In this document: piece after piece, positions 1 through 64,000 of the stretch
Position numbering within the stretch: the first letter of the stretch is position 1
Layout of the letters: every line of letters starts with the position of its first letter
From: a virus
Lineage: Duplodnaviria; Caudoviricetes
Virus record (IMG/VR): IMGVR_UViG_2595698882_000001
Coordinates: 1 to 64,000 of that record
Length of the DNA stretch: 64,000 nucleotides
Strand: one strand, 5' to 3'
The notes under the pieces: generated by a model
The model's database searches: none
What the model was told of the DNA's origin: nothing
The model's input: the letters and a program-made list of their open reading frames with translations, nothing else
Position numbers and translations under genes: made by a program

Positions 1-266
1 GGGCGTGTAAATCGAGTCCGCTTCATGCTAGACTTTATTGTTCGCATCTTGTGGAGGGGGCGGCGGGAGAATTTTCATTATTCTAAATATTCTGACAATT
101 CAAGGGGGCGCATATAAGTGTTAGACTATCCCTTTGTCAGAATACCGCTCACCCTTCTCAGATTGCCCTGTAAGACGTTTTAATAATAATCGAGTATATT
201 TAGTCTTAAACAGGTTAAAACGGCTTAAAACGCATTTAAATAGTAAATATTTTTCTATAATAAGTG

Positions 267-295
267 TTGACATAACATATAGACCATGTTACACT
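267..295 (+). promoter_or_regulatory. sigmaA-type early promoter
   Basis: TTGACA-17-TACACT with extended TG. Confidence 0.7.
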
Positions 296-343
296 ATAGT
301 TACAGTAAGATACACGATATATACTATAAGGAGGTGAGGGTAA

Positions 344-379
344 GTGGCACGCAACCAAACTGACAAATCTAAAAAGTAA
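344..379 (+). CDS. 11-aa micropeptide MARNQTDKSKK
   Basis: Perfect RBS TAAGGAGGTGA, GTG start, directly downstream of the promoter at 267. Confidence 0.4.
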   Translation: MARNQTDKSKK

Positions 380-535
380 TTAGCAGCACGTATGCAAAGT
401 AACGTCTCAATACTATTGACTTATATTTGACTTTTAATTAAGGGATCGTTTCTTGATAGCTCATTAACGATTCATGTACTGCCTTGGGTTGGTGGAGGGT
501 AAGCCGCTCTTCACCAAATTTTTTATAAAAAGGTA

Positions 536-565
536 TTGACAGTTAGTCAACATACATAGTATAAT
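536..565 (+). promoter_or_regulatory. sigmaA early promoter with TTGAC-N5-GTCAA palindrome
   Basis: TTGACAgttaGTCAA...TATAAT, 18-bp spacer. Confidence 0.8.
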
Positions 566-625
566 AAAAGTATAAAAAGATACTGGTGAGCTATGCAGAG
601 GACGCATATAAAGGGGTGAATAAGG

Positions 626-799
626 ATGAAGGCTTATGATGAATATACAGTAGGTCATTTCACGGTTGTAATGCGGCGGGGCAGTGGCGGCTATGTAGGT
701 CATTACACTGATCATAGTAGTGGCTCAACATATTCCTTCCATGCGGAGGGGATGACACGTAAGCAGGTACTTAAGAGGTTTTGGGATCGTATTAAATAG
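626..799 (+). CDS. hypothetical protein, 57 aa (not in ORF track)
   Basis: RBS AAGGGGTGA; MKAYDEYTVGHF...FWDRIK. Confidence 0.65.
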   Translation: MKAYDEYTVGHFTVVMRRGSGGYVGHYTDHSSGSTYSFHAEGMTRKQVLKRFWDRIK

Positions 800-902
800 T
801 AGCTCATTTTGTAGTAGCTCTGGCTCCGCTGGGTATACCGGAGCTACGGCGGGCTGCACAGGGTAAGCTAATTGTCAGAATATTTTTATTTCTTAAAAGT
901 GG

Positions 903-931
903 TTGACTTGTGGTCAATAGGGTGATATACT
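903..931 (+). promoter_or_regulatory. sigmaA early promoter with palindrome
   Basis: TTGACTtgtgGTCAA...TATACT, 17-bp spacer. Confidence 0.85.
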
Positions 932-964
932 AAAGATGTACTAAAAACGAGGAGGAATTTTACA

Positions 965-1156
965 ATGACTAAATACATTCAGTTAAAGGCAGGAAAGCAC
1001 AGTATGTTTGCAGAGGAAACTGACAATGGTTTAGAATTGAATATCGAAGGTGAAACAGTTGCCGTATTAGAATATGATGAGGAATCTAAATCATTTAAAC
1101 TGTATGCGTATGGTGATGAGGACGAACCAGCTTTCACTCATGATTACAAACTCTAA
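965..1156 (+). CDS. small acidic early protein
   Basis: GAGGAGG RBS, own promoter. Confidence 0.85.
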   Translation: MTKYIQLKAGKHSMFAEETDNGLELNIEGETVAVLEYDEESKSFKLYAYGDEDEPAFTHDYKL

Positions 1157-1176
1157 AAAAAAAATGAAAAAGGGTG

Positions 1177-1205
1177 TTGACTTGTGGTCAATACCCTGAT
1201 ATACT
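1177..1205 (+). promoter_or_regulatory. sigmaA early promoter with palindrome
   Basis: AGGGTGTTGAC-ttgtg-GTCAATACCCT then TATACT. Confidence 0.85.
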
Positions 1206-1236
1206 TAAGTCATACCAATAAGGGAGGGCTTACATA

Positions 1237-1431
1237 ATGAGACAGAGTTTAGAGACGTGGAAAAACATTTTTAGAAACCTAGAGGAAGAGGGAGAGCAAC
1301 TAGAGGTTATATGGTTAGAGGGTAGTGATGAATGGTGTCTATGTGCAGGTACAGAACTATTTGAAGATGGTTTTAAAACAGAGGATGAAGCAAACGACCG
1401 ACTAGAATACCTAGAGAACATTATCCTTTAA
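1237..1431 (+). CDS. small acidic early protein
   Basis: GGGAGG RBS, own promoter, E/D-rich. Confidence 0.85.
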   Translation: MRQSLETWKNIFRNLEEEGEQLEVIWLEGSDEWCLCAGTELFEDGFKTEDEANDRLEYLENIIL

Positions 1432-1449
1432 AAAAAAATTAAAAGGGTG

Positions 1450-1478
1450 TTGACTTTAAATCAATACCCTGATATACT
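1450..1478 (+). promoter_or_regulatory. sigmaA early promoter
   Basis: TTGACTttaaATCAA...TATACT. Confidence 0.85.
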
Positions 1479-1508
1479 TAAGACATACCAAACAAGGGAG
1501 AGAGTAAA

Positions 1509-1883
1509 ATGGAAAAAGTTAAAGCTTACTTACTAGATAACATGGAAGAACTAAAGGACGTTGTAAGAGAGGTTAACAGCTGGAATAGTGAACTTGAACA
1601 TCTTGACTATCAGTATAACGATGAGGACTTCTTTAATACTTACTTTGAAGGTGAACCTATGAAAGCAGTGCGGGCGGCTGTATATGGTGACTACAACTAT
1701 ACTGACGATTATGTTAAATTCGATGGATACGGCAATCTAAAGAGTGTGTCAGAATATGACTTAGAGCGGGAATTAGAGGACCACATTGAGGAAATCATGG
1801 ATTCCCTAGAAGGAAACCTCCCTAACCTAACACTAAGCGATGAACTAACAGCGCTCATTAATGAAGAGGAAGAGGGAGAATAA
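1509..1883 (+). CDS. highly acidic early protein (FDGYGNL motif), possible DNA mimic
   Basis: RBS and own promoter; very D/E-rich; function is inferred. Confidence 0.8.
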   Translation: MEKVKAYLLDNMEELKDVVREVNSWNSELEHLDYQYNDEDFFNTYFEGEPMKAVRAAVYGDYNYTDDYVKFDGYGNLKSVSEYDLERELEDHIEEIMDSLEGNLPNLTLSDELTALINEEEEGE

Positions 1884-1908
1884 TTCTCCTTCTTTTTCTA
1901 AAAAGATG

Positions 1909-1937
1909 TTGACAGTCAGTCAATACGGTGATATACT
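1909..1937 (+). promoter_or_regulatory. sigmaA early promoter with palindrome
   Basis: TTGACAgtcaGTCAA...TATACT. Confidence 0.85.
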
Positions 1938-1968
1938 TAAGACATACTAAATAGGAGGTACATACATA

Positions 1969-2076
1969 ATGACAACACTAGCAGGATATCGGGTAGATAA
2001 TTGTAAGGGGTGCGGCAAGGTTTATCTTGTAGGAGAATCAAAGGACAGAAAGAAATGTGCAGGTTGTGCAAAATAG
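1969..2076 (+). CDS. 35-aa zinc-ribbon protein (not in ORF track)
   Basis: AGGAGG RBS; MTTLAGYRVDNCKGCGK...KKCAGCAK with two CxxC motifs. Confidence 0.75.
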   Translation: MTTLAGYRVDNCKGCGKVYLVGESKDRKKCAGCAK

Positions 2077-2079
2077 GTG

Positions 2080-2108
2080 TTGACTTTTCGTCAATACGGT
2101 GTTATACT
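2080..2108 (+). promoter_or_regulatory. sigmaA early promoter with palindrome
   Basis: TTGACTtttcGTCAA...TGtTATACT. Confidence 0.85.
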
Positions 2109-2152
2109 AAATACATACTAACTCATACATAAACTAATTGGAGGTATGCAGG

Positions 2153-2317
2153 ATGTTAAAACGCTACTATGCTATGCTTAATCGTTATTTCTTTTGTCTT
2201 GAAGAGGGTGAAGAAGTGGAAGCGGTGGACGCTAAACTATTCTATGGTGTCATTGGTGGTACTATCTGTGTTCTGCTGTTTATTATCGCTATTACGTGGG
2301 GTAAACTTCCACTATGA
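2153..2317 (+). CDS. 54-aa membrane protein (not in ORF track)
   Basis: GGAGG RBS; C-terminal hydrophobic helix LFYGVIGGTICVLLFIIAITW. Confidence 0.7.
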   Translation: MLKRYYAMLNRYFFCLEEGEEVEAVDAKLFYGVIGGTICVLLFIIAITWGKLPL

Positions 2318-2439
2318 AAAGGCTATGGAAGCGGCTGACACGTAGGAAGGTGCTGACGGTAGACGAATACTGTTCACAGGTTAATACAATCTGTGAACAG
2401 TATGACCAGTCATTAAAACGATTATTAGAAAAGTGTTGA
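2314..2439 (+). CDS. 41-aa hypothetical protein (not in ORF track)
   Basis: ATGA overlap with the upstream gene; MKRLWKRLTRRK...EKC. Confidence 0.55.
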   Translation: MKRLWKRLTRRKVLTVDEYCSQVNTICEQYDQSLKRLLEKC

Positions 2440-2464
2440 CTTTGCGTCAACGTCCTGTTATACT
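2436..2464 (+). promoter_or_regulatory. sigmaA early promoter with palindrome
   Basis: TTGACTttgcGTCAA...TGtTATACT. Confidence 0.85.
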
Positions 2465-2491
2465 TTAACTATACCAAATATGGAGGGATTT

Positions 2492-2737
2492 ATGATGGAA
2501 CTGAAAACAACTAGTCAATGTGTGGCAACTGCTAAAGAGCTATTAGTCAGTGCGAGAAGTATTAAAAGTCAATGGGAGCATGCTGCATGGTGGGATCAGA
2601 AAGTAGAGCTATTTTGGATCATTCAAGATGCTTTAGAATCTGGCAGGTTTATAGGTGAAGCCTATGACGAACTATGGCAGGCTAAACACATCCTAAATGA
2701 AGCGGAAAGCGTTGCTGGAAGGTATGCGAACGATTGA
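2492..2737 (+). CDS. hypothetical early protein
   Basis: Start moved to the ATG after the GGAGG RBS. Confidence 0.8.
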   Translation: MMELKTTSQCVATAKELLVSARSIKSQWEHAAWWDQKVELFWIIQDALESGRFIGEAYDELWQAKHILNEAESVAGRYAND

Positions 2738-2764
2738 CAGTGCAAGGCGTTACCATTAAAGGAT

Positions 2765-2947
2765 ATGACGCCTAGACAGGGAATGCAAGTGTTATTTGAA
2801 GGCATTACTGTCCAGATAGCAAGCAGGCGTTTGAATGGGTTCTATAAGGCTGTTGTCCTTTATGGTGACGATATGGAATACTTTGAAGGCGATACGATTC
2901 AGCTACATGAGGAAACACTCGTAAAAAAAGTTTTAAATATGGGTTGA
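2765..2947 (+). CDS. hypothetical early protein
   Basis: ORF fills the gap between cassettes; weak RBS. Confidence 0.6.
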   Translation: MTPRQGMQVLFEGITVQIASRRLNGFYKAVVLYGDDMEYFEGDTIQLHEETLVKKVLNMG

Positions 2948-2973
2948 CTTCTAGTCAACCCATATGGTATACT
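2944..2973 (+). promoter_or_regulatory. sigmaA early promoter with extended palindrome
   Basis: ATATGGGTTGACT-tct-AGTCAACCCATAT then TATACT. Confidence 0.85.
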
Positions 2974-3004
2974 TAAGTTAACAAATTAAAGGGAGAGATC
3001 AATT

Positions 3005-3268
3005 ATGATAGGTGAAAGCAGAACAGAGTTAACTCCAGTTTATGACAGACGTAAAAGCTTCTATAAAAAGGCTTGGGTATTAGAGAGTGAAGGTGTTAAA
3101 CAGCTATTGTCTTACCAAACGATTGTAGCAGAGATCAGGGACGGCAAGGCTGAAGTATTCGGGACACACTCAAGTACAACTTTAAGACACATTAAAGATT
3201 TTTTATACCAAAATGGGTTTGAAATTGGGACTAAAAAAGAAATTGAAAAAATGTATATTATGAGTTGA
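3005..3268 (+). CDS. hypothetical phage protein (RKSFYxKA...LxSYxTxV...TTLRHIKDF)
   Basis: RBS and own promoter; motif recalled from many phage early regions. Confidence 0.8.
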   Translation: MIGESRTELTPVYDRRKSFYKKAWVLESEGVKQLLSYQTIVAEIRDGKAEVFGTHSSTTLRHIKDFLYQNGFEIGTKKEIEKMYIMS

Positions 3269-3294
3269 CTTATGGTCAACTCATATGGTATCAT
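3265..3294 (+). promoter_or_regulatory. sigmaA early promoter with palindrome
   Basis: ATGAGTTGAC-ttatg-GTCAACTCAT then TGgTATCAT. Confidence 0.8.
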
Positions 3295-3343
3295 TATAAT
3301 TGTAAAGAACATTACATACTAAAAACAAGGGAGCGATTTTATT

Positions 3344-3751
3344 ATGAACACATTACATATGAACACTTGGGCGGTTGAGGAATTAATGGGGCACGTTGAC
3401 GGCGTATCATTCGAGGAAGGTACAGCAAAGCTCGAAGCCATTGTCAAACACGGTTCAGACCATGTACTTACAGAGATAGAAAGGTATGAGGATAAAACGT
3501 ATGATGACCTATTCCGGGAACACTTTGAAGCGATTCTAAAGGAACTAGCGTTTACAGGCAGAGAGCATGCAGTGAAGAACTGTTCTATCACTAGTATCCC
3601 TTACTACTCGGTAAGGTACATCCTAGAGCTTAAAGCGGAACAGATGCTTGAAGGTTATCACGGCTGGTGTGATCATGAGATTGTGCAAGAAGAGGTAAAC
3701 GGATCATTTGAATGCTTCTCGTATTGTGTTAAATGCGGGCAGGAAGTGTAA
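3344..3751 (+). CDS. hypothetical early protein with C-terminal Cys/His cluster
   Basis: RBS AAGGGAG; CDH...CVKC. Confidence 0.8.
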   Translation: MNTLHMNTWAVEELMGHVDGVSFEEGTAKLEAIVKHGSDHVLTEIERYEDKTYDDLFREHFEAILKELAFTGREHAVKNCSITSIPYYSVRYILELKAEQMLEGYHGWCDHEIVQEEVNGSFECFSYCVKCGQEV

Positions 3752-3776
3752 GAGCGGCAACGCTCTTTTTTTTTTA
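3752..3776 (+). terminator. intrinsic terminator
   Basis: GAGCG-gcaa-CGCTC followed by a T-run. Confidence 0.8.
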
Positions 3777-3785
3777 TGATTAGTG

Positions 3786-3814
3786 TTGACTTTAAGACAA
3801 TAAGGTGATATACT
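3786..3814 (+). promoter_or_regulatory. sigmaA early promoter
   Basis: TTGACTttaaGACAA...TATACT. Confidence 0.85.
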
Positions 3815-3844
3815 AAAGACATACCAAATCAGGAGGGAATACAC

Positions 3845-4093
3845 ATGACAATGGATATACAGGTGTTAGCAGACAAGCTGGAGGACATGCAGGACACACG
3901 CAATGATCTAATGGCACAATATGAGGAGACAGGAGCGGCTGAACTGTTAGACGCTATAGAGGAGCTTGATCAGGATATAGAGGAGCTACACACAGACATA
4001 GAGATCATGCAGGAGAATGATCCATATGCACACATGACCACAATGCAAAGGGAAATGAAACGGAATGGATTGAGTCAAGCGGATTTCATTTAA
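3845..4093 (+). CDS. acidic coiled-coil early protein
   Basis: AGGAGG RBS, own promoter. Confidence 0.85.
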   Translation: MTMDIQVLADKLEDMQDTRNDLMAQYEETGAAELLDAIEELDQDIEELHTDIEIMQENDPYAHMTTMQREMKRNGLSQADFI

Positions 4094-4118
4094 GGGCGGG
4101 GTGTCCGCTCTTTTTCTT
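4094..4118 (+). terminator. intrinsic terminator ending the early array
   Basis: GGGCGGG-gtg-TCCGCTC followed by a T-run. Confidence 0.7.
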
Positions 4119-4247
4119 ATTAGTTTGAATTGTCAGACTAATCTGTCAAACCCCTCCCCGTACCTTTTTTTCCCATAAACGACAAGGTACCCTAGCCACC
4201 TCTCTACCCCGGGTAGAAATTTTCCAAGAAATTTTTTTACCTAATTT

Positions 4248-4345
4248 GGAGCCTATCTTAAACGTAAATAGGGAGCCATCGTAAGGAGCCACTAATATGG
4301 AGCCACTAAGATGAGCCACTAATATGGGACCCAACCCCGGAGCAG
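4248..4345. repeat. 13-14-bp tandem repeat GGAGCCACTAATAT (about 6 degenerate copies)
   Basis: GGAGCC-like cores at 4248, 4272, 4285, 4299, 4313 and 4326. Confidence 0.8.
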
Positions 4346-4472
4346 CAATAGGAAGGTAGTATATACTTTGTGAAATAGTGAGCATACTCTCCACCACACA
4401 CCCCTCCCCGTGTTTATATAGGAAGTGTAAATATAGTACTAAGGTACCATAAAAGGTACCCTTTTAACTACC

Positions 4473-4763
4473 CTACCCTAGTATAGAGGTAATCGTATCG
4501 AATATGCGGACTGTGTTGGACTCCCGGTAATGCCAAACTAAGTACCAAACATAGTCCATTACATCGTCCGGGTAGGGACCTGCACATATCCTAGCCTTCT
4601 CGTGGACGAGATAGCTGCATCCCTCGACATAAGGGAGCCTATCGTCATTACGGACCACTGTGAACCCGTGAGAGCGGTTAGGAGGGGTGTACTCCCATAC
4701 CTCATGATCTTTAGCCCTCAAGCTGTCTAAGAGCATAATAAAAGAATCTCTATAACCAAACAT
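4473..4763 (-). CDS. hypothetical protein (paralog of 5688..5999)
   Basis: Start at MFGYRD after a GGAGAGGTGG RBS; shared PxVEGxSY...GP motif. Confidence 0.7.
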   Translation of the reverse strand: MFGYRDSFIMLLDSLRAKDHEVWEYTPPNRSHGFTVVRNDDRLPYVEGCSYLVHEKARICAGPYPDDVMDYVWYLVWHYRESNTVRIFDTITSILG

Positions 4764-4767
4764 CAGG

Positions 4768-4988
4768 CTACCACCTCTCCCCTGTATAAATTGCTTCTCC
4801 ATTAAAATAATCCGCCAACTCCTCTGCATGAACATCGAACATCTTGTGAGCTTTGTTTTTATCCCTAGTTGGCAGTAAAGATACATTGTCTTCTCCCAGC
4901 CAAGCGTAATCATTTAAGCTGCCTTCCTCATTATGAGACCAAAAGCCCTCTACATAGTAATCCCCGATCCTGACATAGACAGCTTCAT
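4768..4988 (-). pseudogene. frameshifted small gene or sequencing error
   Basis: ~70-codon open frame (EAVYVRIGDYYVEGFW...GERW) is one base off the coupled ATG at 4988. Confidence 0.4.
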
Positions 4989-5245
4989 TCTCCTAACCCC
5001 CTTCTATACTTAATGATTTCCCTATAGTCTTTAATCATCTGCTCAAAGAAGTCCAGCTGCACAGCTGAAAGGACTGCTCCAGAAGTGTTACCGTCCTCTG
5101 TAATAACAAGGTGTATCTTCCCAGTATTAGTATCTAATACGTAGCTTACTACATCTTCCCAATCGTCTTTAGTATCTTTGGACAAAAATATACCTGTTAC
5201 CACTGAAGGTATTAAATGTGGAAACTTAGATTCCTGATTACTCAT
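4985..5245 (-). CDS. hypothetical protein
   Basis: Coupled ORF with GGAGG RBS. Confidence 0.75.
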   Translation of the reverse strand: MSNQESKFPHLIPSVVTGIFLSKDTKDDWEDVVSYVLDTNTGKIHLVITEDGNTSGAVLSAVQLDFFEQMIKDYREIIKYRRGLGE

Positions 5246-5507
5246 TGTTTTCTTCCTCCTTATATTTTTGGTATTGTTCGTCTACCTCTTTAGACCAATC
5301 ATCGAAGAAGTCAAACTCCGTTACACCTGATCTAGGGATACACTCGGATATGATCCAAGACAGCCTATCCATGTACTCGTCAGTCATACGAAGCGTAGAG
5401 GTCCATCCTGCTGGGGGCTTATCTAGGACAAGATAAGGGACGCTATGTACAACATACTCCCCGGCATGATGCTTAAACGATAAAAACCTTGCATCTACAA
5501 CTTTCAT
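5238..5507 (-). CDS. hypothetical protein (paralog of 10231..10500)
   Basis: AGGAGG RBS; shared FDF..DW..EV...Y..Y motif. Confidence 0.75.
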   Translation of the reverse strand: MKVVDARFLSFKHHAGEYVVHSVPYLVLDKPPAGWTSTLRMTDEYMDRLSWIISECIPRSGVTEFDFFDDWSKEVDEQYQKYKEEENNE

Positions 5508-5520
5508 CGTGCTGCACCTC

Positions 5521-5691
5521 CTAACCCATTCCGCACACAGCTACGTACAGGAAGAACGTTATAATAATTAATACATATAGAAATGGGATTTTAATTATAT
5601 CCCAAAGCCAGCAGCTAGTCTCCCACATTAGTAATGGTAAACTTAACAGCAGCAAGCTCACCACTACCCCTATAGCTTTTAATATCCTCAC
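5521..5691 (-). CDS. 56-aa membrane protein (not in ORF track)
   Basis: GTG start overlapping the upstream stop; two hydrophobic segments. Confidence 0.6.
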   Translation of the reverse strand: MRILKAIGVVVSLLLLSLPLLMWETSCWLWDIIKIPFLYVLIIITFFLYVAVCGMG

Positions 5692-5999
5692 CGAGCTGTT
5701 CCTCGCAGCATCCGCTTATTGGTATTGCGTGTCAATTTTTGATACCTGTCCCAAGCCTCTTCTACCTCATCTTCGCTGCAACGTAGGTAATACTCTTCTA
5801 CATCGAGGTCTAACGCTTTGCGTATCTTCATCGCAAGAAACCATATTTGATCTAATGCGGAATCTTGTACTGGTCCATATACAAGTGTTTTTGTAGGCAC
5901 GAAGGCATCTTCTACGAGAACATAGCTGTGTCCTTCTACGGGAGGATGCTCTTCGAAGGACCTCGCTACTTCCATTCCGTAAACGGGGAATCTTTCCAT
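5688..5999 (-). CDS. hypothetical protein
   Basis: ORF in a tightly packed leftward operon. Confidence 0.7.
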   Translation of the reverse strand: MERFPVYGMEVARSFEEHPPVEGHSYVLVEDAFVPTKTLVYGPVQDSALDQIWFLAMKIRKALDLDVEEYYLRCSEDEVEEAWDRYQKLTRNTNKRMLRGTAR

Positions 6000-6295
6000 T
6001 CATCCTTCCACTCCTTTCTACGCTTTTCAAAGTACGATTGTAGAGCCTTTTCAGCTGTATCTAACATTGCATCATGAGCAGCTTCGACATCGTAGGGCAG
6101 GTCCTCTTCTCCGCTCATGCTAAGGAACAGGACATCGACATTGAGAATACCCAGTAGTGCCTCTTCATACCTTTTGACGGTCTCCTTGAGCTCCCAGATC
6201 GTTTCTTCGTAGTCTTCTTTACTGGTTTCTAGTTCAAAGACTTCATAGGGCTCTGCCTTAATATCCATACCCTCATAGTGTTTTCTTTCTGCCAT
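5966..6295 (-). CDS. acidic hypothetical protein
   Basis: GGAGG RBS. Confidence 0.75.
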   Translation of the reverse strand: MAERKHYEGMDIKAEPYEVFELETSKEDYEETIWELKETVKRYEEALLGILNVDVLFLSMSGEEDLPYDVEAAHDAMLDTAEKALQSYFEKRRKEWKDEWKDSPFTEWK

Positions 6296-6301
6296 ACCCT
6301 A

Positions 6302-6823
6302 CTACCTCCGTACCTTTGAATTGTTATATGCCTCTTGCAGCATGTCAATAAAATCTTTTAGACCTTCCTTAGACATCCTGATGTTGAAGTCCACGCCCTT
6401 TGTCTCTATGTAAAGATAAGGGTCTCCTCCCATAGATTCATAACAGTGGTCCACACTTTCTACATCATCAAATGTTTTAATGATCATTACACCGTTCCCC
6501 TTGTCATCCCACTTTACGATTTCCTTATGTGTTTTAAAGCTGGTAGTTTGCCCTACAAGTGTAAGTTCCTTATCCTGAAGGAACTCAGAGAGCTCCTCTT
6601 GGCTTATCTCTTTCACCTCTACAGGCTTAGGATCGGATTCAGCCTTTAGCTTGAAATACTTTTTGCACACCCTATCATAGAGCTCTTCAGTCTCTTTCAG
6701 ACGCTCTTCAAACTCAGGCTTCCTGACTTGCTGCTTACGCAGAGCTTCGATCCATTCCTTCTGCTTAAGGATATCGGTATACAGTGCTGCCTTTATAATC
6801 TCAATCTCCTTCAACTTGTCCAT
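6302..6823 (-). CDS. hypothetical protein
   Basis: RBS, operon packing. Confidence 0.8.
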   Translation of the reverse strand: MDKLKEIEIIKAALYTDILKQKEWIEALRKQQVRKPEFEERLKETEELYDRVCKKYFKLKAESDPKPVEVKEISQEELSEFLQDKELTLVGQTTSFKTHKEIVKWDDKGNGVMIIKTFDDVESVDHCYESMGGDPYLYIETKGVDFNIRMSKEGLKDFIDMLQEAYNNSKVRR

Positions 6824-7202
6824 ACTCTTCCCCCTTCGTAATTACAGCATGTTTACTTAGATATTCTGCTGCTTCCTCCTCAGTCAGTACCTCGTAATCC
6901 TCATTTTCTAAAAAGAACATAACACCGAAGCATTCATTATGAATGTCCACACCCATTCTAACCCACGGAGGGTGTGCTTCAACTTCATCTGAGTGGGTTC
7001 CGCTTGGGTATGCGAAATCAAAAAATTCCTCTCCCATCTCTTCTCGTTCCTTTTCCAGCTGCCCCCTCACAACAGACATATCTAGAATGTCGTGTACCCG
7101 GAGTATAGTTCCCGGAGGGTAATGATCATAGTCAGAGCTGTAAACCAGCCTGATTAAGTCTCCTACATTAGCTTTAGCTTCCCAGATTTCTTTTTTACTC
7201 AT
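6801..7202 (-). CDS. hypothetical protein
   Basis: GAGGAGG RBS. Confidence 0.8.
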   Translation of the reverse strand: MSKKEIWEAKANVGDLIRLVYSSDYDHYPPGTILRVHDILDMSVVRGQLEKEREEMGEEFFDFAYPSGTHSDEVEAHPPWVRMGVDIHNECFGVMFFLENEDYEVLTEEEAAEYLSKHAVITKGEEYGQVEGD

Positions 7203-7413
7203 CGGTATCCTCCTCGTATGGAACGCCTAATACATCACTCTTAAACTCTGAGGGCTTCTCGGTACTCCAAGAGTTTCTAGAAGATTGTTGAAAGCAGAAC
7301 GAACATCGAAACCAAGGTACATTAATCTCGGTTACCACTGTAACATGATCCGGGACGTTAAATGAATTGAACTTCTTACACTTGGGACATGCAGCGCTTA
7401 TCGTCTTAATCAT
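7195..7413 (-). CDS. zinc-ribbon protein
   Basis: CPKC...CSFC. Confidence 0.75.
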   Translation of the reverse strand: MIKTISAACPKCKKFNSFNVPDHVTVVTEINVPWFRCSFCFQQSSRNSWSTEKPSEFKSDVLGVPYEEDTDE

Positions 7414-7633
7414 CGGTGCTCTCCTTTTTGCTTTCCATGTACACCTCAGAGAGGGACAATCCTTCTGCGGAACAGCTTCCTATAAAACTCCGCAGCATCT
7501 CCTTTTTATGAAACACTTCCTCTCGGGTTAGTCCATTGATCCCTCGATTGTTTGTAGAAACTTCATTTGCTTCCTTCCAGTCTGATCGGCTAAGATTATT
7601 GAACTTGTTACCTGACAGCTTTCGTCTACGCAT
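7406..7633 (-). CDS. hypothetical protein
   Basis: Start moved to MRRRK after the AAGGGGG RBS. Confidence 0.65.
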   Translation of the reverse strand: MRRRKLSGNKFNNLSRSDWKEANEVSTNNRGINGLTREEVFHKKEMLRSFIGSCSAEGLSLSEVYMESKKESTDD

Positions 7634-8072
7634 CGGTGCCCCCCTTCGTACTAATAAAGAAATGGGTAACATTACTAAGATTAACGACTAAGCTGTCTCC
7701 GTTAGGGAGAGTAGGCAGCTCGAAAAAAGGTTCTCCGATCTCATATGCAAATTTGAGAGCCTCATATTCCTTATAAGCCCCGGAGCTACTGAATGTGATC
7801 TTCTCCCCGTTAGTCAGTACAATAACTAACTTTTCAATGATACGATCCTCTTCAGTAGTCTTAAACGTACCCATTAAGAATCTAATGGTACTTCCAAGTA
7901 AGGTCTCGGAGTCATAGTCGTAATATGTTTTAAACGATCCACATATTGTCTTCCCTCTATCATCCTCTAAAGCTAAATCCCAAGTATATTCGGTCCATGA
8001 CGACCTATCTGATCTACCTGTATACTCTGCAAAAACTACATTATAGTTTGCACCTTCTCTAGCTCTCGACAT
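7626..8072 (-). CDS. hypothetical protein
   Basis: GGAGGG RBS. Confidence 0.8.
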   Translation of the reverse strand: MSRAREGANYNVVFAEYTGRSDRSSWTEYTWDLALEDDRGKTICGSFKTYYDYDSETLLGSTIRFLMGTFKTTEEDRIIEKLVIVLTNGEKITFSSSGAYKEYEALKFAYEIGEPFFELPTLPNGDSLVVNLSNVTHFFISTKGGTDA

Positions 8073-8119
8073 TTATCCTGTCCCTCCAGTACGTTAGTAT
8101 TTTTGCAAGTAGTTCTAAC

Positions 8120-8620
8120 TCACTCATCTTCTTCCTCGTATGGATCATCTTTTGATGGGTGGTACAGATTGATCTTATTGCCATTCCAATTTAATATCTT
8201 AACCCCTTCTCTGTCTATAATAATATCTGATAGCTGGTGGCTGCGCTGCAATATAATATTGTCTTTTGCCTGCTGGAGGGAGTCGATCTTATCAGCTATC
8301 GCTTTCTCATTAGGAAACTCTTTTAAGAGTTCTCCCCAGATAGCTATTAGTCGGTCGATCTCGTCTAAAACGTCCATCTTAACTTCGTATCTTCCTCCCA
8401 TAGCTACCCACAAAATTTCTTCTTCTTTTAGGTCTCCTAACCCATACTCATTATCATAAATATGTTCATCGTGTATTAAATCTGCAAGGAGCCGAATACT
8501 ATCAACACCGCTTAATAGTACGTTAATGCCTTCAACTTGCTTTGGTGTTAGATACACCTTCCCTCGTACTGGTGTAAAGTACGGTTTAATCTCTTCCATC
8601 GCTGCCTTCTCCTCTCTCAT
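8120..8620 (-). CDS. hypothetical protein
   Basis: Operon packing. Confidence 0.8.
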   Translation of the reverse strand: MREEKAAMEEIKPYFTPVRGKVYLTPKQVEGINVLLSGVDSIRLLADLIHDEHIYDNEYGLGDLKEEEILWVAMGGRYEVKMDVLDEIDRLIAIWGELLKEFPNEKAIADKIDSLQQAKDNIILQRSHQLSDIIIDREGVKILNWNGNKINLYHPSKDDPYEEEDE

Positions 8621-8790
8621 TTACTTTGCTTACCTGCTTCAAAAGCCTCTTTAACCATGTCCATTACCCTAGATACTTCAATCTCATAACCGTTAAGCAG
8701 GTAGCCTAACAGTTCCCCCATTAGACCTTGTATTTCTTGAGGGTACTTGCTTACAATTCTATCATAGTCTTCACTACTTAATGTTTTCAT
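8617..8790 (-). CDS. hypothetical protein
   Basis: Start at MKTLS after the AAAGGGG RBS. Confidence 0.65.
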   Translation of the reverse strand: MKTLSSEDYDRIVSKYPQEIQGLMGELLGYLLNGYEIEVSRVMDMVKEAFEAGKQSK

Positions 8791-8809
8791 TCTGTTTTCC
8801 CCTTTCATC

Positions 8810-9226
8810 CTATAAGATTGTTGCGAGGATAAACCCCATAAAAACGGCACATATCGCTAAGGATAATAACGTATACATTATATACAGCTTAATGTCTTTT
8901 CTGTGCTTCACCCAAAACATTCTCCAGTCAAACTTTTCCCAACTCACCGTTAGTTCCACCTCGGATGAGTAGTCTTTCTCTTTAACTCTATATCCTTCTT
9001 TTCTAAGAGCTGCTTTCGCTTTTTTCAGCTCTTTCAAATCCAGATACTTATGAGGAATATCAAATTTCACATGAGAACTTTTGTATGAAGAACCTTGAAT
9101 CCCGGTAGAACCTATCATCTTCATCACTTCATCAAAGATATACTCTTTAGTGTACTTTTTCCCATGCATTTCTTCCTGACGTTTTCTTACAGCATCTGCT
9201 GAATATTTGAATTTCATTTTAAACAA
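8810..9226 (-). CDS. C-terminally anchored membrane protein (paralog of the next gene)
   Basis: TTG start, AGGAGG RBS, C-terminal TM helix. Confidence 0.8.
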   Translation of the reverse strand: MFKMKFKYSADAVRKRQEEMHGKKYTKEYIFDEVMKMIGSTGIQGSSYKSSHVKFDIPHKYLDLKELKKAKAALRKEGYRVKEKDYSSEVELTVSWEKFDWRMFWVKHRKDIKLYIMYTLLSLAICAVFMGFILATIL

Positions 9227-9240
9227 CCCTCCTAGTTAAA

Positions 9241-9651
9241 CTACTGGCTCATAAAGGCAAAAAACAGTACAAAGATAAACATTGCTATCACGAAAATTCC
9301 GCACCCGTAAGGTAACAGTACCTCGGAGCGCTGGTACCACTTTCGACCGTCTCCCCAAGAAACCGCTAAGGACATATCAGAGCTATCTCCGTTATAGTGA
9401 ATAAATGTCTCATACCCTAGATTACGAAGCTCCTTAAGGGCTTCATTAAACTCCTCCCTGTTCACAAACTTCTTCTCAAAGGAAATCGTTACTTCAGTTG
9501 TTTCCCCTATAGCATCGACAATAGCTCCGCTGACTGTTTCTAGGATGTCACCCTTTGTATAATACTTCCAATACTTATTATGCGCGTGCCTAACTGCCTC
9601 CGCAGTAGGTATAGTTGGTTCTAATCCTTTATTGTCCTGACTCTTACTCAT
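9241..9651 (-). CDS. C-terminally anchored membrane protein
   Basis: Shares AxAVR...YTK...LR..GY...L.VSW and a TM helix with 8810..9226. Confidence 0.8.
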   Translation of the reverse strand: MSKSQDNKGLEPTIPTAEAVRHAHNKYWKYYTKGDILETVSGAIVDAIGETTEVTISFEKKFVNREEFNEALKELRNLGYETFIHYNGDSSDMSLAVSWGDGRKWYQRSEVLLPYGCGIFVIAMFIFVLFFAFMSQ

Positions 9652-10226
9652 TATTCTACCTCCTTACAGTAGCTCCTGTTACTCCAGTAGGCTTCCTCCA
9701 TAAAGGAAGGACCAACTGTTGTGACACGTTTTACTGACTTTTCTAGCAGCTGCTTACCATACTTACCTAGAACGTCACCAGCCTTCTCAGCTAAGGAGTG
9801 GTGTGCATATAGGACTACATAGTGATCTTCTTTACCGGAGATACCTGATAAGTCTCCTATGATTGCTCCTTGGGCTATTCCCTCTGCAATGTCAATTCCG
9901 ATGTACATTAGAACCCTGTGCATAGGGATACTTGAGAAGGCGCCGATAAGCTGCTCTAAAGATGGTAGTCTGAGTCTTTCATCCTCCGCCAAGATATACA
10001 ACAAATGCTTGCGAGCCTCTTGATCTTTACGTTTGATCAAGCTGTCAATGTCCCCGTTATACATAGATAATTCGAGCATAGATACCGCTACACTAACTTG
10101 AAAACCAGAGGGTCCATGTTGGTTCTCAGGACCTTTGAATGTTTTGACTAATTGCCCCTCATAGAGCTCTCGGTATCCTACACTCTTGAGTTTTTCGACT
10201 GCCTCTAAAATCCCTTCTTGATCCAT
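9651..10226 (-). CDS. hypothetical protein
   Basis: Start at MDQEG after the GAGGAG RBS. Confidence 0.75.
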   Translation of the reverse strand: MDQEGILEAVEKLKSVGYRELYEGQLVKTFKGPENQHGPSGFQVSVAVSMLELSMYNGDIDSLIKRKDQEARKHLLYILAEDERLRLPSLEQLIGAFSSIPMHRVLMYIGIDIAEGIAQGAIIGDLSGISGKEDHYVVLYAHHSLAEKAGDVLGKYGKQLLEKSVKRVTTVGPSFMEEAYWSNRSYCKEVE

Positions 10227-10230
10227 TATT

Positions 10231-10500
10231 CTATCTCCTCTCCTCGAAGTATCCGAGATATTCCCGGTACTCTTTTTCAACCTCTTCGGTCCAGTCCTCT
10301 ACAAAATCGAATAGCTCGATATCGCACTCAACCATGTATCTCTCTAGCAACCAGATTGCCTTAACCCAGTTCTTTCCGTTGATAGAGATAGGCTCACCTT
10401 CCCCTACCCATAAATCTTCATCCCACACATCATAAGGAATACCGTATACCCGTCTGTCATTTTTAATCAACTCCCTGTACTCTACTCCTACTTTTTTCAT
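10231..10500 (-). CDS. hypothetical protein
   Basis: Coupled ORF. Confidence 0.75.
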   Translation of the reverse strand: MKKVGVEYRELIKNDRRVYGIPYDVWDEDLWVGEGEPISINGKNWVKAIWLLERYMVECDIELFDFVEDWTEEVEKEYREYLGYFEERR

Positions 10501-10862
10501 TCTTCTCCCTGCTCTCCTCCGGCGATGTCTCCGACAATAGTGTCACTGCTGGATACTTTACGTAATCTTTTAAGGGTGAATACATGCTCCATATCTTTCA
10601 CCATCTGCTTAAAGAACTCTAAGTCCTCTTCGGTTGCTGTAAACAAAACTTCCTCTGTGCGATCCTCTAAGTGATTGAAAGCCTGTATCTCTATCGTAAT
10701 GTCTCCCTCTTCAAAGTCAACCTGATAATCTAAGGCGGTACCGTCTTTATCATAAATAGCATCAGAAGTACCGAATTTGTGAGTATTGCCTACCTCATCT
10801 ACATACTGAGTGAGTATGAGGTGGGAGAATAATCCTCTCTTCTTATTCCCCATCTTCATCAA
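10497..10862 (-). CDS. hypothetical protein
   Basis: Coupled ORF; LEFFKQMVKD resembles a segment of 4985..5245. Confidence 0.75.
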   Translation of the reverse strand: MMKMGNKKRGLFSHLILTQYVDEVGNTHKFGTSDAIYDKDGTALDYQVDFEEGDITIEIQAFNHLEDRTEEVLFTATEEDLEFFKQMVKDMEHVFTLKRLRKVSSSDTIVGDIAGGEQGEE

Positions 10863-11184
10863 CCTCCTCTAGAGATGCCATAACTGGTTTCATGGTCTTC
10901 CACGCTTCAATAGCTGCTTTATATAACGTTGTGTACGTAACGTGTTTATAAATTTCTTTTTGAAACTCTCTATCCATATGCTGCCTCTCCTCGAACGAGT
11001 ATGCAATCTTATCCCCAATCTCTTCCTTGATACGTTTTTGGAAGTTCTTTTTGACTGATAAATCTTTTCCATCCTCCTGTTCGATCACAAGGTCGGATAC
11101 ATTCCACTGGGTACCGTCTATTGTGAATACTGCGTACATAGTAGGCTTATTCTCTTCCTCAATTTTCATCCAGATTTTGTTCAT
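10843..11184 (-). CDS. hypothetical protein
   Basis: Start at MNKIW after the AGGAGG RBS. Confidence 0.7.
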   Translation of the reverse strand: MNKIWMKIEEENKPTMYAVFTIDGTQWNVSDLVIEQEDGKDLSVKKNFQKRIKEEIGDKIAYSFEERQHMDREFQKEIYKHVTYTTLYKAAIEAWKTMKPVMASLEEVDEDGE

Positions 11185-11509
11185 ACTCTTCTTCCTCCTG
11201 CTCCCAGATTTCTGTCGCTCTCTTGACCCACTTATCAAATTCTTCTTCATCCAAATACTCTTTCTGTCTCTCCATGAATGTATCCGCTATCCCTAAAAGT
11301 AAATCCAAATTAGGTTCAAAGTCTTCGGATTCAATCATCTCAGATATACCAAACTTTTTATCTATTCTATCAGCACACTCTTCACAGATGTAAACTTCAT
11401 TAAATGTTACTTTCTCGATATCTGACCAGTTGATGGCCATAGGTACGACCATACAGTTCTCTTTACACTCGCTATTACACGTATCACAAACCACTTTGTT
11501 GTCTTCCAT
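11159..11509 (-). CDS. acidic Cys-rich (zinc-binding) hypothetical protein
   Basis: CDTC...CEEC; first gene after a promoter (TTGTCT...TATAAT at ~11563-11591, minus strand). Confidence 0.8.
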   Translation of the reverse strand: MEDNKVVCDTCNSECKENCMVVPMAINWSDIEKVTFNEVYICEECADRIDKKFGISEMIESEDFEPNLDLLLGIADTFMERQKEYLDEEEFDKWVKRATEIWEQEEEEYEQNLDEN

Positions 11510-11602
11510 GTTACAGCTCCCCTTTGTTTTGTTAGTCTCTAACTATACTGTATGATACTCACATTATACACGGTATGACACAGGAAGACAAGCCCTATTT
11601 AT

Positions 11603-11637
11603 AAAAAAAAAGACAGCTCATTGGCTGTCTTTTTTCT
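11603..11637. terminator. bidirectional intrinsic terminator
   Basis: A-run, AGACAGC/GCTGTCT stem, T-run. Confidence 0.75.
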
Positions 11638-11779
11638 CTTCTTCTAGTTTACTCTTGATGCGGGCTAAGTCCTCTCTTAACTTTTGAGCTTTAAATGCAT
11701 ACTTCTTAAGCTCCGCTTCATTTGCCTCCCGGGTTAAGTGCGGAGGGGTGGACCCGATGTAAACCCAGTCCTTAGCCAT
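11618..11779 (-). CDS. 53-aa hypothetical protein (not in ORF track)
   Basis: ATG overlaps the end of pghP; MAKDWVYIGSTPP... Confidence 0.55.
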   Translation of the reverse strand: MAKDWVYIGSTPPHLTREANEAELKKYAFKAQKLREDLARIKSKLEEEKKDSQ

Positions 11780-12398
11780 AATACTCTGCCTCTGCTTCTT
11801 TAATAGCCTCTGCGTAGTCTAAGAACTCCTGAGTGACATTCCCTCTGTTAGCTTTAGACCAGTCGTTATTCTGGAAGAAAGCCCTACGCTGTGCAGAGCT
11901 GATCTCTAACTGAACTCCTTTACCGGAAGCGCAGCGGTTTACAATGTTATCCGGGTTAGTAGCTGTAAAGCGGTCTGTAGCTACTTCAGCAGCAATCCCT
12001 TTAGAGTTGAGTTTGCTGACAATGAGGTTTCTAAGCTCTGTATTCAGTCCGCCCACCAGCGTGTTCTTGTTGTAGTCATCCTTGTACCCATGGAATGATA
12101 CGGCGTCTGTATGCTTAGAAAGCATATACACTGCCATAGGTTCATCGAAATGCGTACTTGTGACGTGTAATCGACTGTTTCCACTTGGCAGCAGCCCTTG
12201 GAACAAGTATAGGCTTCCCCCGGTCAATTCAACGACTCGGTAGATAAGCTCTGTAGTACCTACTTCAATTCCTCCAGCATGCGGTGAAAAATAGATCATA
12301 TTAGGATTTTGGCGCTTAACCTCGATATTGTACGCTACTCCGACAGTTTCTGCGTTCTCTAGTGCTTCAATATTTGGATATGTGTCTGTTTGTGCCAT
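11772..12398 (-). CDS. pghP: poly-gamma-glutamate hydrolase
   Basis: PHAGGIEVGT, HVTSTHFDEP, SFHG and QLEIS motifs; 208 aa from MAQTDTY, matching phiNIT1 PghP as recalled. Confidence 0.93.
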   Translation of the reverse strand: MAQTDTYPNIEALENAETVGVAYNIEVKRQNPNMIYFSPHAGGIEVGTTELIYRVVELTGGSLYLFQGLLPSGNSRLHVTSTHFDEPMAVYMLSKHTDAVSFHGYKDDYNKNTLVGGLNTELRNLIVSKLNSKGIAAEVATDRFTATNPDNIVNRCASGKGVQLEISSAQRRAFFQNNDWSKANRGNVTQEFLDYAEAIKEAEAEYYG

Positions 12399-12413
12399 GC
12401 TATCTGCCTCCAA

Positions 12414-14177
12414 TTAGTCTAATTTTGTGTTGTAGTTTTCAGTGTCTGCTTGACCAAGGTTGATCTTTCCGATGTAAGTGTTATACGCATACTTTGTATA
12501 TGTTGATCCTGTGGAGTCGTAAGAAGCATGCAGAGTGCAGCCGTCCATTGTACGGACATCATTGCTGATTAATCTAGCTTGTGTGGTGTTTACTAACTGA
12601 ACTCCGTATCCTCCGTTAGCTCCTCTTCTGAACATGATGTCATTACCTTTAAGCATGTGGTGTGCCCCGCCATTCAAGTAGATAGCGATTAGGTACTTGC
12701 AGTCTTCTAAGATGTTATAGGAGATAATAGTGGAGTAAGCGTCTGCGTAGCCGGAAATAGCAGCTGCTACAGCACCACTTATCCAGTTGGATTTAATCAA
12801 CTTAACTTGTGAAGTCTTGTCCCAGCTAATACCGTTACCATTACCAATAAGAGTTAAATCATTGTCTTTGATACGTACATTTGTTGACCGGGCAACCTGA
12901 ATACCGCCTTTGGCTACATGCTTGTTATCATTGACAACTACATCACTGGAGTCCTCTACTTTGATTCCGTAGTAATTTTCAGCGTCTTTACCTTTGTTGT
13001 TGCCCACCTGAACATCCACAGAGTTACGGACCCACACATGCAGGCAGTCACTGTTAATCGTATTATTAGCTACCATAACATCTTCGGAAAGGTAAGGGTT
13101 GATCCCCACGGAGCTAATATCCTCAAGATAGTTTTGGCTGACAATAACACCTACACCTCGGGCACAAATACCTGTAGCAAATCCTCTAATCTGGTTACCT
13201 GTGATGATTGTACGGTTACCAGTTTCGGAGGAGGACTTACGGATGGAGTCTATACCGTATGGTTTGTCTATCCCTGTCTCGTTAGTGATCGTGTTATTGC
13301 TGATCGTACTATCTGTCGAGAACCCGTAGCTGAACACGTCATCGGAGAAGTTATTAGTAGCATGAACTTTACCTGTAACGTTGATGTTTAAGGCACCTTT
13401 ACCATTTCTTTTGAAGCGGCAGTTCGTGATGTTGATTTCATAAGGATGGTCGTACTTAATGCTGTTTTCAGCGAATCCCTCCAAGTCGATACCGAATGCG
13501 GGTCCGATAGTGTCTCCGCCAGCTTCGATGAAATCACAGTCATCAACATTCATGCCAAGGCAGCCGTTCGTGGCTAGGTTATTACGTCTTCCTCGAATCA
13601 GTATGCATTTACGTATAGTGATCCCCTCAGATGGTATGTAGGTGCTGCCCTCCCAGTTCATCATACCTTTGGCAGGCACCCAGATGTTGTCACCTGTGCA
13701 GTTCATGACAGTTGCGTTCTCTACTGTGATGTTACGGCAGCCTCTGATATGGATTCCGTGACCCCACTCATGAGTTTTACGATTATCTGGTACTCCATCT
13801 GTAACGTAGTCATGCTCGTAGCGGTCCCCGATGATCGTTCCTCCTCGAAGAGTCACATTTTCCACATTTTCAAGATTGAAACAGGCGTACCCTGTTGAAC
13901 TATTTGGCGCTACCATAAACAGCGCTCTCTCATGAAAGATTACCTCGATGTTTGATGGGAACATTAAGCCACCACCGTACTCTGGAAGGCTACCTACAGT
14001 GCTTACAGCGTCAATAAGGTAAAGACCCTCTGGAACGTATACTGTGTGATATCCGAGCTCTACAGCCTCTTTAAGTGCAGCAATCCACCCGTCAGTGGTT
14101 GCTCTAGCCTCTGTCCCATCAGACCTGATTCCGAATTTCTCAAAGTCAACAAAGTACATATAGTTCGAGTTCGACAA
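12414..14177 (-). CDS. right-handed beta-helix (pectin-lyase-like) polysaccharide depolymerase
   Basis: FGIRSDG...VYVPEGLY N-terminus and many Asn/Gly parallel beta-helix repeats; TTG start after AAAGGAG. Confidence 0.8.
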   Translation of the reverse strand: MSNSNYMYFVDFEKFGIRSDGTEARATTDGWIAALKEAVELGYHTVYVPEGLYLIDAVSTVGSLPEYGGGLMFPSNIEVIFHERALFMVAPNSSTGYACFNLENVENVTLRGGTIIGDRYEHDYVTDGVPDNRKTHEWGHGIHIRGCRNITVENATVMNCTGDNIWVPAKGMMNWEGSTYIPSEGITIRKCILIRGRRNNLATNGCLGMNVDDCDFIEAGGDTIGPAFGIDLEGFAENSIKYDHPYEINITNCRFKRNGKGALNINVTGKVHATNNFSDDVFSYGFSTDSTISNNTITNETGIDKPYGIDSIRKSSSETGNRTIITGNQIRGFATGICARGVGVIVSQNYLEDISSVGINPYLSEDVMVANNTINSDCLHVWVRNSVDVQVGNNKGKDAENYYGIKVEDSSDVVVNDNKHVAKGGIQVARSTNVRIKDNDLTLIGNGNGISWDKTSQVKLIKSNWISGAVAAAISGYADAYSTIISYNILEDCKYLIAIYLNGGAHHMLKGNDIMFRRGANGGYGVQLVNTTQARLISNDVRTMDGCTLHASYDSTGSTYTKYAYNTYIGKINLGQADTENYNTKLD

Positions 14178-14234
14178 TAAAAGCACTCCTTTTGGTGTTT
14201 TTAGACACCTACAGGGAAAACCGATAAAACCCTC

Positions 14235-14405
14235 CTAGACTTTCTCTGTTGAGAATGCCACAGTAGTTGTCATGATGACGTTAAAGTTCTCGTTACAAGA
14301 ATCGCAGGGCATCACGAACTCAGCTTCCATGTCGGTAGGATCAACATATTCCCACCAGTCGTGGTAGTGGTAGTTACAGTGCGGACAGCAAAATCCCTCC
14401 TGCAT
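14235..14405 (-). CDS. 56-aa zinc-finger protein (not in ORF track)
   Basis: CPHC...CDSC; RBS GAGG; late-type TATATTA motif upstream. Confidence 0.7.
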   Translation of the reverse strand: MQEGFCCPHCNYHYHDWWEYVDPTDMEAEFVMPCDSCNENFNVIMTTTVAFSTEKV

Positions 14406-14445
14406 ACCTCATACCCCTCCCTTCCATAATATAGAAGATAATCCC

Positions 14446-15261
14446 TTAGTAAGCGAACCGGACAATCATATCCTTATTTGTCTTTCTGAACAGGTTCCAT
14501 TGAGCATGGCTTCCGCCGTAACCTTTGGTAATCCCATCTCCTAAGACCTCGTGGTTTTCATTCCACCCTTGCTTAACTGCATCGTACAGGTACTGAAGTA
14601 GGGTATCAACGTCCATATTTTTTAACTCCTTAGATGTGTTACCGGAGGGTGCCATTTCAGAAATCCAGTATTTAATCTCCTCAACATTACCATTACATCC
14701 CATGTCGAAGATAGCGTTCATCAATAGCTCCTTCAATTTACGTTCTCTTCGAGTAATTCCGATAAACACTTCTTCTGAAGGTGTTTCGAACTTTTCTAAG
14801 GCAGTCTTTTCCCTAGACTCCTTTTCCACGACATTGATGTCCCAGTCAAACTCAGTAAGCTCATCAGCGTATCTAGCTACCTTAGAGGCAACTTCGTAGT
14901 CAGTTTCAGGGTCTAGCCTACTCTTTCTAGTGATATATCCTTCGTCTTCAGCAACTACAATAAGGCTTCGGTTTTTATCAGTTAAAATTGCAGCAAAGTC
15001 GGGATCAAACCCTTCCTCCATATCATCGTCACTCACGACAGCATCCCCTGCGATAGCTTCCATTAGGTCATCAGGTAGAATAGGTAACGCATACTCTACA
15101 GAGTCCATTGCTGCCTTACTGACCAATACGACTGGAATTTCATCAAAATAGGATGACTCATCTTTGGGTGTCCATTCGAAACTTTTTGGAATCATATACG
15201 CTGGAGTATTTCCCGGGACCCAAACTGCAATAGCATTTTCTACAAAAAATCTTTTCGTCAT
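14446..15261 (-). CDS. YjbA/MdfA-like (DUF3603) protein, putative ClpC adaptor
   Basis: RKSRL, GITRRERKLKELL, EIKYWISE and LYDAVKQGWNENH blocks are colinear with B. subtilis YjbA as recalled. Confidence 0.8.
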   Translation of the reverse strand: MTKRFFVENAIAVWVPGNTPAYMIPKSFEWTPKDESSYFDEIPVVLVSKAAMDSVEYALPILPDDLMEAIAGDAVVSDDDMEEGFDPDFAAILTDKNRSLIVVAEDEGYITRKSRLDPETDYEVASKVARYADELTEFDWDINVVEKESREKTALEKFETPSEEVFIGITRRERKLKELLMNAIFDMGCNGNVEEIKYWISEMAPSGNTSKELKNMDVDTLLQYLYDAVKQGWNENHEVLGDGITKGYGGSHAQWNLFRKTNKDMIVRFAY

Positions 15262-15262
15262 G

Positions 15263-15769
15263 TTAATCTTCCCCCTCTAGTTTTAGCCTCTTTTTATAGA
15301 CACTGAAATTATACTTAATGCCTATATCCTCTGATCCGTCTTGATAGAAATATCGGTTCCAAATACTGCGGTCAAACTCCGGGAAAAATGCGTCAGCCTC
15401 TTCATACGTCTTTTCGACCTGTGTTAGGTATATTCGGTTTGCGTATGGGAAAAACTGGTTGTAGATGGTCTCTCCCCCGATGACCATAATCTCAAGTTCA
15501 TTCCTAAACTCGAAAAATATATCCTCTAGGTTGTGTCTAACAAGAACATCTGGGTGTGGGTCATACTCCCTGTTGTGTGTTAAAACAACATTAACTCTAC
15601 CCTTGAGTGGTTTTCCTATACTTTCGTATGTTTTCCTCCCCATGACCACCACCTTATTTTTAGTCTTTTGTCTAAACCAGTTCATATCCTCTTTGATGTC
15701 CCATAGTAATCTGTTGCCAGCTCCGATCTCTCGATTGAGACCCATGGCTGCGATTAGGGCTACATGCAT
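15263..15769 (-). CDS. dfrA: dihydrofolate reductase
   Basis: IAAM...IG...VVMGRKTYESIG.PL.GR.N.VL, IGGETIY, DAFFP. Confidence 0.95.
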   Translation of the reverse strand: MHVALIAAMGLNREIGAGNRLLWDIKEDMNWFRQKTKNKVVVMGRKTYESIGKPLKGRVNVVLTHNREYDPHPDVLVRHNLEDIFFEFRNELEIMVIGGETIYNQFFPYANRIYLTQVEKTYEEADAFFPEFDRSIWNRYFYQDGSEDIGIKYNFSVYKKRLKLEGED

Positions 15770-15801
15770 GTTGATCACTTCCTGCTGTATCATTTGATAA
15801 T

Positions 15802-15831
15802 AGTATATAACTGGGACTGTAACTATGTCAA
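15802..15831 (-). promoter_or_regulatory. sigmaA-type promoter with AGTTACAG spacer motif
   Basis: TTGACAtagttacag...TATACT. Confidence 0.75.
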
Positions 15832-15892
15832 TAACTTTTTAAAATATTATAAAAAAAAAGCCCCCTAATGGGGCTGTATTGTGTTATGGCAG

Positions 15893-16066
15893 TCACGGTA
15901 AGTGTAATACAAGTAAAGCGCAGCTTAAAATAAACAGAACAAACAACTGTTGCGATGACTGACGGTATATTAATTCTTGTACCGGGTCCTCTTCAATACG
16001 TGCCAAAAGACGATTAGCCAGCCACCCAGATAGGGAGTATATACAACCTATGGCTAGGAGTAACAT
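15893..16066 (-). CDS. 57-aa membrane protein (not in ORF track)
   Basis: GGAGGGG RBS; hydrophobic N- and C-terminal segments. Confidence 0.6.
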   Translation of the reverse strand: MLLLAIGCIYSLSGWLANRLLARIEEDPVQELIYRQSSQQLFVLFILSCALLVLHLP

Positions 16067-16069
16067 GGA

Positions 16070-16660
16070 CTACCCCTCCTTAGTCAGGGTAGCAACGATA
16101 GCATCTAGCTGCTCATATAGCTCTGCTAGTGAACCATTGTTGTTTACTACGAAGTCTACATCAAATTTGTTAACATGACTCTCTGGACCGAACTCTAAAT
16201 CCTCCTCAGTAAACTCATCTCCTGCCTCAATCATACGCTGCCTACGTACTTCTTTTGAAGACTCAATACGTATGGTGAAGAATCCATTCTCCTGACATGC
16301 GATAAACTCATCTTCTTGTCTAAGATCGTCAATGATCGGTCGGAAAACTCTCTCTTCTTCCGGGATAATTCCGTGCCAACTGTAGTTTTCTGCAACTTCT
16401 TCATACCGATTAATTAAGTCAAAGCATTTCTTGATCCAGACATCATTTCCTTCGACATATCTCTTTAACTCCCCATATAGCCTATACCCCTTTACAGGCT
16501 TAGGGTTGGTAAGGATATGAGGATATTCTTTATGGAAACCCTTCTTAAGCTCGGCACCAAAAGAGAAAGGCACCATTTTTAGCTTATCTATGAGATACTT
16601 AGCTGCCGTACTTTTACCTGTCCGTGTCTCCCCACAAATAGCAATTGGTGTAGCTCTCAT
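16070..16660 (-). CDS. deoxynucleoside monophosphate kinase
   Basis: P-loop GETRTGKS, IIDDLRQ.DE, NNGSLAEL. Confidence 0.85.
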   Translation of the reverse strand: MRATPIAICGETRTGKSTAAKYLIDKLKMVPFSFGAELKKGFHKEYPHILTNPKPVKGYRLYGELKRYVEGNDVWIKKCFDLINRYEEVAENYSWHGIIPEEERVFRPIIDDLRQEDEFIACQENGFFTIRIESSKEVRRQRMIEAGDEFTEEDLEFGPESHVNKFDVDFVVNNNGSLAELYEQLDAIVATLTKEG

Positions 16661-17592
16661 TTATTATCCTCCTCTTTCAGCCCGGTGCTTAATTTTCCCT
16701 TAATCGTAGGGTGTGCGTCATATCCAGTTAATATAATGTCGTCAAGGGTATAGTCTTCGATGTTCTCATGTACAGTCTTGACTTCTAGTTGTGGCATCTC
16801 TCTAGGTTCTCTCTCCATCTGACTCTTAAGTAGGTCTAGGTGGTTAACATAGATATGGGCGTCCCCTACCGAGTAGATGAGCTTCCCTACTTTCAATCCC
16901 GTCATCTTAGCAATGATGTGGGTTAGTAGTGCATAACTTGCTATGTTAAAAGGGGCACCTAAGAAAATATCATTTGATCTCATATATAACTTACAGCTCA
17001 AGGTACCGTTGACTACGTAGAACTGGAATAGGACATGACAAGGTGGTAGAGCCATGTACTCTAAGTCTCCTACGTTCCACGCAGATACAATGTGTCGGCG
17101 GCTGTCTGGGTTAGTTTTAATCTGTTTAATCACGTCCTGTAGCTGATCGTATTGCCGCTGGTATCCGAGGTCTCCCTCGATGTTAACTACACCACCCCAG
17201 CTGCGCCATTGACGACCGTAAATCGGTCCTAGTTTAAATCCTGTAAGCTTCGTCATTTCTACAAATCTTTCTTTAGTAAGAGGTTCTCCAGAATCCTCTT
17301 TATTATGGTTATCTAAATAGTATCTATAAGCATCGTCTGTCCAGATGTTGATGTTTTTGTCCAGCAGCGTCTTTAGGTCCGTATCTCCTTTGATGAACCA
17401 GAAAAGCTCCTCGGCAATGATCCTAAAAGGAAGTTTCTTCGTTGTCAGCAGAGGGAAACCTTTAGATAAGTCAAACTCCATTTGCGGACCAAACAAGCTT
17501 AGTGTACCAGTACCTGTACGATCATCCTTAAAGGTTCCTTCGTCCATAATTTTTTTAACTAAATTAAAATACTCTGTGTCTACGTGGTACAT
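16657..17592 (-). CDS. thyA: thymidylate synthase
   Basis: DRTGTGT, FPLLTTKK, MALPPCH, RSND.FLG.PFN. Confidence 0.97.
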   Translation of the reverse strand: MYHVDTEYFNLVKKIMDEGTFKDDRTGTGTLSLFGPQMEFDLSKGFPLLTTKKLPFRIIAEELFWFIKGDTDLKTLLDKNINIWTDDAYRYYLDNHNKEDSGEPLTKERFVEMTKLTGFKLGPIYGRQWRSWGGVVNIEGDLGYQRQYDQLQDVIKQIKTNPDSRRHIVSAWNVGDLEYMALPPCHVLFQFYVVNGTLSCKLYMRSNDIFLGAPFNIASYALLTHIIAKMTGLKVGKLIYSVGDAHIYVNHLDLLKSQMEREPREMPQLEVKTVHENIEDYTLDDIILTGYDAHPTIKGKLSTGLKEEDNK

Positions 17593-17593
17593 A

Positions 17594-18334
17594 TTAGTTC
17601 CCCCTCTTAAGTTCTCTTCTAATATTTTTCTCTACGTATACCCTAACAAGGTCTTGAACTTCTTGTGCTGTATCCGTGTCTACTTTCTGTTTTCGGTAGT
17701 CGTCCCCTAGCTCGTTGATATCTCCATCTAACCCATCCAGATGCTCTACATAGTCTCTTAGAGTTAAAAAATCAGCTTTACCCGATTTCAAACCTACTAA
17801 TGTCTCCTGAGCAATGGTTCCAGAATCGTACCACAGTGCCGCTTCGTAGTTGTTAAACCCTGATTTATGGAACTTAAGCAGAAGGTTAGCAATACGCATC
17901 GCTGAAGCGATATGCTTGCCAGTTTCTTTATAATCTAATTCCTTATTGAACAACGCTACCTCTGCTTTAGCATGCTGCTGTCGGAACATTCCTCGACACG
18001 CATTATAAAAATTCGGTAAATTTAGTGTAGTGATCTGGGATTTCATAGCTAGCAGCTGACCGTACAGACCGTCTTTCTGATATGTTCTTACGGAGAAAAG
18101 TGTTTCGATAAAATTCGGGCTGCCCTTACACAGGTAATCTGCCAGTTTTCTAACATCGTGAATCGCTACATCCTCCTGTTTAGAGGTGGATACCCCCTTA
18201 ATTTGAACACCGTTATACAGGTCATCAAAAGTAGGAAATACAAAGTGCAGCTGATCTACGTCTGAGTCCGGGGTAGCTAGATTGTAGTTATACGATCCAA
18301 CAACTGCCTTAAAGCTTAATTTACGGTCATCCAT
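17594..18334 (-). CDS. DNA polymerase beta-superfamily nucleotidyltransferase (RlaP-like)
   Basis: GSYNYNLATPDSDVD motif, K.SPNFIE.LF. Confidence 0.8.
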   Translation of the reverse strand: MDDRKLSFKAVVGSYNYNLATPDSDVDQLHFVFPTFDDLYNGVQIKGVSTSKQEDVAIHDVRKLADYLCKGSPNFIETLFSVRTYQKDGLYGQLLAMKSQITTLNLPNFYNACRGMFRQQHAKAEVALFNKELDYKETGKHIASAMRIANLLLKFHKSGFNNYEAALWYDSGTIAQETLVGLKSGKADFLTLRDYVEHLDGLDGDINELGDDYRKQKVDTDTAQEVQDLVRVYVEKNIRRELKRGN

Positions 18335-18397
18335 TTAGTTCCTCTCCTTTTTTTTTGCAAGTTTATGTTTAGTTTATCTATCTAGCGGGTAAGGTCC

Positions 18398-18604
18398 TTA
18401 TAAGTAACTTAGAAACAGCTGCACACTTAGCATACCATCATAAACAGCTACTCCAGCGTAGACCAAGAACATCAGCCCTAAGTAAATGTCTATACTGTAT
18501 CTAAACAAGTAGTAATCGTAGAAGCATTTCATACCTCCACAGATACAAAAAGCTACCCATAAAAGATGTATAATCCATAGTATAGTGAAGCCTATATAAA
18601 GCAT
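18398..18604 (-). CDS. small membrane protein
   Basis: AAGGAGG RBS; two TM segments; promoter TTGACA-17-TATACT upstream. Confidence 0.75.
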   Translation of the reverse strand: MLYIGFTILWIIHLLWVAFCICGGMKCFYDYYLFRYSIDIYLGLMFLVYAGVAVYDGMLSVQLFLSYL

Positions 18605-18693
18605 TCAAACCTCCTTACCACCAGCCTGTAACATCAGTATATGCTGGCTATAACATATTGTCAATATATTTGTCGATAATTTTTAAGCATATT

Positions 18694-19269
18694 TTAAAAT
18701 ACCAGAGGATATTTGTCTCTATTCCGGTATAATTTTTCATAACAAGCCTCTATAACTCGTGCATCGTATAGGGCGTTATGGCGATCTCCACTAATTGGAG
18801 TGTCAATAAAGGACTCCCGGTTAATGTCTGGGTCTATACCATGGATTTTAAACAAAGTGGCGATATCCCCATAGTACATGCAAACGTTATCAGGTAAGTT
18901 TAAAGCTCCACCAAGCAAGTCATTTAAAAGGATCGCATCGTAATACAGCGTGTCTCCCCAAAATTCTACCTTGTCAAACTGAGCAACCCAGCCACGAACA
19001 ACTCTGGATAGGAATGAGGATGACCCTCTAGCAACTGTGGCATCTCCTACTTCATGGCTGAATGTCTCTCCAAGATGGGGAGCAAGCGTAAAGTGTAGGA
19101 CAAGATGCTGTATTACATTCTGTTTGATCCAGTCGTCTACTTGAGATTGGTCGTAGTCTGTAAACTCACAGTACAATGTCTTCCCATCATCAGCCGCCAT
19201 ACCTAAACTAATAGGTGTGGTCCCTCTATTTAACCCCGTGAACTCAAGATCGAAGAAAACTTTTGTCAT
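18694..19269 (-). CDS. DEDDh 3'-5' exo(ribo)nuclease (Rv2179c-like)
   Basis: FFDLEFTGL...ISLG...YYD...HNALYDA. Confidence 0.85.
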   Translation of the reverse strand: MTKVFFDLEFTGLNRGTTPISLGMAADDGKTLYCEFTDYDQSQVDDWIKQNVIQHLVLHFTLAPHLGETFSHEVGDATVARGSSSFLSRVVRGWVAQFDKVEFWGDTLYYDAILLNDLLGGALNLPDNVCMYYGDIATLFKIHGIDPDINRESFIDTPISGDRHNALYDARVIEACYEKLYRNRDKYPLVF

Positions 19270-19340
19270 CTATAACTCCTCCTGTATTTTTAATGTATTA
19301 TACACAAAAGAAGCAGCCAATGAGCTTGACTGCTTAACTT

Positions 19341-19946
19341 TTAGTTCTTCTTGTTAGACATAATGCGACTCCACTCACGAGCTACCTCAGCATCTGACAT
19401 CTCTTCGATGTCAAACTTACTGTTGGAAGGTAAGTGCTCAAGATAGAACCGAATCAAGTCTAAGTCACTAAGGGAATAGTCCTGCTTAGCCCCTAAGTCA
19501 TTCTCAATCGCAATAAGCAGATCATTGATCTCATATGTAAACAGCTCATCTACGCTTCTAACCCGCATGAGTAGGTCTTCTCCTGTAGGCGCCTCCTGCT
19601 CTTCCTTTAGCTTTAATGCAGCTGTGACCATACGATTGAGGTTCTCTGGACTATCGTTACCGTAAATCATTTCTAATCGGGCTCCTACATAGTCAGTGAT
19701 CGGCTCCCCTTCAAATAGCCCGTCTACTGAAGGTAGTGTTGTTGTTTCTAAATCTAGATTAGGGTCCTTCTCTTCTACAGCAGCTAGAAGTTCATCTGCG
19801 CTCTGTTTCATTTTTTGAACTTTCTTAATAAACTCATCGTCCGTAACTGTGAGCTGAAAAGACTCTGTATTAAGGCAATCTGATACCTCCTCTGCGGCAA
19901 CCTGTGCCCAGAAGAATAGCTCTAGTGTTTTTCGATCTAATTTCAT
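19341..19946 (-). CDS. hypothetical protein
   Basis: AGGAGG RBS, 201 aa. Confidence 0.8.
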   Translation of the reverse strand: MKLDRKTLELFFWAQVAAEEVSDCLNTESFQLTVTDDEFIKKVQKMKQSADELLAAVEEKDPNLDLETTTLPSVDGLFEGEPITDYVGARLEMIYGNDSPENLNRMVTAALKLKEEQEAPTGEDLLMRVRSVDELFTYEINDLLIAIENDLGAKQDYSLSDLDLIRFYLEHLPSNSKFDIEEMSDAEVAREWSRIMSNKKN

Positions 19947-19966
19947 ATGTTTTCCTCCTAATTTGT

Positions 19967-20665
19967 CTAGTACATCCCGATCTCGTCACTGAATGAGCTA
20001 AATTTACCTCGGTAGTTTGTTGTCAATTCAGCGAACTCGATCTCTGTAAAAATTCCGGTCTCTTTTCCTCGCTTAAAGTGATGAATAAAAGCAGAGAATC
20101 CAGAGTTCCCTTTAGAAATATCTATCTGACCGTTGTGACCTGCTAAACCTACGTAGCAGCTGTCTTTAATCCGGGTCAATGTCTTTCTGATCTCGTCTAC
20201 GGTACCATTCTGTGCTTCGTCAATAATAATCCCAACCCGGTCCATCGTTCTTCCACGTAAGAACGTATGTGGCATAACTTTGTAGTCACCGCCGATAAAC
20301 TCATCACACATCATCTCTAAATCAATGGTCTGCGGGTTCTCCCCCGCTTCTACTAGCGCCTGTCGAAAAGGGACAGCATACTCTTTGATCTTTTCAGAAA
20401 CACCGCCCGGCAAAAACCCTAAAGATTTTTCCTGTACCGGGAATACCACATAATAAATCGCATCTATATACCCTTTATCCTTGAGGACTTTCATAGCCTG
20501 TGTGAGTACAGTTGTTTTACCTGATCCCGCTACAGAGTCAACAATAACCCTTTGGGACTTGAAAAGCTTGATCACCATATCTTCCTGTTCACGGTCCAAA
20601 TTCTTAATCAATGGAAAATCTTTTTTGGTCAGCTTACTGAGGTCTAACGATTCTTTATGTGTCAT
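19967..20665 (-). CDS. phoH: PhoH-family ATPase
   Basis: AGSGKT, LGFLPG, FLRGRT, IIDEAQN, QID motifs. Confidence 0.93.
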   Translation of the reverse strand: MTHKESLDLSKLTKKDFPLIKNLDREQEDMVIKLFKSQRVIVDSVAGSGKTTVLTQAMKVLKDKGYIDAIYYVVFPVQEKSLGFLPGGVSEKIKEYAVPFRQALVEAGENPQTIDLEMMCDEFIGGDYKVMPHTFLRGRTMDRVGIIIDEAQNGTVDEIRKTLTRIKDSCYVGLAGHNGQIDISKGNSGFSAFIHHFKRGKETGIFTEIEFAELTTNYRGKFSSFSDEIGMY

Positions 20666-20728
20666 TTAGTGGCTGCTCCTTTATCCAGAATAGTACCTTT
20701 CTTATCTCTATTATACTATATACGGGTC

Positions 20729-20929
20729 CTAGCGATTGCTCTCAAGCCGAGTAGCCTGTATCATGGCTGCCTTTCTTTCCTTCTTAGTCAAGTCCTTATC
20801 TAAGACGTGTTCAAACACGTCTACAAAGCGTGTATACGCCATAGGTGTAAGACCTTCTTCCCGAACGTAGTTACAGTACCCGCCATAAGAATTTTGAAAA
20901 TGCTCTCTAGCTTCTTTCCTCCATCCCAA
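20729..20929 (-). CDS. hypothetical protein
   Basis: TTG start, AAGGGAGGGG RBS, upstream TTGACA promoter. Confidence 0.7.
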   Translation of the reverse strand: MGWRKEAREHFQNSYGGYCNYVREEGLTPMAYTRFVDVFEHVLDKDLTKKERKAAMIQATRLESNR

Positions 20930-21000
20930 TCTAACCCCTCCCTTTTTGTATCTTACCTATATTTTATAGTATAGGATATAGGGTGTCAATAGGGTATACA

Positions 21001-21033
21001 AAAAAAAAAGACCTGCGTTGTGCAGGTCCTTTT
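21001..21033. terminator. intrinsic terminator after the endolysin
   Basis: GACCTGC/GCAGGTC stem flanked by A/T runs. Confidence 0.75.
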
Positions 21034-21034
21034 A

Positions 21035-22141
21035 TTAATGTCCTCTAAGCTTCTTAAGGAGCTGGGTATTCTGAGAGGCTGTACCTTCGTAGTTCTTGAT
21101 TCCCTTAGCCGCAGCTAGTTTAGCACGGTTTTTAAAATCAGAAGCCTCACCAATAGACTTAAGATAGTCTACTAGGCTTGTTGTCTTCTGATCCCCTTTG
21201 GCTTTCTTCGGTGCGGAAGTAGAGCCTCCGCCACGCAGTTTCTTAAGCAACTCAAGGTTCTGAGACTCTGTTCCTTTGTAACCTTTAATGCCATTTGCAG
21301 CTGCCAACTTAGAGCGGTTTGAGAAGCTTGAGTCAACTCCGATAGAGTTTAAATACTCCACAATACTGTTAGTTTTTTGATCTCCCTTTGGCTTAGAGGT
21401 GCTAGGCTTAGAGCTCGTTTTCTTATACTCTGCTTTTAACTTCTCCAGAAGACTTGTATTCTGGGAAGCGGTACCTTCGTAGCCTTTAATACCGTACTTA
21501 TCAGCATACTTTTTACGAGTAGAGAAGCTAGAGTCTAACCCAACAGAGCTCATGAAGTCTACGATGCTGTTAGTATTAAAGTCCGGTGAGCCTGAAGACT
21601 TGGATGGTGTAGACTTCGCTGGAGTTGGTTTTGCAGGCTCAGTAACCACAGAAGCTTTTCCATCAAGCATCTTCAAGAAGTCGTTCCAAGTAATACCCTT
21701 GGCTCCGCTACGTAAGTTATGTGGACAATCTTTCCACCCACTAGCCTCACGGTGAGTAATAACGTGGGATTTAGGAATGCCATATTTCTGCATTAGAGAC
21801 TTTGTAAGCTCAGCAGCGTTTTTAACAGCTTTCTTGAAATCTCCGTCCGAGTTTACACAGATTTCAATACCAATAGAATTGCTATTATATGATCCACCGC
21901 TGTGCCAGCATTTAACATTGTCCGGGAAAGACTGGACTGCTTCGTTTTCGTCTACAGTATAGTGCCAAGAAGCGCTTCGAGAGTTACCGTTCTTTTGCAG
22001 CTTAGCGTGACTGGCTGCATTAGCCCCTTTTGAAGTGTTAGCTGTCTCATGGATTACGATGTACGTTTTAGGATTGCCATACCCATAAGAGGCATTCTCG
22101 ATAACACCTTCAGAAACGAGGTCTTTTCTAACTTTTACCAT
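21035..22141 (-). CDS. endolysin, N-acetylmuramoyl-L-alanine amidase (Amidase_2) with three C-terminal cell-wall-binding repeats
   Basis: IVIHETAN, SWHYTVD, WH.G, SIGIEIC, K.CP; three repeats of S.V..L.S.G..S.F..R......GI..Y.GT..QN..LL.KL. Confidence 0.93.
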   Translation of the reverse strand: MVKVRKDLVSEGVIENASYGYGNPKTYIVIHETANTSKGANAASHAKLQKNGNSRSASWHYTVDENEAVQSFPDNVKCWHSGGSYNSNSIGIEICVNSDGDFKKAVKNAAELTKSLMQKYGIPKSHVITHREASGWKDCPHNLRSGAKGITWNDFLKMLDGKASVVTEPAKPTPAKSTPSKSSGSPDFNTNSIVDFMSSVGLDSSFSTRKKYADKYGIKGYEGTASQNTSLLEKLKAEYKKTSSKPSTSKPKGDQKTNSIVEYLNSIGVDSSFSNRSKLAAANGIKGYKGTESQNLELLKKLRGGGSTSAPKKAKGDQKTTSLVDYLKSIGEASDFKNRAKLAAAKGIKNYEGTASQNTQLLKKLRGH

Positions 22142-22197
22142 ATGTATCTACCTCCGTTTATTTTGTCCTTCTTAATATAAAGGTTGGTCCAAAATTC

Positions 22198-22521
22198 TTA
22201 ACTTTCTTGGAGGCGGTTTTCTAAGTATGTAATGATTGACGCAAAGTCTGTAGAAGCATTAAAATAAAACTCAAACTCAACACCCTCTACCCCAACTATT
22301 TTGGTTTTACGAGCCATTACCGGGCATCCCCACTCAGTATGTTTATTAATTGTTCTCGCTGCCTTAATGAACTGCTCAGTATCCATAACCGGGTCCTGAA
22401 GGGATTCAGCAGGGATGAAGGAAACATGGGAGGTTTCCACACTCCCTACTGTCTCCCTCTTGCTGTAGAGTTTAAAAGCCTCTAACAGACCTTTTAACAG
22501 AGTGGGTCTATTCTCACTCAC
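22198..22521 (-). CDS. conserved hypothetical protein
   Basis: GTG start overlapping the end of the upstream gene. Confidence 0.65.
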   Translation of the reverse strand: MSENRPTLLKGLLEAFKLYSKRETVGSVETSHVSFIPAESLQDPVMDTEQFIKAARTINKHTEWGCPVMARKTKIVGVEGVEFEFYFNASTDFASIITYLENRLQES

Positions 22522-23338
22522 CTTGATCTTCTCCCTCAGCTTTCGGGAACGCCTTTTTCTCCCAAGCTTCATAATTATCCTTTTTGATGAAGGAGAAGTT
22601 GAAGCGGATTTCCCCACCTTCGATACCTGAGTTAATAGGAGATACTCCTGTTGGAGGGTTACCCGTACCATCATCAGTAATGATCACAACGTCTTCACCT
22701 AGATCGAGGACTTTCCCAAGCGCTGCTCGTTTAGCAAAACGGCTACTTAACTCCACCATATCAATACCATAAGCTACGCCTTTTCTAAAAATCTCTGCGT
22801 GAACATTTTTTGCTTCTTCAGAGAAACTAACAACGCTGACAAAGTTCAAATGTTCTGTTTCATCTGGAGACTTTGCAATGAAGAACTTGTATTGATTATA
22901 CGTAAACTTAGCCAAGTCTGTTAAAAGGTCCAAAATCTCCTCGTATTCTTCATCAGTAGCCTTACGGGTAATCAACGATGTTAAATTAGGTGCTTTTTTC
23001 ATTCCGCTGAGCTGCTGCTTTAAAGCCTCTCCCGGGGTGGTCGGGAGTTTTAGGTTAGGATATAACATCTCCTCAACTGAGAAGTCACGTTCTAATACAG
23101 GTTCGAACTCCTCATTCTTCCCCATTTCTGAACTTCTTGTGTTCTTGTATGCTCCTTTATCCATTTCAATTTCCTCCTTATGTATTAAATCTTTTATTTC
23201 ATCAATGACATGTTTGACAACTTGTTTATAGGGATCGTGCCTTTTTCTTTGCTTAACAGCAGATAGAAACCCTAATCCTAAGATAAGGGTATAACATATA
23301 GCTGCTATAACTATTATAACACAAGTGGTGTTATTCAC
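22514..23338 (-). CDS. conserved protein with N-terminal TM; strong internal in-frame start at 23164
   Basis: GTG at 23338 overlaps the end of the upstream gene; AAGGAGG RBS before the ATG at 23164. Confidence 0.7.
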   Translation of the reverse strand: MNNTTCVIIVIAAICYTLILGLGFLSAVKQRKRHDPYKQVVKHVIDEIKDLIHKEEIEMDKGAYKNTRSSEMGKNEEFEPVLERDFSVEEMLYPNLKLPTTPGEALKQQLSGMKKAPNLTSLITRKATDEEYEEILDLLTDLAKFTYNQYKFFIAKSPDETEHLNFVSVVSFSEEAKNVHAEIFRKGVAYGIDMVELSSRFAKRAALGKVLDLGEDVVIITDDGTGNPPTGVSPINSGIEGGEIRFNFSFIKKDNYEAWEKKAFPKAEGEDQGE

Positions 23339-24194
23339 CGCCCTTACTGCCTTTCCCATTAAACTCAGGTAAGCTCTCATAAGATACAGTCCAATAATCT
23401 CCATGCTGCTCCAATCCGAACTGAGCGTATACCGGGCGAGCCTGAACGTGGTCTTCGGCTTTAACACCCTTTTTAATCTCTGTGGCGAGCTTTACTAGCT
23501 CACTGAATCCTCGGGTAGCTACACCATTAAGCTGTCCGTTGCTGCGGTAGAAATCCATCTTCAAGTAATCATCCTCAACTGAGTAGCCGATAAGCCCTTC
23601 AAGCTCGCCAGATTCTCCTTTAAGCTCTAGGTAATACTGTGAGGTCTCTTGAAACGGTTTGTCTCCATGAGGTAAGCTCACAGATTTAAGCATAGCAACA
23701 TATTTGGTATCTAAGTTTTTGTCCTTGCCTTTCAGCAGCCCTTTTAGTTCCCGGGCATGTCGTCTTTGAGTCTCTTTTTCTGTAGTGTCTGCTTTAGGTT
23801 CTTCGCTTTTATGTATACTCTCGTAAATAGTGATCTCTAACTCTTTACCATTTCTCATGACTTTTCGATTTACGGGTACAACTTGAGAGGCTTTAGACTT
23901 CTCTAAGTCCTCTGGCATAATGTCACATGAACGGGCATACAAGTACATGTCATACATAGACTCAAACCCATACAGGTTCAAGAAACCTCTAAATGTCTTA
24001 GACAGCTGCTCGTTTCGTTCGATAACGTCTTCTAAGCCACGAACCTTAGTGATATGCTTAAGATAATGAGTTGTAATCATTGCATCCTGTATATCTTCTT
24101 CGGAATCTTTAATACCTTTGTTCGCTACTTCTAACATCTTCTTCGTCAGTTCTTCCATTTTTTCGGGTGATATTTTTCTTTTTGAAAATTCCAT
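23331..24194 (-). CDS. conserved putative virion protein downstream of the terminase
   Basis: Herelleviridae synteny; V.RNGK motif; LEKS/IHKS candidate cleavage sites. Confidence 0.7.
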   Translation of the reverse strand: MEFSKRKISPEKMEELTKKMLEVANKGIKDSEEDIQDAMITTHYLKHITKVRGLEDVIERNEQLSKTFRGFLNLYGFESMYDMYLYARSCDIMPEDLEKSKASQVVPVNRKVMRNGKELEITIYESIHKSEEPKADTTEKETQRRHARELKGLLKGKDKNLDTKYVAMLKSVSLPHGDKPFQETSQYYLELKGESGELEGLIGYSVEDDYLKMDFYRSNGQLNGVATRGFSELVKLATEIKKGVKAEDHVQARPVYAQFGLEQHGDYWTVSYESLPEFNGKGSKGGE

Positions 24195-24215
24195 ACAGTA
24201 ACCTCCTTTGGAGTC

Positions 24216-24244
24216 AGTATAACATAAGTCTGTAACTATGTCAA
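24216..24244 (-). promoter_or_regulatory. sigmaA-type promoter with AGTTACAG spacer motif
   Basis: TTGACAtagttacag...TGtTATACT; 16 bp identical to the DHFR promoter. Confidence 0.75.
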
Positions 24245-24280
24245 TAAAATAGAGGAGGATTATACCCTCCTCTTTATGTA

Positions 24281-24919
24281 TTAATATCCCCTACCGAAGA
24301 TATCGGTAGCCTGTGGTACTAAGTTCTGTACAGTAGTATAGTTGAATGCATTCTCTACAGTACCTGTTATATACGGTTCAAGAATATACTCCATACCCAC
24401 CATAGAGTACACGGAGGACTGAGCATAGTGATCATCGCCCTTGTTCGTAATGATCTGGTAGATTGCCTCGGTCTTCTCATCCTCTTCATCTCGGATAACT
24501 ACGTTCTTCCAATGGGAGAGGTAAAGGTCTAAGTCCCGGTTGCGGCGGAAGAATCCTAAACGACCCATCTTCATATCAGCGATGTGCTTCTTATTCTGGG
24601 TGAGCTTATCTACTGTAACCATGTTACGCTGCTCAGACCATTGAGGCTGAATTTGACCATTTGAACGAGGGTTCGGGTTAACTTTTACCCCGTATACTAC
24701 GCCAGAGCCAAAATGAGCAATGAGCTTATCTACATAGTTACCAGAATCCCCGATATCTGCACAAATAATGTTTGGTTGGTACGGAGTAATCTGATTGATG
24801 ATGGTCTCTAGGTCTGCCTCGATATTGGCAACACCTCGGGCACGCTCTACAGAGAATACTCGAATAATGTCGATCATGCCGTTATCCCGGAATCCACGTA
24901 TGGTGACCCAATGTCTATT
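24281..24919 (-). CDS. terL: terminase large subunit, exon 2 (nuclease domain)
   Basis: Frame resumes NRHWVTIRG...ICADIG...DDHYAQ after the intron. Confidence 0.9.
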   Translation of the reverse strand, partial: NRHWVTIRGFRDNGMIDIIRVFSVERARGVANIEADLETIINQITPYQPNIICADIGDSGNYVDKLIAHFGSGVVYGVKVNPNPRSNGQIQPQWSEQRNMVTVDKLTQNKKHIADMKMGRLGFFRRNRDLDLYLSHWKNVVIRDEEDEKTEAIYQIITNKGDDHYAQSSVYSMVGMEYILEPYITGTVENAFNYTTVQNLVPQATDIFGRGY

Positions 24920-25296
24920 CGTTAATACCGCCTCTTTCGAGGTACTTTAACACTGCTCTAGGCAGTCGGACTAGACTATATCTTAACCCTACGTTTTGGT
25001 GTAGGGTTCCCTGTATTACGGTCTACAATTACACGGTTATCTCATCGTAAACCTCTTATCCGGTTCTAGCCCTACCCATTTGTAGGGTTACCCGGAAGTT
25101 TAGTCGTTGAACCTTCCTCTACTTGAGAGGCTTGGCTGCGGATTACCCTATCCTTAACCTTTTTACTATACCGTTGTGATTAGCAACGCCCATATCTATG
25201 TCACCATGATATGTTAGTAGCTAAGGCTCTAAGGGATTCCCCGCAATTAACAGGGTTTATTCACTAATCATTACTGATTAGGGGGGCAGATATTTT
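24920..25296 (-). mobile_element. group I self-splicing intron, 377 nt, no ORF
   Basis: P AATTGCGGGGAA, Q AATCCGCAGC, R GTTCAACGACTA and S AAGATATAGTCT elements; P1 GGGGU/GCCCC with U-G at the splice site; terminal G; splicing restores GIDWG-NRHW. Confidence 0.93.
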
Positions 25297-26454
25297 ACCC
25301 CAGTCAATACCTACAGAAATAAATCTGTAGTTTCCTCTGTTCATCAACGGCTCAGGTAAGTCTTCCCTGATATTTTTGTATACATCATCATCTTGTACCG
25401 CTAACGCTACGTCTTGATATGGGTGACCTAAAACGTAGTTGTAAAAATGCTGCTTAGACTTAGCTTTTAACTCCTTACGTTTTAGTTCATCCGCGCTAAT
25501 CCAGACTGCGTTCATCTGAGTAATCAAGTAACCTCGTGTACCTCCTCCGTCTTCTGTACGAGAAGGATGTTTAGCAACCCACTCTCCGTTATACCATCTA
25601 TCTAGCGGTTTACCACAGTTTTGACAGATGAATCGGAATGTTCCTTCTTTAACTGTCTTAGCTCGTACATCTACCCCATCCTCATCTAGACATTCAATGT
25701 TTTTCTCGTAGTCTAGCTGCTGCCTAAGACCACATCGGTCGCATTTGTGCATATACACTCGTTGGTCAGATTGATTGAACAGGGCATGTATGCCGTAGTC
25801 TGGAACTGTAGGGGTTGACCATCTACGTACTACCCCAAAGCTAGAGGACGACATAGACTCCATTGCGGAAATTTCCGCACTAGCAGATACACGGTCGTAC
25901 TCGTCTAAAGAAAGGTAGTCAATATCTACCCCCTCCACAGACGCCCCTTTAGAAGCAGACCGGAAAATAAGGAAACTATTTCTTATTTTCTTTTTCTTGA
26001 GGGAGTTTACATTAGTATCTAGGATAGAAGCATAGTAACCTTCGTTTAAAACTGGGTCTAAACGAGTTGCTACAAATTCTTCCATCTGCCTGTTCGTAGG
26101 GAATGTGTACAGACATTTTACCCCAGCATAGCTGTTTACGTCAGCAAAGTGCAGCATCTCTGCTACCCCTATCTCGGATAAACCAAGCTGACGTGATTTA
26201 ATGACAATCTTGTCCTTGTGCTGATCGTTGATGATATCCACTTGCCAAGGTCTATGTGATTGGGCTTTTGTAGAGTCTTGACCACTTATGTGGAAAGTGA
26301 TAGGGTGGTTCTTTACTTTATGGTGCTTTAACAGGTAGGAAGAGGGGTGGAGCATGGTAAGCACGTACACCAGCTCTTCCTTAGTTAAGTCTGTCCGACC
26401 GAAGGTCTGTTTTGCTACATTACTTATCATTTTTCCATCAATATTGTCCAGCAT
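25297..26454 (-). CDS. terL: terminase large subunit, exon 1 (ATPase domain)
   Basis: KSRQLGLSE Walker A, LDEYD Walker B, STPT; the spliced product is 598 aa. Confidence 0.93.
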
Positions 26455-26455
26455 G

Positions 26456-26875
26456 TTAAAACGCCTCTTCGTTTGCTTTATTTTGTGCTAGGTCCATCTG
26501 CCTTATCAGATCAGCTACGTCCTCAGTAGACATGTCTGTAACGTCTAATCTTTCTTCCTCGTTAACATCCACCTTACCTCCTGATACGGCTTCATTCAGG
26601 ACTCTTTCTTGCCTCATGTTAATCTCAGGAAGAGTAGATTGTCCTGACAGTCCTTCCATCGCATCGTTGATGTTGTTTACCTCTTTATAGATACCATACA
26701 CCCGAGCCAAGTCAGACATGTTGTCGATAGGGATTTCTCCGGCAAGTAACCGTTGCAGATACTGTAAGAGAGACACAGATATAGATTCGTTTATCAGCTC
26801 TCGGACCTGCTCTTCGGAAGATAATACTTTCTTCTTTTTATTAATCTTATTACGGATTTCATCTGCCATTGACAT
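26456..26875 (-). CDS. terS: putative terminase small subunit
   Basis: Directly upstream of terL; GEIPIDN..DL.R motif typical of Twort-like phages. Confidence 0.65.
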   Translation of the reverse strand: MSMADEIRNKINKKKKVLSSEEQVRELINESISVSLLQYLQRLLAGEIPIDNMSDLARVYGIYKEVNNINDAMEGLSGQSTLPEINMRQERVLNEAVSGGKVDVNEEERLDVTDMSTEDVADLIRQMDLAQNKANEEAF

Positions 26876-27152
26876 CTTCTATAAGCTCCCCTTTCTGTCG
26901 GAATGTTCTGTAGCACGAGCTAACATCTTCACATATGTCCACTTTAAATGGGTCTAAGTTAAAACGCACATGTGAGTGAATAATGATGTACTTGTTCTCA
27001 CGAATAATTAAAGAAGATAATGGGCGCCCGCAGACTACACAAAGTCTAGGAGAGTTCACCCTACGGTCTCCTTTTTTGAAAACGTGGTGTTTGCTTGAGT
27101 TAGAATACAAGCTGCGTCTCTTCTCCACAACTTCTCTTTTAGTTACCCCCAT
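26859..27152 (-). CDS. conserved Cys-containing basic protein
   Basis: CVVCGRPL...C...C; GAGGAGG RBS. Confidence 0.75.
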   Translation of the reverse strand: MGVTKREVVEKRRSLYSNSSKHHVFKKGDRRVNSPRLCVVCGRPLSSLIIRENKYIIIHSHVRFNLDPFKVDICEDVSSCYRTFRQKGELIEDVNGR

Positions 27153-27154
27153 CT

Positions 27155-27676
27155 TCACTCCTCCTCTTCCGAGTCAGTAAAATTCACGAAGGTATCCTTT
27201 ATGTATTTTGTATACGCATCCAATCTTTCTTCTAGCATAGTGTCTTTAGTATCTTCGTCCGCACGTTCCGGGTCGATTACATCCACGTATAAGTACGGTA
27301 GCTCTAAAACAATCTCCACAGGGACTTTGTTGATAACGTCCTCTGTAAAGGCTAGCCCTCGATCTAACATCTCTGAGAATAAATACTCTTTGTATTTCTC
27401 GATCAGCTTCTGAATGATTTCTGGCTCTGTAAGTTCGCTCTCGCACTGTAAATGGGCATACTCATAAGCCATGTTTATTGTCATAGGTTTCAGGATGTCC
27501 TCGATATCGTCAATAAAGTCCTCTAAGGCATCCATGTCTGGGACTACATAGTCCCCTTCCCGGTAGATCGGGGCTAAAAATTTACTGGAGCCAATTATGT
27601 TCGTAGCTAACTCCCCTGCAAAGAATTGTACTGAATCTCGGTAGTTATCCATCTCCTGCTCTGTAAGTCCGAACAT
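27155..27676 (-). CDS. conserved acidic hypothetical protein
   Basis: MFGLTE..MD.YR N-terminus; RBS. Confidence 0.8.
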   Translation of the reverse strand: MFGLTEQEMDNYRDSVQFFAGELATNIIGSSKFLAPIYREGDYVVPDMDALEDFIDDIEDILKPMTINMAYEYAHLQCESELTEPEIIQKLIEKYKEYLFSEMLDRGLAFTEDVINKVPVEIVLELPYLYVDVIDPERADEDTKDTMLEERLDAYTKYIKDTFVNFTDSEEEE

Positions 27677-27703
27677 TGGTGATGCACCTTCTTTCCCTTG
27701 ATG

Positions 27704-27967
27704 TTATTTTTTGTCGTATTTCTTTAAAACAACGTCTGTAATCTCCTTCAGTTCCTTCTGAACTCGTTTCTTCTTCCTATGCTGCAAATAGTCATAAAGT
27801 ACAGAGACACCTACAGCAATGAAGACTATAGCGATGTCACACCACAGCTTATAATGCTCTAGAGAGTACAGGTGTGTGGACACCAGACTTTCAGCGATTG
27901 TCAAAAGGATAATCGTACTAAAGCTTAATATAAATTTTACCAGTAGTGTGTTTGCCTTTTTTGTCAT
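27704..27967 (-). CDS. two-TM membrane protein
   Basis: GGAGG RBS; two hydrophobic helices and a basic tail. Confidence 0.75.
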   Translation of the reverse strand: MTKKANTLLVKFILSFSTIILLTIAESLVSTHLYSLEHYKLWCDIAIVFIAVGVSVLYDYLQHRKKKRVQKELKEITDVVLKKYDKK

Positions 27968-28084
27968 ACAGGGTACCTCCATATTTAATTTGTATATGTT
28001 ACTAATATAAAGGATAGTGAATATTAGGAAAATTCCACTGCAAAGTCTTATATTAGTAAGGAATACAAGCCGGAGAGGATAGAC

Positions 28085-28384
28085 ATGTTCACAATTTCCG
28101 TAACTGTAACTGCTGTATTTTACACGCTCATTGTTTATGTGTCCTATATTACTTCCCAGATTCTATATTTTGGTATCACTAGCAGACTGTGGATGCCTAT
28201 TTTAAAGTCATCTCTGTTCATCCTAGTGTCCTATACCTCCATTATATCAGATGTCATATTGTTTAGTAATTGTATGTACGAATCGACTATTTTGAAAAAT
28301 GGGCTACTGCTCCTGTTACTGGGAACATCTTTGATAACAGCGGCAAGCGGAAAGGAGACTAATGATGCACATAACGGAGAATAA
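28085..28384 (+). CDS. multi-TM membrane protein
   Basis: GGAGAGG RBS; hydrophobic; divergent late TATATTA motifs at ~28004 and ~28049. Confidence 0.75.
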   Translation: MFTISVTVTAVFYTLIVYVSYITSQILYFGITSRLWMPILKSSLFILVSYTSIISDVILFSNCMYESTILKNGLLLLLLGTSLITAASGKETNDAHNGE

Positions 28385-28727
28385 GTACCACAGTACGATA
28401 AAGGTCGAGTTTAGGGACTTAGTAAGCAGTATTGTAAACAGTGAAAGATCACTATTCCATGTGTATACAATTCACAGGCTGCTGTCATTAGGTCTACTGA
28501 TCGACTTCACGTTCATGTACCAGAAGACCGATGATCCCAATGGGTGTATTACAATCGAGCTAGACTTGAAAGAGCATGGGAAGGCGTACTTCAAGATCAA
28601 TGCGGAGACTAATTACAGCAGCTTATCTGATGAACGCAGCATGCAGGTTTTAAAGGATTTTTTAGAGAACTATAGCACGAAACTTACTGATGGGAGTCAG
28701 AAGGGGACTAAGCTATTTGACAAATAA
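28362..28727 (+). CDS. conserved hypothetical protein
   Basis: AAAGGAG RBS. Confidence 0.8.
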   Translation: MMHITENKYHSTIKVEFRDLVSSIVNSERSLFHVYTIHRLLSLGLLIDFTFMYQKTDDPNGCITIELDLKEHGKAYFKINAETNYSSLSDERSMQVLKDFLENYSTKLTDGSQKGTKLFDK

Positions 28728-28733
28728 AGGAAG

Positions 28734-29072
28734 GTGGGGGTTTTAGTGACTTACCAAAACAATGAGCTTATCCAAAAGTTACAGGCAATCGAAGCAGTGC
28801 TTCAAAATCAAGAAATAAACCAGACCGAGCTTGAAAGAGTAGTTGATGAGCTTAAGAACATTGTGCAGTCCCTTGATAAGGAAGTAGCTATCCAAGCGGA
28901 AAAGCAGTCCCACCTGTACTACATAGTTGAGAAACTACAGAAAGAGGTTGAACTGCTTGAACAGAAGGATGTCAAAACCAATGACAAGCAGCGAACTCTG
29001 ATCGAGAATATGCTCATGGCTTTTCTTGGGGGACTTATCACCTACATCTTCAGCACAATGGGTGGTAAATAA
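28734..29072 (+). CDS. coiled-coil protein with C-terminal TM (holin-like topology, unproven)
   Basis: Heptad-rich with a C-terminal hydrophobic helix. Confidence 0.7.
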   Translation: MGVLVTYQNNELIQKLQAIEAVLQNQEINQTELERVVDELKNIVQSLDKEVAIQAEKQSHLYYIVEKLQKEVELLEQKDVKTNDKQRTLIENMLMAFLGGLITYIFSTMGGK

Positions 29073-29097
29073 TTAAACACAGAAAGGGGCAATACTT

Positions 29098-29334
29098 ATG
29101 GATAACCTTAAAGGTTTAGAACTGGGAATGTTTGATGGGACCAAGGTGTATGTACCTGCTTCTGCATTAAAGGAACTAGGTGTGTTTATTCCGGTAGACT
29201 CCTTTATTGGGAACTATCTGAGAGGAAGCAGAGGTCCTCTACTAACAGTGTATCCTGATTCGACTTTCGCAGAAGGTACAGGTTATTTTATCAACCCGGC
29301 GTTCATCGTCAGTGTAAAACTTATTACAGCATAA
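29098..29334 (+). CDS. hypothetical protein
   Basis: AAAGGGG RBS; followed by a terminator at 29334-29362. Confidence 0.75.
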   Translation: MDNLKGLELGMFDGTKVYVPASALKELGVFIPVDSFIGNYLRGSRGPLLTVYPDSTFAEGTGYFINPAFIVSVKLITA

Positions 29335-29363
29335 AAGACCAGCTGAGCTGGTCTTCTTTTTGT

Positions 29364-29618
29364 TCACCACATATCCGGGTCTGTATAAATCTCATTCATA
29401 GCATTTTCCGCAGCTTGGTACTGTCTGTCTCGGTGTTCATTCTCAATCTGGCGATTATATACGTAGCCTGCCATGTCTTTTAAGGTCCTTAGCATTTGCA
29501 TAGTTACATACTCTGAATGCTTGCTGTGAGGTGCCAGTTCAAGTAGGTACTCGATATGCTCTATTACTGCATCTCGGTGCTTCTCTGTAGGTGTTTCTGA
29601 CTGTTTGGTGTAGCCCAT
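29364..29618 (-). CDS. hypothetical protein
   Basis: GAGGAGG RBS before MGYTK. Confidence 0.7.
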   Translation of the reverse strand: MGYTKQSETPTEKHRDAVIEHIEYLLELAPHSKHSEYVTMQMLRTLKDMAGYVYNRQIENEHRDRQYQAAENAMNEIYTDPDMW

Positions 29619-29619
29619 A

Positions 29620-29976
29620 TCAGTTGTCCTCCTCAAGCTGCCGCAGAATGTGTAGTTCATAGTCCCTGATTTCTTTTTCTCTTCTCTCCCTTATTACTTT
29701 TTCTACAGGGTTTTCTGGAGGGTGTGTAAGCGGTTTACAAGGTTTTAAAGGCTCACCCTGTACTTTAATACATTTAGGCATCAACTGATCTCTGGTGCGT
29801 GTTTGTATCATCTTTGATTTCCTAATTAACTCTGCTAGTACCTTTAAACCTTCCTGATATTTCTGCATACTTTCGGATATCCTAGCCTCTGTCGCTTCAT
29901 AAGAGCTATCAGGAGCTTTGGACCGTTTTACAATTACTCCTGACTTTACAGATTTATTGCCGTTCTTCTCCATCAT
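29620..29976 (-). CDS. hypothetical protein
   Basis: Coupled to the HTH gene. Confidence 0.7.
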   Translation of the reverse strand: MMEKNGNKSVKSGVIVKRSKAPDSSYEATEARISESMQKYQEGLKVLAELIRKSKMIQTRTRDQLMPKCIKVQGEPLKPCKPLTHPPENPVEKVIRERREKEIRDYELHILRQLEEDN

Positions 29977-30284
29977 TCATCCACCCTTTTGTTGTTGACA
30001 TCTTTAAATTTTTCTAATTCTAAAATTTCCTCTTCAGTAAGGTCCTTAAACAACTCCCGGTAACCTACATTAAACAAATCCTCTAACTCCTCAAGTTTCT
30101 GTCTTCTAGGGAACTTCTCTCCAGTTTCCCAGTAGCTGATTGTGGAGAAGTTGACCCCTAGCTTAGCAGCTAAGCTGTAAATGGTGTACCCATGATCTAA
30201 TCTGTGCTTCCGTAAACGTTTAATCACTTTTCCTTTACTCATGTTGTTATCTCCTTTAGATGTTTTAATTTTTGTCTGTGTCAA
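29973..30284 (-). CDS. XRE/Cro-family HTH transcriptional regulator
   Basis: LR..R...G.T...LA..LGV..STIS.WE.G...P...L..L...F.V; two in-frame starts with RBS (TTG 30284, ATG 30242). Confidence 0.92.
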   Translation of the reverse strand: MTQTKIKTSKGDNNMSKGKVIKRLRKHRLDHGYTIYSLAAKLGVNFSTISYWETGEKFPRRQKLEELEDLFNVGYRELFKDLTEEEILELEKFKDVNNKRVDE

Positions 30285-30332
30285 TTCCTTTTCCTCCTTT
30301 GAGTATTTTGTGTCTGTTTTGTTGTTGACTAC

Positions 30333-30361
30333 ATCGTATCATGGTATTGATTGAAAGTCAA
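30333..30361 (-). promoter_or_regulatory. sigmaA promoter of the HTH operon, with a TTGAC-N5-ATCAA site
   Basis: TTGACTttcaATCAA...TGaTACGAT, 17-bp spacer. Confidence 0.75.
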
Positions 30362-30399
30362 CACGTTTTATAAAATTATTTTATGTAACTGACTCTAGA

Positions 30400-30815
30400 T
30401 TATTCTTGTCATATTTTAATTACTGCTGTATCAAGGTTTGTAAACCATACTGACATTGGTTTTGTCCTATTTTATTTTTATCCCTCCTGTATTTAATATA
30501 TTTATTATTACTAATAAGTGTTATTAAATAATAAACAGGGAGGAGTTAAAATAAAATAGGCATTTTTAAAACTGACATAATTAACTCCCTTTTGTCAGGT
30601 AAGGATTTAAAATAGGCATTACCTTCTGAGATACAAAACCTTACTGACATATTAGCCCTTAAATATGTTATGTCCTATTTTAATCCCTTGATACATAAGG
30701 CTTTCTGACATCTTTTAGATACTTTTTGTCATATTTTATTTTAAGGGGTTCTGTATTTATATATTTATATATTCTATATATTATTAAAGTTATTTTTAAT
30801 ACTTAGTATTATAAT
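30400..30815. repeat. AT-rich region with three units of TG(T)C(A/C)TATTTTA pairs 56 bp apart; candidate origin
   Basis: Motifs at 30407/30463 and 30671/30727 (forward) and 30552/30608 (inverted); CTGACAT four times. Confidence 0.65.
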
Positions 30816-30892
30816 GATATAGGCTGTAAGAAAATGGAAATACGTAGAGATCGAGCAGCGAAAAAAAAAATGAAAAAAGTTATCCCAAACAC

Positions 30893-30921
30893 TTGTCAGG
30901 AGTTACAGAGTATGTTATAGT
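30893..30921 (+). promoter_or_regulatory. promoter for the RNA cluster
   Basis: TTGTCA-ggagttacag...TGtTATAGT, 17-bp spacer; second extended -10 TGtTATAAT at ~31082. Confidence 0.65.
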
Positions 30922-30958
30922 ATAGTTAAGGTTAAGGAAGCCTACAAATACACACCGT

Positions 30959-31036
30959 ATTTTGACCCCTGAACCACTTGATGCTGAGACTACCTCCTGA
31001 TCGGTTTCATTGTCAGGTGGTACAGACGGTCAAAAA
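30959..31036 (+). ncRNA. hairpin RNA with anti-SD loop (ACCUCCU)
   Basis: TTTGACC/GGTCAAA, ACCACTTGATG/TGTCAGGTGGT and TGAGAC/GTTTCA stems with G-U pairs. Confidence 0.55.
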
Positions 31037-31099
31037 AAAATGAAAATATTTACTCTGTAACGTTTAAAAAACACGAATATGTGTTATAATAGTAATACA

Positions 31100-31222
31100 C
31101 CGTCTAGTTCAACGGCGAACTCGATGTGCTGAGACTGACTAGTTCAACTGGTGAACTCGTGGTCTCAACCCGCTCCAAGGTTTTTTGTTCCTCTCCTTGT
31201 TTTTTCCTTGGAGCTTCTTTTT
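31100..31222 (+). ncRNA. small RNA: duplicated CTAGTTCAAC..GAACTCG hairpins plus a stem with a C/U-rich loop and U-tail
   Basis: GCTCCAAGG/CCTTGGAGC stem; loop contains UUCCUCUCCUU. Confidence 0.5.
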
Positions 31223-31229
31223 AAATCAT

Positions 31230-31316
31230 GGATAGGTATCCAAGCGGTAAAGGGGTCTGGTTGCTAACCAGATAGTAGGCTGAGGTCTAGCGGAGGTTCG
31301 AATCCTCTCCTATCCG
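31230..31316 (+). tRNA. tRNA-Ser(GCT)
   Basis: GGATAGG/CCTATCC acceptor, TCTGG-TTGCTAA-CCAGA arm, long variable arm, GTTCGAATC; CCA not encoded. Confidence 0.92.
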
Positions 31317-31322
31317 TAAACT

Positions 31323-31419
31323 AAGTAGGTTTTCATTGAGCACACAAGCGGCGTCTCTGTCCATTTCCATTGTCGCCTCCTCCCCCTTTTCAGCTTGTGT
31401 GTTCAATGAGCATCTGCTT
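31323..31419 (+). ncRNA. long hairpin RNA with C-rich anti-SD/anti-AUG loop
   Basis: 26 of 27 bp paired (4 G-U); loop ...CCATTTCCATTGTCGCCTCCTCCCCCTTTT. Confidence 0.65.
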
Positions 31420-31569
31420 TTAGACTTTTTCAAGTATGGCTCTTTAACTATAGGTGACAAAGTCGAGGTATTGGTCTCCTCAGCTGAATACGCTTTTCCT
31501 ACCGTAAAGGTGGTACGATCGACACCGGATACGATGGATAAGGCTAAAGGCTAAAAACCACTTAATCAT

Positions 31570-31641
31570 TGTCCCATAGCTCAATGGTAGAGCGCCCGAC
31601 TGTTAATCGGAAGGTTGCTGGTTCGAGCCCAGCTGGGACAG
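31570..31641 (+). tRNA. tRNA-Asn(GTT)
   Basis: TGTCCCA/TGGGACA acceptor, CTGTTAA anticodon loop, GTTCGAG T-loop. Confidence 0.93.
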
Positions 31642-31668
31642 TTAACCTTATAATGAGGAGGTGATTGC

Positions 31669-32019
31669 ATGAAAAAGGAAGCAATTTACGTCTTCAATTA
31701 TAACGGACAGACAGTAACTGCTGATGCTTATGTTGATCCTATAGAGAATCGTAGGTATCGAGGTACTAGAGGGAACCCTCTTCAAATTGCACTGAACTAT
31801 AAGGGTACTGGTGCCACTGAGACACAAACTATTGTTGCAGAATTGGTGGAAGACGTGCCTGTACCAGACGCACCTGCCTACTCCGTTAATACACACGCAC
31901 TTATTTTCTACTTGCCAGATGTAGACGCCTATGCCAAGGGGCTGTACTATGAGCTCAATGAAGGCGACTCAGGTGTCCTCCATCCTGACTTTACAGTAGA
32001 TTTTCTAGACAAGATTTAA
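31669..32019 (+). CDS. hypothetical protein inside the tRNA cluster
   Basis: Perfect GAGGAGGTGA RBS. Confidence 0.8.
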   Translation: MKKEAIYVFNYNGQTVTADAYVDPIENRRYRGTRGNPLQIALNYKGTGATETQTIVAELVEDVPVPDAPAYSVNTHALIFYLPDVDAYAKGLYYELNEGDSGVLHPDFTVDFLDKI

Positions 32020-32030
32020 TTTCATTGGGA

Positions 32031-32218
32031 ACCGTGGCTGTTCGTTTTGGGAGCAGCAGTCTTTAATGGCAGGGTACTTGACGTTGGGTTAGGGTATCCA
32101 AACGCAGAGTAGGTGGACCATGAAACTACTTCAATTCTGAGGTCGTTTTTCCGGCTTCATACGTACTACTCATGTGTACAACAGAGCCTACACGCCTCTT
32201 AACAATGCGGACCACGGT
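32031..32218 (+). ncRNA. multi-branched structured RNA of unknown family
   Basis: Closing stem ACCGTGG/CCACGGT enclosing about five hairpins; no ORF. Confidence 0.5.
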
Positions 32219-32234
32219 AGGACGTTATAGCTCG

Positions 32235-32309
32235 CTGGACGATGTATAATTTGTCAGTATCTATACCGGTTAAGGGTCTGATAAACGAGGTTAGATTCCT
32301 CGGTCCAGA
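32235..32309 (+). ncRNA. tRNA-like RNA lacking canonical D and anticodon arms
   Basis: CTGGAC/GTCCAG acceptor; T-arm CGAGG-TTAGATT-CCTCG. Confidence 0.55.
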
Positions 32310-32369
32310 AAAGCAGAGTTTATTCACTAGGCTAATACGTTAGTAGGGTTCGGGGTTAGCCCGGACGAC

Positions 32370-32489
32370 TGTGTGGTGGCGGAAAAGGTAGACGCAATAA
32401 CCCTCGGTACGGGCACGGTCATGAACGTGATACAGAGGGCTGGGACAAATTTACCCGTACATGCTAGGTGCAAATCCTAGCCCACACGT
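32370..32489 (+). ncRNA. tRNA-like RNA with expanded anticodon region
   Basis: GTGTGG/CCACAC acceptor, Leu-type D-arm TGGCGGAAAAGGTAGACGC, T-arm CTAGG-TGCAAAT-CCTAG. Confidence 0.65.
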
Positions 32490-32773
32490 ATAATGCCCTT
32501 ATAAGCAATCAGCTTATTATGCGGTCAAAAAATCTATTGGTGGCACACTGTTATAGATGGAGTGTGTGAGCAGCTAAGGGAGTAGCTAGAAGCTATGTGA
32601 GGGTCAAGGGCTGTATCCATGTGGGAGTGGATATTATTTTATTATCTCCGGCGCATAACGGGTAGCTGCGATCCATGGAAGCTGTTTCGGGTATACACGG
32701 GCAGTGGAAAAAAGGAGCGTTTCCCAGGGGAGGTGAAAACCTTAAAAGAGTCTTAAATCCCCTGACCAAACAT

Positions 32774-32851
32774 GCGGGGTGAGGATGATATCAACTCAGT
32801 AGGTACCCCGGGTATATGCTGAGTGACGGGGTTCGATTCCCCGGTCCCGCT
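32774..32851 (+). ncRNA. tRNA-like RNA with unpaired D-loop and long non-anticodon stem
   Basis: GCGGGGT/GTCCCGC acceptor, ACTCAGTA/TGCTGAGT stem, T-arm CGGGG-TTCGATT-CCCCG. Confidence 0.65.
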
Positions 32852-32860
32852 ACAATATTT

Positions 32861-32931
32861 TGCCGAGTAGCCAAGTGGTAAGGCAGCGGGCTTTGAACTC
32901 GCTATCGTTGGTTCGATCCCAGCCTCGGCAG
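32861..32931 (+). tRNA. tRNA-Gln(TTG)
   Basis: TGCCGAG/CTCGGCA acceptor, CTTTGAA loop, GTTCGATC. Confidence 0.93.
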
Positions 32932-32938
32932 TACACGT

Positions 32939-33028
32939 TTTTAGAGCTTAGCAGGGTCCCACACCGACACCTCCTAAAAAGCTTCAGCTCCTTGTTTCGG
33001 GTGGTAGGGACGGAGCAGGCTCTAGAAG
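32939..33028 (+). ncRNA. hairpin RNA with CACCUCCU anti-SD loop
   Basis: TAGAGCTT/AGGCTCTA, GTCCC/GGGAC and CCGA/TCGG stems. Confidence 0.55.
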
Positions 33029-33035
33029 CGTTCTT

Positions 33036-33107
33036 GGCTCCATAGTGCAGCGGTTAACACGCCCGCCTGTCACGTGGGTAGCATGGGTTCGAATCCCGTT
33101 GGAGCCG
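33036..33107 (+). tRNA. tRNA-Asp(GTC)
   Basis: GGCTCCA/TGGAGCC acceptor, CTGTCAC loop, GTTCGAATC. Confidence 0.93.
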
Positions 33108-33273
33108 TTAAGTAACCATATCGGACTGTCTCGTTCTCTGCGGGGAGAACATTCGAGGTGAAAGACCTCTACAGACAGGTGACAGATGGTGAGGGCACTT
33201 TCCCAACAGTTGCCGCAGATGAGGGAAGTGAGGCGATGATAGGAAGAAGAGGTGGGTCCTTCGCCATTAATAA

Positions 33274-33357
33274 GGGTGAGCGGTAACGTTGGAGAGTTAC
33301 GGCAGACTGTAAATCTGCTCCCTTCGGGGTTAGAGTGTTCGAATCACTCCTTACCCA
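33274..33357 (+). tRNA. tRNA-Tyr(GTA)
   Basis: GGGTGAG/CTTACCC acceptor, GCAGA-CTGTAAA-TCTGC arm, variable arm. Confidence 0.92.
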
Positions 33358-33385
33358 TTGAACACTGTGCATTATCTCCTTTTTG

Positions 33386-33418
33386 AGACTCCGTAAGTAA
33401 TCTACGGAGTCTTTTTTG
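33386..33418 (+). terminator. terminator of the RNA cluster
   Basis: AGACTCCGTA/TACGGAGTCT stem followed by a T-run. Confidence 0.85.
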
Positions 33419-33529
33419 CGTTCCCTTATATTATTACGTATGTGACTGTGCAGCTGCTGGGAGAGGTCTATATGGTATAATTAAAATAGAGACTCAATAG
33501 TTCTATATTATACATATAAGGAGGCAGCC

Positions 33530-33859
33530 ATGGCATCTTTCAGCCAAGACAATAAGTGGACGGAAGCTAAAAGAGCTGTAGGCAGCACCAACTGGATAGA
33601 AGTGGTTAGCTACTACCGATCCATTGACGGAGAGAACGTGTTTGTATATTCCGTAGTGGACGGAGAGAAACGACTTATAGTTGACGTGCTTGATGATGAA
33701 AACGTTCTTCTCATCGGTAGAGACGGCAACCTCATCACAGATAGCTACAGCAATGTAGAGAACAGCAGAAAGGTTTTTAAATATTCAGAGAACAGTGAGC
33801 AGAGGCACTTTCAGTTAGGCTCTGCGGAGTATCTGGTAACAATCGAAAGTCATAAATAG
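33530..33859 (+). CDS. conserved hypothetical protein upstream of the portal
   Basis: AAGGAGG RBS; late TATATTA motif at ~33504. Confidence 0.8.
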   Translation: MASFSQDNKWTEAKRAVGSTNWIEVVSYYRSIDGENVFVYSVVDGEKRLIVDVLDDENVLLIGRDGNLITDSYSNVENSRKVFKYSENSEQRHFQLGSAEYLVTIESHK

Positions 33860-33877
33860 GATGGAAGTGATAAGGAA

Positions 33878-35539
33878 ATGAAAGTAATGGACTGGATCAA
33901 TCGCATAAGCGGTCAGGAAGAAATCCAGAAGACTACCCAAGTTGACGATGATTTCTCCATAGCTGTCCGCCAGATCGAGCAGGATGCGCTTGAAAAGAGC
34001 CAACGTAAAGGGTCCGCTAAAGCTTATGAGGAGCCTCTAGTGGGAGGTAGCTTCTCTATGAACCCGGATTATAAAGAGGCGCCCTCTACATCAGGGACAC
34101 ATAATCTACTCGAAGTATTAAAGCTATGGTCACGAAAGAACATCATCCTTAACGCAATTATTAACACCCGGGTGAATCAAGTGTCCTTATTTTGCACGCC
34201 TGCCCGGTTCAGTGACAGAGGCATCGGTTATGAGGTCCGATTGAAAGACCCACTGGAGACTCCTTCAACTCATGATAAGAAGCGGATGAAAGAGATTGAG
34301 GACTTCTTAGAACATACTGGAGTAGATAAAAAGGACTTTACCAGAGATACATTTAGAACGTTCGTCAAGAAAATTATCCGAGATAGGCTTACATACGATA
34401 AGATCAATTTTGAGCTTATTTACGACAAGGCTACTGGAAAGTTAGAGAGTTTCAAAGCTGTCGATGCCTCCACCATCTACGTTGCTGTCGATGATAAAGG
34501 GAGAGAGCGTAAAGGAAAGAATGCTTATAAGTACGTTCAGATTCTAGACAGACAGAAAGTAGCGGAGTTTAAAGCTAACGAAATGGCTTGGGAAGTACAT
34601 AATCCTCGTACTGATATCACTGTAGGTCGGTATGGGTACCCTGAACTTGAGATTGCATTAAACCACTTGCAGTACCATGAAAACACTGAGGTGTTTAATG
34701 CCCGTTTCTTTGCTCAAGGTGGGACAACAAGAGGTCTCCTACATATTAAAACCGGACAAGAACAGTCACATCAAGCACTTTCCAATTTCAGACGGGAATG
34801 GACATCTATGTTTAGTGGCATTAACGGTGCTTGGAAAATCCCTGTCATCACAGCAGAGGATGTAAACTTCGTTAATATGACTCAGTCCTCTAAAGACATG
34901 GAATTTGAGAAATGGCTTAACTACTTAATTAACGTTATCTGTTCCATTTTCTCTATCGACCCCTCGGAGATCAACTTCCCTAACAGAGGAGGAGCTACTG
35001 GGCATTCAGGTAACACTTTGAATGAAAGTAGCACAGCGGAGAAACACCGTAGTTCTAAAGACAAAGGTCTGGAGCCGCTGCTCAAGTTTATTGAGGATGC
35101 AGTAAATAAGTACATAGTATCTCAATTTGGAGAGAAATATGTATTTAACTTTGTCGGAGGAGACTCCAAAACTGAGGCTGAGATCATTGATATTCTCAAA
35201 GCTAAAGCAGCAATCGGTCTTACTATCAATGACGTTCGTGCAGAGCTTGGTTACCCTGAAATCGAAGGCGGAGACGTTACTCTCGCCGGAGTTCACGTAC
35301 AGCGACTAGGTCAGCTCCTACAAGAAAAACAAATTGAGCATCAACGTCAGATGGAGATGCACCAGTTCGTAGCACAGCAGTCAGGATACAACGGGAACCT
35401 TGATAACGTTAATGGTAAGGACACCTATAACAAAGACGTAGGTAAGGACGGACAGCTAAAAGCGGAGAACAACACTAACTCTACCCCTCAAGGCGGTAAG
35501 AAGGATGACGGTAGTCCGATTAACGACTGGGAAGTATAA
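33878..35539 (+). CDS. portal protein
   Basis: Twort-like motifs NAIINTR.NQV, GYPELEIAL, FSGING.W, DPSEINF; synteny. Confidence 0.93.
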   Translation: MKVMDWINRISGQEEIQKTTQVDDDFSIAVRQIEQDALEKSQRKGSAKAYEEPLVGGSFSMNPDYKEAPSTSGTHNLLEVLKLWSRKNIILNAIINTRVNQVSLFCTPARFSDRGIGYEVRLKDPLETPSTHDKKRMKEIEDFLEHTGVDKKDFTRDTFRTFVKKIIRDRLTYDKINFELIYDKATGKLESFKAVDASTIYVAVDDKGRERKGKNAYKYVQILDRQKVAEFKANEMAWEVHNPRTDITVGRYGYPELEIALNHLQYHENTEVFNARFFAQGGTTRGLLHIKTGQEQSHQALSNFRREWTSMFSGINGAWKIPVITAEDVNFVNMTQSSKDMEFEKWLNYLINVICSIFSIDPSEINFPNRGGATGHSGNTLNESSTAEKHRSSKDKGLEPLLKFIEDAVNKYIVSQFGEKYVFNFVGGDSKTEAEIIDILKAKAAIGLTINDVRAELGYPEIEGGDVTLAGVHVQRLGQLLQEKQIEHQRQMEMHQFVAQQSGYNGNLDNVNGKDTYNKDVGKDGQLKAENNTNSTPQGGKKDDGSPINDWEV

Positions 35540-35675
35540 CAGGAGGGTTGCTTTGAGCAGCCTCCTGTAAAATTTATGAACAAAGTAGTGTATCTGCTAT
35601 ATTATCAGAAGTAACATGGCTGTGTCACACAGTGTAATACACAATATGTGATATCATAGAAGGGAGGAAGTAGCC

Positions 35676-36500
35676 CTGAAAACTTTACCCGGAAGAGTTG
35701 ACCTATTTGTTCCTATTGACTTAGGAGAATCCATCAAGAAGAGCAACGAAAACTCAACAGAGAAATCTTGGTACTTACGTGGGTATGCAACAACTCCTCA
35801 CCTAGACTTACAGGATGATATTGTAGACCCTAACGGGATTGACATTAGTCACCTTGTACAGCATGGCTACATCAACTACGAACACCAACAAGGAGAAGAA
35901 TTTATAATCGGAGCTCCTACAGATGGTACATACGTAGACCCTGATGTCGGTCTGTACTTGGAAGCTAAACTCTACAAAAACAATCCGTATGCTAAGAAGG
36001 TATGGGAACTTGCTTCCAACATTGAAAAGTCAGGGATAAACCGAACACTAGGATTCTCAATCGAAGGCTATGCCAAAGAGAGAGACAAAAATGATCCTAG
36101 AATCATCAAGAGTACATACATAACAAACGTTGCTGTAACTACTAGCCCAGCTAACCCTAACGCTACTTGGGAAGCCTTTATGAAGAGCTTCTTAACTGGT
36201 CACGGTATTTCCCCGGAGACTCAAGTAGATGGAGCCGCACTAAGAGCTGAGTCTTTTGCAAGAAGCTTATATAACCTCTCGTGGGCTTATAAAGCTTTAG
36301 GTGATCCTGAAGACTTTGACAAGCTGTGGAAAGAGGTCGGCGATTACTTAGACTCGATGGACCGATACACCCCTGAGAGTGCCGTAATGTTCCTTCAGTT
36401 GTTCAAAGGATATTCTCGTAATGAGGCTGTATCTAAGATTGATCAACTAATGCAGCAAAACGATAATGGAAATAAGAAAGGAGAAACAACGAATGGGTAA
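35676..36500 (+). CDS. prohead protease (probable CTG start)
   Basis: GYATT..LDLQDD, YINYEH and LGFSIEG motifs extend upstream of the tracked ORF; GGGAGG RBS 8 nt before CTG; in-frame stop at 35649. Confidence 0.88.
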   Translation: MKTLPGRVDLFVPIDLGESIKKSNENSTEKSWYLRGYATTPHLDLQDDIVDPNGIDISHLVQHGYINYEHQQGEEFIIGAPTDGTYVDPDVGLYLEAKLYKNNPYAKKVWELASNIEKSGINRTLGFSIEGYAKERDKNDPRIIKSTYITNVAVTTSPANPNATWEAFMKSFLTGHGISPETQVDGAALRAESFARSLYNLSWAYKALGDPEDFDKLWKEVGDYLDSMDRYTPESAVMFLQLFKGYSRNEAVSKIDQLMQQNDNGNKKGETTNG

Positions 36501-37422
36501 ACAATCATTTTCTAAGTTGACAGAAGATTTAGAAAAAATGAATGAACAAGTTTCTAAGTCTGAAGAGGCAGCTGACGCAGAAAGCAAGTTAGCTGAAGAC
36601 GGTCTGACAGTGGAACCTGTAGCAGGTAAAGTCTCTGATGAAGGTTCTGAGCCTGTAAAAGAAGAGCCAGCTGAAGAGCCAGAAGTTGTTGAAGTTACAC
36701 CTGAGCAACCTGCACCAGAGGAAGAGTCTCCAGAAGATGAACCTAAAGAAGATGAGCCTCAAGAAGATAAATCATCTGAGGATGATAAAGGAGACGATGA
36801 GCCAGTGTCTAAAGCTGATGAGAAAGAAGAAAAAGAAGACAAGAAGGAAGATAAGAAAAAAGAGTCTAAGGACGGTAAAAAGGAAGAAAAGAAAGACGAG
36901 GATGTAAAGAAATCTGAGTCTGACGAAATTTCTGTATCGGGTTCTGAAATTCTTGGTGCTTTTGAATCTATCGTAAAATCCTTCTCTTCTCTTAAAGAGC
37001 AGCAAAACGGACTAGAAGGTCGTCTGTCCAGCATCGAAAAGTCCATTACTGATCTTATGAACCTTGTAGTTAAATCTGAGGATGAAGAAGTCAAAGAAGA
37101 CAAGGAGAAAGAAGAGGTAGAAGAGGCTGAGCAGGTTGAAAAGAGCAGCCCTGAGCTGTCAGAAGGTAAAGCTGAGACTTTCATCTCCAAGTCCACAGAA
37201 GGGGATGTATCAGTTCCTGAAGCTACTCAAGAAGAGGAAGTTGAGGAAGCGCCATTCAACCCATATGCACATATTGATACAGCTACTGATTACTATATCC
37301 AACATGCTAGTGAGTGGGATAGAGGACAACAATCTAGCTTCCGTGAAGCTATCCACCGTGTAAAACGAGGACAGCCAACACAAGCGGATATCGCTTTATT
37401 TAAAGAAATTGTTGAAAATTAA
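36493..37422 (+). CDS. acidic scaffold-like head protein
   Basis: E/K-rich, between protease and capsid, multiple xxKS sites. Confidence 0.75.
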   Translation: MGKQSFSKLTEDLEKMNEQVSKSEEAADAESKLAEDGLTVEPVAGKVSDEGSEPVKEEPAEEPEVVEVTPEQPAPEEESPEDEPKEDEPQEDKSSEDDKGDDEPVSKADEKEEKEDKKEDKKKESKDGKKEEKKDEDVKKSESDEISVSGSEILGAFESIVKSFSSLKEQQNGLEGRLSSIEKSITDLMNLVVKSEDEEVKEDKEKEEVEEAEQVEKSSPELSEGKAETFISKSTEGDVSVPEATQEEEVEEAPFNPYAHIDTATDYYIQHASEWDRGQQSSFREAIHRVKRGQPTQADIALFKEIVEN

Positions 37423-37477
37423 GAAAAATCAGTACAAAGTGCTATATTAAGGTCATGAACACCTAACAGGGGTTTTT

Positions 37478-37512
37478 GGTAGTGGGAGTTCCTCCTCCTA
37501 GCTCCCACTATC
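37478..37512 (+). promoter_or_regulatory. capsid 5'-leader hairpin with CCUCCUCCU loop
   Basis: 13-bp stem (2 G-U) downstream of the late promoter motif TGCTATATTA at ~37440. Confidence 0.55.
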
Positions 37513-37574
37513 TATCATCATGAATTTGCGATCCACTAATTTAAAATAAAACTTTTAGAAGGGAAGATACATAA

Positions 37575-39020
37575 ATGAACGGAAACAATCTTGAAAAGAA
37601 TCAAGAGAAAGTTCAACGCAAGCTTCCAGCAGTAGCTGAACAAGTTCTTGAAACAATGTCGAAGTCATTTACAACTGGTTACGGTATTACACCAGACACT
37701 CAACAGGATGCAGCAGCTTTAAGACGTGAGTTCCTTGACAACGAAGTCAAAATGTTAGCATTTAACAACAGCGACTTCACAATCTACCCAATGATTAACA
37801 AGAAACAAGTAGACAGCACAGTTGTCAAATATGCTCAGTTCAACCAACACGGTCGTACTGGTCACAGCCGTTTCGTTCGTGAGGTAGGAGTAGCTTCTAT
37901 CAACGATCCTAACATCCGTCAAAAAACCGTACAAATGAAATTCTTAAGTGATACTAAGCAACAATCTATCGCTGCAAGCCTTGTGAACAACATCGCTGAT
38001 CCAATGACTATCTTGACTGAAGATGCGATTGCAGTTATCGCAAAATCAATCGAGTGGGCAATTTTCTACGGTGACGCAAGCTTATCAGCAGACCTTGATC
38101 CGCAAAACGGTATTGAGTTCGATGGACTTGCTAAGTTGATCGACCAAGGTTCTAACGTGTTAGACATTCGTGGGCAAAGCCTTTCTGAAGCTATCCTTAA
38201 CACTGCGGCTATCGTAGTCGGTAAAGGTTATGGTCGAGCTACAGATGCGTTCATGCCTATCGGTGTAATGGCTGACTTCACAAACAACCTTCTTGATCGT
38301 CAGCGTGTACTGCAACCTGCTTCTTCTGGCGGATTCGCAACTGGTTTCGCTGTAAACCAATTCTTGTCTACACGAGGCGCTATCAACCTTCATGGCTCTA
38401 CTATCATGGAGAACGATAACATCCTTATGGAAGATGTCCTACCAGCACAAAACGCTCCACTACCTCCACAAAATGTAGCGGCAGCCGTTAAAACTGGTGC
38501 AGGTGGTAAGTTTGAGAACGAAGTTGCTAACAAGCAAACTACTCTTGCTTACAAAGTTGTTGTTTCTTCTGACGAAGCTGAATCTGTTGCTTCTCAAGAG
38601 GTTACTGCGGCTATCACAAACGCTACAGACGCTGTAGAGTTGACTGTAACTCTTCAACCAATGTATCAAGCGCAGCCACAGTTCATCTCAGTATACCGTA
38701 AAGGTGCTACTACTGGTCATTACTTCTTGATCGCTCGTGTACCTGCATCTAAGATGGTTAACAACCAAATCGTCTTTACAGATGTTAACGACAGTATCCC
38801 TGAGACAACTGATGTCTTCCTTGGAGAAATGAGCCCACAAGTTCTTAGCTTGCTTGAGCTTCTTCCAATGATGAAGTTACCATTGGCTCAAATGAACGCT
38901 ACTGTAACGTTCTCAGTATTATGGTACGGCGCTCTTGCTCTGTACGCTCCTAAGAAATGGGTACATATCAAGAACGTTAAGTACATCCCAGCTATCGCAG
39001 CTGACGTAAAAGTCGGTTAA
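37575..39020 (+). CDS. major capsid protein
   Basis: KSFTTGYGITPDTQ..AAALRRE.L signature of Herelleviridae MCP. Confidence 0.96.
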   Translation: MNGNNLEKNQEKVQRKLPAVAEQVLETMSKSFTTGYGITPDTQQDAAALRREFLDNEVKMLAFNNSDFTIYPMINKKQVDSTVVKYAQFNQHGRTGHSRFVREVGVASINDPNIRQKTVQMKFLSDTKQQSIAASLVNNIADPMTILTEDAIAVIAKSIEWAIFYGDASLSADLDPQNGIEFDGLAKLIDQGSNVLDIRGQSLSEAILNTAAIVVGKGYGRATDAFMPIGVMADFTNNLLDRQRVLQPASSGGFATGFAVNQFLSTRGAINLHGSTIMENDNILMEDVLPAQNAPLPPQNVAAAVKTGAGGKFENEVANKQTTLAYKVVVSSDEAESVASQEVTAAITNATDAVELTVTLQPMYQAQPQFISVYRKGATTGHYFLIARVPASKMVNNQIVFTDVNDSIPETTDVFLGEMSPQVLSLLELLPMMKLPLAQMNATVTFSVLWYGALALYAPKKWVHIKNVKYIPAIAADVKVG

Positions 39021-39061
39021 TAACAGCTTAACCGATGAAAACTGAATAGTCAAAAATTAAT

Positions 39062-39095
39062 AGGGAGCAGACAAACTATCTGCTCCCTTTTTATT
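39062..39095 (+). terminator. terminator after the capsid gene
   Basis: AGGGAGCAGA/TCTGCTCCCT stem followed by a T-run. Confidence 0.85.
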
Positions 39096-39122
39096 TAAAA
39101 TCAGATAAGGAGTGTTTTATAC

Positions 39123-39359
39123 ATGTTGGTAAACAAGTCACTTGCAGGAAAGGTAGTAGCTACAGAGTTCGGAAACATCACCTTCAATGAAAAAGGGGAG
39201 TCGAAAGACCTTAAACCGGAACAGGAGAAAGTATTCGCTCAGTTTAACGGGTTTGAAGTTGTAGAGAAGAAATCCCCTAAAGCAAAAGAAGAAGCCTCAT
39301 CCGAGGATAAGGCTAAAGAAAAGAAACCAGCTGCTAAAAATAAGAAAGCGAAAGAATAA
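39123..39359 (+). CDS. conserved small protein
   Basis: AAGGAG RBS; K-rich tail. Confidence 0.8.
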   Translation: MLVNKSLAGKVVATEFGNITFNEKGESKDLKPEQEKVFAQFNGFEVVEKKSPKAKEEASSEDKAKEKKPAAKNKKAKE

Positions 39360-39378
39360 CAATTTAGAAAGTTGAGGG

Positions 39379-40260
39379 ATGGAAATGATGTTCACGAATG
39401 AGAACTCAGGGTATCCTTACGATCACAATAATCCTGAGCACATCAAACCAGAGGACGTTGATAAGTATACTCTTGCAGACTACGGGTTCACGGTTGATGC
39501 GGTTAAAGCAAACCATTTCGGTATGGACGTTACTGACCCTCGTACTGGTGAATACCTTCCTGATGCGTTCTACGAGTCCAAGATTGAAGCTGCTATCGCT
39601 CAGGCTGAGAAACGACTAGACATCGTTATCCTCCCTCGTATTCTAACAGAGCATCACGACTTCTACCGTAACGATTACCAGAGCTATATGTACATCCACA
39701 CACATTCAAAGCCAATTTTACAACTAGAAGATGTGAGGTTGGAATATGGAGGGAACACCATTTACAAGTACCCGGCGAGATGGTGGAGAGTTAACAACCT
39801 AGCAGGACATGTCCAAATGCTTCCAAACACGGCATTATCGGGAGGACAAAACAATCTGTCCCTTGTCCAAGCATATTCCAGCTACCCAATGATTTCAGGG
39901 CTACCTTATACAGTTGGAAGCAATTATGCACCTCAGATGTTCCATGTCACATACATAGCTGGAATGCTTCCACCTAAACGTAGAGGTGTTACTGCTCCAT
40001 TAGAGATGCACCCGGATTTATGGAACCTCGTTATCAAAATGGCACTTAAAGAAGTATTCGAGCAATGGGGTCGTTTAATCCTTGGAGCAGGTATCGCAAA
40101 CATGTCCATTCAGATGGACGGTATTTCTCAGAGTATTGATACAACTCAGAGTGCTATGTACGGTGGAGCTTCCGCAGATATCGTGCAGCTCAACGAAGAT
40201 ATTGAGGGGCTTGTAGCAGGTCTTAAAGCTTACTACGGAGTAAACTTAGGTCTCATTTAA
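39379..40260 (+). CDS. head-tail adaptor / neck protein
   Basis: Synteny; IDTTQSAMYGGASA motif. Confidence 0.75.
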   Translation: MEMMFTNENSGYPYDHNNPEHIKPEDVDKYTLADYGFTVDAVKANHFGMDVTDPRTGEYLPDAFYESKIEAAIAQAEKRLDIVILPRILTEHHDFYRNDYQSYMYIHTHSKPILQLEDVRLEYGGNTIYKYPARWWRVNNLAGHVQMLPNTALSGGQNNLSLVQAYSSYPMISGLPYTVGSNYAPQMFHVTYIAGMLPPKRRGVTAPLEMHPDLWNLVIKMALKEVFEQWGRLILGAGIANMSIQMDGISQSIDTTQSAMYGGASADIVQLNEDIEGLVAGLKAYYGVNLGLI

Positions 40261-40274
40261 GGGAGGGATAATAC

Positions 40275-41069
40275 ATGTCTGAAAGACCAGCAATACTGCC
40301 TACTACATCTACAGCGTATTTTAAAGCGGACGTTCACGACACAGGTTTTAAAAGTATGTCTACTCCCGCTAAATGGGAGAAGTCTTATTTATGTCCGTGT
40401 AGACGTAAGGACACAAGACAGCCGGATCAAGCTTGCCATCACTGTAAGGGTAGAGGCATAGCGTTCCTCCCTCCCCGGGACTTCGATATCCTCATCCAAT
40501 CAGAAGAAAAAGGAGTGTTTAATGGCGATCTAGGGCTTCTGGACTTTGGTACCGCTATTGGTACTCCAGCGGACCGAGAAATCCGACTAGCTTTCCGGGA
40601 TAGGATCACTATCACTGGGGCTCTGGTGAGTCAATCCTTTATTTTTAACGTGACTGATCATCGAGTTAAAAATGGGTTTTACATGGTGTATGACGTTCAC
40701 CAGATCGAATACGCTGTCACTCTAGACGGGGAGCTTACTGAGGGTGAAGATTACGAGTTCGATAGCAAAAACAATCTGTTTATACCTAAGAGTCACCTTT
40801 TAGGTAAGAACGTATCAATTAATATCTTGACCACCCTGCGATACCTTGTGGCAGATTTATTAAAAGAGCATAGATACCAACGAGACCTAGCGGGAAACCT
40901 ACTACGCATGCAGCAGAAGCTTCTTCTAAAACGTGAGGACTGTTTTATTGACAAAGAGGCATTTGATCTTGGCGTTAATGATACTCAGGTAACAGAGATG
41001 ATAGAACCTAAACGTCAAGCTAAACTAGATGGTCTGAATGGATTCTTCTCAGGGTACGGTGGTTCCTAA
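40275..41069 (+). CDS. neck / head-completion protein
   Basis: WEKSYLCPC...C..C.GRG motif; synteny. Confidence 0.7.
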   Translation: MSERPAILPTTSTAYFKADVHDTGFKSMSTPAKWEKSYLCPCRRKDTRQPDQACHHCKGRGIAFLPPRDFDILIQSEEKGVFNGDLGLLDFGTAIGTPADREIRLAFRDRITITGALVSQSFIFNVTDHRVKNGFYMVYDVHQIEYAVTLDGELTEGEDYEFDSKNNLFIPKSHLLGKNVSINILTTLRYLVADLLKEHRYQRDLAGNLLRMQQKLLLKREDCFIDKEAFDLGVNDTQVTEMIEPKRQAKLDGLNGFFSGYGGS

Positions 41070-41701
41070 TGGCACGAGGCAGAAAGTCGATTAGACCGAA
41101 GATGTTCCAGAGCAAGGCAGCAACTCAGAAAGCCATGAGCAACTTCGGTAATGCGCTGATACAGAGAACCCTTTCAGCAGGTGAGGAAGCAGTACGTAAC
41201 GCACAGCCTAATGATGTTTCTGTAACCCGGAAGCCTAAGTATCTAGAGGTAACGGAAAACAGGCTTCGTAAGCTGGGTGTTATCGACTTAAAGCCGTTCT
41301 TTGCTAAGAGTTCTAAGAAGAAGATGAAAAAAGGTGGGGGATGGTATCTCACTGTTCCGATCACCCGTAAGACTCGAAACATGTCAAGAAAGATGTATGA
41401 CCAACTAAGGTCCGTTAATACTCGACCTAACACGAAGAAAACTGTTATCACAGATTACCTATATGATAGACGACAAATTTCAGATTCTACAATGCTCAAT
41501 TACAACCCAAGGTCTAAAAACATTACAAAAGAGCGTGTGGGTAAGAATAGACACTCCTATGTGTCCTACCGTACAGTTTCTGACAAGTCCCCGGCTAACA
41601 GCTGGATTATTAATAGAGGTAAGGTTAACGAAGCCGACACTTCGAAAACGTTTATCAAGAACGTTGATAGGCTTATAAGATGGCAGATGAAGAACAACTA
41701 A
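41069..41701 (+). CDS. basic neck/tail-completion protein
   Basis: GGWYL.VP...YRTVS..SP..SWI; synteny. Confidence 0.65.
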   Translation: MARGRKSIRPKMFQSKAATQKAMSNFGNALIQRTLSAGEEAVRNAQPNDVSVTRKPKYLEVTENRLRKLGVIDLKPFFAKSSKKKMKKGGGWYLTVPITRKTRNMSRKMYDQLRSVNTRPNTKKTVITDYLYDRRQISDSTMLNYNPRSKNITKERVGKNRHSYVSYRTVSDKSPANSWIINRGKVNEADTSKTFIKNVDRLIRWQMKNN

Positions 41702-41713
41702 AGGAGGTACTGT

Positions 41714-42580
41714 ATGGCTCTCCCAAGTATTGATACATATTTGTATAAGGAAATAGCGGAGAAGTTAGAAATTATCCTATCGAACCGCTATATTATAGAG
41801 GAAATATTAAAAGAAGTGCAGCCGGAAGTCTCCACCAGTTTTATCGAGAGATTTACTGGGGACCGTAGGTGGGAAATTCCGATTGTCTACACTATGCCGC
41901 AGGATAAACAGTCCCAAAGAGGAGCCATTTATATTGGTCTTCGAGAAGGGCAAGAATCTCAGCCTAGCTTGGGTAACATGGAAGACACCTACGATTTCAA
42001 AGAAGGGAACCTGTATAAAGAGGAATCTGTAGTAGCTGCTACAGAGTCTGATGAACCGGGTAACCGCAGGCTGTACTTAGAGGTATCGCAGCCTATAGGT
42101 GATCTATATAACGTTGAAGGACTAGAGTTCGCTAGAAGCGATAATAAGACTATCGAAGGAAACCGGATTTACTTTAAATATGATCCCTCTCTTATTGGGC
42201 TGTCGTTCCTTGTGAACTATGTTGCCAAAGTGGGGGACGAAGAAGGTCTTAAAAAAGGTTTCACTGCCCTTGAGCACTACTCAGTTCTAGTAGTATCCAC
42301 GAATATGGACACTGTACGCTGCTTAGACTTAATTGTTAAAGCAATCCTCATCATGATGAGAAGCAATGCTGAAGAGCACAGTAACCAGCTGCTCCAGAAG
42401 CTTCAATTCGGTCAGATAGAGGAGATTCCATTAGGTACAACCGATGGCGCCACCCCTGAGTTGCTGTATGGGAGAGAGGCTATCGTGTCTTATACAACAT
42501 CGTATAACTTAGACACTCCAATAATGAACATGTTAAAAGAAATCAAAATTAACGTGAACTTAGACGTAGAAGGGGAGTGA
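41714..42580 (+). CDS. putative tail terminator
   Basis: Synteny upstream of the sheath. Confidence 0.65.
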   Translation: MALPSIDTYLYKEIAEKLEIILSNRYIIEEILKEVQPEVSTSFIERFTGDRRWEIPIVYTMPQDKQSQRGAIYIGLREGQESQPSLGNMEDTYDFKEGNLYKEESVVAATESDEPGNRRLYLEVSQPIGDLYNVEGLEFARSDNKTIEGNRIYFKYDPSLIGLSFLVNYVAKVGDEEGLKKGFTALEHYSVLVVSTNMDTVRCLDLIVKAILIMMRSNAEEHSNQLLQKLQFGQIEEIPLGTTDGATPELLYGREAIVSYTTSYNLDTPIMNMLKEIKINVNLDVEGE

Positions 42581-42585
42581 AAGTA

Positions 42586-42825
42586 ATGGCTGAGTCTAAA
42601 AAAGACGTTAAAGAAGAAACAAAGAAAGCAAAAGCTACCCCAAAGCAACCTACTCCTATTAAGCCATATATCCACGTTGATACGTTCTTGAAAACTGCCA
42701 TCCCGCTATTCGGTATGAGTAACGTACAAGCTGCTGGATTTAGAGCCCTCATGAATGGTCGTCAGTACCAGCGTGATGAGCAGGTATTTGTGGATGAGCT
42801 TAAAGCTTATCTAAAAATAAAATAA
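42586..42825 (+). CDS. conserved small protein
   Basis: YIHVDTFL...AGF motif; directly upstream of the sheath. Confidence 0.75.
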   Translation: MAESKKDVKEETKKAKATPKQPTPIKPYIHVDTFLKTAIPLFGMSNVQAAGFRALMNGRQYQRDEQVFVDELKAYLKIK

Positions 42826-42849
42826 TTAATCGGAAAGGAAGATTAGAAT

Positions 42850-44559
42850 ATGGCACAATCTTACGGATACGACAGAGAGCGTCCACGTACAGAAGTATTT
42901 CTTGACTCCAGCAACTTGGGAGCCGCAAACGTAGCTAGTGAAAAACCACTGGTACTCATGGGCTCTGCTAACGGCGGTCAGCCACACGTACCACACTTGA
43001 TTACCAACTACGCTCAAGCTCGGGAAATGTTCCGTGGCGGGGAACTGTTAGACGCAATTGAAATGGCTTGGAATCCATCACCTACAGCTCAAGGTGCAGG
43101 TAAAATCTACGCTATGCGTACAGATGACGCTACCCAAGCTAAGTTCTCAAACGGAGGTTTGACTGTAACCTCTAAGCTGTATGGAGCAGATGCGAACAGC
43201 ATTCAAGTAGAATATGCCGATAACAACTTGACTAAGTCTAAACGTTTCAGCGTGTATTTCACAAAAGAACGTTATGAGCAAGTCTACGACAACATCGGTA
43301 ATATCTTCACCGTACAGTACAAAGGGACAGAGGCTCAAGCTACTATCTCAATCGAAGTGGATGCAAACACTCATTTAGCTACTCGTCTTGTACTTAGTGC
43401 AGGAGAAGACGCTGAGTCTTTACAGCCTCTTCGTACATACGAACTAGGTCAAGGGGTTTACCAAGATGTTAACGTTCTTGTTAACGACATCAATAACCTT
43501 CCTGACTTCGAAGCAAAAATGAATACTCTTGGTGGAAACAAAAACATCGAAACTGAGTACCTCGATGAGTTGACTGCAACTGATGTTAAAACATCTCAAG
43601 TGGTTGTTACAGCTGTAGGTGCTGACCTCATCAACCAAGTGTCTAACGATACATACGTAGCTGTTGAGGTAGACCGAGCTCAAGCTCTCCCTGCATCTTT
43701 CACTCTAACAAACCTCTCTGGAGCTAAGACTGAACCAGCACCTGCTTCTTGGGCAGAACTGTTTAGTAAAGTAGCTGACTTAGGAGCTTACTACATCGTC
43801 CCGTTAACTGCTGAAGAAGCAATCCATGGAGAGCTCTCTCAGTTCCTACGTGACGAGTCTAACAATGGTAACCATTTAAGAGGTTTCGTTGGAGGTAAGT
43901 TCAAGGAGTCTATTGAGACCATGAGAGGTCGTCAGATGAACCTTCGTAACTCTCGGGTGGACCTCATCGGTAACTCCGGTACACGCAGAATGTCTGATGG
44001 TCGAGTGTATAACTTCCCTGCTTACATGTATGCAGCTCTTGTCGGCGGTATCGCAAGCGGTTTAGACATTGGTGAACCACTTACATACAAACGTGTAAAC
44101 ATCGAAGCTCTAGACATGAAGTTCACAGGAGACCAGTTAGACCAGCTGAACAACTCAGGTATCATCATGACAGAATTTGTACGTACTCGTACTGCATCAT
44201 ACTACCGCATCGTAAGTGATCCAACTACTTACAACGTAGCAAGTGATCCAGTTCAGAACCGTACATCTCTGGGAGAAATCTCTGACTTCTTGACAACTGA
44301 GATTCGTACAGTGTTGGATGAAGAGTTTATCGGAACTCGTCTCCGTAACACATCTGCTTCTATCTTGAAGAACCGAGTAGAGTCCTTCCTCGACAGACAG
44401 AAAGATGTTGGCGGCTTGATCGTTGATTACAACCCAGACGATGTTCAGGTTATCATCACAGGAAATACAGCCCGTATCAACATCTCTGTAAAACCTGCTC
44501 AAGGATTGGATTACATCAACGTCTACATCACGTATGAAGATGTTGAGTTGACAGCCTAA
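42850..44559 (+). CDS. tail sheath protein
   Basis: FRGGELLDAIEMAWNP motif, 569 aa. Confidence 0.95.
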   Translation: MAQSYGYDRERPRTEVFLDSSNLGAANVASEKPLVLMGSANGGQPHVPHLITNYAQAREMFRGGELLDAIEMAWNPSPTAQGAGKIYAMRTDDATQAKFSNGGLTVTSKLYGADANSIQVEYADNNLTKSKRFSVYFTKERYEQVYDNIGNIFTVQYKGTEAQATISIEVDANTHLATRLVLSAGEDAESLQPLRTYELGQGVYQDVNVLVNDINNLPDFEAKMNTLGGNKNIETEYLDELTATDVKTSQVVVTAVGADLINQVSNDTYVAVEVDRAQALPASFTLTNLSGAKTEPAPASWAELFSKVADLGAYYIVPLTAEEAIHGELSQFLRDESNNGNHLRGFVGGKFKESIETMRGRQMNLRNSRVDLIGNSGTRRMSDGRVYNFPAYMYAALVGGIASGLDIGEPLTYKRVNIEALDMKFTGDQLDQLNNSGIIMTEFVRTRTASYYRIVSDPTTYNVASDPVQNRTSLGEISDFLTTEIRTVLDEEFIGTRLRNTSASILKNRVESFLDRQKDVGGLIVDYNPDDVQVIITGNTARINISVKPAQGLDYINVYITYEDVELTA

Positions 44560-44622
44560 TTAACAATGCTGGGGAGGTTATAGCCTCCCTAAGCACTTAA
44601 TAAATGATAGGAGTGAAGTTTA

Positions 44623-45048
44623 ATGGCAAGTGTAACTAACCAGTCCGTACATTCCGCTAATACGGTGTACTTCATGATCAAGAACGTACCGATTGCCCGG
44701 GCACAGTCCATCTCTGCTGAACGTAGTTTTGGTACTACTGGGGTTTACCAGATCGGTTCTATCATGCCACAAGAACACGTCTATCTGAGATACGAGGGCA
44801 GCGTAACAGTTGACCGTTTCCGTATGAAGAAAGAAAACCTTGCAACCCTTGGTATGGCTGCTTTGGGTGAAGAAGTTCTTCAGATGGACATTATGGATAT
44901 TGTACTATACGATAACTACTCTCAAGAGGTTATCATCGCTTATCGTGGATGCTCTATCGACACTTACAATGAGACAACTAACGTTGGGGAAATCGTAAGT
45001 GAGCAAGCTCGTTTCTACTTCTTGACATCCGCAAATGTCAGAGGTTAA
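44623..45048 (+). CDS. tail tube protein
   Basis: GVYQIGSIMPQEHVYLRYEG motif. Confidence 0.93.
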   Translation: MASVTNQSVHSANTVYFMIKNVPIARAQSISAERSFGTTGVYQIGSIMPQEHVYLRYEGSVTVDRFRMKKENLATLGMAALGEEVLQMDIMDIVLYDNYSQEVIIAYRGCSIDTYNETTNVGEIVSEQARFYFLTSANVRG

Positions 45049-45095
45049 AACAGAATTATGGGACCTATAGGGTCCCTTTTTTATTTACTCTGTAC

Positions 45096-45112
45096 ATTAC
45101 AGTTACTTTACA
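45096..45112 (-). promoter_or_regulatory. WalR box
   Basis: TGTAAA-gtaac-TGTAAT on the minus strand fits TGTWAH-N5-TGTWAH, upstream of an extended -10 (TGcTAAATT) with a poor -35. Confidence 0.6.
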
Positions 45113-45232
45113 ATCCTGTAACATGTGTCTAATATGGAGTCCTTTGTGCTAAATTAAGTAGAGTGAGTAAAACAGATATCACTCACATTGAGCGCTAATA
45201 GGCGCCTTGCAAACACAGAGAGGAGTTTTTAA

Positions 45233-45820
45233 ATGAACTTAAAGAAGGGTATCGTAGCTTGTGCAGCAGCTTTAGGGGTGACTTTTGCCGGACAGTCTGC
45301 CGCATCAGCCGCATCCGTAAATACATACAGTGTGGTGGATTTCTTAGCTGCTCGTGGAGAGGACTCAAGTCTTAGCCACCGTAGTGAACTGGCTGCTGAT
45401 CATGGAATTACAGGTTATAGAGGAACAGCCAACCAGAACTTACAGCTTCTCGAAAAGCTGAAAGGAACACCAGCGGCTGTTAATAAAGTCACTCAGAGCA
45501 AACCTGTTGCCGCTAAGCCACAGGCAGAGGGTAAATCCCTTACAGTGGAAGCTACAGCGTACACAGCGTACTGTGCAGGTTGTTCAGGTGTAACAGCTAC
45601 AGGGGTTAACTTGAAAGCTAACCCGGGACTAAAAGTTATTGCAGTGGACCCTAATGTTATTCCATTAGGATCGAAAGTTTATGTTGAGGGATACGGAACT
45701 GCCGTAGCTGCCGATACGGGTGGAGCTATTAAAGGGAACCGTATTGATGTGTTCATCCCTAGCCAGAGTGCAGCAGAAAACTTTGGGCGTAAAACAGTAC
45801 AAGTAACGGTTTTAAATTAA
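45233..45820 (+). CDS. secreted 3D-domain (YocH-like) cell-wall protein
   Basis: Signal peptide; cell-wall-binding repeat shared with the endolysin; ATAY...VIAVDP.VIPLGS.V.VEGYG.A.A.DTGGAIKG.RID. Confidence 0.9.
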   Translation: MNLKKGIVACAAALGVTFAGQSAASAASVNTYSVVDFLAARGEDSSLSHRSELAADHGITGYRGTANQNLQLLEKLKGTPAAVNKVTQSKPVAAKPQAEGKSLTVEATAYTAYCAGCSGVTATGVNLKANPGLKVIAVDPNVIPLGSKVYVEGYGTAVAADTGGAIKGNRIDVFIPSQSAAENFGRKTVQVTVLN

Positions 45821-45927
45821 CAGGTGCCTAGCACCTGTTTTTTTTTATAAAAACTATTGACGAGATGTAATCTAGTAAATATAATAGAGTTACAAGGTTA
45901 ATACAAAGTAACTAGGGGGAAGATTAA

Positions 45928-46440
45928 ATGACAACTAAATTCAATGAGAGAGCAGCGTTACAGCAATATTTAAACCATGTACTAGAAGAGAGATCACGAC
46001 TTTTAGACATCGCAAACAATATCACAAACCGTTTAAGAGAACTTGATGAAAGTGAAAATGTACAAGTTCCGACAGTCCCTGTATCTGGGGAAGAGATGAG
46101 TGTTCTTGATGCTATTAACAAACACAGTAGCCTACATAGCGCAAATGTAGAGGCTGCTAAGACAGAAGGAAAACTTGTAGATATTGAAATAAGAAGAGAT
46201 CATGACAACAAAGCTAGTTCTGTTAGAACAAAATCACGAAGAGATGTAAAACAGGTTGCCCGAGTAGTTGCATCTGCTCTAAAAGAAGCCGGGGTTCCGT
46301 TGTCAACATCTCGTATCATAGAGAAATTAGAGGAGAAAGGCATCCCAACTAACTCAGTTTATGCATTACTAGGTCAGATTAAAGATTACGAACCTAGAAT
46401 TTCACAACCGAAACGGGGCTATTACCAATACAAAGGGTAA
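45928..46440 (+). CDS. hypothetical protein with possible C-terminal winged helix
   Basis: Own sigmaA promoter (TTGACG...TATAAT, ~45857-45885). Confidence 0.75.
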   Translation: MTTKFNERAALQQYLNHVLEERSRLLDIANNITNRLRELDESENVQVPTVPVSGEEMSVLDAINKHSSLHSANVEAAKTEGKLVDIEIRRDHDNKASSVRTKSRRDVKQVARVVASALKEAGVPLSTSRIIEKLEEKGIPTNSVYALLGQIKDYEPRISQPKRGYYQYKG

Positions 46441-46523
46441 TAGCCTTTTGTATGTTATAATAAAAATAGACGAACAATTTACTGCTATATTATTAATGAG
46501 AATACATTTAGGAGGAATTTAAA

Positions 46524-46940
46524 ATGTCAGAAGAGTTTATCCCTTTAGAAGATTTTGAACAGGAAAAGACACCGGAGCAGCGTGAAGTTGAGGAACGTCA
46601 AAAGCAAAAGAAAGCCATTGACCGCATTGTTCGAGGTGTTAATGACGTTTTTGAAAAAAATTACAAGTATGAAGAGCTTGGTTGGGATTTTACAGTGAAA
46701 ATCAAAATGCCTAACGCTATTGAACGAGGGCGCATTCATGCTACAGCTACAAGATACCTAGGTGGGTTGTTTGACTTTTCAAACGAGTACCACAGAATTG
46801 TATACACTACACTGGCGACATTAGAGGTATGTGGTATTGATGTACCGGAAGAGCTAAAAGCAGAGAACCTATATCATTTAGATGTTGCGTATAAAATCGG
46901 AGAGGACTTCATAGAGTGGACCCAGACCTTTCGAGTATGA
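46524..46940 (+). CDS. tail assembly chaperone
   Basis: Position before the tape measure gene; IVRGVND motif; ends at a frameshift site. Confidence 0.8.
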   Translation: MSEEFIPLEDFEQEKTPEQREVEERQKQKKAIDRIVRGVNDVFEKNYKYEELGWDFTVKIKMPNAIERGRIHATATRYLGGLFDFSNEYHRIVYTTLATLEVCGIDVPEELKAENLYHLDVAYKIGEDFIEWTQTFRV

Positions 46941-47586
46941 GCTGAAAGAGCTCGGAGGCATGGAAAGGTTAGCTAGAACTCCGTATATGCGGAACCTATG
47001 GCTAATCATGAAGACCTTCAACGTACTACCCACAAACAAAGATTTTAGAGAACTTTCAGATGACCAGATCGACATGATGATCTACTCATTTAAAGAAGAT
47101 GCTAGAGAAGCAGAGTTGGCTCGTAAAGGACTTACAGTCGAGAGTGAGCACTTTGACGCATCCTTTGAAGAAGAGGTATGGAACGCAGATGTCGGGAAAT
47201 GGGAAGTTCTTAAAGAAGGGCATGACCCTAACGAAATCGCTAAACAAGTTGAAATGCTTACACGTAAAGAGGACCTTAAGAACCTCGCTGGTAAGTTTGA
47301 CAGCTTAGAGGAATACAACAAATATCTTGAAGAGGGCGGTAAGCCTGCTAGAGAGATGGACGTTGAACGCCATATCGACAAGCAGATCGCTTTAGCAATG
47401 GAAAAAGCAAGGCAGCTTGAGGCGGTCGGAGGAGACAGGAAACTTATTGATGACCGAGACCGACCAGAGGTGGCTAACAATTCCGCACTAAGCGATAACA
47501 AACCGTCCCTAGATAAGGACGCAATCGACAAATCTATCGCATTGTTTAACTCCATGGACGATGATGACGAGTTTGACCCGATATAA
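46930..47586 (+). CDS. tail assembly chaperone, +1 frameshift extension
   Basis: ACC TTT CGA site; the +1 frame reads FEYELKELGGMERLAR...; the ATG at 46960 has no properly spaced RBS. Confidence 0.75.
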   Translation, partial: FEYELKELGGMERLARTPYMRNLWLIMKTFNVLPTNKDFRELSDDQIDMMIYSFKEDAREAELARKGLTVESEHFDASFEEEVWNADVGKWEVLKEGHDPNEIAKQVEMLTRKEDLKNLAGKFDSLEEYNKYLEEGGKPAREMDVERHIDKQIALAMEKARQLEAVGGDRKLIDDRDRPEVANNSALSDNKPSLDKDAIDKSIALFNSMDDDDEFDPI

Positions 47587-47648
47587 GAGGTAGAGGTTAC
47601 TTAGTGCCTCTACCCTATTTTTATTCTTGAAGGGAGAGTGATGATACA

Positions 47649-50600
47649 GTGGCAAACGTGGAGAAGTATATATTCGGAGTGGACGCAGATACCTCGAAAG
47701 CTGTTAGTAAGCTCCAACAGATTAATAAACTAATGGATCAGATTGACGGTGTTCGTAACAGAGGTATGGGTGAGTATTTCACAACCACTCAGAAAGACAT
47801 GGACAAAAGCATGCGCTCTATGTCGCAGCTTACAAAGTTGTATCGCTCTTTGGATCGAGAACTCTCAGAGATTCAGCGGAAGATGGAAGATGTATCCGGC
47901 AGGTTAACAATACCTAAAGGAGCTACAAAAGAGCAAGAGCGGGAGATCAAACGTCTTAAGCAGCAGATGGCTGAACAGAGCCAAGCAGCTATATCACAGC
48001 AGCGAGCGTTACAATCTGAGTATAACAAGACCCTGAGAAAGTTCCGTGAGCTTTCTACATTCCAGCAAAACTCCTCTAAAAACTTCAAACACGTCTTCAG
48101 TTCCAATGATCTGTTTAACCTCCCTACAGGAGCTCAAAACTTTAATCGGGCTAAGTCGGTCATGCAAGCCATGGCATCTGAAGCAGATGGAGTTTCTAGT
48201 AAGATAGACGAGGTAAAGGCAAAGATACAAAGTGTCAATAAACTAGACAGACGGGCAGAAAGTCTTACTCGTAGAGCAGAAGCGTCTAAGTACATGTCGT
48301 ACCAGCAGGCTTCTAACTACAGACGGGACTATAGAACAGTTACTCAAGAGTACGGGGCTGAGCGGGAGTCTAATGCAAATGCAATGGCACGTCTCGGACA
48401 AGAGAGAACCACTTTACATAACCGAGTACAGGAAATCCAAACAAAGGCGAATGCTACGCAGCAGGATATCGACAGAAAGATTGGTATGCAGCAGACGATA
48501 GACGCCATCGACAAAGAAATACAGGCTCGTATGGAACTGGACCGTGTTCTACAGCGAACCACGCAGAATATGAAAAGCTATGAGCAGCGGGTAACTAAAG
48601 ATGGTGGAGTAGAGGTAAAACCTGAACGAGGCACTTTCTTAGGTATGATGTATGAACGTGCACCGGCTATCGGTCTCGCACTTGGAGGAGCTGCTGCCGG
48701 AGTTGCAGGCGGTTTGTATCACCAAGGCGCCCAGCTGAATCGAGGAATCCGTAGTGATGTTGTTTCCATAGGGCAGCGCACCGATTCAGACAACTGGACA
48801 GAGACAATTCGAGATAATGCTTTAAATGCAGGTCTCAAAGATCGACTAGGGTTCGGTGGTCAAGAGATGCTCGCATTCCAGAACAACTACTTATCTAATG
48901 CCGGGTACAAAGGTATGGATGACTTAAATTCAGCCATGACTAGCCAAGCAATATTCAGCCGGACTACAGGTGTCGATTCAGATACTACTCGTGATTTCTT
49001 CGATACTGCCTTCAGTACCGGAGCAGTAAACGGTTCTCAAGTAAAAGACATTCAAAATGCTTTCATCGGAGCTATTAAGCAGAGTGGTATGGAAGGTCGT
49101 GAGAAAGACCAGTTAAAAGCTTTACAAGGTCTTTTAGATGGAGTGTCTCGTGGGCGTAGCATGACCAATGATGAAGTAATGAATGTCATGGGGATGCAGT
49201 CGGTTCTTGCGAGTACAGGTGTACGATCTTTAAGTGGAGAAAAAGGCGGACAGCTTTTATCTGATCTTAACGAGGGAATCCGTCAAAGTATTGACAATCC
49301 AACGGCAAGACTTATATTTGGGCAAGGGACAAAGTACCAAGGTTTAGAGGGTCGTTTCGCCCTTCGTAAACAGCTTGAAAAAGGTATCAGCGATGTTGAT
49401 AATGTTAAAAGCATTGCTGCTTACGCACAAAGTCAAGCTGACACCGAAGGCGGACAAAATGAGGTCTTTGCCCAAGCTGTTAGGAGCCTTTTAGGTACTG
49501 ATATCACTTCCGAACAGACTGAAGGACTAATGGGATTATACCGAGACGGTAAGCTTACCGATGAGACTCTGAAAGGCTACGTAGATTCTAATAAGTCTAC
49601 CGGGTCCAAGACTGCTGACGAGAGACTCAGTAAGTACCAGGATTCTAAAGAAGCAACGAGTAACCAGAGTGAAGCCACTACGGAGAAGCAAGCTACACAA
49701 CTATATGACTACGGTAATCTACTACGGGAAGCAAATTCCGCCTTGTCAGGGCTTAATCCACTAATCTATACAACGACTGCGGCTTTGGCTGGATTAACAG
49801 CTGCTGCGGCAGGAGCCGCAGGTTCCTTTGTAATGTCTTCCTTACTACGAGGAGCTATCGGGGGTCGTATGGGTTCCGGGGGATCAATTTTAGGTCCGCT
49901 AAGTAGAGGTCGTGGAGGAGGAACTACTGGTGGCGGAGGTGGTGGATTTTTCGGAGCACTCAGAAGCTCAGTTGGACGTTACACTGACCCTTACGCCCGT
50001 GCTGGGGGGTTACCTAACACAGGTCCTGCTGGGGGAGCATCATCTTCTAGCGGAGGACTGTGGAGCAGAATCACTGGAGGTGCCGGAGCTACCGCAGCAG
50101 GCGCAGGAACAGCAGCTGCTGGGGCTGAAGCAGCAGCCGGAGCCGGGGCAGGTGCCGCTGGAGCAGGAGCCGCCGCTGGCGCAGCTAGTGGGGGAAGTAA
50201 GGTCTTGTCTACTCTCGGTAAAGTAGGAGGAGTCCTTAGTAAGGTTGCCCTTCCTCTGAGTATTATCGCTGGTGTCGGTTCTATTGCTGCCGCACCGGAG
50301 GATAAGAAAGGAGAAGCAACGGGGTCCGCTGCCGGAGGTATCGGTGGAGGTCTCGCTGGTGCTGCTGCGGGTGCCGCTATTGGTTCCGTTGTCCCGGTCG
50401 TAGGTACCGCCATCGGAGGACTCATCGGCGGGGTCGCAGGTTCCTTTGGAGGAAGTAGTCTGGGTGGCTGGGTTGGAAGTATGTTTGACCCTAAAACTGC
50501 TGAAGCTGCTGAATTACCTGAGACTGAGAAGGCAAAGGGCGCTGATGAAAAGATCGTTAACGACCTTGATAAGCAGGTAGACAAAGAGACCACAAACACC

Positions 50601-51446
50601 AAAGACCGAGCAGAGAATAAGAAAGCAGATAATCTTGCTCTAGAGAAAGCCAACATCAAGAGATATGAAGCGTTACTAGATCAGGCAGACCAGCTGCTAA
50701 ACAAAGCTCGCCTCCAGAATGGTATTATGGGTAGCTTAGGTGGAGCAGATGCTAGTGGATCAGGAGGAGCTGGTGTAGGTGGTAGCACTGGTAAACTCAA
50801 GATTCTTTCTGGAAATCAGAAGTGGGCAAACCCTAATGATCTTAAAAACTCAGACTTAGGATACACGGACGGTAAGCTTACAGCAGAAGACCTCGATAAG
50901 TGGATCGAGTCTAAAGCTCCTGAAGGTTCTATGATGAGAGGTATGGGTTCCGCCTTCCTGAAAGCAGGACAGGAATCTGGTCTTGACCCTCGTTACTTGA
51001 TTGCACATGCTGCACAAGAAACAGGTTGGGGTACTTCTAACATCCTTAAGGATAAGAACAACTGGTTCGGTATCGGTGCCTTCGATAACTCCCCACACGC
51101 CTCCGCCAAGACGTTTGGTGGGAAGCAGCAAGGTATCATTGATGGTGCGAAGTGGATAGCCCAGAACTACTACAGTAAAGGGAACACAACTCTTGACAAG
51201 ATGAAGAAAGCCGGGTACGCCACAGACCCGCAGTGGGCTAACAACATTAGTAATATCATGAAGAACGCACCTACGGGTACGGGAAGCGTGAAAGTGGAAT
51301 CCACAATCAACGTAAACGTCAAAGGTGGGGACGATGTAGCTAAGAAGGTTACCAGCAACGCCCAGATGAAGTCCTTAGCAAACCAAGTAAACAACGCCAT
51401 TTACGGCTCTATGAACTATTACTCCAAAGAAGTGAAGAGGGTATAA
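47649..51446 (+). CDS. tape measure protein with C-terminal glucosaminidase domain
   Basis: 1265 aa helical, Gly/Ala-rich segment; LIAHAAQETGWG...NNWFGIGAFD...YATDP.WA. Confidence 0.9.
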   Translation: MANVEKYIFGVDADTSKAVSKLQQINKLMDQIDGVRNRGMGEYFTTTQKDMDKSMRSMSQLTKLYRSLDRELSEIQRKMEDVSGRLTIPKGATKEQEREIKRLKQQMAEQSQAAISQQRALQSEYNKTLRKFRELSTFQQNSSKNFKHVFSSNDLFNLPTGAQNFNRAKSVMQAMASEADGVSSKIDEVKAKIQSVNKLDRRAESLTRRAEASKYMSYQQASNYRRDYRTVTQEYGAERESNANAMARLGQERTTLHNRVQEIQTKANATQQDIDRKIGMQQTIDAIDKEIQARMELDRVLQRTTQNMKSYEQRVTKDGGVEVKPERGTFLGMMYERAPAIGLALGGAAAGVAGGLYHQGAQLNRGIRSDVVSIGQRTDSDNWTETIRDNALNAGLKDRLGFGGQEMLAFQNNYLSNAGYKGMDDLNSAMTSQAIFSRTTGVDSDTTRDFFDTAFSTGAVNGSQVKDIQNAFIGAIKQSGMEGREKDQLKALQGLLDGVSRGRSMTNDEVMNVMGMQSVLASTGVRSLSGEKGGQLLSDLNEGIRQSIDNPTARLIFGQGTKYQGLEGRFALRKQLEKGISDVDNVKSIAAYAQSQADTEGGQNEVFAQAVRSLLGTDITSEQTEGLMGLYRDGKLTDETLKGYVDSNKSTGSKTADERLSKYQDSKEATSNQSEATTEKQATQLYDYGNLLREANSALSGLNPLIYTTTAALAGLTAAAAGAAGSFVMSSLLRGAIGGRMGSGGSILGPLSRGRGGGTTGGGGGGFFGALRSSVGRYTDPYARAGGLPNTGPAGGASSSSGGLWSRITGGAGATAAGAGTAAAGAEAAAGAGAGAAGAGAAAGAASGGSKVLSTLGKVGGVLSKVALPLSIIAGVGSIAAAPEDKKGEATGSAAGGIGGGLAGAAAGAAIGSVVPVVGTAIGGLIGGVAGSFGGSSLGGWVGSMFDPKTAEAAELPETEKAKGADEKIVNDLDKQVDKETTNTKDRAENKKADNLALEKANIKRYEALLDQADQLLNKARLQNGIMGSLGGADASGSGGAGVGGSTGKLKILSGNQKWANPNDLKNSDLGYTDGKLTAEDLDKWIESKAPEGSMMRGMGSAFLKAGQESGLDPRYLIAHAAQETGWGTSNILKDKNNWFGIGAFDNSPHASAKTFGGKQQGIIDGAKWIAQNYYSKGNTTLDKMKKAGYATDPQWANNISNIMKNAPTGTGSVKVESTINVNVKGGDDVAKKVTSNAQMKSLANQVNNAIYGSMNYYSKEVKRV

Positions 51447-51564
51447 CCCTCTTCTTTTCTTGTTTTAAGGGACCTCGAAGGTTCGTGCTATAATAGTATA
51501 TGAAGGGGTTTATAACAAACAGAAAAGACACCCTACTAACATACTGTGAAAGGGGGCTACTTAA

Positions 51565-53721
51565 ATGACGACTATAGTTAAGCGTTACCCTACTTTTGAA
51601 ATAGATTTTGTTACAGAAAAAACATCATACGAGTTAAAATACGATACAAGCAAGCAGCTAACCCAGAGAGACTTCGAAGAGTCCATTCTGTCATTTAGTA
51701 CCAAGAACTCCATGGAGGACGACAGCCCTGTGTTCTCTTTAGTTATTACTGCTAAGGAGAAGTGGGATAAGGTACTGACTTCAAATGACCTTATCAGGAT
51801 TCGGGTTATACCTGATGTAACAAAGGGAAAACCGGAAAACCCTTATGTCATGGTTGGTCTAATATCAGATATACATAAAGAAGGAGAGTATAACGAGGGA
51901 ACGTTACTATACCGGATAACCGGGAGAGCAATGACGAAAGCACTTATTGACTTCTCTGTAGGTGTTATCCAAGAAGTAGCTACGATTATTCCGAGCATTG
52001 GGTGGCTGCCTGATGGTGAGAAGAACGGTCTAAAGTTCTCAGGTAACACAGCAGCGGGAATAGGCGATGAGCTCATGGAGCGCTTCGTATACAAATACGC
52101 CAAGTATGACTTTGCAGGAGGTAAGAAACTGAATGACTACCTAATGCATAGCTTCTCAAGCTGGGAAGATGATGAAAAACTAGCGGACGCTACACCGTTT
52201 ATCAACTATGAAGGTAGTATCCGCCAGTTTTTAGAGGATATCGTAGCTAAGCCATTCAATGAGTTATTCTTCGAGTACACTTCGGACGGTAAATGTGTGG
52301 CTCTAATGCGCCCAACACCGTTTGATCCCTCCAAGTGGTACCAGCTACCCACATTCCGATTCACTTCAGACGTTGTTGTGCAGGAGTCCTTTGGAAAATC
52401 CGATGCAGAGATGTACTCAGTATTCGTTGTACAGGCGCCTAATATGATGGAGTTCAGCAGTATGGACTTAGGTGTATATCCTAAGTTTCACCCAGACCTT
52501 GTAAAGAAGTATGGGTACAAAAGATTGGATGCCCAGAACAGGTACCTTCTATCTAGTACCCTTAACAGCTCTACTCAAGACGCATCTACTGGAGGATCAT
52601 CTGGAAGCCTCCCATCCTTTGAAGAAGTGCTTACCTTCATAACTCAGAACAACTTTACTGATCCTGAAGTTTTGCGGACACAGAAAGACACTGTCTACTC
52701 TGAGCTTGTAGCGAAGTTCCCTTCGATGTCTAAGTCCTTAGCTAATGGGATCATTGACAGCCTCAAAGCGGGAGAGTTTACCCGGGAGGAGTACAATAAC
52801 CTGACCACGTCCACAGGAGACTCCGAGGTAGACAAAGAGATTAACAAAGAAAAAGGGGTAGCCAACAAGAAGCTAGAGAAGTACACACAACGCTTGTTTA
52901 ACTGGTACTGTGAGAACGTTAACTTTTACAACGGAGATATCCGGGTCATCGGTAACCCTACATATCGGGTAGGTTCTAGAGTTCTATACGAGGACTTCGA
53001 GCAGCAGACAACTTGGGAGTTCTACGTAGAATCCGTACAACACGAGTTCAGCTTCTCAAATGGATATACCACGGTTCTTGGGGTGACTAGAGGTTTACCT
53101 AACTCAGGAGAGAAACGGTTTAGAAACCTGTGGGGTAAATCTGAAGACTTCAAAGGAGGTTACTTAGGGGAGAAGTCTCTAGAGGACTTACTCAAGGAAG
53201 CTCAGAAAGCCAACTCAGTTAAAGATGGAGAAGGCGATGGTGGCGGAGATTGGGGAGAAGGTTCCGGCGGTGGCGGAGCTATGGGAGCCTTAAACACAGC
53301 AAAAGCTATGGCAGAAAGGAAGTCTGTATATGTGTTCGGCGGAGGACGTACAGGAAAGAACCCGTTCCTTTCATCTCCGATCAAGATAGACTGCTCCTCT
53401 TTTGTATGGTGGTGCTACTACCTGAACGGTGTAACTCTAAAAGGCGGTAAAACCGGGATGACTACAGACACGATCAAAGTAGACCCGCAGCTTAAGACAA
53501 TTAGTAGCAGAGGCTCATCTAAGAGTGTAGCTAAAAGTAAAATCCAGCAGGGAGACATTGTCTACTTCGATACATACAAGGCAGATGGTCACGTTGGTAT
53601 TTATCTAGGTGCAGGTAAATTTATCGGAGCTCAAAGCAGCACAGGTATAGCAGCTGCCAATATGAACAGTGGGTACTGGTGGAACAAGTTTAACGGAAGG
53701 GTGCTTCGATACCAAGGATAA
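51565..53721 (+). CDS. baseplate hub / tail lysin with C-terminal NlpC/P60 peptidase
   Basis: DCSSFV...GD.V.F...GHVGIY.G.G.FI; position after the tape measure gene. Confidence 0.88.
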   Translation: MTTIVKRYPTFEIDFVTEKTSYELKYDTSKQLTQRDFEESILSFSTKNSMEDDSPVFSLVITAKEKWDKVLTSNDLIRIRVIPDVTKGKPENPYVMVGLISDIHKEGEYNEGTLLYRITGRAMTKALIDFSVGVIQEVATIIPSIGWLPDGEKNGLKFSGNTAAGIGDELMERFVYKYAKYDFAGGKKLNDYLMHSFSSWEDDEKLADATPFINYEGSIRQFLEDIVAKPFNELFFEYTSDGKCVALMRPTPFDPSKWYQLPTFRFTSDVVVQESFGKSDAEMYSVFVVQAPNMMEFSSMDLGVYPKFHPDLVKKYGYKRLDAQNRYLLSSTLNSSTQDASTGGSSGSLPSFEEVLTFITQNNFTDPEVLRTQKDTVYSELVAKFPSMSKSLANGIIDSLKAGEFTREEYNNLTTSTGDSEVDKEINKEKGVANKKLEKYTQRLFNWYCENVNFYNGDIRVIGNPTYRVGSRVLYEDFEQQTTWEFYVESVQHEFSFSNGYTTVLGVTRGLPNSGEKRFRNLWGKSEDFKGGYLGEKSLEDLLKEAQKANSVKDGEGDGGGDWGEGSGGGGAMGALNTAKAMAERKSVYVFGGGRTGKNPFLSSPIKIDCSSFVWWCYYLNGVTLKGGKTGMTTDTIKVDPQLKTISSRGSSKSVAKSKIQQGDIVYFDTYKADGHVGIYLGAGKFIGAQSSTGIAAANMNSGYWWNKFNGRVLRYQG

Positions 53722-53731
53722 CGAAGGATAG

Positions 53732-55807
53732 GTGAGAATATTGGATAATGAGAAATTTGAGATGCTGAATCCGCTCTCCCCTATGCGGTTCCAATCTCAG
53801 CTAGGTAAAGAGACTAAGCGGATGTACCAAGAGGGGAAGAATATTGTCCGGCTTTCCCTTGCCCGGGTATTAAAAGTTAACTACAAGTACAATACAGTCG
53901 AAGTTATTACGACTTTACATAAGAACAACCTGTCAAAGAATCCCAATGATAATGGGAAGTTCTCAGCACGTCTACCTGTAGCCTTCGGAGGGACTACACC
54001 GGACGGTAAGGTTTACGGTTCCAATACATTAGTCACTGTAGGCTCTCTTGTACTTATCGGGTTTATGGAGGGGTCAAAGGACTACCCAATAGTTATTAAC
54101 ATATATGGAGATACCAACAACCAATCCCTTCTCACCCGGACTTCATTCACTAGCGGAGATGCTACGGACGAAGACATGCAGCGGGAACTATGGCAGCTAT
54201 TTACCTTGTTCCCTTCTATGACATATAAGAATATTGACGGTAACGGAAACCAAGAAGTAACCTTCTCAGGAAAGTCATTTATGTATATCACAGACACGGA
54301 TCAAGAGAATGCCTACGTTCAGGACGCCGGGTTTGATTACGCAGACCTCCCAAGCTCTAGGTACGCTAATGGCGAGCTTATCGAACCTAAGTCCCCGGAC
54401 TCCCCGACACTGCTTTATGTGCATCAAGGTATTTATCAAAAGCATAGGGTGACGTTCTTTATCAAGTCAGATGGAACGGTAAGACTGGGCAGCCGACATC
54501 TAGACGGTCAAGGGATTACCTATATGGAGATGACAACCGATGGAGGATTCCAAGTATACCAGAAGAAGGACACCACAAACCCGGAAGAAGAGTCTGAAAA
54601 GTTTTCTAGATTCGGTGTTACTGAAGACGGTAGTGTAATTCTCCAGTCACAGAAGCACATCTTCGAAGTCAATAACGAGGGTATTTATGTAGATGGTAAG
54701 TCCCTTGCAACATTCGGAGGCGGAGGTACCGATGGGGATGGAAACACCATCACGTTTGAAGATATCCTGAATGACCTTGAGGACCTACAGACCTCTATAA
54801 CGGTTATGAATGGTAAAATAGAAACAAAGATAAGCAAAACCCAGTATGACATTGATATGGACGGTGTACGGCGGTATGCGGAAGAGTTAGTAGATGGTGT
54901 GGAGACAGAAATCAACGACATCAACAAGACTCTTGACAATCTTGATGAATACATAGACGGCTCTTTTAAAGACGGGATCATCGACACTGCCGAGGCAGCC
55001 GCTATTCAGGCGTATATCAACACGTTGAATACCGAAAAGGCAGACATTGACGCAAAGTACACAGAAATCTATAACAACGAATTTATGAGTGACTCGGAGA
55101 AAGTTAAACTCCAAAATGCAAAAGGTAGTTACGATAGTAAACACACTGCATTGATTGATACGATTAATGGAGCTATTGTGGACGGGAAAATTACTCAAGA
55201 GGACAGGGAAGCAGTAGATCAGGCATTTGATGCGTACCACAGCGCTGTTTCCACCCTCTCTGCTGCTTTTGAATCGGCAGCCGATGTTATCTCCCTCAAT
55301 AAAGCTAAAAAGGCTCTAGAGGACGCCAAAGGATACACTGACGGGGAGATTAAAACAGTTAACTCCACCATTACTCAACTAGCGGACTCCATTACATCAA
55401 AAGTAGACTCGACAACGTTTACGAATGTTGTTAAGGATTTAGACTCGAAAATTGCGACTACAGAAGATAATCTGAAAAAGGATATAAACGATGTAGACAC
55501 TCGCATTGACGATGTCGAGAAGAAAGTGGTTTATCGAGCTGAGATTATTAGTACGAACGGTATGATATTTAGAAAGGGAACGACAAACACCACTCTCTTC
55601 TGTAAAGTATATCACGGAGATCAGGAAGTGACAAATACAATTGATGCCAGCAGATTTAAGTGGACCCGGGTATCGGACGATGCAGACGGAGACACTGCGT
55701 GGAACAACGCCCATTCTGCCGGAACTAAGTCAGTTGCAATCACTCCTTCAGATGTACAGGTGCGAGCTACTTTTAACTGTACGATTTTAGACGAGAATTT
55801 ACAATAA
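53732..55807 (+). CDS. baseplate central spike / tail fibre proximal protein
   Basis: LARVLKVNYKYNTV N-terminus typical of this slot; C-terminal coiled coil. Confidence 0.7.
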   Translation: MRILDNEKFEMLNPLSPMRFQSQLGKETKRMYQEGKNIVRLSLARVLKVNYKYNTVEVITTLHKNNLSKNPNDNGKFSARLPVAFGGTTPDGKVYGSNTLVTVGSLVLIGFMEGSKDYPIVINIYGDTNNQSLLTRTSFTSGDATDEDMQRELWQLFTLFPSMTYKNIDGNGNQEVTFSGKSFMYITDTDQENAYVQDAGFDYADLPSSRYANGELIEPKSPDSPTLLYVHQGIYQKHRVTFFIKSDGTVRLGSRHLDGQGITYMEMTTDGGFQVYQKKDTTNPEEESEKFSRFGVTEDGSVILQSQKHIFEVNNEGIYVDGKSLATFGGGGTDGDGNTITFEDILNDLEDLQTSITVMNGKIETKISKTQYDIDMDGVRRYAEELVDGVETEINDINKTLDNLDEYIDGSFKDGIIDTAEAAAIQAYINTLNTEKADIDAKYTEIYNNEFMSDSEKVKLQNAKGSYDSKHTALIDTINGAIVDGKITQEDREAVDQAFDAYHSAVSTLSAAFESAADVISLNKAKKALEDAKGYTDGEIKTVNSTITQLADSITSKVDSTTFTNVVKDLDSKIATTEDNLKKDINDVDTRIDDVEKKVVYRAEIISTNGMIFRKGTTNTTLFCKVYHGDQEVTNTIDASRFKWTRVSDDADGDTAWNNAHSAGTKSVAITPSDVQVRATFNCTILDENLQ

Positions 55808-55823
55808 TAGGAGGGACTATTGC

Positions 55824-58800
55824 ATGTCTATTGCAACAGGACAGATTACATTAACGGATTACAATGACGCTATCACACTCACAGGTTTTATCACAGCTAA
55901 CAGCCCGAGAATGCAGCAGTACAATCCAGATAATGAAACATTCAACCCAGACTGGACTAAGAATCCGTTAATTCTAACAGCCTCCCTTTATATCATGGGA
56001 GACACAGATAACATCATCTCAAGTAATGATGTTCAAAAAGTTGAGTGGTTTGATGCGGCTAATCCGGGGACACCTCTGACAACGGGAGGACCTTATAGTG
56101 TAAACCGTGAGACCCTCACTATTAAACAAAACATCCTTTCAACGAAGCCAGCTGTAGACTTCATATGTCAAGTTACATACCGAGATAGTACGACTATGCT
56201 AGACATCCTCACAAAAATGAGTATCTCATTAAGCCGGGTTACTAACGGCAGCGGAATCACATCTGCTTCCGTATGGATGCCTAACGGAAACATTTTCAAG
56301 AACGACCAGATAGCTACCCTTATCGCAGAGTGCGATTTATGGAGAGGTGGGGTAGTAGATAACACAAACGTAGCGTATCAGTGGTACAACCAAGACCCGT
56401 CTATCACAACAGATCAAGGCGGGGGTCTAGGCTGGAGAAAACTTACTGATAGTACCAACAGCGGCGAGACTGGGTACACTACAAGGCAGCTTACTGTCCC
56501 GGCAAGTGCTGTCCCTAGTTTCGAAGTATACAAGTGTATCGTAACTGATCTGAACACGGCGAGCAATACATACAACGAAACCTTTCAAGGAACTGCTGCC
56601 TTTATTGATCAGTCTGACCCGATCCAGATGTCAATCACGTCTACAGGAGGGGACGTATTTAAAAATGGGGTAGGCTCCTCGGACCTAACTGCCCATATGT
56701 TCCGTGCAGGTGACGAGATAGATGAAGATGGTAAAGAGTATACATACAAATGGTATAAGTACGATAAGGACGGAGTTCTTGTAACAGGGTTTGGTGGTTC
56801 AAACAACTACAAGACTGGAAAAACGATCACGGTAAGCAGCGATGACGTAGACACTAAGGCAACCTTCCTATGTGAAACATCCGCAGCAGTAGGTCAGTTC
56901 ACTGTATACGACATTACAGATGTGATTGTGAGCGCTACTGAGCCAGCAAATCCTGTTAATGGGACTATATGGCTTAACACTTCTGGGCAGCCTCCGTACC
57001 GTTTCTACATGTACAAAGATGGTGTCTGGGAGACTACAGACTATGATAGCTTAGAGTCCCTAGACCCAGAGGCGTATGACAAAGTAAGAGACGCATATAA
57101 TGCGATCACCGATCTCGATATGGATAACCGCTTAACAAGGTATGAGCGCAGCGTAGTCCGGGGAGAGCTGGCAAACATTATCGGTACGTACCTGAGCAGT
57201 ACAGCTGCTATGCCAACCATTGAGGAAGTGGATGCCAGTGGAGTAGGTGCGTTATACTCTATCCGGCAACAGGCTAGGGACATTGGGGTCTCTACTTCAA
57301 ACACTAACTATGTACGGCTAGGCACTGCTTACACAGCGCTCAGAACATACCTGTCAGGATTAGCGATAAAGCCATGGGACGTAGACTCGGATGGAACTCT
57401 GGATATTGTAAGCGAGGACTGGGATAACGCATGGAAAGACTACTATTTAGCGTATAACTTCCTTGGGATTACTGTTACAAACAGACAGAAAGAGTATTCC
57501 GATCTCGTGGGGGAAGGCGCTGTCCAAGATGCGATTAAAGCAGTGAGTAACTCCGCTCAGTTTAAAGAAGCTCCGATAGCTAACCCAATGAACATTAATG
57601 CACCTATCGCAAGTTTAGGTCTCCCTTCCTTCCAAGGTCGTCATGTAGACGTATGGTCCATGACCCCAGACGCACAGGCTAACTGGGCACTAGGAGGTAA
57701 CAGGATAAAGCCAATCACAAATCCTACGTTTAGTTCCGCAGGTTCGGTAGAAATCATTGGTAAGTTTTATGGAGACGGTACAAACAACGATGAGTTCTCA
57801 TGGGATAAAGAAGGGCGTCCAGTAAAAACAACTCGTTGGGTGGATGTATCTTTAGACGACTCCTTCACTTGGGTGTTTGGAGTAGATGGAACAGGGTATA
57901 AACAGGTAGCTGTTCCTGCGTTCTCTGCGATAGCTCCAGTAGATATGTCAGTATCGGCAGTCAAACATAACGGAAATGTCCTAACCACTATTGGAGACAC
58001 CCTTACAGCAGCAGATCAGGTCATGCTTAAGAACGCTGATAGTGTCCTCAATATCACTGTAGCGGACACGGACAGTGGGTGGGGCGAGACTTATACTCCA
58101 GAACCAGCAGAGATTCTCGCATATTTTAATGGGTGGAAAATGTGTAACGGCACCTTCGATCAGCCTTATGATGGTACAGGTACAAAAGTGTGGTACCCGA
58201 TTGGAGACTTAGACCTTTCCCGGGCTACTAACTCCAACGGAACCGCCAACCCGGTACCTACCGATGTATCTCCTACTATAAAGGAGCAGTCGATAAATCT
58301 ATATCAGATTGTATACCGAAACGACACAGCTGTCCAAGAGATCATTCAGTTTGACGGTATCCTGTCCTTGTTAGAAGGGGATAACGAAGTACAAATTACA
58401 TATCCAGTAGACACACCGGAGATCACAACTGGAACCATTAAATATGCAACAAACCTAGCTACTGTAACTGATAATCTGAAATATTGGATTCCTACTCTTC
58501 AACAGCGAGTATCCAAAGCCGAGGAAGTTATCACGGATGACGCCATCATCAATACAGTAACACAGTCCACACAGTACCAGTTAACCTTAGCTAGTAAAGC
58601 GGATACAGATGCACTGGCGGACTACGCAACAAACTCTGACCTAGACGATCTATCTGGAGACATTGATGGAAGAATTAACAACGCCATCAATGCTATCGAC
58701 TTCAGCCCGTATGCAACCAAGTCTGAGTTAGCACAAACAGCCACAGACATCACAGCAAAGTTCCAAGCTGCGGGCGGTATGAACTTGATTAAAAACTCTA

Positions 58801-59537
58801 TCGGTTTTGCTGACTTAGACTTCTGGGGATGGTTTTCTAACCATCCTGTAGATACGATCAGTACGAACGAGTTAGACATCCTCGGGTTTGGTAGTGGGTT
58901 CCTCTACAATCCTGATGGGCATAACAAAGGGATTACACAAGAAATTAATGTTATTCCGGGGCAGCCATACACCTTGTCTTGGTACCTAAATAAGAGAACG
59001 AGTGGACCTGATTCATCTTATAGATTCTGGATTCAAATACTTGAAAATGACGTGATAACCCTTCAGGTAGCGGACAATAGTGCAAAGACTACTATAGGAT
59101 ACGAATCCAGTTACATGACCTATACTCCTCAATCAGACGTTATGCAGGTGAGATTCATCGGGTATGCGAATGTTGATGCAACTCTCACAGGCGTCATGCT
59201 GACAATCGGTGATGTTCCATTGAAGTGGTCCCTTTCAACTGGAGAGGTGTATAACACGAATATTCGTATGAACATCAACGGTATCCGAGTATCGCAGTTA
59301 GACGCTAATCGACAGGAAATCGGGTTCACTCAAATCACCCCGGAGGAATTTGCAGGATATTACGATACAGAAGGAAATGGCTCCTTCCAGAAGGTATTCT
59401 ACTTAAACGGGGACGAAACGGTCACTAGAAAGCTTAGGGCTACCGATTCAATTGTTATGCAGGATATTCAGATTATTAACGTTGATACAGCCGATAGGAA
59501 AGGGTGGGCGTTTATTCCGAATATTGACACGGAGTAG
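55824..59537 (+). CDS. large tail fibre/baseplate protein with Ig-like and carbohydrate-binding modules
   Basis: Beta-rich repeats; GGMNLIKNS CBM-like segment. Confidence 0.75.
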   Translation: MSIATGQITLTDYNDAITLTGFITANSPRMQQYNPDNETFNPDWTKNPLILTASLYIMGDTDNIISSNDVQKVEWFDAANPGTPLTTGGPYSVNRETLTIKQNILSTKPAVDFICQVTYRDSTTMLDILTKMSISLSRVTNGSGITSASVWMPNGNIFKNDQIATLIAECDLWRGGVVDNTNVAYQWYNQDPSITTDQGGGLGWRKLTDSTNSGETGYTTRQLTVPASAVPSFEVYKCIVTDLNTASNTYNETFQGTAAFIDQSDPIQMSITSTGGDVFKNGVGSSDLTAHMFRAGDEIDEDGKEYTYKWYKYDKDGVLVTGFGGSNNYKTGKTITVSSDDVDTKATFLCETSAAVGQFTVYDITDVIVSATEPANPVNGTIWLNTSGQPPYRFYMYKDGVWETTDYDSLESLDPEAYDKVRDAYNAITDLDMDNRLTRYERSVVRGELANIIGTYLSSTAAMPTIEEVDASGVGALYSIRQQARDIGVSTSNTNYVRLGTAYTALRTYLSGLAIKPWDVDSDGTLDIVSEDWDNAWKDYYLAYNFLGITVTNRQKEYSDLVGEGAVQDAIKAVSNSAQFKEAPIANPMNINAPIASLGLPSFQGRHVDVWSMTPDAQANWALGGNRIKPITNPTFSSAGSVEIIGKFYGDGTNNDEFSWDKEGRPVKTTRWVDVSLDDSFTWVFGVDGTGYKQVAVPAFSAIAPVDMSVSAVKHNGNVLTTIGDTLTAADQVMLKNADSVLNITVADTDSGWGETYTPEPAEILAYFNGWKMCNGTFDQPYDGTGTKVWYPIGDLDLSRATNSNGTANPVPTDVSPTIKEQSINLYQIVYRNDTAVQEIIQFDGILSLLEGDNEVQITYPVDTPEITTGTIKYATNLATVTDNLKYWIPTLQQRVSKAEEVITDDAIINTVTQSTQYQLTLASKADTDALADYATNSDLDDLSGDIDGRINNAINAIDFSPYATKSELAQTATDITAKFQAAGGMNLIKNSIGFADLDFWGWFSNHPVDTISTNELDILGFGSGFLYNPDGHNKGITQEINVIPGQPYTLSWYLNKRTSGPDSSYRFWIQILENDVITLQVADNSAKTTIGYESSYMTYTPQSDVMQVRFIGYANVDATLTGVMLTIGDVPLKWSLSTGEVYNTNIRMNINGIRVSQLDANRQEIGFTQITPEEFAGYYDTEGNGSFQKVFYLNGDETVTRKLRATDSIVMQDIQIINVDTADRKGWAFIPNIDTE

Positions 59538-59620
59538 TTTTCAAGATACTTGCTGCTTGTATGTTATAATAAATATACAGGCAGCTAAGTACCTTTATAA
59601 TCTTAAATGGAGGAATGTAA

Positions 59621-62503
59621 ATGGCGTTATCAGGAACTATATCTACGTCCGTTCGTACTCACTGGAAGCTATCTGTAAGCTGGTCAGCTACCCAGAGTAT
59701 ATCGAACAACACGAGTACGATAACAGCAAAAATGTACTGGGAAGCTGTAGATGGTTATGGGGCAATTTACTCTGACGTATCAAAAAGTGGCTCTATTTAC
59801 ATTGACGGTACTTGGTACAATTTCAGCGGGGCAGGTCTAGCGAGACTTAGTCCAAACCAAAAGAAGTTAATTGCAACAAAATCTAAAACAGTAAAGCACA
59901 ACGCCGATGGTACAAAGTCATTTAGTCTAGGTGGTTGGTTTGATCCTGATGTAGACCTTGGAGGGCACCAAGGGAAGATCAGCCTTTCAAACAAGACGTT
60001 TACACTAAATACAATCCCACGTAAATCTACAATGTCCTCTGGAGGAGACTTTACAGCAGGAAGCGACCGGACAATCTCAATCTCCCGGGCATCATCTTCG
60101 TTCTCCCATAAGCTGTATATCGACATTAAAGACTCTGGAGGAAACTGGGTTAATATTAAGTCCATAAACTTCTCTAAATCGGAAACATCTAAGTCTACAT
60201 CTTTCTCGACTGATGAAAAGAAGACGATCTTCCGAGCTCTAAATGAGAGAACATCGGCGCAGATAAGGTATAATCTCCATACCTTAAGCGGCAGTAACGA
60301 TATTGGATATAATACCTACTATGGGACTGCAAATAGACCTAAGCTGAGTGTTGTCAACAAGCTTAATGGGCAGGCTGGCAGCTCTAATAGTGTATATATC
60401 GACCAGAGTTTAACAATTGACTTGACTCGATATGACAGCGAGTTCGATCATAAGGTGCAGGTCATCTGCGGATCGTTTACCAAAGAGTTTAATGGTGTAG
60501 GATACACACAGAGCTGGACTCCTACAGCGAGCGAACAATCTACACTATATGGTATACTAAATAATGTAATCAGCAAATCAGCAACCGTGAGAGTGTATAC
60601 ATACTATAATGGGGTTAGAGTAGGGTCAACAGACTACGGGATGACGTATTATGTTCGGTCTAGTAACAATAAACCTACGTTTACAGATGCAGGTATATTC
60701 TATACTGACACAAACCCGACTACATTAAATATTACAGCAGACGATCAATACATAATTCAAGGAGTATCTACTTTGAGAGTAGAAATACCTGTCGAATCTA
60801 AGGCAGTAGCTGTTAACGGTGCCACAATGAAATCATATTCTATCACAGTTAACGGTGTAACTAAAAACGTAAACTATTCTTCGACAGGAACTGTATCAGC
60901 AGACTTTGGTACAATCAACTCGGCTTCTAATGCAACAGTGAGTATCAAGGCTATTGACAGTCGAGGGTTGAGTACAGCAGTGACGAAGGTAGTGAAGATT
61001 GTTCCTTATGCGTATCCTTCTGTTACTACTACAGCTAAACGTACAAACGGGTATGAAAGGACCACAACTTTGACCCTCCGAGGGGGCTTATCTCCTATCG
61101 CAGTCAACGGTTCTAACAGAAACGCCCTAGAGTCCGCAAGGTACCGTTACAAGTTGACAGATGCTACCACTTACGGAAGCTGGAATAACTTTACAGTATC
61201 AGGATTTCCGTCATACTCTGCAACAAATGTATCTCTAGACTTAGATGAAAATGAAACATGGGATGTGCAGGTAGAAGTATCCGACTCTTTAGGGGTCACA
61301 ACGAAAACAATATCTGTATCCGCAGGTAGACCAATTATGTTCCTAGATGCCCAGCGAAAGGCAGTAGGTATCGGAGACTTCCCTTCCAATGAGTATGAAC
61401 TGAAGATCAACGGTCGGATCGTATTTGGAGCGACTATGTGGGCTTCTAACGGAGGCGGAGAGGGCTTCGGAGCTATCGACCTTAATAACTCCGACATCTC
61501 TAACGCTAACGGCATTTATTTTGCAGACGTAGCTCAAAACATGAATGGTGAAGGCTTAATGTTCTTCAAGTCAGGTTCTCCCTACGGTTCTAGTGATCCT
61601 ACTCATTATGACAACCTGATGGTTCGAGATGGTGTTTTGTATCTAAACGCCGCAGGGTCAGAGATGAAGTTAGGTAACCACCTACAAATGCAAAACTATG
61701 ACATTCGAAATGTTAACCATATCACTATCAATGACCCCGGAGGTACCGAAGGTATTGAGTGGTTAGGTGGCAGTGGATGGAAGATTGTAGAGGCACCAAA
61801 TGACTTGTCCAATGTTGGAGGACCCCTACAGTTTGCTACAGGTAACTCTCGAAAAATCACCTTCTCTACATCAGGTAATATCTATCTTGCTGGAGGTACC
61901 TTTAAAGGGGAGTCAGGAGGATACACGTACTTTGCAAGTGCTGCACAAGCCTGCCTCACCAGTGATGCTCCCGGAGGTGCTTCAATACGAGTACATGTAG
62001 ACGGTGCAGGAGGTCGTGTATGGTCAAATGACATTTATAACCGAACCTACGATAAAGCGTCTAATGTTTATATCACAACAGAGGGTACTCTTGGAAGGTC
62101 TACCTCTGCTAGTAAGTACAAAGTTTTTATAAAGAAGGTAGACACTGAGCGCTTACCTAGTAAGATTCTTGAGCTTAATCCTAAGTCTTGGTATAACAAG
62201 ACCGCAGTAGAGCTGTACGCTGATCAACTGGGAACACCGGAAGATGATCTAGAATCAGGAGAGGAAGTAGAGGAAGATATTCCGTTCATTGAAAGAAGTT
62301 ACGGTTTAATTGCGGAGGACCTTGTAGCCGCAGGATTAGATATGTTCGTTAGTTGGGGTAAAGCAGACGAAAACGGGCAAAGAGAGGTTGAAGGGATTGA
62401 GTACGATAGACTATGGGTGCTCCTAATCCCCTTAGTTAGAGAACAGAAACAACAGATTGAAGAACTACAAGAAAGGATAGCTCAGTTAGAGCTATCCAAT
62501 TAG
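59621..62503 (+). CDS. receptor-binding tail fibre (siphophage-like N-terminus, C-terminal intramolecular chaperone)
   Basis: QSISNNTS...L.TIPR.S N-terminus; S.SKYK...YGLIAEDL...GIEYDRL..LL...+ coiled coil (peptidase S74-like). Confidence 0.8.
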   Translation: MALSGTISTSVRTHWKLSVSWSATQSISNNTSTITAKMYWEAVDGYGAIYSDVSKSGSIYIDGTWYNFSGAGLARLSPNQKKLIATKSKTVKHNADGTKSFSLGGWFDPDVDLGGHQGKISLSNKTFTLNTIPRKSTMSSGGDFTAGSDRTISISRASSSFSHKLYIDIKDSGGNWVNIKSINFSKSETSKSTSFSTDEKKTIFRALNERTSAQIRYNLHTLSGSNDIGYNTYYGTANRPKLSVVNKLNGQAGSSNSVYIDQSLTIDLTRYDSEFDHKVQVICGSFTKEFNGVGYTQSWTPTASEQSTLYGILNNVISKSATVRVYTYYNGVRVGSTDYGMTYYVRSSNNKPTFTDAGIFYTDTNPTTLNITADDQYIIQGVSTLRVEIPVESKAVAVNGATMKSYSITVNGVTKNVNYSSTGTVSADFGTINSASNATVSIKAIDSRGLSTAVTKVVKIVPYAYPSVTTTAKRTNGYERTTTLTLRGGLSPIAVNGSNRNALESARYRYKLTDATTYGSWNNFTVSGFPSYSATNVSLDLDENETWDVQVEVSDSLGVTTKTISVSAGRPIMFLDAQRKAVGIGDFPSNEYELKINGRIVFGATMWASNGGGEGFGAIDLNNSDISNANGIYFADVAQNMNGEGLMFFKSGSPYGSSDPTHYDNLMVRDGVLYLNAAGSEMKLGNHLQMQNYDIRNVNHITINDPGGTEGIEWLGGSGWKIVEAPNDLSNVGGPLQFATGNSRKITFSTSGNIYLAGGTFKGESGGYTYFASAAQACLTSDAPGGASIRVHVDGAGGRVWSNDIYNRTYDKASNVYITTEGTLGRSTSASKYKVFIKKVDTERLPSKILELNPKSWYNKTAVELYADQLGTPEDDLESGEEVEEDIPFIERSYGLIAEDLVAAGLDMFVSWGKADENGQREVEGIEYDRLWVLLIPLVREQKQQIEELQERIAQLELSN

Positions 62504-62514
62504 GAGGAATTAAG

Positions 62515-62724
62515 ATGTCAAATGATAGAAAAGAAAATGTCGAAAAAGTTGAAAATTCTGGGAACCCTGTGAACTACAACTACGTACTACAAGAGTACCA
62601 GCAAACCATCTCCCAACTTACCAGCGAGCTTGTGTATCTAAAAGCAAGAGTAAGAACTCTTGAGGATGAACTGCAAGAAAGTAATGATAGCGAAGAAAAA
62701 ACAGAACATAGACTAAAGAAATAA
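62515..62724 (+). CDS. small coiled-coil protein
   Basis: AGGAGG RBS. Confidence 0.75.
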   Translation: MSNDRKENVEKVENSGNPVNYNYVLQEYQQTISQLTSELVYLKARVRTLEDELQESNDSEEKTEHRLKK

Positions 62725-62737
62725 CGGAAGGTGACTT

Positions 62738-63352
62738 ATGGATATGCCAATTTTATCATCACTTGAGAAAAAAGTTTTAGAAGTTGGTTACGATGGATTA
62801 TCTTTGAGCGAAAAGAACGATTATATTCGATTGGTAGCTTCTAGAAAACAAAAGTTAATAAACCAAGTTACAGATCAGGATTTACTGGACTACCACAAGG
62901 AATTTAAAATTTACGTTTTCCAAGTAACTTGTGACACGGAGATCGCTAGGGGCTTTACCGCTTCTAATGGTCATACCTACAGAACTAATCGAGAAGATCA
63001 AACAAACATGCTCGCAACGAAAATTCAACTATCCGAAGACCCTACCATTACTGAGGTGTATTGGTTAACACAAGATGCAGGATACCTTATGCACACTAGA
63101 GAAGAGTGGTTGAAGGTATACAACGAAGCCTTTGAGCATAAAAAGAACTTAGTATATAAGAACGGTGAACTTCGTAGAATGATCGAAAACGCCTCTACAG
63201 ACGCAGAAGTAGTAGCGATCAAATGGGAAAATCCGTTCCCTCCTGTTACTACTCCAGCTCCGGTTCCTGAACCGACACCTGAACCAGACCCAGAACCTTC
63301 TTCTGGTGAGACCGACAATTCATCCAGCTCTGAGGGTTCCGTATCTGAGTGA
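62738..63352 (+). CDS. tail fibre assembly-like protein (DUF4376-like) with PE-rich tail
   Basis: I..GF...G..Y.....DQ.NM...W.T.D...I.W pattern. Confidence 0.65.
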   Translation: MDMPILSSLEKKVLEVGYDGLSLSEKNDYIRLVASRKQKLINQVTDQDLLDYHKEFKIYVFQVTCDTEIARGFTASNGHTYRTNREDQTNMLATKIQLSEDPTITEVYWLTQDAGYLMHTREEWLKVYNEAFEHKKNLVYKNGELRRMIENASTDAEVVAIKWENPFPPVTTPAPVPEPTPEPDPEPSSGETDNSSSSEGSVSE

Positions 63353-63396
63353 CTGCGTAAGCTTCTAGGTCTACTGACTTAGATGATTTAAGGGAG

Positions 63397-63888
63397 ATGG
63401 TGGTACATATGAAGACAATACAACCCGGAGATGTTATTTTTTATAGACCTACCGGATTTATAGGATGGGCAATTAGTAAGATCACAAAATCAGAGTATAG
63501 TCATGTAGCGCTAGTCGTATCGCCGGATCATATCATTGAGGCTAATAGGTTTATAAAATCGAGGATTGCTGACTTACACTACACGAAGGAAATACATAGT
63601 GTCTATCGGTTAAATAACCTACCTGCGGACACCCGACTCAGGATTATAAACAATGCACTAACTATGCTTGATGTTAGCTATGACTATTCTCAGATATTCG
63701 GATTGCTCCTCCGTTTAGTATTCGATATAAAAACAAATGTATTCAACAAAGTTAACAAATACATCTGCTCTGAAATCATTGACAATGCTTTTGTAGCGGC
63801 AGGTGTACCGAGAAAAGATAAAGAGAATATAGGAGACATTACACCTCAAGAGCTTCTTGACAAGTATGATCTCCGCAAAGTGATCTAA
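63397..63888 (+). CDS. permuted papain-like amidase (YiiX/YebB, NlpC/P60 C92)
   Basis: QPGDVIF...YSHVAL...YD...YICSE. Confidence 0.85.
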   Translation: MVVHMKTIQPGDVIFYRPTGFIGWAISKITKSEYSHVALVVSPDHIIEANRFIKSRIADLHYTKEIHSVYRLNNLPADTRLRIINNALTMLDVSYDYSQIFGLLLRLVFDIKTNVFNKVNKYICSEIIDNAFVAAGVPRKDKENIGDITPQELLDKYDLRKVI

Positions 63889-63940
63889 GACAGGTGGATA
63901 ACCTGTCTTTTCTTATATTATTAAAGAGAGGTGAGATAAC

Positions 63941-64000
63941 ATGCCAATTTCAGACGGTAAGTCTAACTTAAGAAAAATCGCTTTCCAAATTGGTGATACA
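63941..64000 (+). CDS. baseplate protein, 5' fragment (runs off the window)
   Basis: GAGAGGTGA RBS; MPISDGKSNLRKIAF; late TATATTA motif upstream. Confidence 0.6.
   Translation, partial: MPISDGKSNLRKIAFQIGDT

Follow-up and report, generated by a model that had tools for sequence, protein, structure and literature searches.

An MdfA-family (YjbA, DUF3603) protein encoded in the dihydrofolate reductase module of Bacillus myoviruses

Introduction

MdfA (YjbA) is a forespore-specific adaptor of ClpC that was characterized only in 2025 (Massoni 2025; Riley 2025). [quoted passage not shown] Expression of MdfA in vegetative cells was toxic through ClpC and ClpP, led to filamentation and lysis, and blocked Z-ring formation (Massoni 2025). 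In vitro, the same report describes MdfA as neither degraded by ClpCP nor able to stimulate casein degradation. The contacts between MdfA and ClpC that were validated by charge swaps are E161/K12, E116/K85, and E53/H79 (Massoni 2025).

MdfA is said to be absent outside endospore-forming Bacillaceae (Massoni 2025) and to occur in aerobic spore-forming Bacilli (Riley 2025). Viral members of its Pfam family, DUF3603, are represented by no more than a grey sector in the legend of the Pfam sunburst. A few GenBank annotations already assign phage proteins to the family. The words "phage," "virus," and "viral" were absent from the supplements of Riley 2025 in a text search, and a literature search found no paper on the function of a phage DUF3603 or MdfA-like protein.

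Other ligands of ClpC provide points of comparison. The canonical adaptors MecA and McsB/McsA also activate ClpCP and have the ClpC N-domain as their target, but the surfaces that they bind are reported to differ from that of MdfA. A phage system for comparison is Gp53 of SPO1, which binds ClpC, stimulates its ATPase activity, and aids efficient phage development (Mulvenna et al. 2019, PMC6873191). By competing, Gp53 slows the degradation that depends on MecA and McsB, and it is itself degraded (PMC6873191). Gp53 and MdfA are described alike as binding ClpC and stimulating its ATPase without promoting casein degradation; they differ in that Gp53 competes with MecA and is degraded, whereas MdfA escapes degradation and occupies another surface of the N-domain. 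Gp53, whose family is unrelated, is thus an already published case of an adaptor-like phage protein for ClpC and a functional precedent for the protein described here.

Results

The window, a stretch of 64,000 nucleotides of viral DNA, belongs to a phiNIT1/SBSphiJ-type Bacillus myovirus whose host is given as Bacillus subtilis. One of its genes belongs to the MdfA (YjbA, DUF3603) family:

14446..15261, minus strand: MdfA-like (DUF3603) gene, ATG start, open reading frame of 271 amino acids; identified by Pfam, PHROG, and both sequence and fold matches to 8b3s_A

A sequence-only reading of this DNA had placed the open reading frame at exactly these coordinates and had recognized in it blocks colinear with YjbA, all of which were found in the translation. 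They are FEWTPKDESSYFDEIP (residues 28-43), TD at 94-95 followed by RKSRLDP at 112-118, PS....GITRRERKLKELL..A (residues 161-185), EIKYWISEMAP (residues 195-205), and LYDAVKQGWNENHEVLG (residues 225-241). A HMMER search against Pfam DUF3603, which that reading had proposed as a check, gave a match to PF12227 with an E value of 1.2e-26 and 93.8 bits over profile positions 2-206 of 214, where the gathering cut-off is 23.7 bits; a genome-level search returned the match again at 93.9 bits. Among PDB sequences, phmmer matched 8b3s_A (YjbA/MdfA) with an E value of 1.2e-20, and the runner-up had an E value of 0.45. The protein also matched PHROG 7257, annotated as of "unknown function" (E 2.6e-100). 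In the Pfam scan at E <= 1, the only match besides DUF3603 was a sub-threshold one to DUF7250; in particular, no MecA domain was present, and the protein is unrelated in sequence to MecA and McsB/McsA. NCBIfam held no family for it, and PADLOC models matched neither it nor the zinc-ribbon protein encoded downstream. The claim that the phage encodes an MdfA/YjbA homolog was upheld by the Pfam and PDB sequence matches and by the fold, the ClpC-contact residues, and the synteny described below.

The phage protein is nonetheless far from the chromosomal proteins. It is only 22-23% identical to B. subtilis MdfA and 22-30% identical to bacterial MdfA proteins, and its surface outside the conserved core has strongly diverged. 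Its Pfam score is 94 bits vs. 245-378 bits for chromosomal copies. Relative to MdfA, position 116 has changed from E to D, the linker is longer, and an acidic stretch is inserted at about residues 76-88.

The AlphaFold model of the MdfA-like protein had a pLDDT of 91.4 and a pTM of 0.86; confidence was low in the linker, at about residues 141-150. The sole significant PDB match by Foldseek was 8b3s_A (E 1.3e-15, TM 0.73/0.81). By VIA, 8b3s_A matched with a Z of 22.9 and an rmsd of 3.1 over 240/240 residues; the next best match, for the C-terminal part, was the APAF-1 CARD at a Z of 3.9, which agrees with the report of a death-domain-like fold in MdfA-C (Massoni 2025). The N-domain of 8B3S consists of a beta-barrel, a hairpin, and helices, and the two-domain architecture of that structure (N-domain, flexible linker, and C-terminal helical bundle) was present in the model:

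14857..15261, minus strand: N-terminal domain, about residues 1-135, carrying E56 and D121; limits from AlphaFold secondary structure
14482..14808, minus strand: C-terminal helical-bundle domain, about residues 152-260, with the G-I-T-R-R-E motif; helices 154 to 260 in the AlphaFold model

Predicted strands of the N-domain span residues 5-13, 36-47, and 89-116 and predicted helices residues 49-57, 64-70, and 118-134. This domain aligns to MdfA-N, given as residues 1-135 in Massoni 2025. The phage protein and B. subtilis MdfA (8B3S) are thus alike in Pfam family, in a full-length two-domain fold, and in the G-L-T-R-x-E motif.

They are also alike in having acidic residues at the three validated ClpC-contact positions. 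Equivalent residues were assigned from a HMMER alignment to the crystal chain and a MAFFT alignment of 122 sequences, by which E53, E116, and E161 of MdfA correspond to E56, D121, and E173 of the phage protein:

15094..15096, minus strand: codon for E56, equivalent to MdfA E53, which contacts ClpC H79; from the HMMER and MAFFT alignments
14899..14901, minus strand: codon for D121, equivalent to MdfA E116, which contacts ClpC K85; from the HMMER and MAFFT alignments
14743..14745, minus strand: codon for E173, equivalent to MdfA E161, which contacts ClpC K12; read directly from the sequence

The most conserved motif of the DUF3603 family, G-L-T-R-x-E-R, contains the third of these residues and reads G168 I169 T170 R171 R172 E173 in the phage protein. 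Its G and its E, the latter being E173, were invariant in two alignments (65/65 and 122/122 sequences). Glutamate occupied the E56 position in 11 of the 14 known phage copies and in all 36 known bacterial copies. The D121 position was acidic (E or D) in 12/14 known phage copies, five of which (5/14) have the conservative change to D, and was E in 36/36 bacterial copies. All three positions were acidic in 9 of the 14 known phage copies, and one acidic contact was missing in the other 5/14 (Q in Yucatan and in 000TH009, P in Bp8p-C, A in Goe3, and F in Mater). A conserved core (EW..D, KS, G-L-T-R-x-E-R..K, YW, and GW..H) recurred on both sides of the tree, phage and bacterial. The whole interface is given as 1360 A2 and partly hydrophobic, and the comparison made here covers the three acidic contacts within it. 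AlphaFold-Multimer was reported to fail even for the genuine MdfA-ClpC pair (Massoni 2025).

The gene lies in an operon with a dihydrofolate reductase (DHFR) gene, in the following setting:

15859..15875, minus strand: intrinsic-terminator-like hairpin and T-run, closing the upstream thyA/dNMP-kinase unit
15802..15831, minus strand: sigmaA-type promoter-like site, TTGACA-18-TATACT, 11/12 consensus positions
15263..15793, minus strand: dihydrofolate reductase, the translationally coupled upstream gene (Pfam DHFR_1, E 1.4e-48)
14235..14405, minus strand: zinc-ribbon-like protein of 56 amino acids, immediately downstream of the MdfA-like gene (PHROG 6504, E 4.3e-26)

The promoter-like site thus directly follows the terminator and is succeeded by the DHFR gene and, after a gap of 1 nt, by the MdfA-like gene, whose ATG occupies 15259-15261 (the DHFR gene ends at 15263); GAGGGGG lies a few bases upstream of this ATG. 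Both the coupling downstream of DHFR and the sigmaA-type promoter had been proposed from the sequence. The coupling was borne out by the 1-nt gap between the DHFR stop codon and the ATG, and the promoter corresponds to the putative site upstream of DHFR. Promoter-like sites were not enriched in positions 12000-20000 (16 found vs. a shuffle mean of 17.5), so the promoter call rests on the quality and position of the site and on its recurrence in relatives. We infer early transcription of the MdfA-like gene from the consensus match only. The arrangement differs from that of the bacterial gene, which is sigmaF-dependent and expressed in the forespore from a chromosomal locus in Bacillaceae; these traits belong to the characterized bacterial MdfA rather than defining the Pfam family. 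When the 339 nt upstream were scanned with regular expressions, nothing resembling a sigmaF or sigmaG motif appeared.

Downstream, no terminator-like site was found between 14446 and 12414. The 56-residue protein had weak TRASH/zinc-finger Pfam matches below the cut-off, and its counterparts in SPG24 and 035JT004 are annotated as "zinc ribbon domain protein." A food-metatranscriptome study included two RNA-Seq runs with a related phage; the RNA contigs spanned 11500-19500 at roughly flat depth, the tail-spike gene included, and such contigs cannot show transcript starts, strand, or level.

DUF3603 homologs were detected in 86 phage records, all of large Bacillus myoviruses, with a full-length match in each (86/86). 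The gene is therefore not peculiar to the window phage and is conserved in the DHFR module of Bacillus Bastillevirinae. Related loci were searched with a tight alignment of eight sequences. DHFR was directly upstream in 11/12 annotated relative loci and in 3/3 further loci; the tight junction, with stop and start codons overlapping or abutting, recurred in 12/12 loci; and a comparable promoter-like site preceded DHFR in 7 of the 12 DHFR-bearing loci, the window included. The Shbh1 locus kept the gene with no annotated DHFR adjoining. A fusion of DHFR to the DUF3603 C-domain (P0036) was represented by a cluster of four sequences, carried by several contigs of two sources; it had no relatives in viral contigs, and in metagenome contigs 26/26 loci matched the DHFR part only. 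A weak match of P0089 (1364 amino acids, with F5/8 type C domains) in the representative search is probably spurious, and this protein was excluded from all alignments.

The phage copies formed a deep clade apart from bacterial MdfA and were far more diverse than the bacterial copies. A branch with 100/99 support divided the window copy from all known bacterial copies, and a mixture-model tree placed the bacterial clade, with weak support, beside the P59/Mater/Goe8 group of phages. The ratio dN/dS was 0.10-0.25 in nine of ten Nitunavirus ortholog pairs, which indicates purifying selection on the phage homologs. With this ratio and an intact open reading frame in 86/86 phage records, we rejected the view that the gene is a non-functional remnant.

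The phage protein resembles SPO1 Gp53 in being of similar size (271 vs. 221 amino acids) and in coming from a Bacillus Herelleviridae phage. A cryptic relationship of Gp53 to MdfA was considered and rejected, the hhalign probability against the DUF3603 alignment being 0.7%. Gp53 had no Pfam family above the cut-off, SPO1 had no DUF3603 match, and the genome of the window had no match to Gp53 at E <= 0.1.

Discussion

The residues and fold shared with MdfA point, with modest confidence on our part, to an early-expressed protein that binds and activates the N-domain of host ClpC and so redirects or deregulates ClpCP. Host RNA polymerase would transcribe the gene early, alongside the phage nucleotide-synthesis genes, and expression would fall in vegetative cells, where the sigmaF-dependent, forespore-only MdfA of the host is absent. 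The phage protein would then dock on the ClpC N-domain at its hydrophobic groove, and docking would break the resting state and activate the ClpC ATPase and ClpCP. Host proteolysis would be redirected or deregulated, with an outcome like that of the unrelated SPO1 Gp53. By analogy with the filamentation and lysis caused by vegetative MdfA, the cell-division machinery is a candidate target, as are metabolic enzymes and transcription factors. Cyclomarin A, ecumicin, and rufomycin, which are described as occupying the MdfA-homologous surface of M. tuberculosis ClpC1 and deregulating the protease, may serve as a model for toxicity of the phage protein at an MdfA-type site; they are small cyclic peptides rather than proteins, and we infer the link.

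The same binding determinants would serve a blocker or decoy that occupies ClpC or mainly competes at the MdfA site with MecA, McsB, or host MdfA. Such a protein could shield phage proteins against ClpCP or shut down ClpC-dependent programs of the host such as competence, the stress response, or sporulation, the last being the "dominant-negative" of the sequence-only reading. Gp53 offers a parallel in its competitive slowing of MecA- and McsB-dependent degradation, MdfA itself is described as neither degraded nor boosting casein degradation in vitro, and the surface outside the core is far from that of bacterial MdfA. Binding at the MdfA site is, however, reported to be activating in itself, as it excludes the resting state and stimulates the ATPase, so a binder with the same contacts is expected to activate ClpC and not to silence it. 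We regard a blocker as unlikely.

A role independent of ClpC is harder still to sustain. The MdfA fold could act in thymidylate and folate metabolism as a partner, scaffold, or regulator of the phage DHFR or dNTP-synthesis complex, and the near-constant position behind DHFR, the tight junction, and the four fusion sequences all speak for such a role. Yet Shbh1 retains the gene with no annotated DHFR alongside, and conservation within the phage clade peaks at the validated ClpC contacts and their surrounding motif. The fusion is weak evidence, because adjacent genes can fuse by simple deletion. We consider this role improbable.

Least likely, and in our view very doubtful, is a sporulation-directed accessory gene that blocks or exploits spore formation in cells entering sporulation: the genome of the window does encode a SigF/SigG-family sigma factor and an FtsK/SpoIIIE homolog beside which it could act, Goe3 and Eldridge are reported to carry a sporulation-like sigma factor (Schwartz 2022) as well as a DUF3603 gene, and the Z-ring block by vegetative MdfA would also stop the polar septum, but the gene is part of an operon for nucleotide metabolism that a sigmaA-type site precedes, its upstream region showed no sigmaF- or sigmaG-like motif, and no link was found between its expression and the phage sigma factor.

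Extending the reading of the protein as a ClpC activator, it is possible, though we hold this only tentatively, that Bacillus Bastillevirinae have carried a functional MdfA-type ClpC adaptor since their early radiation. This adaptor would have a phage-specific substrate range, would be expressed early with the thymidylate and folate genes, and would impose a forespore-like program on the vegetative cell. Such a program, if real, would entail ClpCP-driven loss of host metabolic enzymes and regulators and a block of cell division. The MdfA-like gene would then be one of a set of forespore-derived phage genes that also includes those for the SigF/SigG-like sigma factor and the translocase resembling SpoIIIE. 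More boldly, the MdfA gene may have been exchanged only once between bacteria and the phage clade, in either direction; given the greater diversity of the phage copies and the weakly supported position of the bacterial clade beside the P59/Mater/Goe8 group, the sporulation adaptor could be of phage origin.

If these lytic Bacillus phages, as an entire subfamily, keep a diverged copy with intact contacts in a probable early operon, they would provide a natural experiment on MdfA-activated ClpCP in vegetative cells and a range of naturally diverged variants with which to map the substrate-recognition surface of MdfA. Reagents already exist in the ClpC K12E, K85E, H79E, and Q11P alleles and in the phages SBSphiJ, phiNIT1, and Goe3. 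Together with SPO1 Gp53, the MdfA-like protein would then show for a second time, independently, that phages target the ClpC N-domain, which already attracts interest for antibiotics.

Family membership and fold of the phage MdfA homologue

Window positions 14446-15261 (minus strand) form an intact open reading frame of 271 codons with an ATG start, whose translation includes all of the colinear blocks that the sequence-only reading had aligned with B. subtilis YjbA (MdfA). The membership in DUF3603 proposed there was borne out by HMMER, in which the product matched PF12227 with an E-value of 1.2e-26 and 93.8 bits (gathering score, 23.7) and spanned positions 2-206 of the 214-position profile. 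The protein also matched PHROG 7257, annotated as 'unknown function' (E 2.6e-100), and none of the NCBIfam and PADLOC models. Chain A of 8B3S ('UPF0736 protein YjbA'), the cocrystal of MdfA with the ClpC N-domain (Massoni et al., 2025), was the sole real match among PDB sequences (E 1.2e-20).

An AlphaFold2 model of the phage protein, computed from a 65-sequence alignment, had a mean pLDDT of 91.4 and a pTM of 0.86, and its sole weak internal stretch was the inter-domain linker. When the PDB was searched with this model, Foldseek returned one significant match, 8b3s_A (E 1.3e-15, TM 0.73/0.81, 22% identity), and the runner-up had an E-value of 0.08. VIA-align aligned 240 of the 240 residues of 8b3s_A with model residues 2-259 (Z 22.9, rmsd 3.1 Å). 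Its second-best match, the APAF-1 CARD (Z 3.9), fell on the C-domain and echoes the death-domain-like C-domain described for MdfA (Massoni et al., 2025).

Conservation of ClpC-contact residues

Charge reversal and charge swap experiments identified MdfA E161/ClpC K12, E116/K85 and E53/H79 as binding pairs, and the three pairs also mediate the sporulation function and the vegetative toxicity of MdfA (Massoni et al., 2025). The numbering of the 8B3S chain is shifted by 21 residues relative to the native protein, which was verified on a B. subtilis-group chromosomal copy with glutamate at 53, 116 and 161. In the HMMER alignment and likewise in a 122-sequence MAFFT alignment, the phage residues E56, D121 and E173 correspond to MdfA E53, E116 and E161, respectively. 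E173 sits in the strongest motif of the family, G-L/I-T-R-x-E-R-x-x-K, and its position was invariant in 65 of 65 and 122 of 122 aligned sequences. Glutamate occupied position 53 in 11 of the 14 named phage copies and position 161 in all 14, and position 116 held glutamate or aspartate in 12. All three positions were acidic in nine copies, the exceptions being Yucatan and 000TH009 (Q), Bp8p-C (P), Goe3 (A) and Mater (F). The three residues were identical across five Nitunavirus orthologues, and the other positions conserved in the phage clade were the same ones conserved in bacteria.

Genomic setting and linkage to DHFR

The window covers the opening 64 kb of a virus record that is complete at 156,648 bp and bears direct terminal repeats. 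Over the 4.1 kb surrounding the gene, identity was 97% to Bacillus phage SBSphiJ7 and roughly 89-90% to phiNIT1, SPG24 and BSP10 (Nitunavirus, Bastillevirinae, Herelleviridae).

Features around the MdfA-like gene, in minus-strand order
16657-17592, minus: thymidylate synthase, first in order
16070-16660, minus: dNMP kinase, after thymidylate synthase
15893-16066, minus: hydrophobic 57-codon open reading frame (MLLLAIGCIYSLSGWLANRLL...), between the kinase gene and the hairpin
15875-15859, minus: intrinsic-terminator-like hairpin, upstream of the promoter-like site
15831-15802, minus: TTGACA-18-TATACT promoter-like site (consensus match)
15263-15793, minus: DHFR, one base before the MdfA-like gene
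14446-15261, minus: MdfA-like gene
14235-14405, minus: zinc-ribbon-like 56-aa protein, CxxC...CxxC (PHROG 6504), directly 3' of the MdfA-like gene
within 11772-14186, minus: tail-spike gene, 590 aa, beta-helix (Pfam Beta_helix and NosD; PHROG 2234)

This arrangement agrees with the proposal that the gene lies downstream of DHFR under a sigmaA-type promoter: a single base separates the two genes, GAGGGGG stands just 5' of the ATG, and the site upstream of DHFR matches the consensus. The 57-codon open reading frame may encode a small membrane peptide. No terminator-like site was found 3' of the MdfA-like gene. The zinc-ribbon-like protein was also encoded next in SPG24, 043JT007, 035JT004, Goe3 and BSP38, and in BSP38, Mater, f2b1, Goe8, P59 and Shbh1 the next gene, whose start overlaps or closely abuts the preceding one, encodes a different product of about 90-105 aa; either neighbor could be a partner of the MdfA-like protein. 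In relatives, a poly-gamma-glutamate hydrolase follows the tail spike, and a 213-aa open reading frame (11772-12413) holds the syntenic place in the window. RNA-library contigs of a related phage, from two runs of one food-metatranscriptome study, lack 20 bases (14393-14412) that lie 3' of the MdfA-like stop and at, or close to, the beginning of the zinc-ribbon open reading frame (ATG 14403-14405). This gap was rejected as evidence of processing and is a strain difference.

The gene lay directly after DHFR in 11 of 12 diverse phage loci (Jeonjuvirus, Grisebachstrassevirus, Goettingenvirus, Shalavirus, Agatevirus, Matervirus, Tsarbombavirus and unclassified), Shbh1 being the exception, and in three of three annotated Nitunavirus loci. 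A TTGACA/TTGACT-17/18-TATACT-type site preceded DHFR in seven of 12 DHFR-bearing loci, including the window; in the other five, DHFR continued an upstream operon. In all 12, the 3' end of DHFR contained a Shine-Dalgarno sequence, and the next start codon abutted or overlapped the DHFR stop. The signature genes given for this phage group by Asare et al. (2015) include type-1 thymidylate synthase and DHFR, with no mention of the MdfA-like neighbor.

Distribution, phylogeny and selection

Full-length homologues were detected by tblastn in 86 phage records, 85 of them named Bacillus phages and the other 'Phage f2b1'. Identity to the query was below 60% in 62 of the 86, and the Tsarbombavirus matches had E-values of about 1e-3. 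Genomes among the matches listed were 138-165 kb, except for a 6.2-kb partial phiNIT1 record, and wherever taxonomy was fetched the record belonged to Herelleviridae, mostly Bastillevirinae. No homologue was found in non-Bacillus Herelleviridae by tblastn, whose sensitivity falls near 20% identity. For f2b1 (MN940411), the recorded host is Staphylococcus aureus. Its DUF3603 protein and neighboring genes group with those of Goe8 and Mater, which infect B. megaterium, and the notes in the record refer to genes of Goe8, Mater and Moonbeam; the host assignment seems doubtful.

The DUF3603 family is small, with 89 representatives at 50% identity from 1.84 billion proteins (E <= 1e-3). PF12227 scored above its cut-off in 29 of 301 sampled Bacilli genomes, as a single copy in each (245-378 bits). 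A pattern scan of species genomes gave at least 533 chromosomal relatives, of which the best 80 were nearly all from halophilic Bacillaceae genera. A contig labeled 'Roseburia sp. 1XD42-34' (NZ_QWLJ01000036.1) encodes an MdfA that is 58% identical to a Halobacillus query and resembles Virgibacillus or Oceanobacillus copies. Given the reported absence of MdfA from Clostridia (Massoni et al., 2025), this assembly is probably mislabeled or contaminated.

In a quick IQ-TREE analysis of 122 rows, a branch with 99% SH-aLRT support parted all 14 named phage proteins and 33 unlabeled representatives from all 36 chromosomal proteins and 39 representatives. An LG+C20 PMSF tree of 54 rows, sampled with a preference for shorter branches (all 14 phage, 18 of 36 chromosomal and 22 of 72 representative proteins), recovered the same split with support of 100/99, with 10 representatives on the phage side and 12 on the bacterial side. 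The phage side of the unrooted tree was far more divergent than the bacterial side. Among five Nitunavirus orthologues, dN/dS (NG86) was 0.10-0.25 in nine of 10 pairs. The pair of the window and SPG24 had a dN/dS of 0.63 at a dS of 0.076, because of 29 scattered replacements, many found only in SPG24; lineage-specific adaptive change, relaxed selection and draft-sequence errors are possible sources of this excess.

Proposed function and alternatives

Expression of mdfA in B. subtilis depends on sigmaF and is specific to the forespore; when MdfA is produced in vegetative cells, Z-rings are prevented from forming, and the cells filament and lyse in a manner that depends on both clpC and clpP (Massoni et al., 2025). 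A phage protein with the same predicted fold and contact residues, encoded in a nucleotide-metabolism operon downstream of a sigmaA-type site, would be present in vegetative cells, which lack host MdfA. Activation of ClpC, with redirected or deregulated proteolysis, is the most economical expectation. We infer each step from kept contacts to binding, from binding to activation and from activation to benefit for the phage. The activation step is disputed by the alternative that the phage protein is a ClpC-binding competitor, not an activator, which we regard as unlikely.

A ClpC-independent role linked to DHFR is suggested by the strict linkage of the two genes and by a fusion of DHFR to the DUF3603 C-domain in P0036, a metagenomic representative protein. 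This 288-aa protein combines a complete DHFR (Pfam DHFR_1, residues 3-157) with the C-terminal half of DUF3603 (profile positions 110-197, residues 177-266) and lacks the N-domain. The 90% cluster to which it belongs comprises four distinct members from several contigs and two sources. The fusion may be a deletion joining adjacent phage genes or may hint at a functional link to DHFR, and we consider such a role improbable.

Two genes outside the window in the same phage genome bear on a role directed at sporulation.

Features outside the window, in the full record
about 119.7-120.8 kb: SigF/SigG-like sigma factor, 337 aa (best NCBIfam matches)
about 131.8-132.4 kb: FtsK/SpoIIIE-domain protein, 748-aa open frame (PF01580, 159.5 bits)

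The sigma factor scored 197 bits against the SigF/SigG sporulation families of NCBIfam, under the 311-bit subfamily cut-off, and is similar to the divergent sporulation-like sigma factors of Goe3 and SP10; such factors occur in related phages (Schwartz et al., 2022). A SpoIIIE-like homologue is common in Bastille-like phages (Asare et al., 2015). A sporulation-directed role for the phage protein is very improbable.

Relation to previous work and to SPO1 Gp53

Membership of the phage copies in the family is already on record, because databases label them 'DUF3603 family protein' (SPG24 RefSeq), 'DUF3603 domain' (Shbh1 gp85) and 'UPF0736' (Mater gp216), and a Pfam sunburst legend gives 'a few in viruses' (Riley et al., 2025). 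A literature search found no paper on the function of phage MdfA homologues (for UPF0736/YjbA, among the matches listed). New in this analysis are the proposed function, the retention of the ClpC contacts, the depth of the phage clade and the coupling to DHFR. A phage ClpC adaptor as a general idea is not new: SPO1 Gp53 (221 aa) is a phage-encoded, ClpC adaptor-like protein that competes with MecA and stimulates the ATPase of ClpC, does not promote casein degradation, and helps the phage to develop efficiently (Mulvenna et al., 2019; PMC6873191). Gp53 was rejected as a DUF3603 relative, with an hhalign probability of 0.7% and no Pfam family above cut-off. DUF3603 had no match in the SPO1 record and Gp53 none in the genome of the window's phage, both records being searched without a positive control. 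If the phage protein binds ClpC, unrelated proteins would give the two Bacillus subfamilies of Herelleviridae access to one and the same host machine.

Follow-up and report, generated by a model that had tools for sequence, protein, structure and literature searches.

We asked whether four hairpins that lie among the tRNA genes of a Bacillus phage act through their C-rich loops and, if so, on what. The initial annotation of this locus had read them as a battery of translation-silencing or mimic RNAs, in which four unrelated stems each present an anti-Shine-Dalgarno (anti-SD) loop resembling the 3' end of 16S rRNA. The window, by which we mean the whole 64,000-nucleotide stretch of DNA that was analyzed, belongs to a Nitunavirus, an SPO1-like phage of Bacillus subtilis with a full genome of 156,648 bp. 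The window carries, on its + strand, an early operon that comprises two promoters of the sigma-A type, five tRNAs, a single open reading frame (ORF), the four hairpins (H1 to H4), and a terminator.

The operon and its four hairpins

The features of the operon, and one further hairpin outside it, are as follows.

30893..30921, + strand: promoter P1 (TTGTCA, 17 nt, TG-n-TATAGT), with an A-tract upstream
30960..31035, + strand: H1, approximately 29 bp with bulges; 11-nt loop ACCUCCUGAUC at 30992-31002
31063..31090, + strand: promoter P2 (TTTAAA, 16 nt, TG-n-TATAAT), with an A-tract upstream
31098..31160, + strand: two short hairpins forming a direct repeat of CTAGTTCAAC-GG-GAACTCG units
31172..31214, + strand: H2, 9-bp GC-rich stem; 25-nt U/C-rich loop at 31181-31205, then UUCUUUUU
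31229..31317, + strand: tRNA-Ser(GCU) (ARAGORN / Rfam)
31323..31419, + strand: H3, 26- to 27-bp stem with four G·U pairs; 43-nt apical region at 31350-31392
31420..31568, + strand: 150-nt non-coding stretch (alignment, consensus fold)
31569..31642, + strand: tRNA-Asn(GUU) (ARAGORN / Rfam)
31669..32019, + strand: ORF116 (phrog_18938), with Shine-Dalgarno sequence (SD) AGGAGGUGAU
32860..32932, + strand: tRNA-Gln(UUG) (ARAGORN / Rfam)
32935..33031, + strand: H4, a long imperfect hairpin filling the spacer between tRNA-Gln and tRNA-Asp
33035..33108, + strand: tRNA-Asp(GUC) (ARAGORN / Rfam)
33274..33357, + strand: tRNA-Tyr(GUA) (ARAGORN)
33385..33413, + strand: intrinsic terminator-like hairpin with a U-run, closing the RNA operon
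37478..37512, + strand: further hairpin with loop UUCCUCCUCCUA, intergenic, before a gene starting at 37576; possibly an extra family member

The explanation that fits best, to which as a whole we give slightly less than an even chance, makes H1 to H4 members of a single early phage RNA operon. This operon would run in the order P1, H1, P2, H2, tRNA-Ser, H3, and the conserved 150 nt, continuing with tRNA-Asn, ORF116, approximately 840 nt of non-coding sequence, tRNA-Gln, H4, tRNA-Asp, tRNA-Tyr, and the terminator. P1 and its leader ACACACCGTAT are retained in phages Goe3, BSP38, 000TH008, and KKP_4050, while Grisebachstrassevirus lacks P2, which Nitunavirus, Jeonjuvirus, and 000TH008/Siophivirus all have. 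The number of direct-repeat units at 31098..31160 differs among phages, with one unit fewer in SPG24 and BSP18. The stretch at 31420..31568, which some records label as a coding sequence, is highly conserved over three genera, shows little covariation, and does not keep a reading frame. No Pfam family was found for ORF116, and its protein-atlas scores (≤0.82) were at chance level. Four RNA-library runs compared with the locus consist of assembled contigs, and two of them, both from the same study, reach 28 of 30 bins; such contigs are uninformative on transcription, ends, and strand.

All four hairpins are present in the sequence at the places where they had been annotated, and the proposed preference for the + strand, which carries all five tRNAs, was confirmed for each of them. 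Folding energies on the + strand were −34.3 kcal/mol for H1 (z −5.5; − strand, −28.2), −15.1 for H2 (z −4.6; − strand, −14.6), −42.3 for H3 (z −8.7; − strand, −29.8), and −39.5 for H4 (z −3.9; − strand, −34.8), and for all four, 0 of 200 shuffles folded equally well on that strand. The four G·U pairs claimed for the H3 stem were likewise borne out. Structure and strand are direct observations at this locus.

ARAGORN and Rfam model RF00005 called the five tRNAs only, with no tRNA or tRNA-like call for H1 to H4. Judged by gathering score or low E-value, all 4227 Rfam models, including RsaE/RoxS, FsrA, and RNAIII, gave no match over 30959-31419 or 32939-33028; a chance-level snoRNA match on the − strand (E 0.47) was set aside. 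None of the four combines the GC-rich stem, 3- to 8-nt loop, and U-run of an intrinsic terminator: H2 has the stem and UUCUUUUU with a loop of 25 nt, and the 3' flank of H1 is an A-run. A terminator scan of the operon returned the hairpin at its end, 33385-33413, and two minor sites. The resemblance of H1 to H4 to SP82-type Bs-RNase III substrates is structural and consists in long stems with bulges. In presenting an unpaired C/U-rich loop on a stable stem, cleanly in H1, H2, and H3 and partly paired in H4, the hairpins agree with C-rich-loop base-pairing small RNAs (sRNAs). Loop-target complementarity that covaries was found for H1 alone and for none of H2 to H4.

The loops and the 3' end of 16S rRNA

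One explanation of the loops is that they mimic the 16S 3' end in a generic way, acting either as a sponge for SDs, including the extra-strong SD of ORF116, or as decoys that engage a tail-recognizing protein or nuclease. With a reference tail taken from a Bacillus sp. contig (L255) rather than from B. subtilis itself, the longest identity to the Bacillus 16S 3' end was 7 nt in H1, 8 nt in H4 (partly paired), and 6 nt each in H2 and H3. The H1 loop carries ACCUCCU; for H2 and H4 in the window, the description of four anti-SD loops is overstated. The 25-nt loop of H2, UUUUUUGUUCCUCUCCUUGUUUUUU, is weakly like an anti-SD, and in the minimum-energy fold of H4, part of CACCUCCU (32967-32974) pairs with GGGUGG, so that no clean loop results. 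Across the 156,648-bp genome, the + strand has 128 copies of CCTCC and 109 places with 16S-tail 7-mers (approximately 0.7 per kb), compared to three such 7-mer sites (four overlapping positions) in the cluster of approximately 2.5 kb. By count, therefore, the anti-SD motif is not enriched in the cluster over the genome background, and the evidence for more than chance comes from relatives of the phage, not from the window alone.

In those relatives, the hairpin loops at the H2 position of BSP38/BSP36 (Jeonjuvirus) and of 000TH008/KKP_4050 (Siophivirus type) carry AUCACCUCCUUUC on different stems. This 13-mer consists of the exact last bases of 16S rRNA in the Bacillus contig, and its CACCUCC core is duplicated in KKP_4050. 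The comparison of loop with stem conservation that the initial annotation had proposed comes out in favor of the loop in H1, where four phage lineages have four different stem sequences and retain ACCUCCU. Between genera, stem identity is 23-32/58 (40 to 55%), whereas loop identity is 11/11 in three genera; the fourth stem version, in 000TH008 and KKP_4050, retains CACCUCCU. Considering + strand rows alone, nine distinct H1 sequences with 29 pairs have 94.4% of cells paired and 17 of the 29 pairs changed on both sides, a count that is favored because the alignment was fitted to the model. The same holds for a tool count that takes in six reverse-strand rows, which gave 89.1% paired and a covariation score of 0.395, compared to ≤0.137 for slid partners and with 0 of 500 shuffles equal. 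Beyond these phages, a search of IMG/VR with the H1 loop pattern returned five matches (three known phages and two chance matches in GC-rich coding DNA), the promoter-plus-leader pattern returned four, one of them new and of the Siophivirus type, and none of the 61 metagenome loci examined carried H1.

Recurrence of the exact 13-nt tail copy in two lineages on unrelated stems, together with the ACCUCCU retained in H1, speaks for generic mimics, as does the fact that, of all start codons in the genome, that of ORF116 alone is preceded by a 10-nt complement of the 16S tail, AGGAGGUGAU. We nevertheless consider a purely generic role unlikely. In 4 of 27 H1 copies, all from one Grisebachstrassevirus clade, the loop reads CCCCC rather than CCUCC, and the ORF116 SD of those four phages is still GGAGG. 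Because a CCCCC loop coexists there with GGAGG SDs, a generic anti-SD role for H1 is disfavored, and a specific partner that changed alongside the loop, described below as site B, is favored instead. Pairing in cis between H1 and the ORF116 SD was rejected, as the two show no co-variation. The short identities of H2 and H3 in the window, the partly paired motif of H4, and the background-level motif counts also weigh against generic mimicry, and a general SD sponge would strike the phage itself because phage mRNAs use the same SDs.

Candidate partners of the loops

A genome-wide energy scan and a pattern comparison among relatives found no specific conserved partner of H2, H3, or H4. The H2 loop is invariant in the seven Nitunavirus rows aligned with the window; its candidate pairing with the start region of a DnaB-like helicase gene (15 to 17 bp with one bulge, −24.4 kcal/mol) was rejected, several sites scoring alike. 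In H3, the unpaired CCUCCUCCCCCUUUU lies on the 3' side of the 43-nt apical region. Here the annotated structure is backed by covariation, with two stem pairs changed on both sides and two on one side within Nitunavirus, but the C-rich loop is variable, and the inner stems are different in Goe3 and BSP38. A candidate H3 target, AAAGGGGG, has a single + strand occurrence in the genome (51549, in a start region) and was dropped, its position not being conserved in five other records. In 185,579 species genomes, no match was found to the antisense 22-mer of this loop, and GATCAGGAGGT-N3-10-ATG had an uninformative scatter of at least 120 matches, with no B. subtilis-group match among the 80 listed. 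H4 shares a second motif, CUCCUUGUUU, with the H2 loop. It is dispensable: of 12 Nitunavirus loci, 8 have it and 4 do not, and a tRNA can take its place. We also rejected a pairing of H4 with site C (TTTAGGAGG, G000 77202), which lies in the same gene as site B, since presence and sequence are unlinked: site C reads GGTGG in 043JT007 and 278BB001, both with H4, and GGAGG in phiNIT1 and BSP18, both without it.

For H1, the loop sequence CCUCCUGAUC is complementary over 10 nt to GAUCAGGAGG at site B (G000 76955-76964, + strand), which lies outside the window, approximately 46 kb downstream of H1. Site B forms codons 76 to 79 (R-S-G-G) of an early wHTH gene (phrog_1098, G000 76729-78429) in the replication module, between two helicase genes; it lies within the coding region, 226 nt from the start codon. 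All 23 related records, like the window's own genome, have the sequence GATCAGGNGG approximately 46 kb downstream of H1, and comparing each loop with its own site B gives 23 Watson-Crick matches and one G·U. Among nine Grisebachstrassevirus phages, four combine a CCCCC loop with GGGGG at site B, four combine CCUCC with GGAGG, and BvP combines CCUCC with GGGGG. Of the 613 columns of the site-B alignment, 48 are variable, and the pattern that matches the loop occurs in one, the column opposite the variable loop base.

The H1 and site-B regions have been reassorted between phages. Goe25 and BM-P1 differ at 2 of 613 positions in the site-B region, one of which is the loop-facing base, and BSP14 is nearest to Goe24 (10 differences), yet its loop-facing base differs in step with its own loop. 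No phage has a C·A mismatch here, while the recombinant BvP has a tolerated U·G, which fits RNA pairing. Goe8, Bobb, and Bcp1, in which the model finds no H1, spell the R-S/G-G-G codons differently. In 000TH008/Siophivirus, with loop CACCUCCUAGAAC and site B AGAGCAGGAGG, 6 to 7 complementary bases remain; an 8- to 9-nt complement at nt 471-483 of the wHTH gene was noticed post hoc and is possibly due to chance.

The predicted hybridization at site B (−19.6 kcal/mol) is no outlier, with three other + strand sites equal or better in the genome-wide scan, and folding of the mRNA around site B gave no conserved accessible structure. Because the base that varies is the third, synonymous letter of a Gly codon, chance combined with shared ancestry is a possible source of the pattern. 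A second complementary site, site A (window position 50758, in the G-S-G-G linker of a Gly-rich protein), was treated as chance; it has the mismatch GGCGG in Goe3, Goe24, Goe7, and BvP, is absent in BSP38, BSP36, and BM-P1, and lies in a low-complexity, variable region. H1 and site B are both on the + strand and 46 kb apart, unlike a cis-antisense pair, and because the loop co-varies with site B, H1 has the look of an RNA that acts in trans on a specific target of the phage. On this comparative evidence, H1 and site B seem to base-pair, and the hairpins look like phage-made regulatory RNAs.

A contrasting explanation, which we regard as improbable, is that the hairpins are structural spacers: signals for RNase III, P, or Z, or protective 5' and 3' hairpins, with loops that have no pairing role and are conserved through protein contacts or by chance, and with a coincidental match at site B. 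The abutment of H3 and H4 on tRNA ends, the replacement of H4 by a tRNA, and the lack of outlier targets in the energy scan are consistent with spacers, and the long internal-loop stems of SPO1-type early transcripts are known Bs-RNase III substrates (PMC4838370, PMC1935012). Spacers do not account for an H1 loop that is constant across lineages whose stems are 40 to 55% identical, for a 13-nt 16S-tail copy that recurs on unrelated stems, or for a site-B pattern found in 1 of 613 columns.

It is very unlikely that the conserved element acts as DNA, with GATCAGGRGG as a protein-binding site or the hairpin forming in single-stranded DNA, for example during replication. The motif is present in both H1 and site B and changed at both in one clade, and the product of the site-B gene is an HTH protein that binds DNA and belongs to the replication module; however, there is one copy per place, a strong promoter lies directly upstream of H1, both the G·U pairs and the better folding energy of the + strand indicate RNA, and the combination in BvP of GGAGG at H1 with GGGGG at site B would be a mismatch for a DNA motif and is a legal G·U in RNA. 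We discount almost entirely the idea that the CCUCC loops are the antisense of SDs of small − strand ORFs, such as BSP10_201 and BSP18_064, because although coding sequences are annotated there in some records and the reverse complement of 31350-31392 does read as the initiation region previously described (GGAGGAGG, 5 nt, and ATG; in full, GGAGGAGG-cgaca-ATGGAAATGGACAGA), its frame is not conserved (a 1-nt deletion in 278BB001 and its kin, a 29-nt insertion in BSP18, and a 2-codon frame in Goe3), no start codon is suitably spaced at H1, and the promoters are directed to the + strand.

Proposed mechanism and comparison with known systems

The explanation we prefer, at somewhat less than even probability, is that the operon hairpins are base-pairing RNAs and that H1 has the wHTH mRNA as its specific partner. 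From the structures and the co-variation described above, we infer expression, processing, and a regulatory outcome as follows. The long stems would serve both as stable modules and as processing spacers, and the hairpins would be released by tRNA 5' and 3' cleavage and probably also by RNase III; because tRNA ends abut both H3 and H4, these two may be freed by RNase P/Z processing. The exposed C/U-rich loops would then pair with purine-rich, GGAGG-type mRNA sites, as in the C-rich-loop regulatory RNAs of Firmicutes, and pairing of the H1 loop with site B would modulate translation or stability of the wHTH mRNA, in either direction. Of the battery of silencing or mimic RNAs first proposed, the + strand RNA structures, the early tRNA/non-coding RNA operon, and the C/U-rich loops are upheld, while the generic anti-SD role of H1 is not. 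A more doubtful extension is that these phage RNAs have two uses, H1 as riboregulator of a replication-module gene and the 16S-tail copies as decoys that catch SDs or a host factor or toxin; it would take in the strongest early promoters, the nuclease-resistant hairpins, and the exact 13-nt tail copy of some genera. If it is true, such RNAs would form a new class, serving phage takeover or counter-defense.

The analysis offers a mutable hypothesis, a 10-nt contact between loop and mRNA with natural compensatory variants, and a striking observation, hairpin loops that reproduce the 16S 3' end exactly. Studies of phage defense already make wide use of SBSphiJ-type phages and B. subtilis BEST7003. 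If these explanations hold, large phages would produce sRNAs as well as tRNAs from their tRNA clusters, and mimicry of the 16S tail, as SD sponge or decoy, would be directly testable. To our knowledge, hardly any regulatory RNAs encoded by lytic phages of Gram-positive bacteria have been described, and we found these hairpins undescribed in the literature on anti-SDs, phage small RNAs, tRNA clusters, Herelleviridae non-coding RNA, and Bacillus phage sRNAs. A search for RNA-seq work on SBSphiJ returned one unrelated paper.

Early RNAs of phages SP82 and SPO1 contain hairpins that are reportedly processed by Bs-RNase III, in work by Panganiban and Whiteley in 1983 and by Mitra and Bechhofer in 1994. 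Like H1 to H4, those hairpins are long internal-loop stems on early transcripts, but conserved anti-SD-like loops are not described in the portions of that work available to us (PMC4838370, PMC1935012). Listeria phage CKA15, a P100-like member of the Herelleviridae, has highly transcribed non-coding regions beside its tRNA genes, in the same phage family as ours; the excerpts of that study report strong sigma-A-like early promoters and abundant unannotated RNAs and consider sRNA roles, a likeness by description, but they report no UCCC motifs and no targets (PMC12282133). The accounts available assign no function to such abundant transcripts beside Herelleviridae tRNA genes (PMC12282133, PMC10383478).

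Structured non-tRNA RNAs that are co-transcribed and co-processed with phage tRNAs are, by description, a likeness between our operon and the tRNA cluster of phage T4. The T4 cluster yields two such stable small RNAs, species 1 and 2, for which we know of no reported anti-SD-like loop or target. Among Firmicutes, regulatory RNAs with C-rich loops include hairpins 7, 13, and 14 of Staphylococcus aureus RNAIII, RsaE/RoxS, and FsrA. H1 to H4 differ from these in showing no Rfam homology, in being phage encoded within a tRNA operon, in their much longer stems, and in that the best-supported site, that of H1, is within a coding region rather than at a start site; they are alike in having stable hairpins with C/U-rich loops able to pair with G-rich, ribosome-binding-site-type sequences, the known RNAs acting in trans. 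The plasmid antisense RNAs CopA/CopT and pMV158 RNAII control rep genes through hairpin loops. Unlike them, H1 is 46 kb from its predicted partner and not antisense to it, with a complementarity of 10 nt that lies 226 nt into the coding region. Like them, it is predicted to pair through its loop with a replication-module mRNA that encodes a DNA-binding protein, and by inspection the CUGA of its loop fits the YUNR pattern.

The RNA operon and its relatives

A BLAST search with 30800-33450 matched 426 phage records, 22 of them with query coverage of at least 80%, and the closest relatives of this region were the Bacillus phages SBSphiJ4 and SBSphiJ5 (95.5% identity; Herelleviridae, Bastillevirinae, genus Nitunavirus). 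The record is 156,648 bp long, has direct terminal repeats, and supplies the window as its bases 1-64000. Four hairpins (H1 to H4) lie in an RNA operon that also holds two sigma-A-type promoters (P1 and P2), tRNA genes, and a single open reading frame (ORF116), flanked by a divergent XRE-type regulator gene upstream and a portal and protease module downstream.

Features of the RNA operon, in order along the window
30893-30921, + strand: promoter P1
30960-31035, + strand: H1, between P1 and P2
31063-31090, + strand: promoter P2
31098-31160, + strand: two short repeat hairpins, after P2 and before H2
31172-31214, + strand: H2, between the repeat hairpins and tRNA-Ser
between H2 and H3, + strand: tRNA-Ser
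31323-31419, + strand: H3, after tRNA-Ser
31420-31568, + strand: conserved 150-nt non-coding stretch, between H3 and tRNA-Asn
between the 150-nt stretch and ORF116, + strand: tRNA-Asn
31669-32019, + strand: ORF116
32020-32860, + strand: non-coding sequence of about 840 nt that contains tRNA-like pieces, from ORF116 to tRNA-Gln
before H4, + strand: tRNA-Gln
32935-33031, + strand: H4, between tRNA-Gln and tRNA-Asp
after H4, + strand: tRNA-Asp
after tRNA-Asp, + strand: tRNA-Tyr
33385-33413, + strand: terminator-like hairpin, the last part of the operon

Between the regulator gene (29973-30284, - strand) and P1 is a 600-bp AT-rich intergenic region (30285-30890) with many short motif repeats (CTGACAT/TTGTCA, AAAATAGGCAT) and several promoter-like sites, which may be an operator or origin-like array. 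The segment at 31098-31160 consists of two copies of a unit of about 30 nt, each a small D-arm-like hairpin (AGTTC-loop-GAACT), perhaps left by decay of a tRNA 5' half; SPG24 and BSP18 carry one copy, and 043JT007 carries a variant. Across three genera, the stretch at 31420-31568 shows higher conservation than the stems of the hairpins. A 51-aa CDS is annotated here in some records, but its frame is not conserved; the consensus fold of the stretch has 40 pairs with little covariation, and the stretch had no match in Rfam. Within 32020-32860, three T-arm-plus-acceptor-like pieces (at about 32289-32309, 32468-32489, and 32828-32852), one of them part of an 80-nt tRNA-like fold around 32774-32852, were called by neither ARAGORN nor Rfam. 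Relatives have tRNA-Met, tRNA-Gln, or "tRNA-OTHER" annotated in this zone, so tRNA genes are being gained, lost, and decaying there. Elsewhere in the window is a group I catalytic intron (24952-25306, - strand; Rfam RF00028, 74.5 bits, complete model).

Fold and conservation of the hairpins

The initial annotation described the four hairpins as + strand structures, and their folds bear this out. All four are much more stable than their shuffled versions, and in every case the + strand gives the lower folding energy: -34.3 kcal/mol (z -5.5) on the + strand versus -28.2 on the - strand for H1, -15.1 (z -4.6) versus -14.6 for H2, -42.3 (z -8.7) versus -29.8 for H3, and -39.5 (z -3.9) versus -34.8 for H4. 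The H1 loop, ACCUCCUGAUC, is clean and 11 nt long; H2 has a 9-bp stem and a U/C loop of 25 nt; H3, whose stem does contain the four G·U pairs claimed for it, leaves CCUCCUCCCCCUUUU unpaired; and CACCUCCU of H4 is partly paired in the minimum-energy fold. We conclude that the hairpins are genuine RNA structures, specific to one strand, in an early tRNA/ncRNA operon. Their position and the known SP82 early RNA, for which RNase III processing of hairpins is described in passages of PMC4838370 and PMC1935012, suggest that they would be freed by tRNA processing and RNase III.

We compared the cluster from 23 related phages and one Okubovirus. H1 is near-identical in 12 of 12 Nitunavirus loci. Jeonjuvirus (BSP38, BSP36) and Grisebachstrassevirus (n = 9) have P1 and the leader ACACACCGTAT as in the window, and the hairpin that comes next shares the H1 loop but not the stem sequence. 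A covariance model trained on the Nitunavirus copies only matched the + strand of 17 of 18 sources, missing only the Okubovirus Goe19, and two of five more distant records (000TH008 and KKP_4050, which have a fourth stem version and the loop AACACCUCCUAGAAC...); it had no match in the other three (Goe8, Bobb, and Bcp1). The covariation check proposed for related phages was run on H1: among nine distinct + strand sequences, 94.4% of cells were paired and 17 of 29 pairs had changed on both sides, counts that are favored by the fitting of the alignment to the model. Between genera, 23 to 32 of 58 stem positions and 11 of 11 loop positions are identical. When six reverse-strand rows were included, 89.1% of cells were paired, the covariation score was 0.395 (slid partners reached no more than 0.137), and none of 500 shuffles scored as high. 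Goe19 (SPO1-type) has, upstream of its tRNA-Asn and tRNA-Ser, a 650-nt non-coding region (681-1340 of its locus, L030) that is GC-richer and visibly structured, with tRNA-like T-arms; the covariance model found no H1 there.

The H3 stem is supported within Nitunavirus, where two of its 26 pairs changed on both sides and two on one side; the inner stem differs in Goe3 and in BSP38. The H3 loop is variable, but a C-rich run is retained. The window, Grisebachstrassevirus, and 000TH008 share CCCCCUUU, whereas 278BB001-type phages have CCCCCAUUU and BSP38 has CUUCUCUUUUU. The H2 loop is invariant across the seven Nitunavirus rows aligned with the window, and Grisebachstrassevirus has neither P2 nor H2. 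H4 is present in 8 of 12 Nitunavirus loci, varying only near its tip. In BSP10, phiNIT1, and BSP18, a tRNA gene directly before tRNA-Asp takes its place; the fourth locus lacking it, SPG24, is from an unannotated record.

Loop likeness to the 16S 3' end

The reference tail was a 16S 3' end taken from a Bacillus genome contig, in which Rfam assigns the first 35 bases to SSU model positions 1499-1533. The window loops share 7 nt (H1), 6 nt (H2), 6 nt (H3), and 8 nt (H4) with it. On the + strand of the whole genome, there are 128 copies of CCTCC and 109 places with a 7-mer of the tail; the cluster has three such 7-mer sites (four overlapping positions). By counting alone, the likeness is not beyond chance. 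The strongest support for the anti-Shine-Dalgarno reading of the initial annotation comes from relatives: in BSP38/BSP36 and 000TH008/KKP_4050, the large loop of the hairpin after P2, which has an unrelated stem, contains the 13-mer AUCACCUCCUUUC, an exact copy of the 16S rRNA end in that Bacillus contig, and the KKP_4050 loop has the CACCUCC core twice. The window itself has only a degenerate version in its H2 loop (UUCCUCUCCUU). A generic mimic of the 16S tail, acting as a Shine-Dalgarno sponge or decoy, is a live rival explanation, particularly with regard to the hairpins at the H2 position in other genera.

ORF116 (phrog_18938, unknown function), which starts 27 nt past tRNA-Asn, has the longest Shine-Dalgarno complement (AGGAGGUGAU), the only 10-nt complement of the tail before a start codon in the genome. 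It is retained inside the cluster in Nitunavirus, Jeonjuvirus, and Grisebachstrassevirus, and an Okubovirus has a similar ORF. The long complement could also serve as a 5' stabilizer after tRNA processing; a cis interaction with the tail-like loops is conceivable, although none of our results points to one. Outside the cluster, in the head module, a hairpin at 37478-37512 has a 12-nt loop (UUCCUCCUCCUA) with CCUCC on the transcribed strand, in the gap between an ORF at 36466-37422 (phrog_1133) and a gene starting at 37576.

Other explanations are less likely: a purely structural role ranks first among them, then a DNA-level motif, and last - strand peptides, for which the H3 loop, read on the opposite strand, does give a Shine-Dalgarno sequence, 5 nt, and ATG, as the initial annotation had it, but the - strand frame is not conserved.

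A candidate partner of the H1 loop

In four Grisebachstrassevirus phages (Goe25, Goe17, BSP12, and BSP14), the H1 loop has CCCCCUGAUCG, with CCCCC, while their Shine-Dalgarno sequences, such as that of ORF116, are still GGAGG, which is evidence against a generic anti-Shine-Dalgarno role for H1. A search of the full records for sequence complementary to the loop turned up GAUCAGGNGG (site B), which 23 of 23 records and the genome of the window (position 76955 of the whole record) carry about 46 kb downstream of H1. Site B is GGGGG in all four CCCCC-loop phages and GGAGG wherever the loop is CCUCC, except in BvP, where GGGGG would form a G·U pair. It corresponds to codons 76-79 (R-S-G-G; AGA UCA GGA GGN) of an early gene that encodes 566 aa, has a sigma-A-type promoter of its own, and lies between genes for a DNA helicase and a DnaB-like helicase; the product matches phrog_1098 (HTH DNA binding protein), weakly phrog_270 (replication initiation protein), and Pfam HTH_Crp_2 (residues 21-72).

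Because the variable base of site B is a synonymous third position, we tested for coincidence. Among nine Grisebachstrassevirus phages, the aligned site B region has 613 columns, 48 of them variable, and a single one, opposite the variable loop base, sets the CCCCC-loop phages apart from the rest. The H1 and site B regions have been reassorted between phages: in the site B region, Goe25 differs from Goe3, BM-P1, and Goe7 at 1 to 4 positions and alone among them has G, and BSP14 has G versus A in Goe24, its closest match (10 differences). The sole discordant phage, BvP, has U·G, and C·A was never seen. In the genera with no detectable H1, other codons encode the corresponding residues: CGC UCG GGC GGC (Goe8), CGU UCG AAA GGA (Bobb), and CGU GGG GGU GGA (Bcp1).

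Several results weigh against this pairing. Its energy of -19.6 kcal/mol is no outlier, with three other + strand sites equal or better, and site B is internal to a coding region. In the 000TH008/Siophivirus type, loop and site B share just 6 to 7 complementary bases; an 8- to 9-nt loop complement elsewhere in the gene may be due to chance, since it was found after the fact. Our preferred, though tentative, reading is that H1 is a trans-acting base-pairing RNA whose loop contacts the mRNA of this replication-module wHTH gene. We sought specific conserved partners for H2, H3, and H4 and found none.

Abundant unexplained RNAs beside tRNA genes in Herelleviridae are described in passages of PMC12282133 and PMC10383478. 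Our literature searches on this point turned up no account of 16S-tail-like loops on hairpins, nor of any pairing of loop and target resembling that of H1 with site B, and no Rfam family matched the hairpins. The closest working analogues are the C-rich-loop sRNAs of Firmicutes and the plasmid antisense RNAs that control rep genes, and H1 to H4 belong to neither group.
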